Shown here: positions 1-64,000 of the stretch, in pieces
How the letters are laid out: each line of letters begins with the position of its first letter
How positions within the stretch are numbered: position 1 is the stretch's first letter
Source: an uncultured Actinomycetota bacterium
GTDB lineage: Bacteria > Actinomycetota > Actinomycetes > JACCUZ01
Assembly: GCA_963839955.1 (NCBI GenBank)
Contig: CAWIXB010000001.1
Location: 1,154,826 to 1,218,825 of the forward strand
Direction: 5' to 3'
DNA length: 64,000 nucleotides
The notes under the pieces: generated by a model
Databases searched by the model: none
Seen by the model: only the letters and a program-made list of their open reading frames with translations
What the model was told of the DNA's origin: nothing
Made by a program: the position numbers and the translations under genes

Positions 1-2
1 TG

Positions 3-1250
3 CTGCCCGCGCTGCTCAGCGTCCTCGGGCACCGGGTCAACTCGCTGCGCGTGCCCCGGCCGTGGCGCCGGCGTCGGCAGGCCGGCACGGACGTCTCGGC
101 CGCCGACCTGCAGGGGACATGGGCCCGAGTCGCGCGCAGCGTGATGCGCCGTCCGGTCCTCTACGTCGCCGCGATCGTGCCGGTGCTGCTGCTGGCCGGC
201 TCGCCTTTCCTCGGCGTCGAGTTCGGGGGCGTCGACCACCGAGCGCTGCCCGAGGGCACCGAGAGCCGGGTGGTCTCCGAGCGCCTGCTGAGCGAGTTCC
301 CGTCCGGCGGGACGACCACGGTCGATCCAGTGGTGACCTTCGCCGACGGCGAGGTCAGCGACGCCGACCGTGCGGAGCTCTCGTCGTACGTCGACCGCCT
401 GCGCGACCTGCCCGGTGTCACCTCGGCCGACGTGGTCGACGAGAACGGCGGGACGGCGCTCGTCGCGGTGCGGCACGGCTACGAGGGCATCTCGCCGGAG
501 GCGCGCGACCTGGTGGGCGAGATCCGCGACGTTCCCGCGCCGACCGGTGCCGAGGTGCTCGTCGGCGGCCGGGCTGCCGAGCTGAGCGACCTGCTGTCGA
601 GCCTCGGTTCGACACTGCCCTGGATGGGACTGTTCGTCGTCGGCGTCACGCTCGTGCTGCTCTTCCTGGCCTTCGGGTCGGTCGTGCTGCCGGTCAAGGC
701 CGTGCTGACCAACGTGCTCTCGCTCACGGCGTCGTTCGGTGCACTCGTGTGGATCTTCCAGGACGGACACCTCTCCGGTCTGCTCGGCTTCACGTCGACC
801 GGCTTCATCGAGGCCACCCAGCCGATCCTGATGCTGGCGTTGGCATTCGGGCTCTCGATGGACTACGAGGTGTTCCTGCTGTCGCGGGTCCGCGAGCAGT
901 GGGACGCGACCGGCGACAACACCGCGGCCGTCGCGGGCGGGTTGCAGCGCACCGGCCGGATCATCACCAGCGCCGCCTTGCTACTCGTCGTGGTGATCGG
1001 CGCGTTCGCGACGTCGGGCATCGTGTTCATCAAGATGATCGGCGTCGGCATGATCATCGCGATCGTCATCGACGCCACGATCGTCCGTGCGTTGCTGGTG
1101 CCCGCGGCCATGCGCCTGCTCGGGCGGCGGAACTGGTGGGCGCCCGCACCGCTGGCCCGCTTCTGGGTGCGGCACGGCCTCCGCGAGCACGACGACTACG
1201 CGGTCGTTCCGGCCCAGCCGGACCGGGAGCGGGACAGGGTCGATGTCTGA
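3..1250 (+). CDS. MMPL/RND-superfamily membrane transporter, C-terminal portion; the 5' end lies upstream of the window
   Basis: The frame is open from nt 3. Multiple hydrophobic TM segments and a second periplasmic-loop region typical of MMPL proteins; stop at 1250. Confidence 0.75.
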   Translation: MPALLSVLGHRVNSLRVPRPWRRRRQAGTDVSAADLQGTWARVARSVMRRPVLYVAAIVPVLLLAGSPFLGVEFGGVDHRALPEGTESRVVSERLLSEFPSGGTTTVDPVVTFADGEVSDADRAELSSYVDRLRDLPGVTSADVVDENGGTALVAVRHGYEGISPEARDLVGEIRDVPAPTGAEVLVGGRAAELSDLLSSLGSTLPWMGLFVVGVTLVLLFLAFGSVVLPVKAVLTNVLSLTASFGALVWIFQDGHLSGLLGFTSTGFIEATQPILMLALAFGLSMDYEVFLLSRVREQWDATGDNTAAVAGGLQRTGRIITSAALLLVVVIGAFATSGIVFIKMIGVGMIIAIVIDATIVRALLVPAAMRLLGRRNWWAPAPLARFWVRHGLREHDDYAVVPAQPDRERDRVDV

Positions 1251-1268
1251 GGGCGGACGTATCGTGAC

Positions 1269-1754
1269 GTGATGCCCGCCAAGCAGCAGCTCACGTTTCC
1301 GGAGGGAACCTCCGACGAGCGTGAGCTGCTGCTGCGTTGGCTCGACTTCCTGCGCGGTGCTGTCCTCCGCAAGATCGACGGGCTGACCGACGACCAGGCG
1401 AGGTGGACGCCCGACGGCGCGCTGATCTCCGTCATCGGTGTGGTCAGCCACCTCACGCACGTCGAGTGGAGGTGGATCGACGGCGGCATGCGGGGGGAGC
1501 AGGTCCACCGGAGCGAGGAGGAGTTCGCGCCGGGCGAGGAGCTCACCGTGGCCGCGGCGGTCGCCGCCTACCGCGAGCGGGCCGCTGCAACCGACGGCTG
1601 GGTCCGGTCCGGCCCGCCCCTCACCGAGCCCTGCAGGGCCGAGGAGGGCGCAGACCTCCGGTGGGTCCTTCTCCACCTGATCAACGAGACGGCGCGACAC
1701 GCCGGCCACGCCGACGCGACGCGGGAGCTCCTCGACGGCACCACTGGGGAGTGA
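1269..1754 (+). CDS. DinB-like/DUF664 family protein (four-helix-bundle metal-binding fold)
   Basis: 161 aa. The HLTHVEW...HAGHAD His-rich pattern is typical of DinB/DUF664 proteins. Tightly packed after the MMPL gene. Confidence 0.6.
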
Positions 1755-1780
1755 GCGGTGTACGGGAGACTGATGGGGTG

Positions 1781-3016
1781 AGCCAGCGCCGCGACATCGT
1801 GATCCTGGGGTCGACCGGCTCGGTCGGCACCCAGGCACTCGACGTCGTGCGTCGCAACCCGGACGCCTTCCGGGTGGTCGGGCTCGCCGCCGGGGGCGGC
1901 AACGTCGAGCTGCTGGCGCGGCAGGCTCTCGACCTGCAGGTCGAGGTCGTCGCGGTCGCCCGGGCCAGCGCCGCCCAGGACCTCCAGCTGGCGTTCTACG
2001 CCGCGGCGCAGGCCGGCGGCTACAGCGCGGGTGACCATCCGGTGCCGCGCATCCTCGCGGGTCCCGACGCCGCCGCCGAACTGGCCGGCTCGCTGCCCTG
2101 CGACACCGTGCTGAACGCGATGACCGGCTCGATCGGCCTCGCGCCGACGCTCGCTGCACTGGCCGCCGGACGGACCCTGGCTCTGGCGAACAAGGAGTCG
2201 CTGATCGCCGGCGGCCCGCTGGTCAAGGCCGCGCTGCGCCGTCCCGACCAGCTGGTGCCCGTCGACTCCGAGCACTCGGCGCTCGCCCAGTGCCTGCGGG
2301 GCGGCAGCAGGGCGGAGGTACGCCGGCTGGTGCTGACAGCGAGCGGCGGCCCGTTCCTTGGCCGACGCCGCGACGAGCTCGCCGGCGTCACCGTCGAGGA
2401 GGCTCTCGCCCACCCGACGTGGGACATGGGACCCGTGGTCACCATCAACTCCGCCACCCTGGTCAACAAGGCGCTCGAGGTCATCGAGGCACACCTGCTC
2501 TTCGACGTCCCGTTCGCGCGCATCGACGTCGTGGTCCACCCCCAGTCGATCGTCCACTCGATGGTGGAGTTCACCGACGGGTCCACGCTCGCCCAGGCCA
2601 GTCCCCCCGACATGCGCCTGCCGATCGCGCTCGCGCTCGGCTGGCCCGACCGGGTGCCCGGCGCGGCGGCCGGGTGCGACTGGGGCGCCGCCCAGTCCTG
2701 GGAGTTCCTGCCCCTCGACCATGACGCCTTCCCCGCTGTGCGCCTGGCTCACCGCGCGGGGGAGGCGGGCGGCACGGCGCCCGCCGTCTTCAACGCGGCC
2801 AACGAGGAGTGCGTCGAGGCCTTCCGCAAGGCTCGGCTGCCGTTCACCGGCATCGTCGACACGCTCGCGGCCGTCGTGGACGAGCACTTGCGGTCGGGGG
2901 TTGGGAACCCCTCGACGGTTGCCGATGTTCTGGAAGCAGAGACCTGGGCGCGTTCTCGCGCTCAGGAGCTCGCAGCGACCCCGACTGCCCCCTCTTCCAG
3001 GAGCACCACCTCATGA
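1781..3016 (+). CDS. dxr: 1-deoxy-D-xylulose 5-phosphate reductoisomerase
   Basis: N-terminal [20 protein letters not shown]-binding motif; LANKESLI and [18 protein letters not shown]xr signatures. GTG start at 1781 chosen inside the longer 1337 ORF. Confidence 0.9.
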
Positions 3017-4272
3017 CGTTCTGGCTCGGCGTGACGCTCTTCGCGGTCGGCCTGTTCGTCTCGATCTGCCTCCACGAAGCCGGCCACATGTACACCGCCA
3101 AGCGGTTCGGCATGAAGGTCACGCAGTACTTCGCCGGCTTCGGCCCAACCCTCTGGTCGTTCAGGCGGGGTGAGACGGAGTACGGCGTCAAGGCCGTCCC
3201 GGCCGGCGGCTTCGTCAAGATCGTCGGGATGACTCCGCTGGAGGACGTCGCGCCGTCGGACAGCGGGCGGGCGTTCTGGCGCTTCCCCCTCTGGCAGCGC
3301 ACCATCGTGCTCGTCGCGGGCTCGGCCATGCATTTCGTGCTCGCCCTCTTCATCTTCTTCGTGATGGCCCTCACGACCGGCCTGCCCAACCCCGAGCTGC
3401 GCAACTTCGACGCGCGGACCGCTCCGCCGGTGATCGGCGAGGTGTCCGAGTGCGTCGTCCCAGGCTGGGACCTCACCAAGAACGGCGAGCTGCGGGCGTG
3501 CAAGGCGGATGACCCGGTCGCCCCGGCGCGGGCCGCGGGGCTCCAGCCCGGTGACCGGGTGGAATCCGTCGACGGCACCGCGATCACGACGTACGGCGAT
3601 CTCTTCGACACCGTGCGCGCCTCACCGCCCGGTCCGGCGGAGGTCGTGTACGTGCGCGACGGCGAGCGGCGTACGGCAACGGCCGACCTGGTCGCGACCG
3701 AACGTCCCGACGCCAAGGACACCTCGGCGACCGGGCCACTGCAGACCGTCTCGGCCATCGGCGTCTCGCCCGAGACGCCGAGGCCGATCCTGCACTACTC
3801 GGCCGTCCCGGCGGTGGGGGCCGCGGTCTGGTACTCCGGCGTCGTGGTCGACCAGACCTTCGAGGCGGTCGCCAAGTTCCCGTCCAAGATTCCGAAGCTG
3901 GTCGACGCCATCGGGGGAGAGGAACGCGACGCCGAGACCCCGATCAGCGTCGTGGGGGCGAGCCGGATCGGTGGCGAGGCCATCGAGCTGGGCCTGCCGA
4001 TCATCTTCCTGGCCGCGCTGGGCGGGCTGAACATCTTCATCGGGGTGTTCAACCTGTTCCCGCTGCTGCCCCTCGACGGCGGTCATGTGGCGATCGCCTG
4101 GTTCGAGAAGGTGCGCTCGTGGCTGGCGGCACGGCGCGGCCGGCCCGACCCCGGCCGGGTCGACTACAACAAGCTGCTGCCGGTCACCTATCTCGTGATC
4201 CTGCTCTTCGGTGGGCTGACCCTGCTCACGCTCACCGCCGACATCGTGAACCCGATCCGCCTCACGCCCTGA
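3013..4272 (+). CDS. rseP: RIP zinc metalloprotease (site-2 protease, RseP/Rip1 family) with PDZ domain
   Basis: [13 protein letters not shown]xxH motif in TM1, central PDZ-like region, C-terminal LDGG motif. The ATG overlaps the dxr stop (ATGA). Confidence 0.88.
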
Positions 4273-4286
4273 GTGATACTGGAGTT

Positions 4287-5441
4287 ATGACAGTCAGCCT
4301 CGGCATGCCCGAGATCCCCAACCGCCCGCTCGCCGAGCGACGCAAGTCGCGGCAGATCGACGTGGGTGGGGTGCTGGTCGGTGGCGACGCTCCCGTCTCG
4401 GTGCAGTCGATGACGACCACCCCGACGACCGACATCAACGCGACGCTGCAGCAGATCGCCGAGCTGACCGCCACCGGCTGCCAGATCGTGCGGGTTGCCT
4501 GCCCCAGCCAGGACGACGCAGAGGCCCTCCCGGTGATCGCGAAGAAGTCGCAGATACCGGTCATTGCCGACATCCACTTCCAGCCCAAGTACGTGTTCGC
4601 CGCCATCGACGCCGGCTGCGCCGCCGTACGGGTGAACCCCGGCAACATCAAGGCCTTCGACGACAAGGTCAAGGAGATCGCGAAGGCGGCCGGTGACGCC
4701 GGCGTACCGATCCGCATCGGGGTGAACGCCGGCAGCCTCGACAAGCGGCTCCTCGCCAAGCACGGCAAGGCGACGCCCGAGGCGCTGGTCGAGTCGGCGC
4801 TCTGGGAGTGCTCGCTGTTCGAGGAGCACGGGTTCCGCGACATCAAGATCTCGGTGAAGCACAACGACCCCGTCGTGATGGTCAACGCCTATCGGCTGTT
4901 GGCCCAGCAGTGCGACTACCCGCTGCACCTCGGCGTCACCGAGGCGGGCCCGACGTTTCAGGGCACCATCAAGTCGGCGGTGGCGTTCGGGGCCCTGCTG
5001 GCCGAGGGCATCGGTGACACGATCCGCGTCTCGCTGTCCGCGCCACCCGTCGAGGAGGTCAAGGTCGGCAACCAGATCCTCGAGTCGCTCGGCCTCAAGC
5101 AGCGCGGTCTCGAGATCGTGTCGTGCCCGTCGTGCGGGCGCGCCCAGGTCGACGTCTACACCCTCGCCGACCAGGTGACCGCAGGTCTGGAGGGACTGAC
5201 GGTGCCGTTGCGCGTCGCGGTCATGGGCTGCGTCGTCAACGGCCCGGGCGAGGCCCGCGAGGCCGACCTCGGCGTGGCCTCCGGCAACGGCAAGGGCCAG
5301 ATCTTCGTCAAGGGTCAGGTGATCAAAACGGTTCCCGAGTCGCAGATCGTCGAGACACTCATCGAAGAAGCGATGCGGATAGCCGAGGACATGGAAGCCG
5401 AAGGCGTAGCCTCAGGCGCACCCGCGATCAACGTGGGCTGA
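4287..5441 (+). CDS. ispG: 4-hydroxy-3-methylbut-2-enyl diphosphate synthase (flavodoxin)
   Basis: VSVQSMTTT..., IVRVACP, the [11 protein letters not shown]ys cluster and [10 protein letters not shown] are characteristic GcpE/IspG motifs. The dxr-rseP-ispG order is conserved in actinobacteria. Confidence 0.92.
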
Positions 5442-5467
5442 CCACGCAACGAGGCAGGGAGACGCGT

Positions 5468-6310
5468 GTGCTCCGGACGTCGTCGCTGCGTGTACTCCGC
5501 GGAGACGACCTCCCGGCCGTGACCGCGCTGCTCGACCGTGACCCTGTTTCCAACGTCTTCGTCTCCGCTCGCATCGAGGCGCTCGGGCTCGACCAGAGTC
5601 GCCTCGGCGCGCAGATGTGGGGCCACGTCGTCGACGGGCGAGTGATGGCGGTCTGCCACGCGGGCGCGAACCTGATTCCGGCGGCGGCCGACGGCGACGC
5701 GGTGCGCGCGTTCGCCGACCGCGCCAAGCGCCAGGGTCGTCGCTGCGCGTCCATCGTCGGCCCGCGCGCCGCTGTCGACGCGCTCTGGGAACGCCTCGAG
5801 CCGGCGTGGGGACCGGCCCGCGACGTACGCGAACGGCAGCCGCTGCTGGCGGCGTCCGCACCGTCGCGGGTCCCGGCCGATCCTGGCGTACGACGGGTGC
5901 GGCCCGACGAGATCGACATCCTGCTGCCGGCGTGCATCGCCATGTTCACCGAGGAGGTCGGAGTCTCGCCGGTCGGCAGCGACGGAGGCACGGCGTACCG
6001 AAGCCGGGTGGGCGAGCTGATCGCGGCGGGCCGGTCGTTCGCCCGCATCGACGACGGCCGGGTGATCTTCAAGGCCGAGATCGGGTCGGCGACCAGCCGC
6101 GCGTGCCAGGTGCAGGGCGTCTGGGTCGACCCCGAGCTGCGCGGACAGGGCCTGTCCGTCGGCGGCATGGCGGCGGTCGTGGACATGGCCCTGCAGGACG
6201 TCGCGCCGACCGTGAGCCTCTACGTCAACGACTTCAACGCGGCGGCGCTCGCTGCCTACCGCCACGTCGGCTTCGAGGACCGGGGCACGTTCATGTCGGT
6301 GCTGTTCTAG
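5468..6310 (+). CDS. GNAT-family N-acetyltransferase (conserved partner of ispG in actinobacteria, Rv2867c-like)
   Basis: C-terminal GNAT motif VQGVWVDPELRGQGLSVGGMAAVV. Position immediately after ispG. GTG start is in the 5123 ORF frame. Confidence 0.75.
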   Translation: MLRTSSLRVLRGDDLPAVTALLDRDPVSNVFVSARIEALGLDQSRLGAQMWGHVVDGRVMAVCHAGANLIPAAADGDAVRAFADRAKRQGRRCASIVGPRAAVDALWERLEPAWGPARDVRERQPLLAASAPSRVPADPGVRRVRPDEIDILLPACIAMFTEEVGVSPVGSDGGTAYRSRVGELIAAGRSFARIDDGRVIFKAEIGSATSRACQVQGVWVDPELRGQGLSVGGMAAVVDMALQDVAPTVSLYVNDFNAAALAAYRHVGFEDRGTFMSVLF

Positions 6311-6329
6311 GCGCGCTCGATTTCTCCGG

Positions 6330-6411
6330 CCTGTGGATACGTTTCCGCGGAAACGCTCTGGTGCGGCCGTCCACGGCTGAACCCCTGTGGATACGTTTCC
6401 GCGGAAACGCT
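6330..6411. repeat. Two perfect copies of a 28-bp direct repeat (cctgtggatacgtttccgcggaaacgct) with 54-bp period, each containing the perfect 16-bp palindrome cgtttccgcggaaacg
   Basis: The copies at 6330-6357 and 6384-6411 are identical 28/28. The palindromes are at 6340-6355 and 6394-6409. Copy 2 is followed by cttttg. Confidence 0.9.
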
Positions 6412-6474
6412 TTTGCCTGGCTCGTCGGATCCGCGCGCCGTCGTTCTGTCGGAGGTGCGCCGTAGCGTCCGGTC

Positions 6475-7968
6475 ATGACGAACACTCTTGAGGCCGACAG
6501 CGCAATCCCTGACCTCGTTGCCGACCGCCCCGTTGCCGAAGGGCCTCCCGTCGACACGGCGGTTGCCCACACCCTGTCGGTGGCCGAGCTCGAGGACCAG
6601 CTCTGCACGTTGTACGGACAGCTTGCGGCGGGTGAGGCCGAGTTCCTCAGGCTGCTCGCGGAGTTCGACGAACGCGAGGGCTGGGGTGGCTGGGGCGTTC
6701 GCTCGTGCGCGCACTGGCTGTCCTTGCGGTGCGGCATGCGTCTCGGTGCTGCCCGGGAACGCGTGCGAGTGGCCAAGGCGCTGACCAGGCTCCCGTTGGT
6801 CCGGTCCACGTTCGCCGCGGGTCAGCTGTCCTACTGCAAGGTCCGCGCGCTGACCCGGGTGGCGACGACGGCGACGGAGGCCGATCTCGTCGAGGTCGCT
6901 CGTGGCGCGACCGGCGCCCAGCTCGAACGCATCGTGCGCACCTGGGCGGCCTTGCTGACACCGGAGATGTCCGCCTCTCGGAACCTTCGCCGAAGTTGCA
7001 CGCGCCGTGAGCAACCTGACGGGTCGGTCATCTTCACCGTTCGCCTCGCTCCCGAGGACGCCGCGGTGCTCGACTCTGCCATCGCCGCCGCCCGCGCGGT
7101 CACCGACGACGAGCAGGGACAGCCTCGCGAGACTCCGGAAGAGAAGCAGCTCGCCGCCGAGCTCACCGTCGAACCGCCCTTTGTCCGCGCCACGGCTGAT
7201 GCGGTCGTCCTGCTCGCCGAGAGCTTCCTGACCCCCTCCGCCGTCGCTGGCGACGCCGCCGGCGCCGAGCCCCGGATCGTGGTGCACGCCGACGCCGACT
7301 GGCTCCTTGCCGACCCAGACGTGACCGCGGACCCAGCTGCCCCAACGACCCCGCCGTTCCCCGTTGCTGCCCCGCCGACCGTGGAACTCCAAGCCAGGGC
7401 ACTGCCGACGCAGCGAGCGCACGTCGACGGTGGTCCGCCGTTGTCGCGTGCCGTCGTGCTGCGCCTGCTCTGCGAGGCTTCCGTCGCGGTGATGACGCAC
7501 GCCGCGGACGGGCAACCGCTCGATCTCGGCCGCACCCGCCGCAACGCCAGCGCGAAGCAGCGAGCAGCCCTGCACGCACGCGACGGAACTTGCCGATTCC
7601 CCGGCTGCACCCAGCGACACCGACTCATCCCGCACCACGTCCGGTGGTGGTCGATGGGCGGACCCACCGACCTCGACAATCTCGTCCTGCTCTGCCGGGC
7701 CCATCACCGAGCCGTGCACGACGTGGGCTACACCATCGCCAGTCGCGGCCGTGGCGACTTCGTGTTCTTCCGGCCCGACGGTCGCCCCCTTCCGCCGCCC
7801 GGTCCGTCCCGACCGTCCTCGCACGACGTCGCCCGCCCCGGCCTGACCCAGGGATGGGACACCGCCGAGCCCATCACCGCCGACACCATCTCCCCGACCT
7901 GGGGTGGTGAACGACTCGACCTACGCATGCTCGTCGACGGCCTGGCGCAGCAATACCTGGCGGCGTAA
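6475..7968 (+). CDS. DUF222 domain protein with C-terminal HNH endonuclease motif (REP13E12-family-like, mobile-element associated)
   Basis: The N-terminal region matches DUF222 (AELEDQLCTLYGQLAAGEAEFLRLLAEFDEREGW...SCAHWLS). The C-terminus has CRFPGC...HHVRWWSMGGPTDLDNLVLLCRAHHRAVH (HNH). It interrupts the otherwise conserved ispG-GNAT / proS neighbourhood. Confidence 0.85.
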   Translation: MTNTLEADSAIPDLVADRPVAEGPPVDTAVAHTLSVAELEDQLCTLYGQLAAGEAEFLRLLAEFDEREGWGGWGVRSCAHWLSLRCGMRLGAARERVRVAKALTRLPLVRSTFAAGQLSYCKVRALTRVATTATEADLVEVARGATGAQLERIVRTWAALLTPEMSASRNLRRSCTRREQPDGSVIFTVRLAPEDAAVLDSAIAAARAVTDDEQGQPRETPEEKQLAAELTVEPPFVRATADAVVLLAESFLTPSAVAGDAAGAEPRIVVHADADWLLADPDVTADPAAPTTPPFPVAAPPTVELQARALPTQRAHVDGGPPLSRAVVLRLLCEASVAVMTHAADGQPLDLGRTRRNASAKQRAALHARDGTCRFPGCTQRHRLIPHHVRWWSMGGPTDLDNLVLLCRAHHRAVHDVGYTIASRGRGDFVFFRPDGRPLPPPGPSRPSSHDVARPGLTQGWDTAEPITADTISPTWGGERLDLRMLVDGLAQQYLAA

Positions 7969-8058
7969 GCCCGGAAACGCCCGCGCCGCCTCGGCGGTCG
8001 GGCGGATATCCTCGCCGGGCGTCGCACCGACGTGACCGAGTGCCCACGAGGAGCTGCT

Positions 8059-9831
8059 GTGCTGCTGCGGATGTCGACCCTGTTCCTGCGCACCCTGCGT
8101 GAGGACCCGGCCGACGCCGAGGTGCCGAGCCACCGGCTGCTGGTGCGCGGCGGCTACATCCGCCGCGCCGCGCCGGGCGGCTACACCTGGCTGCCGCTGG
8201 GCTGGCGGGTCTATCGCAACGTCGAGCGGGTGGTGCGCGAGGAGATGGACCGGATGGGCGCGCAAGAGGTGCACTTCCCGGCGCTGCTGCCGCGCGAGCC
8301 CTACGAGCAGACCGGACGCTGGACCGAGTACGGCGACGACGTGTTCCGGCTCAAGGACCGCAAGGGCGCCGACTTCCTCCTGGGCCCGACCCACGAGGAG
8401 ATGTTCACGCTGCTGGTCAAGGATCTCTACTCGTCGTACAAGGACCTGCCGCTCTGGCTCTACCAGATCCAGACGAAGTTCCGCGACGAGCAGCGGCCCC
8501 GCGCCGGACTGCTGCGCGGCCGCGAGTTCGTCATGAAGGACTCCTACTCCTTCGACATCGACGACGCCGGGCTCGAGAAGTCCTACGCCGCCCACCGCGA
8601 GGCCTACATCCGGACGTTCGACCGGCTCGGGCTCGACTACGTGATCGTGTCGGCCCTGTCCGGTGCGATGGGCGGCTCGAAGAGCGAGGAGTTCCTCACG
8701 CCGGCCGCGGTCGGCGAGGACACCTACGTCCGGTGCACGACGTGTGACTACGCCGCCAATGTCGAGGCCTTGCGCACCCTGGTCCCACCGGTCCAGCCGT
8801 ACGACGACGTCCCCGCGGCGCATGTCGAGGACACACCCGACACCCCGACCATCGAGACCCTTGTCGCGCTGGCCAACAGCCGCGACGACCTGCGTCGTGA
8901 CGACCGCGAGTGGGCCGCCGGCGACACGCTGAAGAACGTTGTGGTCAAGCTCCGCACGCCCGAGGGCAAGACCGAGCTGCTCGCCATCGCCGTGCCTGGC
9001 GACCGTGAGGTCGACGCCAAGCGGCTCGAGGCCGTCGTGCACCCCTCGGTCGTCGAGCCCTTCACCGAGGAGGACTTCGCGGCCACCCCCGGCCTGGTGC
9101 GGGGGTACATCGGGCCGGCTGCTCTCGGCGCCGACAAGCCCGCAGGAGTGCGCTACCTGCTCGACCCACGCGTCGTCGAGGGCACTCGCTGGATCACCGG
9201 CGCCAACGAGCCCGGTCGCCACGTCTTCGACCTGGTGGCCGGCCGCGACTTCACCGGTGACGGCACCATCGAGGCCGCCTCGGTGTTCGAGGGCGACCCC
9301 TGCCCGAACGACGACGGCGGCACCCTGATCACCGCGCGCGGCATCGAGATGGGCCACATCTTTCAGCTCGGCCGCAAGTTCGCCGACGCCCTCGACCTCA
9401 AGGTGCTCGACGAGCACGGCAAGCAGGTCGTGGTGACGATGGGGTCCTACGGCGTCGGCGTCTCGCGCGCCGTCGCAGCGATCGTCGAGTCGACACACGA
9501 CGAGCTCGGGCTCTGCTGGCCGCGCGAGGTGGCACCGGCCGACGTGCACGTCGTAGCGACCGGCAAGGACGCCGCGGTGTTCGACGCGGCGGACGCGCTG
9601 GCCGGAGATCTGGTCGCCTCGGGCCTGACGGTGCTCTACGACGACCGGCGTGGCGTGTCGCCAGGTGTGAAGTTCAAGGACGCGGAGATGCTCGGCATGC
9701 CGACGCTGGTCATCGTGGGCAAGGGGCTCGCCGACGGCGTCATCGAGGTGCGCGACCGGCGTACCGGTGAGCGCACCGACGTGCCCGTCGCCGACGCGGC
9801 GGACCGCGTGCGCGCAGAGTGCGCGCGGTGA
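8059..9831 (+). CDS. proS: Proline--tRNA ligase
   Basis: N-terminus [19 protein letters not shown] is typical of ProRS. Class II aaRS motifs, an editing-domain-sized insertion and a C-terminal anticodon-binding domain are present. GTG 8059 preferred (GAGGA 8 nt upstream); ATG 8071 is the alternative. Confidence 0.9.
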
Positions 9832-10556
9832 TGCCCGGGGTCGACGCGGTCATCTTCGACTGGGGCGGCACCCTCACGCCGTGGCACACGATCGACCTGC
9901 GCGAGCAGTGGGCGTCGTACACGCGCGTGCACGACCCGGCCAGGGCTGACGAGCTGGCGGGGCTGCTGCTCGAGGCCGAGAACGAGGCATGGCGCGCGGC
10001 GCGCAAGCATCAGCGCTCAGGCACGCTCGACGACGTGTTCCGGTCGGTGGGCATCGAGCCGTCCGGCCCGGGCCACGAGTCCGCGCTGGCCGCCTACCAC
10101 GAGTTCTGGGCACCGCACACCTACATCGACCCGGACGCGCCTGCGATGCTGGCTGCGCTGCGCGAGCGCGGCGTCAAGGTCGGCGTCCTGTCGAACACGC
10201 TCTGGACCCGCGCCTACCACGAAGAGGTGTTCCGTCGCGACGGCGTCCTCGACCTCATCGAGGGCGCGGTCTACTCCTCGGAGATCCCGTGGACAAAGCC
10301 GCATCCCGAGGCCTTCCGTGCGGCGATGTCATCGCTCGGCGTCGACGACCCGGCGAAGGTTGTCTTCGTCGGCGACCGGCCGTACGACGACGTGCACGGC
10401 GCGAAGGACGTCGGGATGCGCGCGGTGCTCGTGCCCCACAGCGAGATCCCGGTCGACCAGTTGGGCCACGTCGAGGGCGACCCCGACGCCGTGGTGCAGC
10501 GCCTCGGCGACCTGCTCGAGGTCGTTGACCAATGGCGCGCCGTGGCCGGATCCTGA
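9831..10556 (+). CDS. HAD-superfamily hydrolase (phosphatase-like)
   Basis: The DxD-like IFDWGGTL motif I, S/T motif II and K...GDRPYDD motif III/IV are present. The ATG overlaps the proS TGA. Confidence 0.75.
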   Translation: MPGVDAVIFDWGGTLTPWHTIDLREQWASYTRVHDPARADELAGLLLEAENEAWRAARKHQRSGTLDDVFRSVGIEPSGPGHESALAAYHEFWAPHTYIDPDAPAMLAALRERGVKVGVLSNTLWTRAYHEEVFRRDGVLDLIEGAVYSSEIPWTKPHPEAFRAAMSSLGVDDPAKVVFVGDRPYDDVHGAKDVGMRAVLVPHSEIPVDQLGHVEGDPDAVVQRLGDLLEVVDQWRAVAGS

Positions 10557-10569
10557 AGGCGCCCGCGGC

Positions 10570-11004
10570 TCATTGCTGCGCTTCGGGTATCCCCGGAAAC
10601 GGGACGCTGCCGCCGCGCCACGTCGCCGCGCGCACCGCAGTGTCCTGCAGGGAGCGGGCGGCGAGCGCGCGCAGGCCGCCGGTGAGCGAGGCGACCGCAT
10701 CCGCCCACACCGCACCGAGCCGCTCCTCGAGCTCGGTCGCGAGCAATGCCGCGTCGTCGGCGTCACGCACCGGCCGCGGCAGCGCGTACGCCGCCTCCGA
10801 CGGCACGGGCTCGGCTCCGCGACTGCGCACCAGCTCGGCCAGCTGGTCGCGGCGACGCCGATGGGCGGTGATCGCGTTCTCGGCCCGGTCGCGGTCGTCG
10901 CTGCGCAGCCGCGCGCCGACAACGCCGTAGCCGTAGACCGCCGCGTGCTCGCCGGCCAGCACGGTCTGCAAGGTGTCCACCACGGGGCTCTTGGGAGCTG
11001 TCAT
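10570..11004 (-). CDS. Conserved Ala-rich hypothetical protein (Rv2844-like; ferritin-like/DUF4439 domain)
   Basis: 144 aa, protein-like composition. Conserved position between proS and rimP in actinobacteria. Overlaps the upstream lipoprotein gene by ATGA. Confidence 0.55.
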   Translation of the reverse strand: MTAPKSPVVDTLQTVLAGEHAAVYGYGVVGARLRSDDRDRAENAITAHRRRRDQLAELVRSRGAEPVPSEAAYALPRPVRDADDAALLATELEERLGAVWADAVASLTGGLRALAARSLQDTAVRAATWRGGSVPFPGIPEAQQ

Positions 11005-11555
11005 CCGGCGCCTCGGAGCAGGGCGGCGTGCGCGGCCTCGCTCGCGCCGATGGCCGCGACCAGCCGGGCCAGCGTCGGCGAGGCCGCCGCTGACTGGATC
11101 ACCCGCTGTGCGGCGCCGTCCCGCTCGGCGCGCACCAACAGGCTGCGCGCCTGCCCCGGCGAGGGCGGCACCGCGGGTGGCGAGGCCGAGGGCCGTGACG
11201 AGGCCGTCGCGGCGGACGACGCGGACGACGTACCGGCGCTCGACGTACCGGCGCTCGACGGAGAGGAGGTGACCGGTGCGGGCGTCGCGCGCGGTCGCCC
11301 CCCGGCGAGCGCGGCGAGGTGGGCGGTGTGCTCGGCCGCCAGCGGGTCGAGCCGGCGCCGCAGAGACGGATGGCGCGTGCTCGTCGCCGCGTAGAGGGCG
11401 ACGAGGCGCTGCACGTCGGCGCTGACCTGCTCGCGCACCGCGTCGTCGGGGTCGGGACGGGGTGGCTCGGGGCTGCCTCGGCCGGTGCATCCGGCGAGCA
11501 GGACCGCTGACGCCCCCGCGAGAACCGCACGCCGGGACGGACCGGCGTAGGGCAT
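11001..11555 (-). CDS. Putative lipoprotein (Rv2843-like) with Ser/Ala/Gly/Thr-rich repeat
   Basis: N-terminal signal with lipobox LLAGC. The low-complexity tract SSAGTSSAGTSSASS is encoded by a 15-bp tandem DNA repeat. Translationally coupled to the downstream gene. Confidence 0.6.
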   Translation of the reverse strand: MPYAGPSRRAVLAGASAVLLAGCTGRGSPEPPRPDPDDAVREQVSADVQRLVALYAATSTRHPSLRRRLDPLAAEHTAHLAALAGGRPRATPAPVTSSPSSAGTSSAGTSSASSAATASSRPSASPPAVPPSPGQARSLLVRAERDGAAQRVIQSAAASPTLARLVAAIGASEAAHAALLRGAG

Positions 11556-11679
11556 CGTGGGTGGTCCTCTCGTCACCGTGCTGGGGCGGCCCGGCCGGGC
11601 ATGATCCTACGGCTGCGCACCCGGTAAGGTCGACGTGCGCCGAATGCGTCACCACAACAGCAGACTGGGAGGGCCGGCC

Positions 11680-12147
11680 GTGAGCAGAGCCTCGAGCCAG
11701 GCCGACCTCCGACGTGTGCTGGAGCCGGTCGTCACCGACCGTGGCCTCGATCTTGAAGACGTGGTCGTCACGCCCGCGGGCCGGCGGCGTCTCCTCCGAG
11801 TGGTCGTCGACGGTGACGGCGGTGTCCCGCTGGACACGGTGGCCGAGATCAGTACGGCCGTGTCGGCGGCCCTCGACGACACCGACGTGATGGGCGGCGC
11901 GCCGTACGTGCTGGAGGTCAGCACGCCCGGCGTCGACCGGCCGCTCTCCGACCCCCGCCACTGGCGGCGCGCGGTGGATCGCCTCGTCGAGGCGTCGATC
12001 GACGACGGCGCGACGGTCACCGGACGAGTCGTGGAGGTCGGGGACGACGGGGTGTCTCTGGACGTTGCAGGGACGAGACGGTCCTTCGGCTGGCGCGAGC
12101 TCGGCGTGGGACGTGTGCAGGTCGAGTTCAAGAACAGGCGGGAGTGA
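11680..12147 (+). CDS. rimP: Ribosome maturation factor RimP
   Basis: Conserved RimP core (LEVSTPGVDRPL) located immediately before nusA. GTG 11680 preceded by GGGAGGG. Confidence 0.85.
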   Translation: MSRASSQADLRRVLEPVVTDRGLDLEDVVVTPAGRRRLLRVVVDGDGGVPLDTVAEISTAVSAALDDTDVMGGAPYVLEVSTPGVDRPLSDPRHWRRAVDRLVEASIDDGATVTGRVVEVGDDGVSLDVAGTRRSFGWRELGVGRVQVEFKNRRE

Positions 12148-12150
12148 GAC

Positions 12151-13188
12151 GTGGACATCGACATGGCGGCCCTGCGCTCCCTCGAGCGCGAGAAGGAAGT
12201 CTCCTTCCCGCTCCTGGTCGAGGCCATCGAGGCCGCGCTACTCATCGCCTACCAGCGCACGGAGGGGCACCAGCCGACCGCGCGGGTCGAGCTCAACCGC
12301 AAGAGCGGACACGTGACCGTGTGGGCCGCGGAGACCGATGACGAGGGTGTCGTCCTGCGCGAGTACGACGACACGCCGACCGGTTTCGGTCGCATCGCCA
12401 CGGCCACCGCGAAGCAGGTCATCCTGCAGCGGTTGCGCGACGCCGAGGACGAGCAGATGTTCGGCGAGTTCTCCGGCAAGGAGGGCGACATCGTCTCCGG
12501 CGTCATCCAGCAGGGCAAGGACCCGCGCAACGTCTTCGTCGACCTGGGGCGCATCGAGGCGGTGCTGCCCCCGCCGGAGCAGGTGCCCGGCGAGAAGTAC
12601 GAGCACGGCAGCCGGCTGCGGTGCTACGTCGTGCAGGTGCGCAAGGGCATGCGCGGGCCGTCGATCATCCTGTCCCGCACCCACCCCAACCTCGTGCGCA
12701 AGCTGTTCGCCCTCGAGGTGCCCGAGATCGCCGACCGCACCGTCGAGATCGCGGCCGTCGCCCGCGAGGCCGGTCACCGCACCAAGATCGCGGTGAAGTC
12801 CAACCGGCCGGGCGTCAACGCCAAGGGCGCGTGCATCGGCCCGATGGGCGCCCGGGCGCGGGCCGTGATGGCCGAGCTGCACGGCGAGAAGATCGACATC
12901 GTCGACTGGTCGGACGACCCGGCGACGTTCCTCGCCCAGGCACTCCAGCCGGCGAGGGTCTCCCACGTCGAGATCGTCGACGAGGCGGCCAGGTCGGCAC
13001 GCATCACCGTGCCCGACTACCAGCTCTCGCTGGCCATCGGCCGCGAAGGACAGAACGCCCGCCTCGCCGCCCGGCTGACCGGCTGGCGCATCGACATCCG
13101 CCCCGACGTCGACCCGTCGGCAGCCGACGCCGACGCGGCCGCCGTCCGGGCCGCGCCGACCGACTCACCCTCGGGCACCCCGGCGTAG
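12151..13188 (+). CDS. nusA: Transcription termination/antitermination factor NusA
   Basis: N-terminal NusA domain, S1 domain and two KH domains ([21 protein letters not shown]). The rimP-nusA-ylxR-infB order is conserved. Confidence 0.93.
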
Positions 13189-13190
13189 CC

Positions 13191-13442
13191 GTGCCCCTGC
13201 GCACCTGCGTGGGCTGCCGATCCGTCGCGCCCGCCGAGGCGCTGCTGCGGGTGGTCGCCCATGACGGTGCGGTCGTGCCTGACCCGCGCCGGCTCCTGCC
13301 CGGCCGCGGGGCGCACGTACACCCTGACCAGGCGTGCCTCGACCTCGCCGAGCGCCGTCGCGCGTTCGCCAGGGCGCTGCGCATCTCGTCGCCCGACCTC
13401 TCGGCGGTGCGGGCCGCGCTGGAGGAGGTCGACCCGCCGTAA
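13191..13442 (+). CDS. ylxR: YlxR/DUF448 family RNA-binding protein
   Basis: The PLRTCVGCR... motif is diagnostic of YlxR. Located between nusA and infB. Confidence 0.8.
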   Translation: MPLRTCVGCRSVAPAEALLRVVAHDGAVVPDPRRLLPGRGAHVHPDQACLDLAERRRAFARALRISSPDLSAVRAALEEVDPP

Positions 13443-13705
13443 ACGGTCACCGAGAGCCGCCGGGAAGCGCGATCAGGCGCAGAGGCGTTAGACTCCGTGG
13501 CGACCGCTGCACCTTTCGCGCTCACGCGCGCCTGTGGTGTGCGGTCAGGCACCCGGCCGAGCCGGTGTGCGAGAACACCAGTCGAGTCCGAGAAAGCGGG
13601 TCGAAGTGCGATGAGTGCCCGATGAGACCGCACCGATGAGTGCCCCCGTGCATTAACGACGGCTCGAGCCGGTAAGACCCCGGCCCGGGCCGAGACAGGA
13701 GAGTC

Positions 13706-16513
13706 GTGGCAAAGGTCCGGGTCTACGAGCTCGCAAAGGAGCTCGGGGTAGAGAGCAAGGTCGTCATGACCAAGCTCAATGAACTGGGCGAGTTCGTCAG
13801 GTCGGCATCGTCGACCGTCGAGCCGCCCGTCGTACGCAAGCTGAGGGAGGCCCTCCCCGCCGCCGGTGACGGTGCCGCGGCCAAGGCCCCCGCCAAGAAG
13901 TCCGCCGCCAAGAAGGCGGCAGCCAAGCCCGCCGCCGCCGCGCCCGCCCCGGCGCCCGCGCCGGCGCCCCCGCCCGTCGCCGAGCCGATTGCCGACGCGC
14001 CCGCGGCGACGCAGCCCCCGGCTCCCACCCCGGCCCCCGCGGCACCGGCCGCGCCGGCCGAGCCCGCCGCACCGGCCACGCCGGCCGAGCCGGCTCGCCC
14101 CGCGGCACAGGCCCCCTCACCCGAGGCCCCCGAGCGCCCCGCGGCCGCGCCCGGTCCCCGACCCGGCGCGCGCCCCGGCGGCCCGCGGCCGGGCAACAAC
14201 CCGTTCAGCTCGGGCAGCAGCTCGGGCATGGGCCGTCCGACCGCACCGCGGCCGGGCAACAACCCGTACTCCACCGGCGGCACCTCCGGCATGCCACGAC
14301 CGGGCGGCTCCCGCCCGGGCGGTCCCAGCGCCGGCGGCCCGCCGCGTCCCGGCGGCGCCCGGCCGAATCCCGGCATGATGCCCCAGCGCCCGGCGCCCGG
14401 CGTCGGTGACGGCGGGTCCGGCCCCGGTGGCCGCGGCGCTCCGGCCGGTCGCGGCGGTGGCCGACCCGGTCCCGGCGGACGTGGTGGCGGTCCCGGTGGG
14501 GGTGGCGGCGGCGGGTTCGCCGGCGCTCCCGGCGGCGGTCGTCCCGGCGGCGGCGGTTTCGGCGGTCGCGGCGGCGGTCCGCGTCGCGGTGGTACGGCGG
14601 GCGCCTTCGGGCGTCCCGGCGGCCCGCCCCGTCGTGGGCGGAAGTCGAAGAAGCAGCGGCGCCAGGAGTTCGACAACATGGCGGCGCCGTCGATCGGCGG
14701 CGTGCAGGTTCCGCGCGGGGACGGTTCCACGGTCGTCCGGCTCGCGCGCGGCTCCTCGCTGACCGACTTCGCGGACAAGATCGACGCCAACGCGGCCTCG
14801 CTGGTCACGGTGCTGTTCCACCTCGGTGAGATGGCCACCGCCACCCAGTCGCTCGACGAGGAGACGTTCGGCCTGCTCGGTGCCGAGCTCGGCTACGACG
14901 TGCAGATCGTCAGCCCCGAGGACGAGGACCGCGAGATCCTGGAGTCGTTCGACATCGACTTCGACCTCGACGACGCCGGCGACGACGCCCTCGTCGCCCG
15001 TCCGCCGGTTGTGACGGTCATGGGTCACGTCGACCACGGAAAGACCCGCCTGCTCGATGCCATCCGCAAGACCGACGTGATCTCCGGCGAGGCCGGTGGC
15101 ATCACGCAGGCCATCGGCGCCTATCAGGTCCACACCCTGCACGAGGGTGCGGAGCGCGCGATCACCTTCATCGACACCCCGGGTCACGAGGCGTTCACCG
15201 CCATGCGTGCCCGTGGCGCCAAGGTGACCGACATCGCCGTGCTCGTGGTGGCCGCCGACGACGGCGTCATGCCCCAGACGATCGAGGCGCTCAACCACGC
15301 GCAGGCGGCCGACGTGCCGATCGTGGTGGCCGTCAACAAGATCGACGTCGAGGGTGCGAACCCGGCAAAGATCCGCCAGCAGCTCACCGAGTACAACCTG
15401 GTGGCCGAGGAGTACGGCGGCGAGACCATCTTCGTCGACGTCTCCGCGCGGCAGAGCAAGAACATCGAGGCCCTGCTCGAGTCGATCCTGCTGACGGCTG
15501 ACGCGGCACTCGACCTGCGGGCGATCAAGGACGCCTCCGCGCGTGGTGTGGCCATCGAGGCCCACCTCGACCGTGGTCGCGGTCCGGTCGCCACCGTCCT
15601 GGTTCAGCGCGGCACGCTGAACGTCGGTGACTCGATCGTCGCCGGCGACGCCTACGGCCGCGTTCGCGCACTCCTCGACGAGCACGGCGAGACGGTTGGC
15701 TCGGCCGGGCCGTCCCGGCCGGTGCAGGTGCTCGGCTTCACCTCCGTCCCCGACGCCGGTGACAAGTTCCTCGTCGCAGCAGAGGACCGCATCGCGCGCC
15801 AGATCGCCGAGAAGCGCCAGGCGATGGAGCGCAACGCGGCGCTGGCGAAGGCCCGCAAGCGGGTCTCGCTCGAGGACTGGCTGGAGAAGAGCAAGGTCGA
15901 CACGCTCAACCTGATCCTCAAGGGCGACGGGTCCGGCTCGGTCGAGGCGCTGGAGGACGCCCTGCTCGCCATCGATGTCGGCGAGGAGGTCGACCTGCGC
16001 ATCATCGACCGCGGCGTCGGCGCCATCACGCAGAACGACGTCAACCTGGCGGTCGCCTCCGAGGCGGTCATCATCGGGTTCAACGTCCGTCCGGCCGAGC
16101 GCGTCACCGAGCTGATCGACCGCGAGGGCGTCGACGTGCGCTACTACTCGGTCATCTACCAGGCGATCGACGAGGTCGAGGCCGCGCTCAAGGGCATGCT
16201 CAAGCCCGAGTACGAGGAGGCCCAGCTCGGCACGGCAGAGGTCCGCGAAGTCTTCCGCTCGTCCAAGTTCGGCAACATCGCCGGGTGCCTCGTGCGCACC
16301 GGCGAGATCCGGCGCAACTCCAAGGCCCGCTTGGTCCGCGACGGCGCGGTGGTGGCCGAGAGCCTGGCCATCGAGTCGCTGCGCCGCTTCAAGGACGATG
16401 CGACCGAGGTGCGTGAGGGCTTCGAGTGCGGAATCGGCCTGGGGTCGTTCAACGACATCAAGGTCGACGACGTCATCGAGACCTTCGAGCTCCGCGAGAA
16501 GGCCCGCACCTAG
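13706..16513 (+). CDS. infB: Translation initiation factor IF-2
   Basis: [15 protein letters not shown]-terminus, a long Pro/Ala/Gly-rich linker, the G-domain [17 protein letters not shown]...DTPGHEAF...NKID, and C-terminal domains. Confidence 0.97.
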
Positions 16514-16544
16514 CACCGTCCAGGGGTGGGGGAGGGTGGACCCT

Positions 16545-16841
16545 GTGTACGTGGGTGCGCTGACCCTGGACCTGCTCCTCGGCGACGTCCGGTCGCTGAA
16601 GCAGAAGCGCGCTCTGGTGCGTCCGATCGTCGCCGGACTGCGACGGGAGTACGACGTGAGCGCGGCGGAGGCGGGTCATCTCGACCTCCACCGGCGGGCT
16701 CTCGTGGGAGTGGCGGTGGTGGCCGTCGACCGGGCCCACTGCGTCGAGGTCCTCGACGCGTGCGAACGGCGCGTGGCGGGGCACCCTGAGGTGGAGCTGC
16801 TGTCCGCGCGACAGCAGTTTCTGAGCAGCAACGACGACTGA
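16545..16841 (+). CDS. DUF503 family protein (YlxP-like)
   Basis: A small conserved ORF between infB and rbfA. DUF503 core LLLGDVRSLKQKRALVRPIV. Confidence 0.75.
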   Translation: MYVGALTLDLLLGDVRSLKQKRALVRPIVAGLRREYDVSAAEAGHLDLHRRALVGVAVVAVDRAHCVEVLDACERRVAGHPEVELLSARQQFLSSNDD

Positions 16842-16854
16842 GAGGACGAGAGCC

Positions 16855-17325
16855 GTGGCGAACGAAGCGCGTGCCCGCAAGCTGGCTGACCGCATCAAGG
16901 TCGTCGTCGCCGAGACGCTGGAAGCGCGGGTCAAGGACCCGCGGCTGGGTTTCGTCACCGTGACCGACACTCGCGTGACCGGCGACCTCCAGCACGCCAC
17001 CGTCTACTACACGTTCTACGGCGAGGAGTCCCAGAAGGTCGAGACCGTCGCTGCCCTGGAGAGCGCTAAGGGGGTGCTGCGCGCCGAGGTGGGTCGCCAG
17101 ACCGGGGTCCGGCGTACGCCCTCGCTCGAGTTCGTCGCCGACGAGGTGCCCGAGACCGCGCACCACATCGAGGAGCTGCTGGCCCGGGCGTCGGCCGCCG
17201 ACGCCGAGGTGCACCGCAACGCAGCGCGTGCGAGCTACGCCGGCGAGCCCGATCCCTATCGCGCCCCGCGCGATGAGGACGACACCGCAGTGGACGACAG
17301 CGTGGAGGACGAGGCGTCGCGATGA
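16855..17325 (+). CDS. rbfA: Ribosome-binding factor A
   Basis: RARKLADRIKVVVAETLE...DPRLGFVTVTDTRVTGDLQHATVYYT matches RbfA (KH fold). Confidence 0.92.
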   Translation: MANEARARKLADRIKVVVAETLEARVKDPRLGFVTVTDTRVTGDLQHATVYYTFYGEESQKVETVAALESAKGVLRAEVGRQTGVRRTPSLEFVADEVPETAHHIEELLARASAADAEVHRNAARASYAGEPDPYRAPRDEDDTAVDDSVEDEASR

Positions 17326-18185
17326 ACGACGGCGTGGTCGTCGTCGACAAGCCGGCCGGCTGGACGTCGCACGACGTCGTCGGCCGCACCCGCCGGCTGG
17401 CCGGCACCCGCAAGGTCGGCCACGCCGGCACCCTCGACCCGATGGCGACGGGTGTGCTGCTGCTCGGCGTGGGGCGCGCGACGCGACTGCTCGGTCACCT
17501 CGCGCTGACCGACAAGGCCTACGACGCGACGATCCGGCTCGGGGTGTCCACCGTCACCGACGACGCCGAGGGCGAGGTGGTGGGAACGACCGCGGCCGGC
17601 CAGGTCAGCGACGACCAGGTCGCCGGCGCCGTCGCCGCGCTGACCGGCGAGATCGAGCAGGTCCCGTCGGCGGTCAGTGCCGTCAAGGTCGACGGCCAGC
17701 GGGCCTACAAGCGCGTGCGGGCCGGCGAGCAGGTGCGGCTCGACTCGCGCCGGGTCACGGTGTCGGCGTTCGACGTGCTGGCCACCCGGCGCTCTGAGGG
17801 GACTGTCGACGTCGACGTGTCGGTGGTCTGCTCCAGCGGGACCTACGTGCGTGCCCTGGCCCGCGACGTCGGTGAGGCGCTCGGCGTCGGCGGGCATCTG
17901 ACCGCCCTGCGGCGCACCCGCGTCGGCCCGTACGACCTCGCCGAGGCACACACCCTCGACGACCTGGAGAAGTCGTTCGACGCCGTGCCGCTCGCCGACG
18001 CCGCACGCCGCGCCTTCACCGCCCGCGACGTCGACGCCGACGAGGCACGCGTGGTCGCCCATGGTGGCTGGCTCGAGGCGAACGGCGACGACGCCCCGGT
18101 CGCCGTGTTCGGTCCTGACGGCACGTTCCTCGCGCTGGTGCAGGACCGCGACGGACGTGCCAAGCCGCTGGCCGTCTTCGTCTGA
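17322..18185 (+). CDS. truB: tRNA pseudouridine(55) synthase
   Basis: The GVVVVDKPAGWTSHDVV...KVGHAGTLDPMATGVLLLGVG catalytic Asp motif. Follows rbfA as in most bacteria. Confidence 0.93.
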   Translation: MNDGVVVVDKPAGWTSHDVVGRTRRLAGTRKVGHAGTLDPMATGVLLLGVGRATRLLGHLALTDKAYDATIRLGVSTVTDDAEGEVVGTTAAGQVSDDQVAGAVAALTGEIEQVPSAVSAVKVDGQRAYKRVRAGEQVRLDSRRVTVSAFDVLATRRSEGTVDVDVSVVCSSGTYVRALARDVGEALGVGGHLTALRRTRVGPYDLAEAHTLDDLEKSFDAVPLADAARRAFTARDVDADEARVVAHGGWLEANGDDAPVAVFGPDGTFLALVQDRDGRAKPLAVFV

Positions 18186-18209
18186 GCGCCGACCCGTAGT
18201 GTCGCGTCC

Positions 18210-19448
18210 GTGCACCTGACCGACGCGCGCGCCCGCGCCGCGGAACTCGACGACGCCGATCCACTCGGCCACGTCCGTGACCGCTTCGTGCTGCCGGACG
18301 GGCTGGTCTACCTCGACGGCAACTCGCTCGGTGCGATGGTTGCCGTCGCGCCCGCGGTCGTCGCCGACGTCGTCGAACGCCAGTGGGGCCGCGACCTCAT
18401 CAACTCCTGGAACGAGAACGACTGGTGGGACGCGCCCCGCCGGATCGGTGCCCGTGTCGCCGCGCTGGTCGGCGCCCACGACGACGAGGTGGTCGTCGCC
18501 GACTCGACGTCGGTCAACCTGTTCAAGGTGCTCGTCGCGGCCGCGCGGCTGCGAGCGGACCGCCGGGTGCTGGTCATCGAGCCGGGCAGCTTCCCGGCCG
18601 ACCTCTACGTCGCCGACTCGGTGGCCGAGCTGCTCGGTCTCGCGGTACGCCGTGTCGACCCGCGCGAGGTCGGCTCGGTGCTCGGCGAGGACGTCGCGGT
18701 GGTGAGCTTCTCGCACGTCGACTACCGCACCGGCCGCGTCTTCGACCTGGCCGGGACGACCCGGGCCGTCCACGACGCCGGCGCGCTGATGGTGTGGGAC
18801 CTCTCCCACTCGGCAGGAGCACTCGGTGTCGACCTCACCGGCGCCGACGCCGACTTCGCCGTGGGCTGCGGCTACAAGTACCTGGGCGGCGGGCCCGGCG
18901 CACCGGCGTACGTCATGGCGGCGCGGCGCCACCACGACACGATGCGCAGCCCGCTCACCGGGTGGACCGGCCACGCGCGGCCGTTCGCGATGGAAGGCAG
19001 CTACGCGCCCGCCCCCGGCATCGACCAGATGCGCTGCGGCACCCCGCCGATGGTGTCGCTGCTCACGCTGGAGGCGGCGCTGACGGCGTTCGACGGGCTC
19101 GACCTCGACGCCGTTCGCGCGAAGAGCCTGTCGCTGACCGGGCTGTTCCTGAGCCTCGCCGAGGACGCGCTGGCGCCGTTGGGGTTCACGTCGGTGACGC
19201 CCGCGGCTGATGCCGATCGGGGGAGCCAGGTCTCCCTGCGCCACGAGCGGGCGTACGCCGTGGTGCAGGCGCTCATCGCGCGCGGGGTGGTCGGCGACTT
19301 CCGCCGCCCCGACGTCGTGCGGCTGGGCTTCGCGCCCCTCTACCTGCGCCATGCCGACGTGGTGGCGGCGGTCGAGTCGATCGTCGCTGTCGTGGCGGCG
19401 GGGGAGCACCTCGACGAGCGGTACGCCGTGGAGAAGCCCGTCACCTGA
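18210..19448 (+). CDS. kynU: Kynureninase (PLP-dependent)
   Basis: YLDGNSLG, SWN..DWWD, TSVNLFKVL, WDLSHSAG, GCGYKYLGGGPG and GDFRRPDVVRLGFAPLY all match bacterial kynureninases over the full length. Confidence 0.8.
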   Translation: MHLTDARARAAELDDADPLGHVRDRFVLPDGLVYLDGNSLGAMVAVAPAVVADVVERQWGRDLINSWNENDWWDAPRRIGARVAALVGAHDDEVVVADSTSVNLFKVLVAAARLRADRRVLVIEPGSFPADLYVADSVAELLGLAVRRVDPREVGSVLGEDVAVVSFSHVDYRTGRVFDLAGTTRAVHDAGALMVWDLSHSAGALGVDLTGADADFAVGCGYKYLGGGPGAPAYVMAARRHHDTMRSPLTGWTGHARPFAMEGSYAPAPGIDQMRCGTPPMVSLLTLEAALTAFDGLDLDAVRAKSLSLTGLFLSLAEDALAPLGFTSVTPAADADRGSQVSLRHERAYAVVQALIARGVVGDFRRPDVVRLGFAPLYLRHADVVAAVESIVAVVAAGEHLDERYAVEKPVT

Positions 19449-19505
19449 GGGCACCCCGCACGCCCTACGCTTGGCGCCGGTCATCAGGCGAGGGAGGGAC
19501 CTCCG

Positions 19506-20441
19506 TTGCAGGTCTGGCGTGCGCTCGACGAGGTGGACCTCGGCAGCGGGACGGCAGGGCGCTCTGTGGTGACCGTCGGCACCTTCGACGGCGTCCACCG
19601 CGGCCACCGGCACGTGATCGACGGTGCCGTCCGCCGCGCCCGCGAGACCGGGGCGACCTCCGTCGTCCTGACGTTCCACCCGCACCCGATGTCCGTGGTG
19701 CGGCCCGACAAGGCGCCCATGAACGTGGCGACCCTCGGGCACCGGCTGGCGATGCTCGAAGAGGAGGGCGTCGACGCCACCCTCGTACTGCCCTTCACGC
19801 GTGACCTCTCGCAGCAGTCGCCCGAGGACTTCGTCGCCGAGGTGCTCGTCGCAGCGCTGCACGCGGCCGAGGTGCACGTGGGGGCGAACTTCCGCTTCGG
19901 CCACCGGGCCGCCGGCACGGTCGACACGTTGCGCGAGCTCGCCCCGGCGTACGGCTTCGAGGTGCGCGTCGTCGACCTCGTCGGCGGAGAGCCCAGGTGG
20001 TCGTCGACCGCCGTCCGCGAGCAGCTCGCCGCGGGTGACGTGGCCGGCGCCGCCGAGGTGCTCGGGCGCCCGCACCGGGTGGAGGGGCCGGTGGTCGAGG
20101 GCGACAAGCGCGGCCGCGACCTGGGCTATCCGACGGCCAACCTCGAGGTCGACGAGCATGCCGCGGTGCCCGCCGACGGTGTCTACGCCGGCTGGCTTCG
20201 GCTCGCCACGGGCGAGCGGATGCCGGCGGCCATCTCCATCGGGACGAACCCCACCTTCGGCGGCACCACGCGCCGGGTCGAGGCCTACGTCCTCGACCGC
20301 GACGACCTGGAGCTCTACGGCGAGCACGTGGCCCTCGACTTCGCCGAGCGGCTGCGCGACACGCTCCGTTTCGACGGCGTGGAGCCCCTGCTGGCCCAGA
20401 TGGCCGACGACGTGCGCCGTACCCGCGAGCTGACCGCCTGA
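19506..20441 (+). CDS. ribF: Bifunctional riboflavin kinase / FMN adenylyltransferase
   Basis: VTVGTFDGVHRGHRHVI (FAD-synthetase nucleotidyltransferase motif) and a C-terminal riboflavin kinase domain (GYPTANL...EAYVLD). TTG start with a GGGAGGG RBS. Confidence 0.9.
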   Translation: MQVWRALDEVDLGSGTAGRSVVTVGTFDGVHRGHRHVIDGAVRRARETGATSVVLTFHPHPMSVVRPDKAPMNVATLGHRLAMLEEEGVDATLVLPFTRDLSQQSPEDFVAEVLVAALHAAEVHVGANFRFGHRAAGTVDTLRELAPAYGFEVRVVDLVGGEPRWSSTAVREQLAAGDVAGAAEVLGRPHRVEGPVVEGDKRGRDLGYPTANLEVDEHAAVPADGVYAGWLRLATGERMPAAISIGTNPTFGGTTRRVEAYVLDRDDLELYGEHVALDFAERLRDTLRFDGVEPLLAQMADDVRRTRELTA

Positions 20442-20447
20442 GCAGGC

Positions 20448-31758: not shown

Positions 31759-32058
31759 TCAGAGGGCGCGGATCAGGGCGGCCGTCGCGGCGGCGACCAC
31801 GACGACGACGATGAACGGCGCGCGCAACAGCAGGGCGACTGCGCCCGCCGCGACACCCGCGAGGCGAGCGTCGATCACCAGGTGGGTGCCGACGGAGAAC
31901 GTCTGCACCGCGGCCAGTGCCGACAGCAGCGCGACGGGGAGCAGGGCCGCGATCCGCTTGACCACGGGGGGCTCGAGCCAGCGCTCCGGCACCGAGAGCC
32001 CGGCGAGCTTGAGCGCGAAGCAGCCGGCCGAGGTGACCAGGATCGCCAGCCAGATCAC
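31759..32058 (-). CDS. azlD: Branched-chain amino acid exporter small subunit AzlD
   Basis: An approximately 99-aa protein with three predicted hydrophobic helices (AzlD-like). Its GTG overlaps the azlC stop (GTGA). Confidence 0.7.
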   Translation of the reverse strand: MIWLAILVTSAGCFALKLAGLSVPERWLEPPVVKRIAALLPVALLSALAAVQTFSVGTHLVIDARLAGVAAGAVALLLRAPFIVVVVVAAATAALIRAL

Positions 32059-32735
32059 GACGCGCCCCTTCGCAGCAGGACGGCGACCACGGGGACGCCT
32101 GCGGACAGCAGCACGGGTACGCCGGCGGGTGTCAGCGGCACGAGCAACAGCGCGACAACCGCGGCGGCAAGGCCCACGACCAAGGCGGACCGCTCGCGCA
32201 GTCGCGGCCACACCAGGGCGAGGAATGCGGCGGGCACTGCCGCGTCCAGCCCGAGGTCGCGCGGGTCACCGAGCACGGTCCCCGCCAGCGCACCGACCAG
32301 CGTGAAGGCATTCCAGAGCACGAAGACGGTCAGCCCGGTCGCCCAGAAGCCGAGCCGTCCGGCGCGAGGACCACTCTCCTCGTGGGCGAGCGCCACGGCT
32401 GTCGTCTCGTCGACCACGAGCTGCGCGCCCACCAGCTTGCGCCACCCCCGCAGCCCGAGCAGCTGCGTCAGCCGCGCTCCGTAGATCACGTTGCGCGCGC
32501 CGAGCAGCAGCGCCGAGGACGAGGCAGACACGAGGCTGCCGCCCGCACCGACCGTCGCGATGAACGCGAACTGCGATCCGCCCGAGAACGTCAGCACGGA
32601 CAAGGCGCAGGTCTGCAGCACCGACAGACCCGACGTGGTGGAGAGGGCGCCGAACGAGAGCCCGTAGGCGCCGGTCGCCGCGCCCACACTGGCCGCGGTC
32701 CGCAGGACCGGACCGCGGGTCTGCGACCAGGTCAC
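32055..32735 (-). CDS. azlC: AzlC-family branched-chain amino acid transport permease
   Basis: Polytopic membrane protein with AzlC signature regions (FSGGSQFAFIA...LLLGARNVIYGARL). Confidence 0.75.
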   Translation of the reverse strand: MTWSQTRGPVLRTAASVGAATGAYGLSFGALSTTSGLSVLQTCALSVLTFSGGSQFAFIATVGAGGSLVSASSSALLLGARNVIYGARLTQLLGLRGWRKLVGAQLVVDETTAVALAHEESGPRAGRLGFWATGLTVFVLWNAFTLVGALAGTVLGDPRDLGLDAAVPAAFLALVWPRLRERSALVVGLAAAVVALLLVPLTPAGVPVLLSAGVPVVAVLLRRGAS

Positions 32736-33298
32736 GGGTGGTCCGGGCCGGGTTGGTCGTCGAACGTGGTGACCAGGCTGACCTGCGGTACGACGACCGT
32801 GCCGTCGCCGTACAGGTCCAGCCGGCGGCGGCCACCGTCGGGGCCCCACCCGGCACCCGCCAGGAAGGCGGTCAGCCGCTCGTCGTCGGCGGTCAGCTGG
32901 GGGACCCACGACGAGGCACGCCGGAACCCGTCGCCGCGCAGGTTGTCGATGCTCGCGTTGAGCAGCCGGGACCCGTGACCGCGGTGCGCGTACGCCGGGT
33001 CGACGCACAGGACGTGCAGCTCGGCGTGCTCTGCCGTAGCGGTGTCGGTCTCGTCGGGGCCGAAGGCGGCGAAACCGACGACCTCACCCGTGTCGACGGC
33101 GACGAGCACGCGGTGGCGCGGCGTCGGCGGGGCGAGGACCGAGTCGCGCCAGCGGTCAGTGGCATCGGTGGAGCCGACGGCGTCGAGCACCTCGGGCGGG
33201 AGCGCCTCGCCGTACGCCGTCCGCCAGGCCGCCGCCTGGACCCGCGCGATGTCGCCGGCGTCCCCCTCGTGCGCCGTACGAACGCTCACGTCAGCCAC
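32732..33298 (-). CDS. GNAT-family N-acetyltransferase
   Basis: HVLCVDPAYAHRGHGSRLL acetyl-CoA-binding motif. Its stop overlaps the azlC start. Confidence 0.7.
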   Translation of the reverse strand: MADVSVRTAHEGDAGDIARVQAAAWRTAYGEALPPEVLDAVGSTDATDRWRDSVLAPPTPRHRVLVAVDTGEVVGFAAFGPDETDTATAEHAELHVLCVDPAYAHRGHGSRLLNASIDNLRGDGFRRASSWVPQLTADDERLTAFLAGAGWGPDGGRRRLDLYGDGTVVVPQVSLVTTFDDQPGPDHP

Positions 33299-33329
33299 GG
33301 CGCGATCTTCGCAGAGGCGCGCGACGGTC

Positions 33330-33770
33330 TCAGGTCTCGGGTGCGAGCTCGGCGCTGTGCCCGCGGAACTCGGCCAGCACCTCGCCGGAGGCCAGCCGCA
33401 CCGTTACGTCGTAGAGGCCGCTGCGGCCCCGCCGATGGCGCTCCAGCGCGTCAGCGACCAGCTCGTCGCCGGCCCGCACGGGGGCCAGGAACGTGATCGC
33501 CGCGGATCGCGCGACGGTGGTGGCGCCGTAGGTGTTGCACGCGAACGCGAACGCGGTGTCGGCCAGCAGGAAGACGTAGCCGCCGTGTGCCATCCCGTGC
33601 CCGTTGATCATCAGGTCGGTGACCGTCATCCGCGCGGTGGCCCGGCCGGGGGCGACGTCGGACACCGCCATGCCGAGGGCCTGCGAGGCGCGGTCCGCGG
33701 CGTACATCGACTCCGCCGCGCGGGCGGCGACCTGCTCGGCGGACGGGCTGGGGTGGTCGTCGGGTGGCAC
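33330..33770 (-). CDS. paaI: PaaI-type hotdog-fold thioesterase (hydroxyphenylacetyl-CoA thioesterase)
   Basis: NGHGMAHGGYVFLLADTAFAFACN core with a catalytic Asp; size 146 aa. Divergent from paaA. Confidence 0.75.
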   Translation of the reverse strand: MPPDDHPSPSAEQVAARAAESMYAADRASQALGMAVSDVAPGRATARMTVTDLMINGHGMAHGGYVFLLADTAFAFACNTYGATTVARSAAITFLAPVRAGDELVADALERHRRGRSGLYDVTVRLASGEVLAEFRGHSAELAPET

Positions 33771-33867
33771 GGCGGCACCCTATGGCAGCGGACGGCGAAT
33801 TCGGCGTGTGACACATGGGCGCCGGGCGGCTGGACTCCTGTAATGCCGACCCCGTAGACTGCGGAGC

Positions 33868-34815
33868 GTGACCACCGACCGGCACGAGCAGGCTTTCCAG
33901 GCCCTCGTCGACGACGACCAACGCATCGAGCCCCGCGACTGGATGCCCGAGGCCTACCGCAAGACCCTGATCCGCCAGATCGCCCAGCACGCCCACTCGG
34001 AGATCATCGGCATGCAGCCCGAGGGCAACTGGATCAGCCGCGCACCCAGCCTGCGCCGCAAGGCGATCCTGCTGGCCAAGGTGCAGGACGAGGCGGGCCA
34101 CGGGCTCTACCTCTACTCCGCGGCCGAGACGCTCGGTGTCGGGCGCGACGAGCTGCTCGACCTGCTGCACGAGGGGCGGCAGAAGTACTCCTCGATCTTC
34201 AACTACCCGACCCTCACCTGGGCCGACGTCGGCGCCATCGGGTGGCTCGTCGACGGCGCCGCCATCGTCAACCAGATCCCCATCTGCCGCTGCTCCTACG
34301 GTCCCTACGCCCGCGCGATGGTGCGCATCTGCAAGGAGGAGTCGTTCCACCAGCGTCAGGGCTTCGAGATCCTGCACACGCTCTCGCACGGCACGCCGGC
34401 GCAGAAGGCGATGGCACAGGACGCCGTCGACCGCTGGTGGTGGCCGTCGCTGATGATGTTCGGCCCGCCCGACGACCAGTCGCCCAACACCGCGCAGTCG
34501 ATGGCGTGGCGCATCAAGCGGTTCTCCAACGACGAGCTGCGCATCAAGTTCGTCGACATGACGGTGCCGCAGTCCGAGGTGCTCGGGCTGACGCTGCCCG
34601 ACCCGGGGATCCGCTGGAACGACGCAACGGGTCACTACGACTTCGGCGACATCGACTGGTCGGAGTTCTTCGAGGTGCTCAAGGGCAACGGTCCCTGCAA
34701 CGAGGCACGCATCGCCAACCGGAAGCGCGCGCACGAGGACGGCGCGTGGGTGCGCGAGGCGGCCACGGCGTACGCCGCGAAGCAGCGGGTCCGTGCGGCT
34801 GGGAGCGCGGCATGA
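33868..34815 (+). CDS. paaA: 1,2-phenylacetyl-CoA epoxidase, catalytic subunit A
   Basis: Ferritin-like di-iron ligands (HAHSEIIG...EAGHG..., EESFHQRQG). Followed by paaBCDE. Confidence 0.9.
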
Positions 34816-35120
34816 GCGACGGCACGCCGGAGGACACGACGCGCGACTGGCCGCTCTGGGAGGTCTTCGTGCGGGCCAGGCGGGGCCTCTCGCACCAGCA
34901 CGTCGGCAGCCTGCACGCACCCGACGCCGCGATGGCGCTGCGCAACGCGCGCGACATCTACACGCGTCGCAACGAGGGCGTCTCGCTGTGGGTGGTGCCG
35001 GCCGTGGCGATCGTCGCGTCCAGCCCCGACGAGAAGGACTCGTTCTTCGACCCGGCCGGTGACAAGGCCTACCGTCACCCGACGTTCTACGACATCCCCG
35101 CCGAGGTGCGCCATCTCTAG
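34812..35120 (+). CDS. paaB: 1,2-phenylacetyl-CoA epoxidase subunit B
   Basis: An approximately 100-aa protein (WPLWEVFVR...[13 protein letters not shown]) typical of PaaB. The ATG overlaps the paaA stop. Confidence 0.88.
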
Positions 35121-35139
35121 CAAGGCGGCGCATGACAAC

Positions 35140-35895
35140 GTGACGATGCCGGCCGTCGCGACCTATGCGCTGCGGCTCGGCGACGACGCCCTGGTGCTCG
35201 CACAGCGGCTCGGCGGGTGGGTCGCGCGATCACCTCAGCTCGAGGAGGACGTGGCGCTCGGCAACATCGCACTCGACCTGCTCGGCCAGGCGCGCACGCT
35301 GCTGACCCATGCCGGAGAAACCGAGGGCTCGGGACGCAGCGAGGACGACCTCGCCTTCCTGCGAGACGAACGCGACTTCGTGAACGTGCAGATGGTCGAG
35401 CACCCCGGTGACGACTTCGGTGTCGCGATGGCAAGGCAGCTGTTGTTCTCGACCTACCAGCTGGCGCTCTACGAGGGTCTCGAGCACAGCGGCGACGACG
35501 TCCTCGCGGGCGTCGCGGCCAAGGCCGTCAAGGAGGTCGCCTATCACCGCGACCACGCGACCCAGTGGGTGCTGCGACTCGGAGACGGCACCGACGAGTC
35601 GCACGCCCGTATGCAGGCAGGGCTCGCGACCATGTGGCCGTTCGTCGAGGAGCTCTTCACCACCGACGACCTCGAACGGGACCTGGCAGCGCGAGGGGTT
35701 GCCGTCGACGTGACGACGCTGCGTCCGCAGTGGGACTCCTACGTCGACTCTGTGCTCACCGAGGCGACACTCGAGCGGCCGACCTCGCGGTGGACCGCGG
35801 CCGGCGGGCGACGAGGCCTGCACACCGAGTCGTTCGGTCTTCTGCTGGCCGAGATGCAGCACCTGCATCGCTCGCATCCCGGGGCGTCGTGGTGA
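35140..35895 (+). CDS. paaC: 1,2-phenylacetyl-CoA epoxidase subunit C
   Basis: YALRLGDDALVLAQRLGGW N-terminal signature of PaaC. Start ambiguous (GTG 35140 or ATG 35146). Confidence 0.85.
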   Translation: MTMPAVATYALRLGDDALVLAQRLGGWVARSPQLEEDVALGNIALDLLGQARTLLTHAGETEGSGRSEDDLAFLRDERDFVNVQMVEHPGDDFGVAMARQLLFSTYQLALYEGLEHSGDDVLAGVAAKAVKEVAYHRDHATQWVLRLGDGTDESHARMQAGLATMWPFVEELFTTDDLERDLAARGVAVDVTTLRPQWDSYVDSVLTEATLERPTSRWTAAGGRRGLHTESFGLLLAEMQHLHRSHPGASW

Positions 35896-36389
35896 TCGCG
35901 ACTGCCGTCGACGTCGAGCGCGCGCGGGCAGCCGCCGCGCAGGTGCCCGACCCCGAGGTGCCGGTGCTCACCATCGCTGACCTCGGCGTGCTGCGCGACG
36001 TGCACGTCGACGAGCACGGTGGCGTCGTCGTCACCATCACACCGACCTACTCGGGCTGCCCGGCGATGGACACCATTCGGGCCGACATCGAGCAGGCACT
36101 GCTCGCTGCCGGCTTCGCCGACGTCGAGGTCCGCACGGTGCTCTCGCCGGCCTGGTCGACCGACTGGATGAGCGAGGCCGGCCGGCGCAAGCTCGAGGAC
36201 TACGGCGTGGCGCCGCCGACCCCGGCCGCGCGTCGCGGCGGGCCGGTCGCCCTCACCCTGTCGATCCGGTGCCCGCAGTGCAGCAGCGCCGACACCCGCG
36301 AGCTCAGCCACTTCGGCTCGACCGCCTGCAAGTCGCTGTGGTCCTGCAACACCTGCCGCGAGCCGTTCGACCACTTCAAGGCTCTCTAG
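35892..36389 (+). CDS. paaD: Phenylacetate-CoA oxygenase subunit PaaD (PaaJ)
   Basis: DUF59/Fe-S assembly-like N-domain (VPDPEVPVLTIADLGV) and a C-terminal Cys cluster (CPQCSS...CNTC). GTGA overlap with paaC. Confidence 0.85.
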   Translation: MIATAVDVERARAAAAQVPDPEVPVLTIADLGVLRDVHVDEHGGVVVTITPTYSGCPAMDTIRADIEQALLAAGFADVEVRTVLSPAWSTDWMSEAGRRKLEDYGVAPPTPAARRGGPVALTLSIRCPQCSSADTRELSHFGSTACKSLWSCNTCREPFDHFKAL

Positions 36390-36392
36390 CCG

Positions 36393-37508
36393 ATGACGAC
36401 CACACTTCCGGGGCAGTCCCTGTCCGGTCGCCGGCACGGCGTCTTCCACGCCTTGCAAGTGGCCGGCGTCGAGCGCCTCACCGACGACTCCGTGGCCGTC
36501 ACGTTCGACGTCCCAGACGAGCTGCGCGACGACTACTCGTTCAGCGCCGGGCAGCACCTCACGCTGCGCACCGAGGTCGACGGCATCGAGGTGCGCCGCA
36601 ACTACTCGATCTGCGCGCCGGCGACGAGCGGGCGTCTGCGCGTCGCCGTCAAGCGTCTCGAGGGTGGTGCGTTCTCGGCGTACGCGACCCGCACCATGCG
36701 CGCCGGCGACACCCTCGAGGTGATGACGCCCACCGGCCGGTTCTCGCCGCACCTCGACCCACTGGCGACGAAGCACTACTGCATGCTCGCGGTAGGCAGC
36801 GGCATCACGCCCGTGCTCTCGATCCTGATGACCGTGCTCGAGGTCGAGCCCCAAAGCACGTGCACGCTCATCTACGGCAACCGCACCACCGGCTCGGTGA
36901 TGTTCCTCGACGAGCTCGCCGACCTCAAGGACCGCTACCCGACGCGGTTCCGCCTGGTGCACGTGCTCTCCCGCGAGGTGCAGGACGTCGACCTCTTCTC
37001 CGGGCGCATCGACCCCACCAAGCTGCGCCGGCTGATGGAGACGGTCGTGCCCCCCGGGACGGTCGACGAGTGGTGGCTCTGCGGGCCGTTCGCCATGGTC
37101 GAGGCCGCCCGCGAGACTCTGATCGAGGCGGGTGTCGACACCACCCACGTGCATGTGGAGCTCTTCCACGTCGAGGGCGAGGCGCCCCGTGAGGCGGTCG
37201 ACGCCACGCCGGGGGAGCGGGCGGAGGGCAGCAGCTCGGTCACCGTCGTCCTCGACGGGCGGGCGTCGACACTTGATGTGCCGCGTGGTGGCGTGCGCAT
37301 CCTCGACGCGGCGCTGACGGTGCGTAGCGACGCGCCGTTCGCCTGCAAGGGCGGGGTGTGCGGCACCTGCCGCGCCCGGCTCGTCTCCGGCGAGGTGGAG
37401 ATGGAGCGCCACTACGCCCTGGAGCAGGACGAGATCGACGCCGGTTTCGTGCTCGCCTGCCAGTCACATCCGGTCACCGACGAAGTCACCCTGGACTTCG
37501 ACCAATAG
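36393..37508 (+). CDS. paaE: Phenylacetate-CoA oxygenase/reductase subunit PaaE (FNR-like reductase with 2Fe-2S ferredoxin domain)
   Basis: FAD-binding RNYSIC, NAD-binding domain, and the C-terminal CKGGVCGTC...C plant-type ferredoxin motif. Confidence 0.9.
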   Translation: MTTTLPGQSLSGRRHGVFHALQVAGVERLTDDSVAVTFDVPDELRDDYSFSAGQHLTLRTEVDGIEVRRNYSICAPATSGRLRVAVKRLEGGAFSAYATRTMRAGDTLEVMTPTGRFSPHLDPLATKHYCMLAVGSGITPVLSILMTVLEVEPQSTCTLIYGNRTTGSVMFLDELADLKDRYPTRFRLVHVLSREVQDVDLFSGRIDPTKLRRLMETVVPPGTVDEWWLCGPFAMVEAARETLIEAGVDTTHVHVELFHVEGEAPREAVDATPGERAEGSSSVTVVLDGRASTLDVPRGGVRILDAALTVRSDAPFACKGGVCGTCRARLVSGEVEMERHYALEQDEIDAGFVLACQSHPVTDEVTLDFDQ

Positions 37509-37535
37509 ACCGGCTCGGGGTGACTACGATCTCTG

Positions 37536-38348
37536 GTGATGACGACGACCAAACCCGACGCCCAGTATGAAGATCTGCTCCGCCACGTCCTGTGCAGCGG
37601 AAGCCGGAAGTCCGACCGCACCGGCACCGGCACCCGCAGCGTCTTCGGCCACCAGATGCGCTTCGATCTCTCGCAGGGGTTCCCGCTCATCACGACCAAG
37701 CGCGTCCACTTCCGCTCCATCGGCTTCGAGCTCCTCTGGTTCCTGCGCGGCGAGGGCAACGCCTCCTGGCTCCAGGAGAACGGCGTGAGCATCTGGGACG
37801 AGTGGGCAGCGCCCGACGGCGACCTGGGGCCGGTCTACGGCGTCCAGTGGCGGTCGTGGCCGACCCCTGACGGCGGCCACGTCGACCAGATCGCCGGCGT
37901 GCTCGACCAGCTCCGGACCAACCCTGACTCCCGGCGGATGGTCGTGTCGGCGTGGAACGTCGGGGACATCCCGGCCATGGCGCTGCCGCCGTGCCACGCC
38001 TTCTTCCAGTTCTACGTTGCCGAAGGACGGCTGTCCTGCCAGCTCTACCAGCGCAGCGCCGACCTGTTCCTCGGCGTCCCGTTCAACATCGCCAGCTATG
38101 CCCTGCTCGTGCACATGGTCGCCCAGCAGGTCGACCTCGAGGTGGGCGACTTCGTCTGGACCGGCGGCGACTGCCACATCTACGACAACCACCTCGACCA
38201 GGTGCGGGAGCAGATCTCGCGCGAGGTCTATGCCTTTCCGCGCATCGAGATCCGCCGTGCGAAGTCCCTGTTCGACTACACCTACGAGGACTTTCGGCTC
38301 GTCGACTACCGGCACCACCCGGCCCTGAGGGCCCCGGTCGCAGTGTGA
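37536..38348 (+). CDS. thyA: Thymidylate synthase
   Basis: [10 protein letters not shown], active-site [18 protein letters not shown] and SYALL motifs. Confidence 0.96.
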
Positions 38349-38839
38349 CCGTCGCCCTCGTCTGGGCGCAGGCGGCGAACGGTGTCATCGGCCAGGACGG
38401 AACGCTGCCCTGGCATCTTCCCGAGGACCTGGCGCGCTTCCGGGCGCTCACCATGGGCTCGACCGTCGTGATGGGGCGGCGCACGTGGGAATCGCTGCCG
38501 GCCCGGTTCCGGCCCCTTCCGGGCCGCCGCAACATCGTGCTCACCCGCCGGCCCGACTGGCAGGCGCCCGGCGCCGAGGTCGCGGGTTCGCTCGACGACG
38601 CACTCGGCCAGGTGTCGGGCGACGCGTGGGTGATCGGCGGGGCGAGTGTCTACCTGTCCGCGTTGGACCGTGCGGAACGCGTCGTGGTCACCGAGCTGGC
38701 GGAGGCCTTCGAGGGTGACGTATACGCGCCGCGGCTCGACGACACCTGGCGCCAGTACGCCCGGGACCCCGACGTCGGCTGGCACGCGTCCAGCACCGGC
38801 CTGCGCTACCGGGTAACCACGTTCACGCGAGTAGGTTAG
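38345..38839 (+). CDS. folA: Dihydrofolate reductase
   Basis: [36 protein letters not shown] is a canonical DHFR N-terminus. GTGA overlap with thyA. Confidence 0.92.
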
Positions 38840-38844
38840 GGGCC

Positions 38845-39753
38845 ATGGCCACTACCACCACAGCCACCGAAGCGTTCGGCCGAGTGCTCACCGCCATGGT
38901 GACGCCGTTCACCGCCGACGGGTCCCTCGACCTCGACGGCGCCCAGCACCTCGCCAGCCACCTTGTCGACCGGGGCTGCGACGGGCTCGTCCTCAGCGGC
39001 ACGACGGGTGAGTCCGCGACGACGACCGACAGCGAGAAGGAGCGGCTCGTCTCGGCGGTGCTCGAGGCGGTCGGTGACCGCGCCCGTGTGGTGGCCGGCG
39101 TCGGCACCAACGACACCCGCCATACCGTCGAGCTCGCACGCGCCGCGGAGAAGACCGGCGCCCACGGGCTGCTGGTCGTCACGCCCTACTACAACAAGCC
39201 GCCGCAGGAGAACCTGGTCCGCCACTTCGAGATGGCGGCGGACGCCACCGGACTGCCGGTGATGCTCTACGACATCCCCGCCCGCACCGGCACCCCGATC
39301 GCCACCGACTCGCTGCTGCGCCTCGGCGGCCACGAGCGCATCCTGGCCGTCAAGGACGCCAAGGGTGACCTGTTCGCCGGCTCGCGCGTCATGTCCGAGA
39401 CCGGCCTCGCCTACTACTCCGGCGACGACGCCCTCAACCTGCCGTGGCTCGCGCTCGGCGCGGTGGGCGTGATCAGCGTCGTGGCCCATGTGGCCGCGGC
39501 GGAGTACGCCGAGATGCTCGGCGCCGTCGAGCGAGGCGACCTCGACACCGCCCGACGACTGCACCGACAGCTGCTGCCGGTCGTGGCCGCGGTGATGTCG
39601 CCGTCGAGCCAGGGCGCGATCACCTCGAAGGCGCTCGTCGCCCGGCTCGGCGTGATCGGGTCGTCCACCATGCGCCCACCGTTGTTCGCCGCCTCCGAGG
39701 ACCAGGTCGACGCACTGCGCGCCGTGCTCGCGGGGTCGGGGCTCGACGCGTGA
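38845..39753 (+). CDS. dapA: 4-hydroxy-tetrahydrodipicolinate synthase
   Basis: GTTGES, the YNKP region and the Schiff-base Lys region (ILAVKDAKGD). Confidence 0.93.
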   Translation: MATTTTATEAFGRVLTAMVTPFTADGSLDLDGAQHLASHLVDRGCDGLVLSGTTGESATTTDSEKERLVSAVLEAVGDRARVVAGVGTNDTRHTVELARAAEKTGAHGLLVVTPYYNKPPQENLVRHFEMAADATGLPVMLYDIPARTGTPIATDSLLRLGGHERILAVKDAKGDLFAGSRVMSETGLAYYSGDDALNLPWLALGAVGVISVVAHVAAAEYAEMLGAVERGDLDTARRLHRQLLPVVAAVMSPSSQGAITSKALVARLGVIGSSTMRPPLFAASEDQVDALRAVLAGSGLDA

Positions 39754-41435
39754 GCCACCCCCACCCGGAGCTCGAAGCACCGCCCGAGCTCGGTGAGGGC
39801 GGCCTGCGCGTCGTCGCCCTAGGTGGGCTCGGCGAAGTCGGCCGGAACATGACCGTCTTCGAGTACGGCGGCCGGCTGCTGATCGTCGACTGCGGCGTGC
39901 TCTTCCCGGAGGACTTCCAGCCGGGTGTCGACCTGATCCTGCCCGACTTCGACTACATCAGGGACAAGCTCGACCGCGTCGATGCGATCGTGCTCACGCA
40001 CGGGCACGAGGACCACATCGGCGCCGTGCCCTTCCTGCTCCGCGAGAAGCCCGACATCCCGTTGCTCGGGTCGCGGCTGACCCTGGCGCTGCTCGAGGCC
40101 AAGCTGCAGGAGCACCGCATCAAGCCCTTCACCCTCGAGGTGGCCGAGGGCGATCGTGAGCGGCTCGGACCCTTCGACTGCGAGTTCATCGCGGTCAACC
40201 ACTCCATCCCCGACGCGCTCGCAGTCGCCATCCGGACCCCGGCCGGCGTGATCCTGCACACCGGCGACTTCAAGATGGACCAGCTCCCGCTCGACGGCCG
40301 CATCACCGACCTGCGCGCGTTCGCCCGGCTCGGGGAGGAGGGCGTCGACCTCTTCCTGACCGACTCGACGAACGCCGAGGTGCCCGGTTTCACGATGCCC
40401 GAGCGCGACATCACCCCGGCGATCGACCGGGTGTTCACGACCGCGACCCGGCGCATCATCGTCGCCAGCTTCGCCAGCCACGTGCACCGCATCCAGCAGG
40501 TGCTCGACGCTGCCGCCAAGCACCGGCGCAAGGTCGCGTTCGTGGGCCGCTCGATGGTGCGCAACATGGGGATCGCCCGCGACCTCGGCTATCTCAAGGT
40601 GCCGGGCGGGCTCGTCGTCGAGGTGAAGCAGCTCGACGACCTGCCCGACGAGCAGGTCGTCCTGGTCTGCACGGGCTCGCAGGGCGAGCCGATGGCGGCG
40701 CTGTCGCGGATGGCCAGCCGCGACCACCAGATCAGGGTGGGAGAAGGCGACACCGTGCTGTTGGCGTCGTCGCTGATCCCCGGAAACGAGAACGCCGTCT
40801 ACCGCGTCATCAACGGCCTCACCCGGTGGGGTGCCAAGGTCGTGCACAAGGGCAACGCGATGGTCCACGTCTCGGGCCACGCGAGCGCCGGTGAGCTGCT
40901 CTACTGCTACAACGTCGTGCAGCCGAGCAATGTCATGCCGGTGCACGGTGAGTGGCGCCATCTGCGCGCCAACGCCGACCTCGCGATCGCGACGGGCGTG
41001 TCCCGCGACCGGGTCGTCATGGCCGAGGACGGCGTCGTCGTCGACCTGGTCGACGGCCGGGCGAGCATCGTCGGCGCGGTGCCGTGCGGCTACGTCTACG
41101 TCGACGGCTCCAGCGTCGGCGACGTCACCGACGCCTCGCTCAAGGACCGCCGCATCCTGCGCGACGAGGGCTTCATCTCGGTCGTCGTGGTCGTCGACTC
41201 GGTCACCGGCAAGGTCTCCGGCGGCCCCGAGATCCATGCGCGCGGGTTCGCGGAGGACGACTCGGTCTTCGAGGCGGTGCGCCCGCTGGTCGAGGAGGCG
41301 CTGGCCAAGGCCGCGCAGGAGGGTGTCGGCGACGCCCACCAGCTCCAACAGCTGGTACGCCGGGTGGTCGGCCGCTGGGTGAGCGACACCTACCGACGCC
41401 GCCCGATGATCATCCCGCTCGTCGTCGAGGTCTGA
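39750..41435 (+). CDS. rnj: Ribonuclease J (metallo-beta-lactamase / beta-CASP family)
   Basis: HxHxDH motif (LTHGHEDHIGAVP), beta-CASP motifs and a C-terminal domain. Follows dapA as in mycobacteria. GTG 39750 overlaps the dapA stop. Confidence 0.9.
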   Translation: MSHPHPELEAPPELGEGGLRVVALGGLGEVGRNMTVFEYGGRLLIVDCGVLFPEDFQPGVDLILPDFDYIRDKLDRVDAIVLTHGHEDHIGAVPFLLREKPDIPLLGSRLTLALLEAKLQEHRIKPFTLEVAEGDRERLGPFDCEFIAVNHSIPDALAVAIRTPAGVILHTGDFKMDQLPLDGRITDLRAFARLGEEGVDLFLTDSTNAEVPGFTMPERDITPAIDRVFTTATRRIIVASFASHVHRIQQVLDAAAKHRRKVAFVGRSMVRNMGIARDLGYLKVPGGLVVEVKQLDDLPDEQVVLVCTGSQGEPMAALSRMASRDHQIRVGEGDTVLLASSLIPGNENAVYRVINGLTRWGAKVVHKGNAMVHVSGHASAGELLYCYNVVQPSNVMPVHGEWRHLRANADLAIATGVSRDRVVMAEDGVVVDLVDGRASIVGAVPCGYVYVDGSSVGDVTDASLKDRRILRDEGFISVVVVVDSVTGKVSGGPEIHARGFAEDDSVFEAVRPLVEEALAKAAQEGVGDAHQLQQLVRRVVGRWVSDTYRRRPMIIPLVVEV

Positions 41436-41514
41436 CCCTCGCCCGGCGACACGCCGCTCTCGTGTGGCGGCTGTGACTGGTGGTGCAGGGGTGACTCACG
41501 GGTACGCTCCCAGA

Positions 41515-44007
41515 ATGGCCACCCGTACGCCCACGCGTCCGCGCGGCGGCACGACCCGTGCCTCCGGGCGCGGGACCACCGCTCGCAACCCGCGCCGGAC
41601 TCCGGCCCGGGGGCGCAAGCCCGCGCGCCGGCAGCCAGCACGCCGCGTCAGCACGCCCGGCGGCGCGCTGGCGCGAGGGATCGGCCACCTGCTGCGGGGT
41701 CTATGGCTCGGCATCGCGCACCTGGTGGGCGGGCTCGCGCGGCGCATCGGCAGCAGCGCGCGTGAGCTCGACCCGGCGCACCGCCGGGACGGCCTCGGAT
41801 TGGCCCTGATCGGGCTCGCGACCGTCGTCGCCGCCGTGGAGTGGTGGAGCCTGCAAGGACCGGTCGGCCAGGTCATCCACGCCGTGGTCGCCGGGACCTT
41901 CGGCCGGGTCGCCCTCGTCGTCCCGCTCGTCCTCCTCGGCCTGGGAGTCCGCCTGCTGCGCCACCCCGAGGACGCCCAGGACCGCGGCCGCATCGGCATC
42001 GGGCTCGGCGCCCTGACTCTCGCCACCGTCGGTCTGGTGCACATCTCCCGCGGGCTGCCCGATCCGAGCCAGGGTGCCCTCGACATGCGCGACGCCGGCG
42101 GGGTGCTGGGCTTCCTCGTCTCCTCGCCTCTGGTCACCGCGGTCACGGCCTACGTGGCCGTGCCGTTGCTCGTCCTGCTCGGCCTGTTCGGCCTGCTCGT
42201 GGTCACGGCCACCCCTGTGCACGCGGTGCCCGCGCGCGCCAAGGCCGCGCTCGGCCGGCTGCTGCACCGCTCCTCGGAACAGGAGGCTGCCGACGAGTCG
42301 GAGGAGACACCGGAAGAAGTGGAGGCGCCGACCGGTCTGCGCCGGCACCGCCCCCGCCGCCGGCAAGCCACCATGACCGACACAGGGCCGGTGGACGAGA
42401 GCCATGACAGCCCGGCGTCAGCGATCGACCGCGGGCGCGCGAAGCCGGGGACGACGGTCGGGCCCGACGCCGCCGAGGCGCCGACGCCTCCGCCGCACAC
42501 GCCGATGCCCGCACGCGTCGAGCAGCTGTTGCTCTCCGGTGACGTGACCTACTCGCTGCCGCCTTCCGATGTGCTGCGTGACGGGTCTGCCCACAAGACC
42601 CGCACTCGGGCCAACGACGCGGTGGTCGAGTCGCTCACCGAGGTGCTCGAGCAGTTCGACATCGACGCGCGGGTCACCGGCTTCACCCGGGGCCCGACGG
42701 TCACGCGATACGAGGTCGGCCTCGGTCAGGGCGTCAAGGTCGAGCGCGTCACCGCCCTGTCGAAGAACATCTCCTACGCCGTCGCCAGCGCCGACGTGCG
42801 CATCCTCTCGCCGATCCCCGGGAAGTCGGCCATCGGCATCGAGATCCCCAACATCGACCGCGAGACGGTGAGCCTCGGCGACGTGCTGCGCTCGAGCAAC
42901 GCCCGCGCTGACCACCACCCGATGACGGTCGGTCTCGGCAAGGACGTCGAGGGCGGATTCGTCATCGCCAACCTCGCGAAATTGCCCCACCTGCTGGTTG
43001 CCGGTGCGACCGGTTCCGGCAAGTCGAGCTGCATCAACACCCTGATCACCTCGATCATGCTGCGCGCCACACCCGACGAGGTGCGCATGGTGCTCGTCGA
43101 CCCGAAGCGGGTCGAGCTCACGGCGTACGAAGGCATCCCGCACCTGATCACGCCCATCATCACCAACCCGAAGAAGGCGGCCGAGGCGCTGCAGTGGGTC
43201 GTCCGCGAGATGGACATGCGCTACGACGACCTCGCGGCATTCGGCTTCCGTCACGTCGACGACTTCAACCGGGCGGTGCGCGCCGGCTCGGTGAAGCCGC
43301 CACCCGGGAGCGAACGCGTGCTCTCGCCCTATCCCTACCTGCTCGTCGTGGTCGACGAGCTCGCCGACCTCATGATGATCTCCCCACGCGACGTCGAGGA
43401 CGCGATCGTCCGCATCACCCAGCTGGCGCGCGCTGCCGGCATCCACCTGGTGCTGGCCACCCAGCGGCCGTCGGTCGACGTCGTGACCGGTCTCATCAAG
43501 GCCAACGTGCCGGCCCGGCTTGCTTTCGCGACGTCGAGCCTGGCCGACAGCCGGGTCATCCTCGACCAGCCGGGCGCGGAGAAGCTCGTCGGCCAGGGCG
43601 ATGCGCTCTTCCTGCCCATGGGCGCGAACAAGGCGATGCGACTCCAGGGCGCATGGGTGACCGAGCCCGAGATCGTGTCGGTCGTCAAGCACTGCAAGGA
43701 ACAGCTCCAACCCACCTATCGCGACGACGTCACGGCCGCGGCCACCACCCGGCGCGAGATCGACGAGGAGATCGGCGACGATCTCGACCTGCTCTGCCAG
43801 GCCGCCGAGCTCGTGGTGACGACGCAGTTCGGCTCGACATCGATGCTCCAGCGCAAGCTGCGGGTCGGCTTCGCCAAGGCGGGCAGGCTGATGGACCTGA
43901 TGGAGAGCCGGGGAGTCGTCGGGCCCAGTGAGGGATCCAAGGCGCGCGACGTCCTGGTCAAGCCCGACGAGCTCGACGACCTGCTCGGCACCATCCGAGG
44001 GCATTGA
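41515..44007 (+). CDS. ftsK: DNA translocase FtsK/SpoIIIE
   Basis: N-terminal TM segments, a Pro/Arg-rich linker, Walker A LLVAGATGSGKSS, Walker B LLVVVDELADLMM, and a C-terminal gamma winged-helix domain. Start uncertain (in-frame GTGs at 41464, 41473, 41491 and ATG 41515). Confidence 0.9.
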   Translation: MATRTPTRPRGGTTRASGRGTTARNPRRTPARGRKPARRQPARRVSTPGGALARGIGHLLRGLWLGIAHLVGGLARRIGSSARELDPAHRRDGLGLALIGLATVVAAVEWWSLQGPVGQVIHAVVAGTFGRVALVVPLVLLGLGVRLLRHPEDAQDRGRIGIGLGALTLATVGLVHISRGLPDPSQGALDMRDAGGVLGFLVSSPLVTAVTAYVAVPLLVLLGLFGLLVVTATPVHAVPARAKAALGRLLHRSSEQEAADESEETPEEVEAPTGLRRHRPRRRQATMTDTGPVDESHDSPASAIDRGRAKPGTTVGPDAAEAPTPPPHTPMPARVEQLLLSGDVTYSLPPSDVLRDGSAHKTRTRANDAVVESLTEVLEQFDIDARVTGFTRGPTVTRYEVGLGQGVKVERVTALSKNISYAVASADVRILSPIPGKSAIGIEIPNIDRETVSLGDVLRSSNARADHHPMTVGLGKDVEGGFVIANLAKLPHLLVAGATGSGKSSCINTLITSIMLRATPDEVRMVLVDPKRVELTAYEGIPHLITPIITNPKKAAEALQWVVREMDMRYDDLAAFGFRHVDDFNRAVRAGSVKPPPGSERVLSPYPYLLVVVDELADLMMISPRDVEDAIVRITQLARAAGIHLVLATQRPSVDVVTGLIKANVPARLAFATSSLADSRVILDQPGAEKLVGQGDALFLPMGANKAMRLQGAWVTEPEIVSVVKHCKEQLQPTYRDDVTAAATTRREIDEEIGDDLDLLCQAAELVVTTQFGSTSMLQRKLRVGFAKAGRLMDLMESRGVVGPSEGSKARDVLVKPDELDDLLGTIRGH

Positions 44008-44146
44008 CCGAACCGACCACTCGTTGCCGCACTGTGATCATCGGGCGTGGCCTGTGCAGGCCAGGGGGCCCATAGAATGAAGTCTCCGCCGTTCGTCCCT
44101 CAACCAGCCTCCGCGTGCCTTCGCGGCGGCGCGGGAAGGCTAGCTC

Positions 44147-44896
44147 GTGTCCATAGGTCAGGCGCTCGCCGAGGCTCGTGAGAGCCGCGGTCTCTCGGTC
44201 CTGGACGTCGCCTCGGCGACCCGGATCAGGCGGACGCTGATCGACGCGATCGAGGCCGACGACTTCGCCGCCTGCGGGGGCGACTTCTACGCTCGCGGCC
44301 ACATCCGCAGCATTGCCAGCGTCGTGGGGATCGACCCGGCACCGTTGCTGGCCGAGTTCGACATGTGGCAGGCCGCGCCGGCGCCCAGGCCGACCGAGGC
44401 CGTCTTCGAACCCGCGACGTCCCCGCGTTTCGACCGCCGGGGCCCCAACTGGAGCGCGGCCATGGCCGCTGCGCTCGTGGTCGTCCTCGTCTACGGCGCC
44501 GCCCAGGCGATCAACAGCCTCACCGACAACGAAGGGTCCCCGTCCGCCGACTCGTCGCCGAGCGCCTCGGCGCCCGCGCAGTCGGCGAAGCCGAGCACGC
44601 CGGCGCCCTCGCCCACCGCGGTCGCACAGGCCCCCCGCAACAAGGTGACCGTGGTGCTGCGCGCGCGCGACCTCAGCTGGGTACAGGCCACGACCGCCAG
44701 CGGCAAGGAGCTTTTCCAAGGGCTCGTCCAGAAGGGCGAGCGCAAGACGTTCACCGACAAGCAGCGGGTGCGGCTGGTTGTCGGCGACGCGGGCGCGGTG
44801 GTGCTGACCGTCAACGGGACCCCGGTAGGTTCGCCGGGGCGTAGTGGCCAGGTGGCCAGGGTGCAGTTCACCCGGCAGGATCCGACGGGCGGCTGA
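44147..44896 (+). CDS. Helix-turn-helix (XRE-like) domain protein with TM segment and C-terminal DUF4115 (RodZ-like)
   Basis: N-terminal HTH (IGQALAEARESRGLSVLDVASATRI), a single TM (MAAALVVVLVYG), an S/P/A-rich linker and a DUF4115-like C-terminus. Confidence 0.75.
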   Translation: MSIGQALAEARESRGLSVLDVASATRIRRTLIDAIEADDFAACGGDFYARGHIRSIASVVGIDPAPLLAEFDMWQAAPAPRPTEAVFEPATSPRFDRRGPNWSAAMAAALVVVLVYGAAQAINSLTDNEGSPSADSSPSASAPAQSAKPSTPAPSPTAVAQAPRNKVTVVLRARDLSWVQATTASGKELFQGLVQKGERKTFTDKQRVRLVVGDAGAVVLTVNGTPVGSPGRSGQVARVQFTRQDPTGG

Positions 44897-44970
44897 CCGG
44901 CGGCTGACTGGCGGTATCGCAGGTGAGTGCGCGCCCGATGCCACCATCCGCCACGCACCACCTCGCTGCC

Positions 44971-45254
44971 GCAAGATCGCAGCCGGGCCCCACAAGAGCA
45001 ACTGCCTTGGGGTGAGGGCAACGGTTCTGAGCGGGCGACCCGGTGGACCGGTCAGGCTTTGTGGGGCCGGGTTGCGATCACCAGGACTACCGCACGGTGG
45101 CGGGGGTGGCTACGCCGGCCGGTCTCGGCGCCTGCTCCGCCTCGCGGGGAGGATCGACTGACGACAGACCGCAGTCGCGAGTTGCGGAGCTGCGGACCGT
45201 TCATCGCACCGCTCCTCCGCAGCCCGACGGCTTGTGGGGCCGGGTTGCGATCTT
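44971..45254. repeat. Three copies of an approximately 24-bp motif (cttgtggggcc[c]gg[g/c]ttgcgatctt) in noncoding DNA: one inverted (44971-44996) and two direct (45057-45079, 45231-45254)
   Basis: Copies B and C are identical over 21 nt. The reverse complement of copy A matches 22/24. A and B form an inverted pair 60 bp apart. The surrounding 510-bp region has low GC3 in all frames (noncoding). Confidence 0.85.
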
Positions 45255-45409
45255 CGGTCTTGGTGGAGGGGCGACCGTCGCCCCGGAAGCATGTTTGGGC
45301 CGTACAGGGGGCCAAGAAGTACGACGCAACGCCGATTCGGGCGGCTCCAGCGTCTGCCGGGCGCCATTGCGTCGTCTTTTCCGCACCACCCGCCAATTAG
45401 GCTGACGAC

Positions 45410-46828
45410 ATGCCGCCCTCCGAGCCTCCGGGCCGTCGCGTCGCCCTGGTGACCCTGGGCTGCGCGCGCAACGAGGTCGACTCCGAGGAACTTGCCGGGC
45501 GGCTGGCCGCTGACGGGTGGCAGCTCGTCGACGACGCGGACGAGGCGGACATCGCCGTCGTGAACACCTGCGGGTTCGTCGACGCCGCGAAGAAGGACTC
45601 GATCGACACCGTGCTGGTCGCCGCCGACGCGAAGGGCGGGGGACGCACGAAGGCTGTGGTCGCGGTGGGCTGCCTCGCCGAGCGCTACGGCGAGCAGCTG
45701 GCTGCGGAGCTGCCGGAAGCCGACGCGGTGCTCGGCTTCGACGACTACGCCGACATCTCGGCCCGTCTTCAGTCGGTGCTCGCCGGCGACCACCATGTGC
45801 CGCACGTGCCGAATGACCGGCGTGCCCTGCTGCCGTTGGCACCTCTCGAGCGGCAGCCGACGATCGACCCGCTGCCCGAGGGCGTGGCGCCCGCGTCCGG
45901 GCCGCGACCGATGCGCATGCGCCTCGGCGACGGGCCCGTGGCGCCACTCAAACTCGCGTCGGGCTGCGACCGACGCTGCTCGTTCTGCGCCATCCCCTCC
46001 TTCCGCGGCGCCTTCGTGTCGCGCCGGCCCTCCGACGTGCTGACCGAGGCCCGGTGGCTCGCGGAGCACGGAGCCCGCGAGCTCGTCCTGGTCAGCGAGA
46101 ATTCCACGTCGTACGGCAAAGACCTCGGCGACCTCCGCCTGCTCGAGACGCTGCTGCCCGAGATCGCCGCGGTCGAGGGTGTGGACCGGGTGCGGGTGAG
46201 CTATCTCCAGCCGGCCGAGATGCGACCCGGGCTGGTCGAGGTGATGACGGGGACGCCAGGAGTCGCGCCGTACTTCGACCTCTCGTTCCAGCACGCCAGC
46301 GGCCCGGTGCTGCGGCGTATGCGCCGCTTCGGTGACGGCGCCCGCTTCCTCGACCTGGTCGCGCAGATCAGGGCGGGTGACCCGCTCGCCGGCATCCGCT
46401 CGAACGTCATCGTCGGGTTTCCCGGCGAGACCGAGGCCGACGTCGCCGAGCTCGAGTCCTTCCTCGAGGGTGCCCGGCTCGACGCGATCGGCGTCTTCGG
46501 CTACTCCGACGAGGACGGCACCGAGGCAGCGTCCCTCGACGGCAAGCACGACGCCGCCGAGGTGCGGGCCCGGACCGAGCAGGTGACCCGGCTCGCCGAC
46601 GAGCTCGTCGCGCAGCGGGCCGAGGACCGGGTGGGGGAGGTCCTCGACGTGCTGGTCGAGACGGGCGACGGCCCCGACGGTCCGGCCGAGGGGCGGGCGG
46701 CCCACCAGGCGCCCGAGGTCGACGGCAGTACGACGCTGCGCGGCGCGGTGCCAGGTGTCGGGCACCTGGTGCGCGCCCGGGTGTCCACGAGCGACGGCGC
46801 CGACCTGGTCGCCGAGGTGCTCGGGTGA
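45410..46828 (+). CDS. rimO: Ribosomal protein S12 methylthiotransferase (radical SAM, MiaB family)
   Basis: N-terminal MTTase Cys triad ([11 protein letters not shown]...NTCGF), radical-SAM CxxxCxxC ([12 protein letters not shown]), and a C-terminal TRAM domain. Confidence 0.9.
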
Positions 46829-47481
46829 GCCGACCGATGCGTCCGGCGGGTGACTTCACCCGTCCGGTCAGCCCCTGGAACATCGCCAACGCGCTCACCC
46901 TGCTGCGCCTCGCGCTCGTCCCGGTGTTCCTGGTGCTGCTGCTGCACGCCGACGGCGACGAGACCGTGTGGCGGGTCGTTGCTTGCATCACCTTCGGGGT
47001 GGCGTCGGTCACCGATCGGATCGACGGCGAGATCGCCCGCCGTCGCGGTCTGGTTACCGACTTCGGCAAGATCGCCGACCCCATCGCCGACAAGGCGTTG
47101 ACCGGGGCGGCACTGGTGGGGCTGTCGCTGCTCGACGAGCTGCCCTGGTGGGTCACCGTCATCGTCCTGGTGCGCGAGATCGGCGTGACCCTGTTGCGGT
47201 TCTTCGTGATCCGGCACGGCGTCATGCCGGCGAGCCGGGGCGGCAAGCTCAAGACCCTGGTGCAGGCGCTCGCGATCGGGTTGCTCGTGCTGCCGCTCAC
47301 CGGGGCGCTGCACACGGTCGCCGAAGTGGTCATGGGCCTCGCCGTCCTGGTGACCGTGGTGACGGGTGTGGACTACGTGCTGCGCGCGCTGCGGCTGCGC
47401 CGTACGAGCGAGCGCGCGGCCATGAAGCGGGCCCGCGCTCGCGCCCGGCGCGGCGAGAGCGTGCCGTCGGACCCGTCGTGA
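46825..47481 (+). CDS. pgsA: CDP-diacylglycerol--glycerol-3-phosphate 3-phosphatidyltransferase
   Basis: CDP-alcohol phosphatidyltransferase motif [27 protein letters not shown]. Overlaps the rimO stop. Confidence 0.88.
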
Positions 47482-47999
47482 CCGGCGACGCACCCGCCCG
47501 CCTGGCCGAGACGATCCACCGGTTGTTGCGCGACGAGGGCGCCACGGTCTCGGTCGCCGAGTCGCTCACCGGCGGCCTCCTTGGTGCTGCGCTCACCGAC
47601 CCGGCCGGGGCGTCTGCCACCTTCCGGGGCGGTGTGCTCGCCTACGCGAGCGACCTCAAGGTCGCGCTGCTCGGTGTGGATCCGGTGCTGCTGGAGCGTC
47701 ACGGGGCAGTCCATCCGGAGGTGGCGCTGGCGATGGCCGCCGGCGTGCGCGAGCGGCTTGCCACGACGTACGGGCTGGCGACCACCGGCGTGGCCGGGCC
47801 GGACCCGCAGGACGGGCAACCGCCGGGCACCGTCTTCGTCGCGGTCGCCGGACCCCGCGACCTCGCGGTCGTTGCCGCTCACCGGTTCGACGGCCTGGAC
47901 CGCGCAGCGGTGCGTGCGGCGAGCGTGGCGGCGGCGCTCGACCTGCTGGGCGCGGCCCTGGCCGACCGGGCCGCGGAGAACCGGAACACCGGGGTTTGA
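47478..47999 (+). CDS. CinA-family C-terminal domain protein (nicotinamide-nucleotide amidohydrolase PncC-like)
   Basis: The [24 protein letters not shown] motif is typical of the CinA C-terminal domain. pgsA-cinA-clgR synteny as in mycobacteria. Confidence 0.85.
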
Positions 48000-48024
48000 T
48001 TACAGCGTTACACTCGTACCCACA

Positions 48025-48042
48025 TGCGGCGCGTCTGCCGCA
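48025..48042. promoter_or_regulatory. Perfect 6-6-6 palindrome tgcggc-gcgtct-gccgca upstream of clgR (candidate operator)
   Basis: Seen directly, about 70 bp upstream of the clgR start. ClgR-family regulators are autoregulatory and bind GC-rich palindromes in other actinobacteria. Confidence 0.3.
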
Positions 48043-48112
48043 GCCACCGTCGGTGGGCTGGAGTAGGTTGGGCGCACCACGAGGGCGGACGCCGGAGAGG
48101 GAGGAGAGCGTC

Positions 48113-48412
48113 ATGATCCTGATCCGACGACTGCTGGGCGCCGTGCTCCGCGAGCACCGCCAGGCGCAGGGCCGCACGCTGCGCGAGGTCTCCTCCGCGG
48201 CGCGCGTCTCGCTCGGCTACCTCTCCGAGGTGGAGCGCGGCCAGAAGGAAGCGTCCTCCGAGCTGCTCAGCTCGATCTGCGTGGCCCTCGACCTCCCGCT
48301 CTCCGAGGTCATGCGCGACGTGAGTGACCAGCTCGCCGAGGCCGAGGGCCTCGCGGTGATGAGCCCCGCGGCGCCGGTCGGCCCGATGCACGTCACCAAC
48401 GTCGCCGCCTGA
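48113..48412 (+). CDS. clgR: XRE-family HTH transcriptional regulator ClgR (Clp gene regulator)
   Basis: [47 protein letters not shown] matches ClgR closely. Strong RBS GAGGGAGGAGAG. Conserved position after pgsA/cinA. Confidence 0.88.
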
Positions 48413-49211
48413 TCGAGGTCGGCGCCGGCCCCGGCTGGCAGGTGGGGCACCAGTAGGTCACCCGGTCGTACGGCGCGGCTCCTTGTGCCGCAGTCTGTAT
48501 CGCTGTGCGGCACCGCCGGCACGGCTGGCCCGCCCGTTCGTACACCCAGTGCTTCTGGCCGCGCCGGTTGACGCCGGTGGTCACCTGCCACGGGTGGTCG
48601 CGGTTGGTCAGCAGCAGTCGCTGGGCCCGGTCGACGACGGCACCGAGGTCGGGCACCTCGCCGACCGGGCGCCATGGAGACAGGCCGGCGAGGAACAGCG
48701 TCTCGACCTTGTAGAGGTTGCCGATGCCGGCCAGGTTGCGTTGGTCGAGCAGCGACTGGCCGATCTCACGTTCGGGCCGGTCTCTGAGTCGGCGTAGCGC
48801 CTCGTCGCGATCCCAGTCGGGACCGAGCAGATCCGGACCGAGGTGGCCGACCGCGTTGCCCTCCTCGTCGCGGCGCAGCAGCTCGACCACGGGCAGCCGG
48901 TAGCCCACCGCCTGCCACGACTCGGTCTCGAGCAGGAGCCGCACCTGCCAGGCAGGACCGCCCTTCCACCGCTCGCCGTGCCGGTAGAGGTGCCACGACC
49001 CGTCCATCCGGAAGTGCGTGTGCAGCGTGAGGTCGTCGCCGACGCGGAAGAGCAGGTGCTTGCCGCGGCTGACCACCTCGACGACCTCGCGCCCGGCGAG
49101 GTCGACGGTTGCCAGTGCCGGCACCCGGAAGTCGCTGCGGGTGAGCCGGTGGCCCGCGAGCGCCTGGTGGAGCCGGCTGCCGGCCAGCCAGACCGTGTCT
49201 CCCTCGGGCAT
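48393..49211 (-). CDS. nei: Fpg/Nei-family DNA glycosylase (endonuclease VIII-like, Nei2-like)
   Basis: N-terminal MPEGDTV with catalytic Pro2/Glu3, H2TH motif ([20 protein letters not shown]), and a C-terminal zinc finger (CRRC...CPTC). Its 3' end overlaps clgR by 20 bp, convergent. Confidence 0.88.
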
Positions 49212-49266
49212 GTGTTCGTCCTACCCCATCACCGATGCGCGCTCGTCGTCCCGGCAGGATGTCCCC

Positions 49267-49806
49267 ATGGCAGGCATCGTGGTCCGCGCGGGACTCCGCG
49301 ACGACGTGCCGGCGCTGACCGACGTCTACAACCACTACGTCGCGACCACCGCGTCGACGTTCGACGTCGAGACCTTCACGGCGGACGAGCGGCTTCAGTG
49401 GTTCGGCCACTACGCCGAGTCCGGGCCGTACCGGCTGCTCGTCGCGGAGGACGAGACCGGGCTGCTGGGCTACGCCACGAGCAGCCGCTTCCGGGCCAAG
49501 CGCGCCTACGACACGTCGGTGGAGACCACCCTCTACCTCGCGCCGGAGGTGACCGGTCGCGGTGTCGGCAGTCACCTGTACACGACGCTGTTCGACGTCC
49601 TGGTCGACGAGAAGCTGCACCGGGCCTACGCCGGTGTGGCGCTGCCCAACGACGCCTCGGTCCGGCTGCATCGCAAGTTCGGGTTCCGCGAGATCGGCAC
49701 GTACGCCGAGGTGGGCCGCAAGTTCGGCCGCTGGTGGGACGTCCGGTGGTTCGAGAAGGCCCTGCCGTCCGATCGGACTCTGCCGTCCGAGAGGGGACCC
49801 ACATGA
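49267..49806 (+). CDS. GNAT-family N-acetyltransferase (phosphinothricin-acetyltransferase-like)
   Basis: RAGLRDDVPALTDVYNHYV...TFDVE and RGVGSHLYTTLF motifs typical of PAT/YncA-type GNATs. Confidence 0.8.
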   Translation: MAGIVVRAGLRDDVPALTDVYNHYVATTASTFDVETFTADERLQWFGHYAESGPYRLLVAEDETGLLGYATSSRFRAKRAYDTSVETTLYLAPEVTGRGVGSHLYTTLFDVLVDEKLHRAYAGVALPNDASVRLHRKFGFREIGTYAEVGRKFGRWWDVRWFEKALPSDRTLPSERGPT

Positions 49807-50561
49807 GCGAGCTCCCCGACGGCGCGGTCGTCGTGACGGGCGGCAGCCGAGGCATCGGCGCGGCGACGGCGGTCTGGGTCGCCGCCCGCGGCCGGCCGGT
49901 CTGCGTGGGCTACCGCACGCGTGCCGACGCAGCCAGCGAGGTGGTGGAGGCGTGCGAGGCCCTGGGCGTGCGTGCCGTTGCGACGCAGGTGGACGTGTCG
50001 GTGGAGGCCGACGTGGTCGCACTTTTCGCGATGGCCAGGGAGCGGCTGGGTCCGGTCACCGGGCTGGTCAACAACGCGGGCATCGTCGACCAGCAGTGCC
50101 GGGTGGCCGACGTGACCGCGGCCAGGCTGGAGCGGATGCTCGCCGTCAACGTGCTCGGGTCCTTCCTCTGCGCCCGCGAAGGGGTCCGGCTGATGTCACG
50201 TGCGCACGGCGGCGACGGCGGGAGCATCGTCAACGTTTCCTCGCGGGCGGCCGCGCTCGGCTCTCCCGGCGAGTACGTCGACTATGCGGCCAGCAAGGCG
50301 GCGGTGGACACGCTCACGATCGGTCTGTCGAAGGAGGTGGCCGCCGAGGGCGTCCGGGTCAACTGCGTGCGGCCGGGGCTGATCGAGACCGAGATCCACG
50401 CGAGCGGTGGCGAGCCCGGGCGGGTGCAGCGCATGCGGGGCTCGGTGCCGATGGGACGCGGAGGACGCGCGGAAGAGGTCGCCGACGCGATCGGGTGGCT
50501 GCTCTCGACCGAGGCGTCCTATGTCACCGGCGCCATCGTCGACGTCTCCGGCGGCCGCTGA
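49803..50561 (+). CDS. SDR-family short-chain dehydrogenase/reductase
   Basis: TGGSRGIGAATA (TGxxxGxG), NNAG, and catalytic YAASKAAVD (YxxxK). The ATG overlaps the upstream stop. Confidence 0.88.
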   Translation: MSELPDGAVVVTGGSRGIGAATAVWVAARGRPVCVGYRTRADAASEVVEACEALGVRAVATQVDVSVEADVVALFAMARERLGPVTGLVNNAGIVDQQCRVADVTAARLERMLAVNVLGSFLCAREGVRLMSRAHGGDGGSIVNVSSRAAALGSPGEYVDYAASKAAVDTLTIGLSKEVAAEGVRVNCVRPGLIETEIHASGGEPGRVQRMRGSVPMGRGGRAEEVADAIGWLLSTEASYVTGAIVDVSGGR

Positions 50562-50616
50562 TGTCACCCGGAAGCGGCTCGACAACGACGTCCCCACTCG
50601 GGCAGGGTCAGGCGGC

Positions 50617-51009
50617 ATGAGCCTGCGCATCCAAGCCCTCGACATCGACACCCGCGATCCCCGCGCGATCGCGTCGTTCTGGGAAGCCGCGCTGGGCTGG
50701 CGTCGTACGTTCGAGGAAGCCGACGAGGTGGTATTGGAACCGCCCGCCGGCAGCCCCGAGGACGGCGTGGCGCCCGACCTGCTGTTCCTGCGCGTGCCCG
50801 AGGACAAGCCCCCGCACAAGAACCGCCTGCACCTCGACCTGCGTCCGGACGGCGACCAGCTGGCTGAGGTGGCGCGGCTCGAAGGGCTGGGCGCGAAGCG
50901 GGTCTCGGTCGGCCAGGGCGACGACGTCAGCTGGGTCGTGATGGCCGACCCCGACGGCAACGAGTTCTGCGTGCTGCGGGTCCTCACCGCCGAGGAGAAA
51001 GCACAGTGA
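50617..51009 (+). CDS. VOC-family (glyoxalase/bleomycin-resistance fold) protein
   Basis: Size 130 aa. The HLDL...DPDGNEFCV pattern is typical of the VOC fold. Confidence 0.7.
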   Translation: MSLRIQALDIDTRDPRAIASFWEAALGWRRTFEEADEVVLEPPAGSPEDGVAPDLLFLRVPEDKPPHKNRLHLDLRPDGDQLAEVARLEGLGAKRVSVGQGDDVSWVVMADPDGNEFCVLRVLTAEEKAQ

Positions 51010-51551
51010 CCGACCGCGGTATCGTGCCCGACACGAAGGACTGGACCTGGGTGCTGGAACGGCCCTGTGCCGAGTGCGGCTTCGTCGCCGACGCGCTCGA
51101 CCGTGCCGACGTCCCGGCTCTGCTGCGGCGTACGAGCGAGGAGTGGGTGAGCGTGCTGGCTCGCCAGGACATCGGTATGCGTCCGTCGCCCGCGGTCTGG
51201 TCACCGTTGGAGTACGCCTGCCACGTCCGCGACGTGTTCGTGGTCTTCGACGAGCGGGTCCAGTTGATGCTGACCCGCGACGACCCGCAGTTCGCCAACT
51301 GGGACCAGGACACCACCGCGGTCGAGTCAGCGTACGGCGAGCAGGATGCTGCCGATGTCGCGCGCGCCCTGCAGGTTGCCGGCACCGTGCTCGCGGACCG
51401 GTTCGCGGCCGTGACCGACGAGCAGTGGTCTCGAGCCGGCCTCCGCAGCGACGGTGCGCGCTTCACCGTCGAGTCGATCGGGCGCTACCTCGCGCACGAC
51501 GACGTCCACCACCTCGTCGACGTCGGCGCGCGAGAGAAGGCCTCGACGTGA
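51006..51551 (+). CDS. DinB_2 / mycothiol-dependent maleylpyruvate-isomerase N-terminal-domain family protein
   Basis: WSPLEYACHVRDVFVVFDERV...YLAHDDVHHLVDV His-containing motifs match this family. GTGA overlap with the VOC gene. Confidence 0.7.
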   Translation: MTDRGIVPDTKDWTWVLERPCAECGFVADALDRADVPALLRRTSEEWVSVLARQDIGMRPSPAVWSPLEYACHVRDVFVVFDERVQLMLTRDDPQFANWDQDTTAVESAYGEQDAADVARALQVAGTVLADRFAAVTDEQWSRAGLRSDGARFTVESIGRYLAHDDVHHLVDVGAREKAST

Positions 51552-52045
51552 GCGGCGAGGTCACTGTGGCTCTCGACATGCGGGCCGATCCGCACGCCGT
51601 CTACGCGCTCGTCAGCGACGTGACGCGAATGGGCGAGTGGAGTCCCGAAACGACGTCGTGCCGATGGGTCGACGGAGTCGGCCCGAAGGTGGGGGCGAGG
51701 TTCCACGGCACCAACCGCCACGGCTTTCGCCGGTGGAGCACCTCGTGCCTGGTGACTGCGGCCGACCCTGGGGCGCGCTTCAGCTTCGACGTGCGGTTCG
51801 GCCCGTTCGCGATCTCGACGTGGTCCTACGAGTTCGAGACGACTGCCTCGGGATGCACCGTCACCGAGTCATGGACGGACCGGCGGCCGACCTGGATGCG
51901 TGTCGCCTCCCCGGCGGCGATGGGCGTCATGGACCGCGACGCGCACAACCGGGCGAACATGGAGACCACGCTCGCCAGGCTCAAGGCAGCCGTGGAGGGA
52001 ACTAGCGGGCGGCGCCGTCGAGGAAACCGAGGACGCGATCGGTGA
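51548..52045 (+). CDS. SRPBCC-family protein (polyketide cyclase/dehydrase-like ligand-binding fold)
   Basis: About 165 aa. The ALVSDVTRMGEWSPE motif matches SRPBCC/activator of Hsp90 ATPase homologue 1-like proteins. Its 3' end overlaps the DLH gene (convergent, 44 bp). Confidence 0.65.
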   Translation: MSGEVTVALDMRADPHAVYALVSDVTRMGEWSPETTSCRWVDGVGPKVGARFHGTNRHGFRRWSTSCLVTAADPGARFSFDVRFGPFAISTWSYEFETTASGCTVTESWTDRRPTWMRVASPAAMGVMDRDAHNRANMETTLARLKAAVEGTSGRRRRGNRGRDR

Positions 52046-52583
52046 GCAAACGGGTGGCCTTCTCGTCGTGGGACGGCAGGCTGTTGTCGGCGAACAGGTG
52101 CACCTTGCCCGGGTAGACGAACAGTTCGGCGTCCGGGGTCGCCTCCACGAGGGCGCGGGCGGCGTCGAGGTCGCCTGCTCCGGCGAACTCCTCGTCCTCG
52201 TCCATCCCGTGTATCTGCACAGGCACGCCTTCGGGCCATGCCCCGCCGAACTCGGAGGGCGGGACACACGCGTCGACCAGCAGGGCGCCCTGCGCTCCGG
52301 GTCGTGTCTGGGCCAGCATCTGTGCCGGCATGACGCCGAGTGAGAACCCGGCGTAGACGAGGTCACCGGGCAGTTCATTGGCGACGGCCCGCCCGCGCTC
52401 GAGGATCGAGTCGAAGCCGACGGTCCGCACGTGTGCCATGCCGTCCTCGAGGGTGTCGAAGACCCGCCCGTCGTAGAGGTCCGGGACGTGCACGGCATGA
52501 CCGGCGCCCCGCAGCGTCTCGGCGAAGTCGCGAACGCCGGGGGTCAGCCCCTGGGCGTGGTGGAACAGCAGCACCTCGCTCAT
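52002..52583 (-). CDS. Dienelactone hydrolase family protein (alpha/beta hydrolase)
   Basis: 193 aa. DLH-like pattern with HGMDEDEEF and a C-terminal His (VHLF). Compact DLH fold. Confidence 0.7.
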   Translation of the reverse strand: MSEVLLFHHAQGLTPGVRDFAETLRGAGHAVHVPDLYDGRVFDTLEDGMAHVRTVGFDSILERGRAVANELPGDLVYAGFSLGVMPAQMLAQTRPGAQGALLVDACVPPSEFGGAWPEGVPVQIHGMDEDEEFAGAGDLDAARALVEATPDAELFVYPGKVHLFADNSLPSHDEKATRLLTDRVLGFLDGAAR

Positions 52584-52974
52584 GTCGCTCCCTTCATTGT
52601 GGGGTTCGCACGATCATTGCCTACGGTTCCGACAGGACAGCAGGACGCCTCCCCACCAGCGGGTGCCGGCGAGGAGGCGTCCTTCTTCAGATTGAGTCCC
52701 TAGTCGTCCCAGGGACCCCAGTCGTCTTCGTGCATTGTCACTCCAAGTGATCTGCTTCGGTGCCGTCTGCAACGCGCGAAACGCGGCGGAGACGGCCTGG
52801 ATTTGTGGTGCTCACTCCCGCTCGCCCAACGAGGGGCGGGCTTCGGGCCGGGCGCATGAGAGGCGCTCCGGACAGCCGCTAGGTGGGCTGCTGATGAACA
52901 GTCTACGTGATCATCAATCGACGCGCGCATCAATGACCTTGAGGCCGAGCGTGAAACGCGGCTCAGCAGCGTGC

Positions 52975-55900
52975 TCAGCCACGAAGCCGCAGGCCCCGCG
53001 GGGTCGCGTGGAACCCGGCCTGCTCGAGGGCCGAGCCGAGGGCAGAGGTGAGCACGGGGGCGCCGTCGGCGCGTTCGAGCGTGATCCGGCCGAGGTGCCC
53101 CTCGCGTACGGCGAGGGCGAGTGCGTCGACCGCCGGCTGCAGGATCAACGGGTCGTCGGTCCAGGTGAGCAGCGTTCGCCCGCCACGCTCGACGTACATC
53201 GCCAGGCGGCCGTCGACGAGCACCACCAGCGCGCCGGCCTTGCGGCCCGGCTTGTGACCGGAGTCCTCACCACGGCCCGGCCACGGCAACGCCGCACCGA
53301 ACGGGTTGGCCGGGTCGGTCGCGGCGAGCACCAGCGCGTGGGGTCCGCCCGAGCGTTCGGTGCGTTCGGCGGCGCGCTCGGCCTCGGCGGCCATGGCGCG
53401 CATCCGATCGACCGCGCCAGGCACGGCGAACTGTGCGGCGCCGAGGCCCTCGACGAAGTAGCCGCGCCGCGCTCGTCCGGTCTCCTCGAACGCGGCCAGC
53501 ACGCGGTAGACCGCGGCGAACCCTCCGGGGGCGCGCTCGGACAGCACCGCACCGCGGATGACCACGCCGTGGCGATCGAGCAGCGTCTCGGCCAGCGCGT
53601 GGGCACGTCGGGTGGCGTCGGGCTCGCGTGGCGGCAGCAACGACCAGCGACCCGCAGCGGTCGGCGGGCCGCTGCGCGACGGCATGCGGGCCCGGCCGCT
53701 CGCGGCAGTGCCCATCGGCCGGGCCCGGCCGCCGTAGCGCCCGCGCGGTGTTGGTCGACGGGCGCGGTGGGACGGGCGGCCCGCACCGATCAGCGTGCGC
53801 AGCGGCGCCAGCGTGTCGTTGGTGACGTGGCCGGACCAGACCAGGTCCCACAGTGCGGCGACCAGCACCGCGTCGTCGGTCGACTCGACCGTGTCCGAGA
53901 GCGACCGGAAGAAGAACGCGCCGCCGCCGTGCAAGGCAGCGAGGACCGCTTCGTGCAGCGGTGTGGCCACGGCCAGGGGGTCGGGCGCGGGCATGGTGAG
54001 CGGCGCGGCGTCGGCGAGATGGAGCGACACCCAGCCGTCGGCGCCGGGCAGCGAGCCGTGCCCCATCCACCCGACCTCGCCCGAGGCGCAGAGCTCGTCG
54101 AGCATCGCGGGGGAGTAGCCGGCTACCCGTGCCGGGAGGACGAGCGACTCCAGCGCCGACGCGGGTACCGCGGCGCCCTGCAGCTGTTCAACGACCCGCA
54201 GCACTCCCTCGCCGCCGCGCAGCCTGCCGCCCACGTGCTGCCAGGCGGGCAGGAAGGCGGCCAGCGCGTCGTGGGGAACCGGCTCGACCTCCTTGCGCAG
54301 CGCCGCTAGCGAGCGCCGCCGCAGGGTGCGCAGCACCTCGGCGTCACACCACTCGGTGCCGGCACCACCCGGTACGAACTCGCCCTCGACCACGCGCCCG
54401 GAGCCGGCCAGCCGAGCCAGCACCCCGGCGATGACGGCAGTGCCGAGCCCGAACCGGGTGGCGACTGCGGTGGTGGTGAACGGGCCATGGGTGCGGGCGA
54501 AGCGGGCCACCAGATCGCCCAGCGGATCGCGCACCGGCTCGAGGAACGCCTCGGGCACACCGACGGGTAGCGGCGCGCCGAGTGCGTCGCGCAGCCGGCC
54601 GGCGTCCTCGACGGCCGCCCACCGCTCCTCGCCGGCGATGCGCACCCGCACCGCGCGGCGTGCCTCCTCGAGACCTGCCAGCCACTCGGGCGTCGCGCCG
54701 CGCTCGATCGCCTCGGCAGTGCTGAGCGGCCCGAGCAGGCGCAACAGGTCGGCGACACCCTCGGCGTCGCGGGCCCTGCGGCTGTCGGAGAGTCGCTGCA
54801 GGTCGCCTTCGAGCGATTTGACCGCGTCGGGGTCGAGCAGCTCGCGCAATTCGGCCTGACCCAGCAGCTCGGCGAGCAGGGTGGAGTCGAGCGCCAGTGC
54901 CTGTGCGCGCCGTTCGGCCAGCGGCGAGTCTCCCTCGTAGAGGAACTGAGCGACGTAGCCGAACAACAGAGCGCGCGCGAACGGCGATGGCTGCTGTGTC
55001 TCCACCTCGACGAAACGCACCCGGCGCGCCTCGATGTCGCGCATCAGCCCCACCAGGCCCGGGACGTCGAAGACGTCCTGCAGCACCTCGCGCATCGTCT
55101 CGAGCAGCACGGGGAACGAGCCGTAGTCGCTCGCGACCGAGAGCAGCTGCGCCGAACGCTGACGTTGCTGCCACAGCGGAGTGCGCCGACGGGGGTCGCG
55201 GCGGGGAAGCAGCAGCGCACGGGCCGCGCACTCGCGGAACCGCGAGGCGAACAGAGCCGAGCCACCGACCTCGGCGGTGACCAGCGCCTCGATCTCGTCG
55301 GACTCGAAGGTGGCGATGTCGGCCTGCGGCGGCACCACGACCTCGGGCGCCGACCCGGGCTCGCCGAAGCCGGTCGACTCGGTGAACTCGGTGTCGGGCA
55401 GCCGCAGGATGATGCCGTCGTCGGCGTGCATCGCCTGGACGTCGACGCCGTAGCGCTCGCGGAGCCGGGCGGCGACCGCCAGCGCCCAGGGGGCGTGCAC
55501 CTGTGCGCCGTACGGCGAGTGGATCGCCACCCGCCAGTCGCCGAGCTCGTCGCGGAACCGCTCGACGACGACGGTGCGGTCGTCGGGCACGTGACCGGTG
55601 GCCTCGCGCTGCTCGTCGAGGTAGGCGAGCAGGTTGTCGGCGGCCCACCCGTCGAGCCCGCTGGCGAGGACCCGCTCGCGAGCCCGCTCGGGGGTGAGCC
55701 CGCCGAGCTCGCGCACGAACGCACCATGCGCGCGGCCGAGCTCGACCGGGCGGCCCAGGGCGTCGCCCTTCCAGAACGGCAGTCGCCCGGGCTGCCCGGG
55801 TGCGGGGGAGACGAGCACCTGGTCGTGGGTGATGTCCTCGATGCGCCACGACGTCGAGCCGAGGGTGAAGACGTCGCCGACGCGTGACTCGTAGACCATC

Positions 55901-57711
55901 TCCTCGTCGAGCTCGCCGACCCGGGCGCCGCGCTCGGAGCCGACGAGGAAGACACCGAACAGGCCGCGGTCGGGGATGGTGCCGCCGCTGGTCACCGCCA
56001 GCCGCTGCGCGCCCGGCCGTCCGGTGAGGGTGCCGGCCACCCGGTCCCAGACCAGACGCGGTCGCAGCTCGGCGAACTCGTCGGACGGGTAGCGCCCGGC
56101 GAGCATGTCGAGCACCGACTCGAACGCGGACCGCGGCAGCGCGGAGTAGGGCGCGGCGCGGCGCACCACGTCGTACATGTCCTCGACCTGCCACTCGTCG
56201 ACCGCGACCATCGCGACAACCTGCTGGGCGAGCACGTCGAGCGGGTTGCGCGGATAGCGAATCTCCTCGATCGCGCCGTCGCGCATCCGTTCGGCGACCA
56301 CGGCCGTCTGGACGAGGTCGCCGCGGTACTTGGGGAAGATGACGCCCTTCGACACGGCGCCCACCTGGTGGCCCGCGCGGCCAACCCGCTGCAGCCCGCT
56401 GGCCACCGATGGCGGCGACTCGACCTGGACGACGAGGTCGACCGCGCCCATGTCGATGCCGAGCTCGAGCGACGACGTCGCGACCACCGCGGGCAGCCGG
56501 CCCGCCTTGAGGGCATCCTCGATCTGTCGGCGCGCCTCCTTGGACACCGACCCGTGGTGGGCGCGCGCGACCTCGGCGACGGCTGGCCGCTCACCGTCGT
56601 CGCCCTCGAGCCGGTCGGAGCCGCTGCGCCCGCGCGACGAGCCGGACTGCGCCATCAGCTGCGCGGGATGGAAGGAGCCGGGGTCGTCGAGCACCTCGCC
56701 GGTCTCGCGCTCGTAGTGGATCTCGTTGAGCCGGGCACAGAGCCGCTCCGCGAGCCGGCGCGAGTTGGCGAACACGATCGTCGAGCGGTGGGCGGTGACC
56801 AGGTCGAGGATGCGTTCCTCGACGTGGGGCCAGATCGACGAACGCTCCTCCGCGCCTGCCGCCGAACCGGAGATGGCGGGGCCGTCGGCGCCGCCGGTCG
56901 GGCCACGGTCGGTCTGGCCGAGCGTGGACATGTCGGCGACCGGGACGACGACCTCGAGCTCGACTGTCTTGCGCGAGGGGGGCTGCACGACGCGCACCTC
57001 GCGCTGGCCGCCGAGGAACCGCGCGACCTCCTCGACCGGACGGACGGTGGCCGACAGGCCGATGCGCTGCGCGGGCGCGTCGAGCAGTGCGTCGAGGCGC
57101 TCGAGCGAGAGGGCGAGATGGGCACCGCGCTTGGTGGCGGCGACGGCGTGGACCTCGTCGACGATGACCGTCTCGACGCCGCGCAGCGACTCGCGGGCCT
57201 GCGAGGTGAGGATCAGGAAAAGCGACTCGGGCGTGGTGATGAGCACGTCGGGCGGGCGACGGCCGAACCGCCGCCGTTCGTCGGCAGGGGTGTCGCCGGA
57301 GCGCAGGGCCACCTCGATGTCGGGCTCGGGCAGACCGAGGCGCGCGCTCGCCTGGCGGATGCCGGCGAGGGGTGCCCGCAGGTTGCGTTCGATGTCGACG
57401 GCGAGCGCCTTCATCGGCGAGACGTAGAGGACCCGGCAGCGGCGCGCGACGTCGTCGGGGCGCGGCACACTGGCCAGCCGGTCGATCGACCACAGGAAGG
57501 CCGCCAGCGTCTTGCCCGAGCCGGTGGGCGCGACGACGAGCGCGTTGCGCCCTGCACTGATCGCGTCCCAGGCGCCGGTCTGGGCGGGTGTCGGCGCGGC
57601 GAAGGCACCTTCGAACCACGCCCGCGTGGCGTCGGAGAACCGCTCCACGGCCGGGAACGGCGGGTCGCTGCGAGCGTCGCTGCTGTCGTCGTCGGGGGTC
57701 ACGGGAGCCAT
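52975..57711 (-). CDS. lhr: Lhr-type large ATP-dependent helicase (Lhr-Core plus long C-terminal domain)
   Basis: Superfamily-2 motifs: Walker A APTGSGKTLAAFL, DEVH box, SAT, and the helicase C domain, followed by a WH/domain-4 Lhr-Core and an approximately 700-aa CTD. The maximal ORF extends to 57849; ATG 57711 (MAPVTPDD) is preferred. Confidence 0.88.
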   Translation of the reverse strand: MAPVTPDDDSSDARSDPPFPAVERFSDATRAWFEGAFAAPTPAQTGAWDAISAGRNALVVAPTGSGKTLAAFLWSIDRLASVPRPDDVARRCRVLYVSPMKALAVDIERNLRAPLAGIRQASARLGLPEPDIEVALRSGDTPADERRRFGRRPPDVLITTPESLFLILTSQARESLRGVETVIVDEVHAVAATKRGAHLALSLERLDALLDAPAQRIGLSATVRPVEEVARFLGGQREVRVVQPPSRKTVELEVVVPVADMSTLGQTDRGPTGGADGPAISGSAAGAEERSSIWPHVEERILDLVTAHRSTIVFANSRRLAERLCARLNEIHYERETGEVLDDPGSFHPAQLMAQSGSSRGRSGSDRLEGDDGERPAVAEVARAHHGSVSKEARRQIEDALKAGRLPAVVATSSLELGIDMGAVDLVVQVESPPSVASGLQRVGRAGHQVGAVSKGVIFPKYRGDLVQTAVVAERMRDGAIEEIRYPRNPLDVLAQQVVAMVAVDEWQVEDMYDVVRRAAPYSALPRSAFESVLDMLAGRYPSDEFAELRPRLVWDRVAGTLTGRPGAQRLAVTSGGTIPDRGLFGVFLVGSERGARVGELDEEMVYESRVGDVFTLGSTSWRIEDITHDQVLVSPAPGQPGRLPFWKGDALGRPVELGRAHGAFVRELGGLTPERARERVLASGLDGWAADNLLAYLDEQREATGHVPDDRTVVVERFRDELGDWRVAIHSPYGAQVHAPWALAVAARLRERYGVDVQAMHADDGIILRLPDTEFTESTGFGEPGSAPEVVVPPQADIATFESDEIEALVTAEVGGSALFASRFRECAARALLLPRRDPRRRTPLWQQRQRSAQLLSVASDYGSFPVLLETMREVLQDVFDVPGLVGLMRDIEARRVRFVEVETQQPSPFARALLFGYVAQFLYEGDSPLAERRAQALALDSTLLAELLGQAELRELLDPDAVKSLEGDLQRLSDSRRARDAEGVADLLRLLGPLSTAEAIERGATPEWLAGLEEARRAVRVRIAGEERWAAVEDAGRLRDALGAPLPVGVPEAFLEPVRDPLGDLVARFARTHGPFTTTAVATRFGLGTAVIAGVLARLAGSGRVVEGEFVPGGAGTEWCDAEVLRTLRRRSLAALRKEVEPVPHDALAAFLPAWQHVGGRLRGGEGVLRVVEQLQGAAVPASALESLVLPARVAGYSPAMLDELCASGEVGWMGHGSLPGADGWVSLHLADAAPLTMPAPDPLAVATPLHEAVLAALHGGGAFFFRSLSDTVESTDDAVLVAALWDLVWSGHVTNDTLAPLRTLIGAGRPSHRARRPTPRGRYGGRARPMGTAASGRARMPSRSGPPTAAGRWSLLPPREPDATRRAHALAETLLDRHGVVIRGAVLSERAPGGFAAVYRVLAAFEETGRARRGYFVEGLGAAQFAVPGAVDRMRAMAAEAERAAERTERSGGPHALVLAATDPANPFGAALPWPGRGEDSGHKPGRKAGALVVLVDGRLAMYVERGGRTLLTWTDDPLILQPAVDALALAVREGHLGRITLERADGAPVLTSALGSALEQAGFHATPRGLRLRG

Positions 57712-57822
57712 TGTGACCCGGGGGCCTGACAAGGACGCGGCCCCAGCCGACCGGCCCGCTCGCCGGCTCAGATGAGGGGAGAATTGGGTTGAGTTGTCGG
57801 GGTGCCCGTCTAAGGTCGAGCC

Positions 57823-58788
57823 GTGCCCGACACCCAGCCCCTGATCCATGCCCGGGGGCTGGTGAAGCGCTTCGGCGACTTCACCGCGGTCGACGGCATC
57901 GACGTCGACGTCGCCCGCGGCGAGGCCTTCGGGTTCCTGGGGCCCAACGGCGCCGGCAAGTCGTCGACCATGCGCATGATCGGCTGCGTGTCACCGGTGA
58001 CCGAGGGCACCCTCCGGGTCCTCGGCCTCGACCCTGCCGTCGACGGTCCCGAGATCCGGGCCCGTCTCGGGGTGGTGCCGCAGGACGACACGCTCGACGT
58101 CGAGCTGACCGTGCGCGAGAACCTCATCGTCTACGGCCGCTACTTCGGCCTGCCGCGCCAGGTGATCGCCGACCGTGCCGACCAGCTGCTCGACTTCGTC
58201 CAGCTGGCCGAGCGCGCGGGCAGCAAGGTCGAGCCGCTCTCGGGCGGTCTCAAGCGGCGGCTGACCATCGCGCGCTCGCTGGTGAACGACCCGGAAGTGC
58301 TCATGCTCGACGAGCCCACGACGGGACTCGACCCGCAGGCCCGCCACGCCGTGTGGGACCGGTTGTTCCGCCTCAAGCAGCAGGGCGTGACCCTCGTGCT
58401 CACCACCCACTACATGGACGAGGCCGAGCAGCTCTGCGACCGGCTCGTCGTGATGGACCGGGGGCGCATCGCCGCCGAAGGATCGCCGAGCGAGCTGATC
58501 CGCACATGGTCGACCCGCGAGGTCGTCGAGCTGCGGTTCGCACCCGGCGACAACGAGGCGGCCGGGGAGAAGCTCGAGGCGCTCGCGGCCGAGGTTGGCG
58601 GCCGGCTGCACGAGCTGGTCGCCCGCGTCGACCTGCTCCCCGACCGGGTCCTGCTCTACGCCGACGACGGTGACGCGACAGCCGCCGAGGCGCATCGGCT
58701 GGGGGTCGTCGCGCTCTCCGTGCTGGTGCGTCGCAGCACGCTGGAGGACGTCTTCCTCCGGCTGACCGGGCGCACGCTGGTCGACTGA
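57823..58788 (+). CDS. ABC transporter ATP-binding protein (DrrA/NodI-like exporter ATPase)
   Basis: Walker A GPNGAGKSS, Q-loop, signature LSGGLKRRL, Walker B LMLDEPTTGLD, H-loop. Confidence 0.92.
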   Translation: MPDTQPLIHARGLVKRFGDFTAVDGIDVDVARGEAFGFLGPNGAGKSSTMRMIGCVSPVTEGTLRVLGLDPAVDGPEIRARLGVVPQDDTLDVELTVRENLIVYGRYFGLPRQVIADRADQLLDFVQLAERAGSKVEPLSGGLKRRLTIARSLVNDPEVLMLDEPTTGLDPQARHAVWDRLFRLKQQGVTLVLTTHYMDEAEQLCDRLVVMDRGRIAAEGSPSELIRTWSTREVVELRFAPGDNEAAGEKLEALAAEVGGRLHELVARVDLLPDRVLLYADDGDATAAEAHRLGVVALSVLVRRSTLEDVFLRLTGRTLVD

Positions 58789-59627
58789 TGGCCGGCTCCC
58801 AGGAGACCAGGCCGGCCGCCGACCGAGAGGTGGCGCGTCTGGCGCCGTCCGTCGTCCGGATGTCGCTGCACGCTTTCTCCTACTGGATGGTGCGCTACCG
58901 CGCCACCTGGCGGGGCACCGCCATCTCGAGCGTGCTCGGGCCGGTCGGCTTCCTGGCCGCGATGGGCCTCGGGCTGGGCACGCTCGTCGACGACGGCGCG
59001 GGCACCGCCGGTCTGGGAGGGACGAGCTACCTCGAGTTCCTGGCCCCCGGGCTGCTCGCCGCCACTGCCATGCAGACCACGTCGTTCGAGTCCACCTATC
59101 CGGTCATGGGCGCCATCAAGTGGCAGAAGCAGTACCACGCGATGCTCGCCTCCCCGCTACGCATCGTCGACGTCCTCGCCGGCCACGTGCTGTTCGTCGC
59201 GTTCCGGCTTGCCACCACGCTTGCCGTGTTCCTGGTCGTCATGGTGATCTTCGGCGCGGTCGAGTCGCCCTGGGTCGTCCTCGCCTGGCCGACCGCACTC
59301 CTCACCGGGCTGGCCTACACGACGCCGATCTTCGCGTTCGCGGCCACGCGCGAGAACGACAGCGGGTTCGCGATGCTGTTCCGCTTCGGCATCATGCCGA
59401 TGTTCCTGTTCTCCGGGACGTTCTTCCCGATCGACCAGCTGCCCGACTGGCTCGAACCGGTCGCGTGGCTGGTGCCGCTCTGGCACGGTGTCGACCTCTG
59501 CCGCGACCTCGCTCTCGGTGAGGCATCGCTCGGCATGGCCGCGGTTCACGTGGGCTATCTCGTGGTGTGGGTGATCGTCGGGTTCGTGCTCGCGCTGCGC
59601 TGCTTCGAGCGCCGGCTGGTGACCTGA
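58788..59627 (+). CDS. ABC-2 type transporter permease
   Basis: Six predicted TM helices, ABC-2 family. The ATG overlaps the ATPase stop. Confidence 0.85.
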   Translation: MAGSQETRPAADREVARLAPSVVRMSLHAFSYWMVRYRATWRGTAISSVLGPVGFLAAMGLGLGTLVDDGAGTAGLGGTSYLEFLAPGLLAATAMQTTSFESTYPVMGAIKWQKQYHAMLASPLRIVDVLAGHVLFVAFRLATTLAVFLVVMVIFGAVESPWVVLAWPTALLTGLAYTTPIFAFAATRENDSGFAMLFRFGIMPMFLFSGTFFPIDQLPDWLEPVAWLVPLWHGVDLCRDLALGEASLGMAAVHVGYLVVWVIVGFVLALRCFERRLVT

Positions 59628-60451
59628 TGGCCACACAGACCCTGCCCCTGCGCGTCCTGCCGCCGGGCGGGCTGCGCATGCTGGCGGGGACCGGGCGGGC
59701 GCGCTACGTCGTCGAGCGCAACGTGCGTGTCTACCGTGCCGGCTGGCTCGTGCTCATCTCCGGGTTCTTCGAGCCGCTGTTCTACCTGCTCTCCGTCGGG
59801 GTGGGCGTCGCCCAGCTGGTCGGCGACATCGAGCTGCCCGGCGGGCAGGTCGTCACCTACACCGAGTTCATCGCCCCGGCGATGCTCGCGGCGAGCGCCA
59901 TGAACGGCGCGCTCTACGACGTCACGTTCAACGTGTTCTTCAAGCTCAAGTACGAGAGGCTGTACGACGCGGTGCTGGCCACGCCGGTCACCACCTACGA
60001 CATCGCGGCGGGCGAGATCACCTGGGCCCTGATGCGCGGGCTCTTCTACTCCACGGCCTTTTTCGCCGTCATGCTCGCGATGGGCCTCGTCAGCTCGTGG
60101 TGGGCTCTGCTGGTCCTGCCCGCGACGGTGCTCGTCGGACTGGCCTTCGCTGCGGTCGGCATGGCGGCGACGACGTACATGCGCACGTGGCTGGACTTCG
60201 AGTACATCACCCTGACGACGTTGCCGATGTTCCTGTTCTCGGCGACGTTCTACCCCCTCTCGACCTACCCGGACTCGTTGCAGTGGGTGGTGCAGGTCTC
60301 GCCGCTCTACCACGGGGCGGCGCTGCTGCGCGAGCTCACGACCGGTGCCGTGTGGTGGGGGTCGCTGGGGCATGTCGCGTTCCTCGCGGCGATGGGTCTG
60401 GTCGGCGGGCTCGTCACCGGACGGCGGCTCGAGCGGCTGCTGCTGACCTGA
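59627..60451 (+). CDS. ABC-2 type transporter permease (second subunit)
   Basis: Paralogous to the previous permease. Start overlaps the previous stop (TGATG). Confidence 0.85.
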   Translation: MATQTLPLRVLPPGGLRMLAGTGRARYVVERNVRVYRAGWLVLISGFFEPLFYLLSVGVGVAQLVGDIELPGGQVVTYTEFIAPAMLAASAMNGALYDVTFNVFFKLKYERLYDAVLATPVTTYDIAAGEITWALMRGLFYSTAFFAVMLAMGLVSSWWALLVLPATVLVGLAFAAVGMAATTYMRTWLDFEYITLTTLPMFLFSATFYPLSTYPDSLQWVVQVSPLYHGAALLRELTTGAVWWGSLGHVAFLAAMGLVGGLVTGRRLERLLLT

Positions 60452-60473
60452 CCGGCCGGGGGATAATGACGGC

Positions 60474-60668
60474 ATGCGGCTGAGCGACTTCTGGGAGCGC
60501 ATGCACGCGGTCTTCGGTTCCCACGCCGACTTCCTCGCGGCCGACCAGGTGTTCACCGAACTCGGCAACCGCACGGTGCGTCAGGCGCTCGCCGACGGCG
60601 AGCCGGCCGGCCGCGTGTGGCGCGGCGTGTGCGAGGGCATGGAGGTACCGAGCAACCAAAGACATTGA
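60474..60668 (+). CDS. DUF3046 family protein (Rv2738c-like, usually recA-adjacent)
   Basis: MRLSDFWERMHAVFGSHADFLAADQVFTELGNRT matches the conserved 60-70 aa DUF3046 protein. Confidence 0.8.
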   Translation: MRLSDFWERMHAVFGSHADFLAADQVFTELGNRTVRQALADGEPAGRVWRGVCEGMEVPSNQRH

Positions 60669-60691
60669 GCGGACTCGCCGAGGAGAGAGCC

Positions 60692-62023
60692 GTGGCCACG
60701 GACGACCGGGACAGGCAGCCCTTCATCGTCGAGACGCTCGTCGCGGCGTTCTCCGACCTGATGGAGGCCGATGCGGACGCGTTCCGGGTGAAGTTCCGCA
60801 AGATGGCGGCGGACCCGTTCGCGTTCTACCGGGGCAGTGCCTGTCTGTTCTACGCCGACATGGCGGACAACGCTGCGCTCGACCAACAGTGGGTCGATGC
60901 ACAGACGAGCCGGGTGTGGATCCAGGGCGACCTGCACGCGGAGAACTTCGGCACCTACATGGACGGCGCGGGCATGCTCGTCTTCGACGTCAACGACTTC
61001 GACGAGGCCTACCTCGGCCACTACACGTGGGACCTGCGCCGATTCGTCGCGAGCATCGCGTTGATGGGGTGGCAGAAGGCCTTGCCCGACACGATGATCG
61101 CGTCGCTCAACACGACGTACCTGCGCTCCTACCTCGATCAGGTTCGCCGTTTCGCCGAGACCGACCGCGACCACGAGTGGGCGCTGTCTCTCCACACCGC
61201 GGACGGGGCGGTGCGCACGGCTCTCCTCGAGGCGCAGCTCGCGACGCGCATCGACCTGCTCGCCTCGAAGACCGTCGTGGAGGACTACGAGCGGCGTTTC
61301 CGACACGGCCCGCGGACGCGGGAGCTGAGCCGTCGTGAGCGGCGGAAGGTCAAGGAGGCCTACGCCAGCTATCTCGACACGATCCCGGAGTCGAAGCGGC
61401 TGGGCAGCATCTCCTACACCCTCAAGGACGCCGTCGCGACCTCCGGTTTCGGCATCGGCAGTGCCGGGCTGCCCGCCTACAACCTCCTCGTCGAGGGTCA
61501 CACGCAGGCGCTCGAGAACGACATCGTCCTGTCGATGAAGCAAGGCAACGTCGCGGCGCCGAGCCGGGTCGTCGACGACGAGAGAGCCACGTCGTACTTC
61601 CGGCATCACGGCCACCGGACCGCGGTCTCCCAGTCGGCGCTGCAGGCGCACGCCGACCCGTGGCTCGGCTGGACCGAGCTCGACGGCACGGGCTACGTCG
61701 TGGCAGAGGTCTCGCCGTACGACAACGACCTGGACTGGTCGTCGCTCACCGAGCCCGACGAGCTCGCGCCCGTCGTCGACCAGCTCGGCCGGGCCACGGC
61801 GAAGGTGCACTGCGTCGCCGACAAGGACGCCGACGAGGTGCCGATGGTCGACTTCCAGACCGAGGACGCGGTGCTCGCGGTGCTCGGCGAGGACAGTGAC
61901 GACTTCGTGGCCGACCTGGTCGCGTTCGCCCACGACTACGCGCACCGTGTCCGCGACGACCACCGCCTCTTCGTCGACGCGTTCCGCAGCGGCGACATCG
62001 CCGGGGTGGAAGCAATCACCTGA
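60692..62023 (+). CDS. DUF2252 domain-containing protein
   Basis: PFAFYRGSACLFYADM...QGDLHAENFGTYMD...FDVNDFDEAYLGHYTWDLRR matches DUF2252. GTG 60692 with a [13 protein letters not shown]. Confidence 0.8.
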   Translation: MATDDRDRQPFIVETLVAAFSDLMEADADAFRVKFRKMAADPFAFYRGSACLFYADMADNAALDQQWVDAQTSRVWIQGDLHAENFGTYMDGAGMLVFDVNDFDEAYLGHYTWDLRRFVASIALMGWQKALPDTMIASLNTTYLRSYLDQVRRFAETDRDHEWALSLHTADGAVRTALLEAQLATRIDLLASKTVVEDYERRFRHGPRTRELSRRERRKVKEAYASYLDTIPESKRLGSISYTLKDAVATSGFGIGSAGLPAYNLLVEGHTQALENDIVLSMKQGNVAAPSRVVDDERATSYFRHHGHRTAVSQSALQAHADPWLGWTELDGTGYVVAEVSPYDNDLDWSSLTEPDELAPVVDQLGRATAKVHCVADKDADEVPMVDFQTEDAVLAVLGEDSDDFVADLVAFAHDYAHRVRDDHRLFVDAFRSGDIAGVEAIT

Positions 62024-62052
62024 GCGCGGGCCCTCGTCGTTACGCTGCCGGT

Positions 62053-63330
62053 GTGCGCGCTGCGACCGATGACGTCCAGAGGCGCACGGTCCGCGTCCTC
62101 ATCGCGGGCCAGGTCCTCGGCGGCATCGGCGTCGGCGGCGGCATCTCCGTCGGCGGCTTGATCGCCGAGGACGTCTCCGGCTCCACCGCGCTGTCCGGGC
62201 TCGTGCAGACCGCGGGGGTGCTGGGGGCCGCAGTGGCCGCGCTGCCGATGGCGCGGGTGATGGCTGCCTACGGTCGCCGCCCCGGCCTCGTCGGCGGCCA
62301 CCTCGCGGCTCTCGCTGGGACCTTGCTCGTCATATTCGGCACCGTCGTCGAGGTGTTCCCGCTGGTGCTGCTCGGCGGCGCTCTGATGGGGTGCGGCACG
62401 GCCACGAACCTGCAGTCGCGATATGCCGCAACCGACCTCGCCGACGCCGATCACCGGGCTCGCGCCCTGGCGGTCGTCGTCGGCGCGACGACCGTCGGGA
62501 TCGTGCTCGGGCCGAACCTCACCGGCCCGGGCGGCACGCTGGCGGACTCGGTCGGGCTGCCGGTCCTGACCGGTCCGCTGCTCTTCTCGGTGGCAGCCTT
62601 CGCCCTGGCGGTCGTCGTGGTCGGCGTCGGCCTGCGGCCCGACCCGCTGCTCGAGGCACGCCGGCGCGTCGCGTTGCCCGCCGACGGTGAGCCGGCGCCT
62701 GCTACCAAGCGCGTGACGTTCGGTGAGGCACTCGCAGTGGTGCGACGCTCGCGTCCCGCGACGCTCGGCGTCACCGCGGTGGTGCTCAGCCACACGGTGA
62801 TGGTTGCGGTCATGGTGATGACACCGGTGCACATGAGCCATCACGGCGCCTCGCTGCGCGTCGTCGGCTTCGTCATCAGCGTGCACGTCGCGGGCATGTT
62901 CGCCCTCGCGCCGGTGTTCGGCTGGCTCGCTGATCGGCTCGGCAGGGTGGCCGTGGTGCTGCTGGGCCAGGCCTTGCTCGTCAGCGCGCTGATCGTGTCC
63001 GGCCTGGCGCCCGACCATCAGCACGCGGTCCTGGGCGTGGGGCTCACGCTGCTCGGGCTCGGGTGGTCGTGCGGGCTCGTGGCAGGCTCGACGCTGCTCT
63101 CCGAGTCGGTGCCGGACGCGGCCCGGCCGGCGGCCCAGGGCGTCACCGATTTCCTCATGGGCATGGCCGGGGCGACGGGAGGCGCGCTCGCCGGCGTGGT
63201 CGTGGCGCAGTCCGGGTTCGGAACGCTGACGGTGCTCTCGGGCCTGCTGGTCCTGCCCGTCCTCGTGCTCGTCATGAAATCCGGTCGCGGTGCGGTGCCC
63301 GGGAGGAGTGTGCTGACCCCATGGGGCTGA
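62053..63330 (+). CDS. MFS transporter
   Basis: 12 predicted TM helices. MFS signature-like loop (MARVMAAYGRRPG) between TM2 and TM3. Confidence 0.85.
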   Translation: MRAATDDVQRRTVRVLIAGQVLGGIGVGGGISVGGLIAEDVSGSTALSGLVQTAGVLGAAVAALPMARVMAAYGRRPGLVGGHLAALAGTLLVIFGTVVEVFPLVLLGGALMGCGTATNLQSRYAATDLADADHRARALAVVVGATTVGIVLGPNLTGPGGTLADSVGLPVLTGPLLFSVAAFALAVVVVGVGLRPDPLLEARRRVALPADGEPAPATKRVTFGEALAVVRRSRPATLGVTAVVLSHTVMVAVMVMTPVHMSHHGASLRVVGFVISVHVAGMFALAPVFGWLADRLGRVAVVLLGQALLVSALIVSGLAPDHQHAVLGVGLTLLGLGWSCGLVAGSTLLSESVPDAARPAAQGVTDFLMGMAGATGGALAGVVVAQSGFGTLTVLSGLLVLPVLVLVMKSGRGAVPGRSVLTPWG

Positions 63331-64000
63331 CCTGGCTAGACCCTGACAACCTCGCCGAGCGCGACGTCGCGGGAGCCGTCGCCCTGCTCGGCGCCGCTGA
63401 CGCCCTCGACTGGCCGCACGAGCCTCCGCGGACGGTGACCTCGTTCATCGCCGGACTGCGTTACGGCTGGGACGGCGACCCGTCGCTGGTTGCGCTCGCG
63501 ACCAACGATCGGGGCCGGGTCACCGGCGTGCTCGAGGTGTCGTTGACCACGTGGGACAACACCCATCTCGGGACGGTCCGGGTCACCGTCGACCCGGTGC
63601 TGCGCCGCCAGGGCATCGGTCGGCAGCTGTTCGGGGTGGGCGTGGACCACGTGCGGCAGGCGGGTCGCCGCCTCGTCATCGCGGAGTCGCTCGACCGCGC
63701 GGACTACACCGCGTTTGCCGCCGCCGTCGGCCTGGAGAAGGCCAGCGTGGAGGTCGTCCGCATGCAGAACCTGAACACCCTCGACCGGGAGAAGGTCGAG
63801 CGTGACCACCTCGCGGCAGGTGCGCACACCGCGGCGTACGAGCTGGTGCGCGTGGCAGGGGCGACACCGCCCGAGCTGCTCGACGACCTCGCGGTCCTGA
63901 GCCTCGCCATCAACGACGCGCCGCTGGACGACTACGACATCGAGGACGAGGTCTACTCGCCCAAGCGTCTGGTGGCATTCGACACGGCACAGATCGCGGC
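63321..64000 (+). CDS. GNAT-family acetyltransferase (3' end beyond the window)
   Basis: Open frame from ATG 63321, which overlaps the MFS stop, to the window end. VRVTVDPVLRRQGIGRQLF acetyl-CoA-binding motif. Confidence 0.65.
   Translation, partial: MGLTWLDPDNLAERDVAGAVALLGAADALDWPHEPPRTVTSFIAGLRYGWDGDPSLVALATNDRGRVTGVLEVSLTTWDNTHLGTVRVTVDPVLRRQGIGRQLFGVGVDHVRQAGRRLVIAESLDRADYTAFAAAVGLEKASVEVVRMQNLNTLDREKVERDHLAAGAHTAAYELVRVAGATPPELLDDLAVLSLAINDAPLDDYDIEDEVYSPKRLVAFDTAQIA

What the first reader, a model, noticed from the sequence alone, without database searches (positions are those of the whole stretch)
6311..6474. Two perfect 28-bp tandem repeats, each with a perfect 16-bp palindrome (cgtttccgcggaaacg), between the GNAT gene and the HNH gene
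The copies at 6330-6357 and 6384-6411 are 100% identical with a 54-bp period. Perfect identity in a noncoding spacer implies either recent duplication or selection. Each core can form a 6-bp stem with a 4-nt loop followed by C/UUUUG, which suggests duplicated intrinsic terminators for the upstream GNAT gene. Alternatively, it may be a tandem operator for a dimeric regulator, or terminal or target repeats of the adjacent HNH/DUF222 element. A degenerate half-site (cccggaaacgcc, 7970-7981) lies immediately after the HNH gene stop, so related sequence brackets the HNH gene.
Basis: seen in the sequence. Interest (0 to 1): 0.55.

Follow-up and report, generated by a model that had tools for sequence, protein, structure and literature searches.

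The report
Signature palindrome of DUF222-HNH nuclease genes
The two identical repeats carry a 16-bp palindrome that marks a widespread family of nuclease genes of unknown function (DUF222-HNH, the M. tuberculosis REP13E12 type), is conserved at the DNA level even inside their coding sequences, and resembles the sites bound by chromosome-partition protein ParB, so it is probably the nuclease's own docking site rather than a terminator.

Summary
In detail: two 100% identical 28-mers (6330-6357, 6384-6411; period 54), each holding the palindrome CGTTTCCGCGGAAACG. They are not GNAT terminators. The hairpin is weak (-5.2 kcal/mol), and relatives lack it after the GNAT gene.

The palindrome is a cis-element of the adjacent DUF222-HNH gene family. 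In 7 of 8 loci of the window's subfamily it lies 57-80 nt upstream of a conserved TGTC-N12-TAGCGT-N6-ATG promoter and leaderless start, which looks like the RecA-NDp/PafBC type. In 80 more distant family genes picked by protein alone, 68 carry it inside the ORF at fixed positions. 47 of 61 VSAET peptides use exactly GTTTCCGCGGAAACG (0.2% expected from codon usage). It also occurs in a second reading frame. 17 of 26 two-mismatch variants keep the symmetry. Variants agree within a gene.

Best reading: a cognate double-stranded DNA site for the nuclease's ParB-like helix-turn-helix, acting as an operator and/or nuclease entry site. Binding is inferred, not shown. I found no published description.

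The parts
6330..6357 (.). 28-bp module, copy 1: CTGTGGATA companion motif plus the 16-bp palindrome (6340-6355). Palindrome centre is at -127.5 relative to the ATG/predicted transcription start at 6475.
6384..6411 (.). 28-bp module, copy 2, 100% identical to copy 1. Palindrome at 6394-6409, centre at -73.5 relative to the ATG. Followed by TTTG. The module plus TTT is nearly identical to the one upstream of a 56%-identical homologue (L207).
6340..6355 (.). Palindrome CGTTTCCG-CGGAAACG (parS/NBS-like layout), distal site.
6394..6409 (.). Palindrome CGTTTCCG-CGGAAACG, proximal site. Equivalent to the single or overlapping sites 57-80 nt upstream of the ATG in L001, L003, L207, L209, L210 and L214.
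6447..6468 (+). Promoter-like element TGTCGGAG-N8-TAGCGT, 6 nt before the ATG (leaderless start predicted). Matches the RecA-NDp (PafBC-dependent DNA-damage promoter) pattern. Conserved in 8/8 subfamily loci.
   Evidence: Literature on RecA-NDp. The consensus sequence itself is from my own knowledge (Gamulin et al. 2004).
6475..7968 (+). DUF222 + HNH endonuclease gene (497 aa). Residues about 36-175 form a helical domain whose only confident structural matches are ParB/Spo0J/Noc DNA-binding domains. The HNH motif is around residues 382-416. The gene has no internal copy of the palindrome.
7970..7981 (.). Half-site CCCGGAAACGCC (exact 9-mer CGGAAACGC at 7972-7980), 2 nt after the HNH stop codon. 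Possible right-hand boundary or remnant site.
5468..6310 (+). DUF4081/GNAT acetyltransferase gene (280 aa, = P0122), the conserved left flank. Homology with relatives ends exactly at its stop codon.
8032..9831 (+). proS (prolyl-tRNA synthetase), the conserved right flank. Homology with relatives resumes at about 8003 (GGATATCCTC).

Best explanation
Each 28-mer carries a 16-bp palindrome that is the family-specific cis-element of DUF222-HNH (REP13E12-type) nuclease genes. Most likely it is the double-stranded DNA site recognised, as a dimer, by the ParB-like helix-turn-helix in the DUF222 domain of the protein encoded immediately downstream.

In this locus two such sites sit at about -74 and -128 upstream of a RecA-NDp-like (PafBC-type, DNA-damage-inducible) promoter that fires a leaderless mRNA at ATG 6475. 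They would recruit the gene's own product to its own locus. That could serve to autoregulate expression, or to give the HNH domain a defined entry point for nicking that promotes recombination or gene conversion of the gene unit, or both.

What is shown: the element belongs to the HNH gene unit; it is under strong nucleic-acid-level selection for a symmetric sequence; it has parS/NBS architecture.

For: (1) Linkage. The same palindrome lies 57-80 nt upstream of the ATG in 7 of 8 loci of the window's subfamily (51-58% identical proteins, unrelated neighbours). The eighth locus has two internal copies instead.

(2) Genome scan. About 40 of 120 exact 17-mer hits in 596 Gb lie inside or beside DUF222-HNH ORFs from at least 6 phyla.

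(3) Unbiased set of 80 family genes. 36 have an exact copy, 55 a copy with at most 1 mismatch, and 68 a copy with at most 2 mismatches, at four fixed positions. There are 97 sites in 106 kb of gene against 3 in 292 kb of flank, and 0 sites for 40 control palindromes. 47 of 61 VSAET peptides use the exact 15-mer (0.19% expected). One position uses a different reading frame (RFRGN).

(4) Symmetry is selected. 17 of 26 two-mismatch variants are compensatory, and all four base pairs occur at one position. The commonest variant changes the peptide to VPAGT. The formal test gives 0/500 shuffles reaching the observed covariation.

(5) Variants agree within a gene (10 identical pairs against 0.96 expected, 0/2000 permutations). 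An asymmetric variant recurs in inverted orientation in the same gene (L183). That fits a double-stranded DNA reader co-evolving with the gene.

(6) The central CGCG would be hairpin loop, yet it is 85-99% conserved.

(7) Architecture matches parS TGTTTCAC-GTGAAACA and NBS TATTTCCC-GGGAAATA. The variant TGTTTCCGCGGAAACA also occurs in the family.

(8) The DUF222 N-terminal domain model (pLDDT 86) finds only ParB/Spo0J/Noc DNA-binding domains with high probability (0.77-1.00). This is backed by weak HTH_ParB Pfam hits and by an hhalign match of the LP...G.LS...RAL motif (P=0.012).

(9) The promoter pattern is conserved in 8/8 loci and is rare in the window (2 matches against 0.02 expected).
Against: No binding or cleavage data exist.

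The ParB similarity is weak by E-value (Foldseek about 0.05; hhalign probability 3.7%; HMMER profile against PDB finds nothing). The ParB N-terminal CTPase domain is absent.

No protein residue clearly co-varies with site type.

Symmetric compensatory changes are also what a hairpin or cruciform would show.

Intragenic sites are an odd place for an operator, and self-cleavage sites inside the nuclease's own gene are the opposite of classical homing.

The distance from palindrome to promoter varies among loci (0-37 nt to the TGTC box), so strict operator geometry is lacking.

About 10-15 extended 'solo' palindromes occur without a DUF222 gene within 8 kb.
Confidence: 0.55

Rival explanations
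1. The palindrome works as a nucleic-acid structure: an RNA hairpin in the mRNA, or a DNA hairpin/cruciform. It could serve as an mRNA stability or attenuation element, a replication or recombination hotspot, or a substrate for a structure-specific HNH nuclease. Duplex sequence recognition would not be involved.
For: Compensatory changes preserve pairing, with all four base pairs at position 4/11. The two window copies can also pair with each other in a 16-bp stem (z = -4.2). Some solo copies extend to 20-34 bp perfect palindromes with variable outer arms.
Against: The core hairpin is weak (-5.2 kcal/mol). The central CGCG, which would be loop, is as conserved as the stem. G:U intermediates are not favoured over C:A. 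In the window's subfamily the sites lie upstream of a leaderless start and so are not in the mRNA. The same asymmetric variant occurs in both orientations within one gene, and variants agree within genes. Independent hairpins do not predict that agreement.
Confidence: 0.2
2. The sites are the ends or the homing/target site of a mobile DUF222-HNH unit. The nuclease cuts an unoccupied palindrome and the gene is copied in. The window's upstream copies and the downstream half-site would be what is left of the target.
For: The stretch from 6311 to about 8000 is lineage-specific between conserved GNAT and proS genes, in an interval that holds different cargo in relatives. A half-site sits 2 nt after the stop codon (P about 0.01). 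L001 has full palindromes on both sides of a DUF222+EEP pair. L129, L075, L108 and L057 have copies just past the stop codon. Solo palindromes exist in intergenic DNA and in a mini-intein linker. REP13E12 loci are gene-conversion hotspots in M. tuberculosis.
Against: No true empty site was available, so the boundaries are not resolved. Full, undisrupted palindromes persist next to and inside the genes, unlike classical homing sites. The family is nearly absent from plasmids and viral contigs.
Confidence: 0.2
3. The palindromes are operators for a host-encoded regulator that controls DUF222-HNH genes. Candidates are the chromosomal ParB or another ParB-family or dimeric transcription factor.
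For: The site is parS/NBS-like and lies upstream of a stress promoter. Dimeric host regulators commonly use 16-bp palindromes.
Against: The same site accompanies the gene family across Actinomycetota, Gammaproteobacteria, Acidobacteriota, Gemmatimonadota, Rokubacteria and Myxococcota, which favours an element-encoded reader. Site variants track individual genes. The site differs from parS at positions 6 and 7, and position 6 is one of the two positions that separate parS from NBS specificity. No other copy occurs in 64 kb of this genome.
Confidence: 0.08
4. Duplicated Rho-independent terminators of the upstream GNAT gene, which also insulate the nuclease gene from read-through.
For: Copy 2 is flagged by the terminator scan. 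T-rich tails follow the palindrome in the window, L207 and L209.
Against: The stem is only 6 bp at -5.2 kcal/mol in a genome of about 70% GC. Copy 1, L001, L003 and L214 lack a T tail. GNAT orthologues lack the element. Most family copies are inside ORFs.
Confidence: 0.05

Closest known systems
ParB-parS and Noc-NBS (ParB-family HTH proteins and their 16-bp palindromes)
   Same: A 16-bp, spacer-free perfect palindrome with the TTTC/GAAA core (parS TGTTTCAC-GTGAAACA; NBS TATTTCCC-GGGAAATA; here CGTTTCCG-CGGAAACG). The partner protein's N-terminal helical domain has ParB/Spo0J/Noc DNA-binding domains as its only confident structural matches. It shares the 'LP...G.LS...RAL' motif.
   Different: There is no ParB/Srx CTPase domain and no ParA partner. 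The HTH is fused to an HNH nuclease. The sites are in or next to the protein's own gene rather than near oriC or scattered on the chromosome. The central four bases differ. Binding is untested.
KorB-OB of plasmid RK2 (a ParB-family protein acting as transcriptional repressor from palindromic operators at variable distance). Comparison from my own knowledge.
   Same: A ParB-type HTH reading a palindrome placed at variable distance from promoters. This gives a plausible autoregulatory logic.
   Different: KorB has the CTPase/clamp domain and no nuclease, and it regulates many plasmid operons. Here the sites are mostly intragenic.
REP13E12 repeat family of Mycobacterium tuberculosis (DUF222/HNH '13E12 repeat' genes)
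   Same: The same protein family (Pfam DUF222 + HNH). Described as repeats without a defined function and as gene-conversion hotspots. RecA-independent DNA-damage induction of such genes is, to my knowledge, reported for mycobacteria.
   Different: I found no description of the palindrome in the literature searched. I could not examine M. tuberculosis sequences here, so whether REP13E12 carries the motif is untested.
Free-standing homing endonuclease genes and their target sites
   Same: A nuclease gene inserted into a conserved gene neighbourhood, with related sequence on both sides. Solo copies of the site occur elsewhere, including inside a mini-intein.
   Different: Classical homing sites are split by the insertion and are absent from the endonuclease gene. 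Here intact sites are kept within and beside the gene.
Rickettsia palindromic elements (palindromic DNA tolerated in frame inside protein-coding genes). Comparison from my own knowledge.
   Same: Palindromic DNA read through in frame (VSAET / DVSAETS) in linkers and tails of proteins, and in an intein linker.
   Different: Much shorter (14-20 bp). Almost confined to one gene family, at fixed positions, one of which is a conserved block of the protein domain.

Membership tests
DUF222 + HNH (REP13E12-type) nuclease gene: the unit the repeats belong to | Pfam DUF222 (PF02720) followed by an HNH (PF01844) domain | tested here: met
   DUF222 E=1.3e-19 (71 bits, cutoff 24.4); HNH E=7.7e-6 (26.4 bits, cutoff 21.4); thousands of homologues with the same two domains.
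DUF222-HNH cis-palindrome (family defined in this report) | GTTTCCGCGGAAAC-type palindrome within or within about 150 nt of a DUF222-HNH ORF | tested here: met
   Window: two exact copies 66-135 nt upstream of the ATG. Family: 68/80 unbiased genes; 7/8 subfamily loci upstream.
ParB/Noc-type protein-site pair | 16-bp perfect palindrome with TTTC...GAAA half-site core and no spacer | tested here: met
   Sequence compared with consensus parS/NBS quoted in PMC7383237: 5 of 8 half-site positions match each.
ParB/Noc-type protein-site pair | Partner protein has a ParB-family HTH DNA-binding domain (Pfam HTH_ParB) | tested here: inconclusive
   Foldseek top hits with probability 0.77-1.00 are all ParB/Spo0J/Noc, but E is about 0.05. 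HTH_ParB is hit by 3/37 members at E>=0.14. hhalign P=0.012 over 27 columns. HMMER profile against PDB finds nothing.
ParB/Noc-type protein-site pair | N-terminal ParB/Srx CTP-binding domain | tested here: not met
   No Pfam hit. The model begins with a long helix directly before the HTH region. It is therefore not a canonical ParB family member; only the DNA-binding module is alike.
ParB/Noc-type protein-site pair | Specific binding of the protein to the site | not testable with these tools
   Needs EMSA, BLI or ChIP.
Intrinsic (Rho-independent) terminator of the GNAT gene | Stable GC-rich stem followed by a U-tract | tested here: not met
   Stem of 6 bp, -5.2 kcal/mol. Only copy 2 has TTTT. 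Homologous loci L001, L003 and L214 have no T-run.
Intrinsic (Rho-independent) terminator of the GNAT gene | Travels with the upstream gene in relatives | tested here: not met
   L204-L206 (GNAT 73-79% identical) share no sequence after the stop codon.
REP-like / generic dispersed intergenic repeat | Many copies at unrelated intergenic sites of the same genome | tested here: not met
   Only these two copies in 64 kb. The rest of the genome was not available. Across genomes the non-chance hits are tied to DUF222-HNH genes, and most other hits are compatible with the roughly 70 expected by chance.
RecA-NDp (PafBC-dependent) promoter | tTGTCRgtg-N8-TAnnnT motif upstream of the gene (consensus from my own knowledge of Gamulin et al. 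2004; existence, PafBC binding and actinobacterial spread confirmed) | tested here: met
   TGTCGGAG-N8-TAGCGT at 6447-6468. 2 matches in the window against 0.02 expected. Conserved in 8/8 subfamily loci with N6 to the ATG.
RecA-NDp (PafBC-dependent) promoter | Induction by DNA damage; PafBC occupancy | not testable with these tools
   Needs RNA-seq or 5'-RACE with and without mitomycin C, and a pafBC mutant.
Homing endonuclease gene with target site | Empty allele carrying an intact target where the gene is inserted | tested here: inconclusive
   The nearest relatives available have other cargo in the GNAT-proS interval. The half-site after the stop codon is suggestive.

The most novel reading that the evidence does not exclude
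DUF222-HNH (REP13E12-type) genes are self-recognising nuclease genes. A ParB-derived HTH reads a parS-like palindrome that the gene keeps embedded, in frame, in its own coding sequence and flanks. The HNH domain then nicks there, under DNA-damage control, and drives gene conversion or homing of the unit. This would explain why REP13E12 loci are recombination hotspots, why site variants are concerted within a gene, and why the palindrome also appears as solo 'landing pads', including in an intein linker.
Probability: 0.25. Interest if true: 0.9.

Novelty: new variant of a known kind. Interest (0 to 1): 0.78.

Why it matters
DUF222-HNH proteins form a very large family. One search here returned more than 5,000 homologues, and the family includes the M. 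tuberculosis REP13E12 repeats. Their function has been unknown since 1999, and they were recently shown to be leading gene-conversion hotspots.

A conserved DNA element that overrides codon choice and even amino-acid identity inside these genes, resembles parS/NBS, and pairs with a ParB-like domain turns 'function unknown' into a directly testable model: protein, site and promoter are all defined. It would also be a new evolutionary use of the ParB DNA-binding module (fusion to a nuclease), and an unusual case of a protein-coding gene carrying multiple copies of its presumed own recognition site in frame.

For annotation, the motif is a simple marker of these units and of their remnants.

Tried and rejected
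(1) Exact look-ups of the window's HNH protein and of P0001 failed, so the source record and the rest of the genome could not be scanned for further copies.

(2) One search was wasted. I queried 5617-6310 in the wrong reading frame (an overlapping ORF, not the GNAT frame). It was redone correctly.

(3) Empty-site comparison. The closest relatives (GNAT 73-79% identical) carry other genes between GNAT and proS, so the insertion boundaries could only be bracketed (6311 to about 8000).

(4) Terminator reading rejected: weak stem, non-conserved T-run, not linked to GNAT.

(5) Remnant of a former DUF222 coding sequence. The 28-mer reads CGYVSAETL in the GNAT frame, but what follows has no RRLACD-like continuation. 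Rejected as unsupported.

(6) Type III toxin-antitoxin-like repeat array upstream of a nuclease. Rejected because most family copies are intragenic and the nuclease is of a DNA type.

(7) phiRv1 attB in REP13E12. From memory a different core sequence; not pursued.

(8) 'Solo' exact hits in the VSAET frame without palindrome extension fall in ordinary genes (ThrRS, DnaE, acyl-CoA dehydrogenase and others). They are compatible with the roughly 70 chance matches expected in 596 Gb.

(9) Viral contigs (3 hits, none with DUF222) and plasmids (6 weak protein hits): the system is essentially chromosomal.

(11) Mutual information between protein columns and site type (T-type against C-type) gave no clear specificity residue. 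The result is confounded by phylogeny and small numbers.

(12) Rfam gathering scan: nothing at the locus.

(13) No host parS/NBS-like site with up to 3 mismatches in the window.

Full report
OBSERVATION. The window holds two 100% identical 28-mers, CCTGTGGATACGTTTCCGCGGAAACGCT, at 6330-6357 and 6384-6411. Each contains the perfect 16-bp palindrome CGTTTCCGCGGAAACG. Neither the 28-mer (up to 3 mismatches; 0 expected) nor the palindrome occurs anywhere else in the 64 kb, apart from one 3-mismatch hit at 10586 that is compatible with chance. The sequences between and around the two copies are unrelated. So these are two copies of a 28-bp module, not a duplicated 54-bp unit.

The neighbourhood is rseP - ispG - DUF4081/GNAT (ends 6310) - [DUF222+HNH, 6475-7968] - proS (8032-). 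An Actino-pnp RNA match at 24286 marks the genome as actinobacterial.

THE ELEMENT BELONGS TO THE HNH GENE, NOT TO GNAT. Homologues of the HNH protein that are only 51-58% identical, and that lie in unrelated neighbourhoods, have the same palindrome just upstream. Examples are L001 (two overlapping copies), L003, L207, L209/L210 (symmetric variant GTTACCGCGGTAAC) and L214, at 57-80 nt before the ATG. L207 even shares CTGTGGAAACGTTTCCGCGGAAACGCTTTT, which is nearly the whole window module. The one locus without an upstream copy (L208) has two exact copies inside the ORF.

All eight loci share TGTC-N12-TA(G/C)(C/G)GT-N6-ATG. In the window this is TGTCGGAG-N8-TAGCGT at 6447-6468, six bases before ATG 6475. 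The pattern TGTCRGNG-N8-TANNNT occurs twice in the window against 0.02 expected. The second instance (57795) also lies six bases before a start codon. This matches the RecA-NDp promoter, the non-palindromic motif bound by the DNA-damage activator PafBC and found throughout Actinobacteria. The consensus sequence itself is from my own knowledge. The spacing implies a leaderless mRNA, so the upstream palindromes would not be transcribed with the gene.

Relatives with 73-79% identical GNAT genes have different cargo between GNAT and proS. They share no sequence with the window from the GNAT stop codon to about 30 nt past the HNH stop. So 6311 to about 8000 is a lineage-specific insert in a variable spot, but the exact junctions remain unresolved.

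The hairpin is weak (-5.2 kcal/mol), and the T-run after copy 2 is not conserved. The terminator reading is therefore rejected.

A FAMILY-WIDE, NUCLEIC-ACID-LEVEL SIGNATURE. About 40 of them have the motif inside or beside a DUF222-HNH ORF, in Gammaproteobacteria, Rokubacteria, Acidobacteriota, Gemmatimonadota, Myxococcota and Actinomycetota.

For an unbiased view I fetched 80 family genes by protein similarity alone (34-42% identical to the window protein). Of these, 36 contain an exact 14-mer GTTTCCGCGGAAAC, 55 contain one with at most 1 mismatch, and 68 one with at most 2. The sites fall at four fixed positions: a linker (about profile position 200), the conserved block G..VSAETxRRLACD (about 270), a site about 47 residues from the C-terminus read in another frame (RFRGN), and the C-terminal tail.

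There are 97 sites in 106 kb of gene against 3 in 292 kb of flank. Forty composition-matched control palindromes give none. 47 of 61 VSAET peptides are encoded by exactly GTTTCCGCGGAAACG, where codon usage predicts 0.19%. Some genes carry arrays of 4-5 copies (L145, L183).

Variation is symmetric. 17 of 26 two-mismatch variants are perfect palindromes of seven kinds, with T·A, C·G, A·T and G·C all seen at position 4/11. The commonest variant changes the peptide to VPAGT. The formal pair count on 131 distinct sites gives 95 cells changed on both sides against 67±6 in shuffles, and a covariation score of 0.147 against 0.115, each reached by 0 of 500 shuffles. Selection therefore acts on the symmetric DNA (or RNA) sequence, not on the peptide.

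The window's own gene has PLSRAVVLRLLCEA at the conserved block and no internal copy. Only 10 of 84 proteins of its subfamily have a VSAET-type peptide. In this subfamily the element sits outside the ORF.

DUPLEX SITE OR HAIRPIN? Several features favour a double-stranded site read by a factor that co-evolves with each gene. Variants agree within a gene far more than expected (10 identical variant pairs against 0.96; 0 of 2000 permutations). In L183 the asymmetric variant GTTACCGCGGAAAC at four sites reappears as its reverse complement at the fifth. The central CGCG, which would be hairpin loop, is as conserved as the arms. G:U intermediates are not preferred. The subfamily's upstream copies lie outside the predicted transcript. 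The hairpin or cruciform alternative is not excluded.

A ParB-LIKE READER? The AlphaFold model of the window protein (pLDDT 76), and a better model of residues 36-256 (pLDDT 86), find only ParB/Spo0J/Noc DNA-binding regions with high Foldseek probability. These are M. xanthus ParB (1.00), T. thermophilus Spo0J (0.92), Noc (0.96), the Noc DNA-binding domain bound to NBS (target TM 0.58) and H. pylori Spo0J-parS (0.77). The HNH part matches McrA, IscB and Gme HNH. E-values are only about 0.05.

Pfam HTH_ParB is a weak hit in 3 of 37 members. hhalign aligns DUF222 'L..LP...af..G.LSYsKVRAlTRV' with ParB/Noc 'LL.LP........g.LS.ghaRALl.l' (P=0.012). HMMER against PDB sequences finds nothing. The ParB CTPase domain is absent.

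Independently, the site itself has the ParB-family layout: parS TGTTTCAC-GTGAAACA and NBS TATTTCCC-GGGAAATA (PMC7383237) against CGTTTCCG-CGGAAACG here. It shares the TTTC core, has parS-like G1 and NBS-like C6, and family variants read TGTTTCCGCGGAAACA. A search for protein residues co-varying with site type was inconclusive.

WHAT IT PROBABLY DOES. I consider it established that the two repeats are cis-elements of the DUF222-HNH unit (confidence about 0.9). I consider it likely (about 0.55) that they are binding sites of the unit's own ParB-like HTH.

What binding achieves is inferred. With sites at -74 and -128 from a damage-type promoter, autoregulation is the simplest reading for this locus. 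Across the family other evidence suggests the sites also serve as nuclease entry or recombination sites. This evidence includes the intragenic and stop-codon-proximal copies, the palindromes bracketing L001's DUF222+EEP pair, the half-site after the window's stop codon (P about 0.01, post hoc), and solo extended palindromes. One solo, a 34-bp perfect palindrome, lies in frame in the linker of a GyrA mini-intein. REP13E12 loci are also reported as leading gene-conversion hotspots without known function.

NOVELTY. Full-text searches for DUF222/HNH, REP13E12 and the motif itself found no description of this palindrome. It is best classed as a new variant of a known kind: a ParB-type module and palindrome, here fused to an HNH nuclease, with the sites embedded in the gene.

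LIMITS. There are no experimental data. The ParB homology is suggestive, not proven. The rest of the source genome and the M. tuberculosis sequences could not be examined.

Noticed in passing
L070 1224-4328 (palindrome at 1934-1967): A GyrA/ParC-type topoisomerase gene in an Actinomycetes MAG is interrupted after the active-site 'RY' by a mini-intein of about 172 aa (CLSGDTQV...GIVSHN|T). Its central linker contains, in frame (VDDVSAETSSTL), a 34-bp perfect palindrome built on the same core. So the DUF222-type palindrome also occurs inside another selfish element, at the place where a homing endonuclease domain would sit.
   Followed up: partly
window 6331-6339 and 6385-6393; L003 5900-5939; L207 and L209 upstream regions: A companion motif accompanies the palindrome in the window's subfamily: CTGTGGATA in the window, CTGTGGAAA in L207, and TTGTCCACAG / CTGTGGACAA (as an inverted pair in L003) in L003, L207 and L209. 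From my own knowledge, TTGTCCACA is the actinobacterial DnaA-box consensus. Whether this is a DnaA box, an extension of the site, or a coincidence is unknown.
   Followed up: no
window 57795-57825: A second RecA-NDp-like pattern, TGTCGGGG-N8-TAAGGT, lies six bases before GTG 57823 of an ORF (57823-58788) that begins like an ABC-transporter ATPase. It has the same promoter-to-start geometry (leaderless) as the HNH gene.
   Followed up: partly
L001 7520-8323; L209 4541-5320; L210 3001-4935; L214 5870-: An exonuclease-endonuclease-phosphatase (PF03372, ExoIII-like) gene follows the DUF222-HNH gene in several subfamily loci, and in P0059 (L210) it is fused to it. In L001 the pair is bracketed by palindromes. 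The window's copy lacks this partner.
   Followed up: no
window 6311-8031 compared with L204, L205, L206: The GNAT-proS interval is a variable cargo spot in relatives: DUF6299+DUF6158 genes in L204, and an ABC transporter plus Rrf2 regulator in L205/L206. The flanks, including a GGATATCCTC box about 30 nt upstream of proS, are conserved.
   Followed up: partly
L026 6677-7231: A Kofleriaceae MAG contig has six copies of the palindrome within 550 bp, embedded in longer imperfect repeats, with no DUF222-HNH ORF detected in the 8-kb locus.
   Followed up: no
window 24286-24350: Rfam Actino-pnp RNA (RF01688, 55.9 bits), the leader of the polynucleotide phosphorylase gene. An ordinary feature, useful only to place the genome in Actinobacteria.
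   Followed up: no
window 6310-6316 and 6433-6439: A 7-bp inverted repeat, GGCGCGC / GCGCGCC, encloses both 28-mers. In the RNA fold it forms the base of a long structure (z = -4.2) in which the two palindromes pair with each other. Significance unknown.
   Followed up: no
window 5617-6465: An overlapping 282-aa ORF in another frame runs across the GNAT 3' half and both repeats. Its translation hit a database protein annotated as a partial GNAT (60% identity over 55% of the query). That is probably a mis-framed annotation in a high-GC genome, not a real gene.
   Followed up: no

Follow-up and report, generated by a model that had tools for sequence, protein, structure and literature searches.

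Bacterial MITEs include the Correia elements of Neisseria, RUP of Streptococcus pneumoniae, ERIC/IRU of the enterobacteria and the Tn3-derived TIMEs. Each REP unit is an imperfect palindrome in its own right, and a genome contains hundreds of copies. Leaderless mRNAs are common in Mycobacterium tuberculosis (PMC3898074), in which a TANNNT hexamer is centred 7-12 bp 5' of 73% of primary transcription starts (Cortes et al. 2013, PMC3898074). Here we describe a repeat-bearing spacer that can be set beside each of these systems. It lies between a rodZ-like gene and rimO in the 64-kb stretch of actinobacterial DNA analysed here (hereafter, the window) and carries three copies of a 24-nt unit, one of them inverted. 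We tentatively suggest, with less than even confidence, that this spacer is the relic of a small inverted-repeat (MITE-like) insertion, and that the rodZ-like transcript would now end in this DNA as a 3' tail rich in hairpins. The features discussed are listed in the table.

Table. Features of the rodZ-like/rimO junction and its surroundings (positions in the window)
Feature	Position	Strand	Description	Basis
RodZ-like protein gene	44147-44896	+	249 aa; HTH_25 + RodZ_C	Pfam (5e-21, 2e-21)
rodZ-like/rimO spacer	44897-45409		513 nt, non-coding; derived insertion relative to most relatives
Motif copy A (inverted)	44973-44996	-	19/21 identical to the B/C core and 22/24 to C; TTGTGGGGCCGGGTTGCGATC with 2 mismatches at 44975-44995
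A:B hairpin domain	44975-45079	+	~23-bp interrupted stem around two small hairpins	folding
Motif copy B	45058-45081	+	21-nt core 45059-45079, exactly TTGTGGGGCCGGGTTGCGATC, identical to C
Local hairpin between B and C	45178-45226	+	18-nt arms, 78% complementary	inverted repeat, minimum-free-energy folds
Motif copy C	45231-45254	+	21-nt core 45232-45252, exactly TTGTGGGGCCGGGTTGCGATC, identical to B
Terminator-like hairpin	45321-45382	+	14-nt arms 45321-45334 / 45362-45375, then CUUUUCC
TAGGCT, -10-like hexamer	45398-45403	+	putative leaderless rimO promoter	6 nt 5' of ATG
rimO	45410-46828	+	472 aa; UPF0004 + Radical_SAM + TRAM_2	Pfam
ClgR-like HTH_31 protein gene	47996-48412

The genes around the spacer (ftsK, rodZ-like, rimO, pgsA, an HTH gene, fpg, RNase J and thyA) are housekeeping genes and are syntenic in relatives, with ftsK upstream of the RodZ-like gene, an arrangement also found in the relatives, and pgsA downstream of rimO. 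The RodZ-like gene has a GC3 of ~0.91. The homologues of the window RimO carry this name in their sources and its N-terminus aligns with those of the relatives. No transposase or recombinase gene was found within ~8 kb of the spacer, and the GC content of the inserted DNA is that of the genome. Among the window genes scanned, the sole mobile-element-like gene (6475-7968, +) encodes a 497-aa DUF222 + HNH endonuclease of the REP13E12-type family of actinobacteria. A 22-nt match of 91% between 45268-45289 in the spacer and 7767-7788 was attributed to chance, since the latter segment sits inside this DUF222/HNH gene. The window contains neither tRNA nor tmRNA genes, and the idea that the spacer might mark a tRNA/att site was dropped because of the absence of tRNAs. 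Elsewhere in the window, an Actino-pnp RNA (Rfam RF01688; 55.9 bits, above the gathering score) was identified at 24286-24350 (+), directly 5' of a gene for a 741-aa protein (24395-26620) that is presumably pnp, as expected for an actinobacterium.

The three motif copies are real and non-random: 100 dinucleotide-preserving shuffles of the 64-kb window yielded no match to the 21-mer TTGTGGGGCCGGGTTGCGATC at up to three mismatches. The 24-mer of copy C is CTTGTGGGGCCGGGTTGCGATCTT, from which A differs at two positions and B at three. When one gap is allowed, A and C match over 28 nt, CCG(C)AAGATCGCARCCSGGCCCCACAAG (26/28, with 234 nt between the arms), so that copy C plus its flank is complementary to copy A over 26-28 nt, and no inverted repeat in the window ranks above the A/C pair. 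The unit itself is neither palindromic nor self-complementary. A search for further degenerate copies, at up to 10 mismatches in 24 nt, found none above chance level. The arrangement described in an earlier sequence-only reading of this DNA, an inverted pair and a direct copy of a ~24-bp motif, was thus confirmed, with trivial corrections to its spacings: the loop between A and B is 63 nt rather than 60, and the distance from the start of B to that of C is 173 nt rather than 174. Past the 24-28-nt unit, the flanks of A, B and C share no similarity, and no extended duplication was found. The identity of B and C over 21 nt between unrelated flanks gives them the look of an element's end, and not that of a duplicated segment.

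For comparison, we fetched 11 orthologous loci (L017-L021 and L024-L029), giving 12 loci with the window. The closest RimO proteins are only ~80% identical to that of the window, indicating that the window lineage is isolated. In eight of the 11 relatives, rimO is separated from the rodZ-like gene (or from ftsK) by 21, 21, 33, 40, 49, 53, 58 and ~61 nt, which bears out the earlier remark that a 0.5-kb spacer is unusual before rimO. The remaining three junctions are each different. The junction of L018 (1933-4000) contains three unrelated genes, one encoding a protein with an endolysin-like C-terminus (PHROG, E = 6e-9), that of L019 (3084-4000) contains a methyltransferase gene on the opposite strand, and that of L020 consists of a 393-nt non-coding spacer; the insertions in L018 and L019 are without flanking repeat arrays. 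In two further relatives, the RodZ-like gene itself varies: in L024 (2344-2960), it seems to be truncated or broken, with only a 91-aa RodZ_C fragment called, and in L026 (333-3000), it is absent and ftsK lies directly 5' of rimO. The alignment with the intergenic regions of relatives, proposed as a check in the sequence-only reading, gave a negative answer: the window spacer resembles none of the 11. The contrast between 513 nt here and 21-61 nt in most relatives indicates that the spacer is a derived, lineage-specific insertion, and the best explanation of these lengths would be the insertion of ~490 bp of non-coding DNA at a junction that was ancestrally 20-60 bp long. The comparison also indicates that the rodZ-like/rimO junction is an insertion hot spot, hit repeatedly by differing insertions.

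One element of the junction is shared by all the loci. In 12 of 12 loci, including those with 21-nt spacers, 6 or 7 nt lie between the end of a TANNNT hexamer and the start codon of rimO, which is conserved. The hexamer reads TAGGCT in the window (as it does in L024 and L025) and TAGACT, TAGTCT, TACGCT or TATCCT elsewhere, and the sequence around it is not conserved. In L028, the called rimO start seems to lie 21 nt too far upstream. The hexamer of the window is the sole TANNNT on either strand of the spacer. Its position in all 12 loci suggests that rimO has its own promoter and that, in this clade, it is probably made as a leaderless mRNA, with transcription starting at 45410 in the window. 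By the same search, the spacer is without an obvious housekeeping promoter from which an independent sRNA could be made.

The motif was sought in other sequences, with uniformly negative results. There is no further copy in the 64-kb window at up to three mismatches. A scan of GTDB (one genome per species, a collection that does not include the source genome) returned 16 one-off matches, all of which were judged to be due to chance, since their flanks are unlike the window and none comes from the source organism. Twelve of the 16 fall within DNA encoding a conserved PurK motif, NEIAPRPHNSGH, and the other four lie in unrelated contexts. The PurK matches (L001, L004-L010, L012-L014 and L016) come from archaea and several bacterial phyla and have one mismatch to the 21-mer; one reading frame of the motif copies in the window gives I-A-T/A-R/G-P-H-K. 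We consider this resemblance a coincidence, because the similarity stops at the edges of the 21-mer. Two chance matches were found in the JGI metagenomes, both in membrane-protein genes, and none in IMG/VR. No match was obtained when the whole spacer was compared by blastn with plasmid and phage collections.

The reading that we favour is a DNA-level origin for the repeats, because B and C, two copies of a discrete 24-28-nt unit, are identical over 21 nt in flanks that have nothing in common, and because the junction is a hot spot in relatives. One or two small, non-autonomous inverted-repeat insertions would have left the three copies, A and B (or A and C) being the terminal inverted repeats and the third copy a solo end. 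As rimO keeps its own promoter, the inserted DNA, if transcribed at all, would form the 3' tail of the rodZ-like mRNA. In that tail, a very stable A:B hairpin would form, and the terminator-like hairpin, which lies immediately 5' of the rimO -10 hexamer, would end the transcript just before the rimO promoter. The effect would be passive, an uncoupling of rodZ-like transcription from rimO, whereas in the relatives with short spacers, rodZ-like transcription must presumably read through into rimO. The terminator call is itself weak and merely suggestive, because such sites are not enriched in the region (four found, versus 3.1 expected from shuffles). The inserted DNA probably has no dedicated function; at most, it would give the rodZ-like transcript a terminator and a 3' tail rich in hairpins.

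The earlier interpretation was supported only in part, and its suggestion of MITE remnants was not confirmed. Inverted repeats such as those that bound a MITE, around a short (<~500 bp) non-coding element, are present (A and B, 19/21 identical, with 63 nt between them), and the small size also fits; a target-site duplication, other copies in the window and a nearby recombinase do not appear. No duplication abuts either the A-B or the A-C segment, and a grid search over possible boundaries gave only offset matches of 4-5 nt, of the kind expected by chance. A 7-bp sequence, GGCTGAC, does flank the whole insertion, and was rejected as a target-site duplication since both of its copies are ancestral features also found in relatives with short spacers: they correspond to the conserved GGC-TGA end of the upstream gene and to the TAGGCT -10 hexamer. 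No cognate IS ends matching the motif were found in the window at up to three mismatches. It is because neither the copy number in the window and the collections searched nor target-site duplication supports mobility that we favour the MITE-like reading only tentatively.

It is also possible, although in our view unlikely, that the plus strand of the spacer gives rise to a structured RNA restricted to this lineage, either an sRNA derived from the 3' UTR or a cis-acting element of the rodZ-like 3' UTR, with A:B as its core and C as an alternative partner for A. The folding results speak for such an RNA. The segment 44955-45100 folds at -76.6 kcal/mol on the plus strand (z = -4.26, with none of 200 shuffles as stable) and at -63.7 kcal/mol on the minus strand (z = -1.19), and one of the two differences between A and B is a G-U pair on the plus strand only. 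As separate duplexes, A:C can be more extensive than A:B (-68.4 versus -48.8 kcal/mol), and the terminator-like hairpin would provide a 3' end. However, the minimum-free-energy fold of the whole region favours A:B by ~11 kcal/mol, known switches use much shorter helices than the 21-28 nt seen here, and there is no TANNNT promoter within the spacer on either strand. The sequence is missing from every relative, so that neither conservation nor covariation supports such an RNA. A search of Rfam 15, of the kind that the sequence-only reading had proposed, identified no family in the spacer at gathering thresholds, and Actino-pnp was the only family found in the whole window. The best spacer match at permissive thresholds was to the SAH family (45160-45223, -), with 21.9 bits against a gathering score of 37; it coincides with the local hairpin between B and C. 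It was judged to be a chance match, since it lies on the opposite strand to rimO, is below the threshold, lacks the 3' pseudoknot consensus and has no gene downstream.

An origin without any mobile element is improbable to a similar degree. The repeats could have arisen locally in unconstrained DNA by template switching at quasi-palindromes, slippage or gene conversion, and would then have no function. The presence of the motif nowhere else in the collections searched and the absence of a target-site duplication are both consistent with this explanation, and a further sign of such processes is found at the left edge of the spacer, where two tandem copies of an 11-nt unit, CGGCGGCTGAC CGGCGGCTGAC (44886-44908, +), lie across the stop codon of the RodZ-like gene, suggesting that slippage took place locally. 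A partial third copy, TGGCGG, follows at 44908-44913. Against a local origin, a segment of 21-24 nt has been copied twice, once inverted and once direct, between unrelated flanks, which would require two independent events, and the source of the ~490 bp of extra DNA is left unexplained. Tandem repetition is also seen elsewhere in the window, with two copies of a 63-nt unit (75% identical) at 14183-14308, within a gene encoding 935 aa (13706-16513).

The units might instead be binding sites for a regulator or a site-specific recombinase, such that the A/B or A/C segment could be inverted and the B/C segment deleted. Three near-identical units of 21-24 bp in both orientations are what such sites might look like, and HTH proteins are encoded on each side of the spacer (the RodZ-like and the ClgR-like HTH_31 protein). 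We nevertheless consider this explanation distinctly doubtful, as the units lie ~150-440 bp 5' of the putative rimO start, beyond the ordinary range of operators, and are not palindromic. An inverton was rejected on two grounds: the segment that would be inverted carries no TANNNT promoter on either strand, and the neighbouring genes are syntenic housekeeping genes with no recombinase or transposase among them.

A long regulatory 5' leader of rimO, acting as a riboswitch or attenuator, was among the candidates of the sequence-only reading, which had named a long structured 5' UTR or attenuator; it is not supported, given the position of the TANNNT hexamer. The terminator-like hairpin does lie ~30 nt 5' of the rimO ATG, and the weak SAH-riboswitch-like match might seem apt for a gene encoding a radical-SAM enzyme. 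However, this match is on the wrong strand and far below the gathering score, as described above. Transcription from a hexamer 6-7 nt from the ATG in all 12 loci would leave the spacer outside the rimO mRNA, the spacer offers no second TANNNT from which a longer transcript could start, and the relatives have no leader at all. On these grounds, a role of the spacer as the rimO 5' UTR or as an attenuator is very unlikely.

In agreement with the earlier reading, the spacer does not code for protein, and no pseudogene can be recognised in it. Codon-position GC is flat across 44897-45409 (0.62-0.78), whereas the neighbouring genes contrast values of 0.9+ with values of 0.4-0.5. That reading had also described all six frames as having low GC3 and many stops; the lack of a coding signal stands, but the abundance of stops does not, as one plus-strand frame is open for 157 codons (44927-45400), which is unremarkable because the DNA is 70% GC. 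A conserved small protein, the outcome that would have told against it, was sought in two ways: no six-frame fragment of the spacer matched Pfam, even at E<=1, and the concatenated six-frame translation (fragments of at least 30 aa) had no match at E<=10 among 5.8 billion proteins. A protein-coding gene in the spacer, whether decayed or unrecognised, is extremely improbable, since the only points in favour of such a gene are the open frame and the occurrence of genes at the same junction in L018 and L019, and against them stand the missing codon-position contrast, the empty searches in every frame and the finding, by tblastn, that the proteins of the genes inserted in L018 and L019 have no similarity to the window spacer.

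The 393-nt spacer of L020 (L020:3608-4000; GCA_050742955.1, JBOGDY010000004.1) is, in its entirety, one near-perfect palindrome, built on a 40-nt period from GATCATGCGCAAGTGGT, which occurs three times in direct and three times in inverted orientation; the spacer folds at -245.5 kcal/mol (z = -8). This unit has no match in IMG/VR and no other copy in the 9.4-kb locus. Kinship between the L020 unit and that of the window was rejected, the alignment score being at chance level. The presence of two different arrays at one junction may be a coincidence at a permissive site. A bolder idea, to which we give little credence, is that the junction is a recurrent landing site of undescribed palindromic repeat-array elements, which would have reached the window lineage and L020 independently, or else that B and C compete for A in an RNA switch in the rodZ-like 3' UTR that sets read-through into rimO.

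This analysis removes a candidate riboswitch or attenuator of rimO from consideration; in this clade, rimO seems to be transcribed without a leader, from a promoter that all 12 loci share. The spacer itself is an insertion restricted to a single lineage and matters little on present evidence: it is an orphan feature for which no family of RNAs, proteins or repeats gave a match, probably a relic of an ordinary kind. If many copies were present in the source genome, they would constitute a new family of actinobacterial MITEs, of value for annotation and for typing strains. If the arrays of the L020 and window types were related, a site-specific mechanism placing palindromic arrays between rodZ-like genes and rimO would be implied.

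With respect to the actinobacterial leaderless promoters (PMC3898074), the likeness is that the TANNNT hexamer of rimO would start transcription at the A of the ATG in 12 of 12 loci; this comparison, made here from sequence, applies to the promoter of rimO, which borders on the feature described here, and not to the repeat element itself. The window repeats are like REP/BIME sequences in being short and GC-rich, in occurring in both orientations 3' of a gene and in possibly forming a hairpin at an mRNA end. However, membership of this class was rejected, since the 24-nt unit is not self-complementary or palindromic and is confined to one locus within the 64 kb. The L020 array shares its setting with the window spacer: both are non-coding, a few hundred nucleotides long and bordered by the RodZ-like gene on one side and by the -10 hexamer of rimO on the other, and the L020 array likewise contains a ~20-nt unit in both orientations that would form a large hairpin. 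It differs in having three plus three copies at a strict 40-nt period, as opposed to one plus two copies at irregular spacings, in being palindromic over the whole spacer and in the unrelated sequence of its unit. The window element departs from the MITEs in its lack of a target-site duplication, of a cognate IS in the window and of a second copy in the collections searched, in its host-like GC content and in its third, solo repeat copy 173 bp away. In its architecture, it nevertheless resembles them: it is small (~110 or 320 bp), non-coding, intergenic and bounded by inverted repeats of 21-28 bp, it lies between genes on the same strand at a junction whose content varies among relatives, and it would form a stable hairpin if transcribed.
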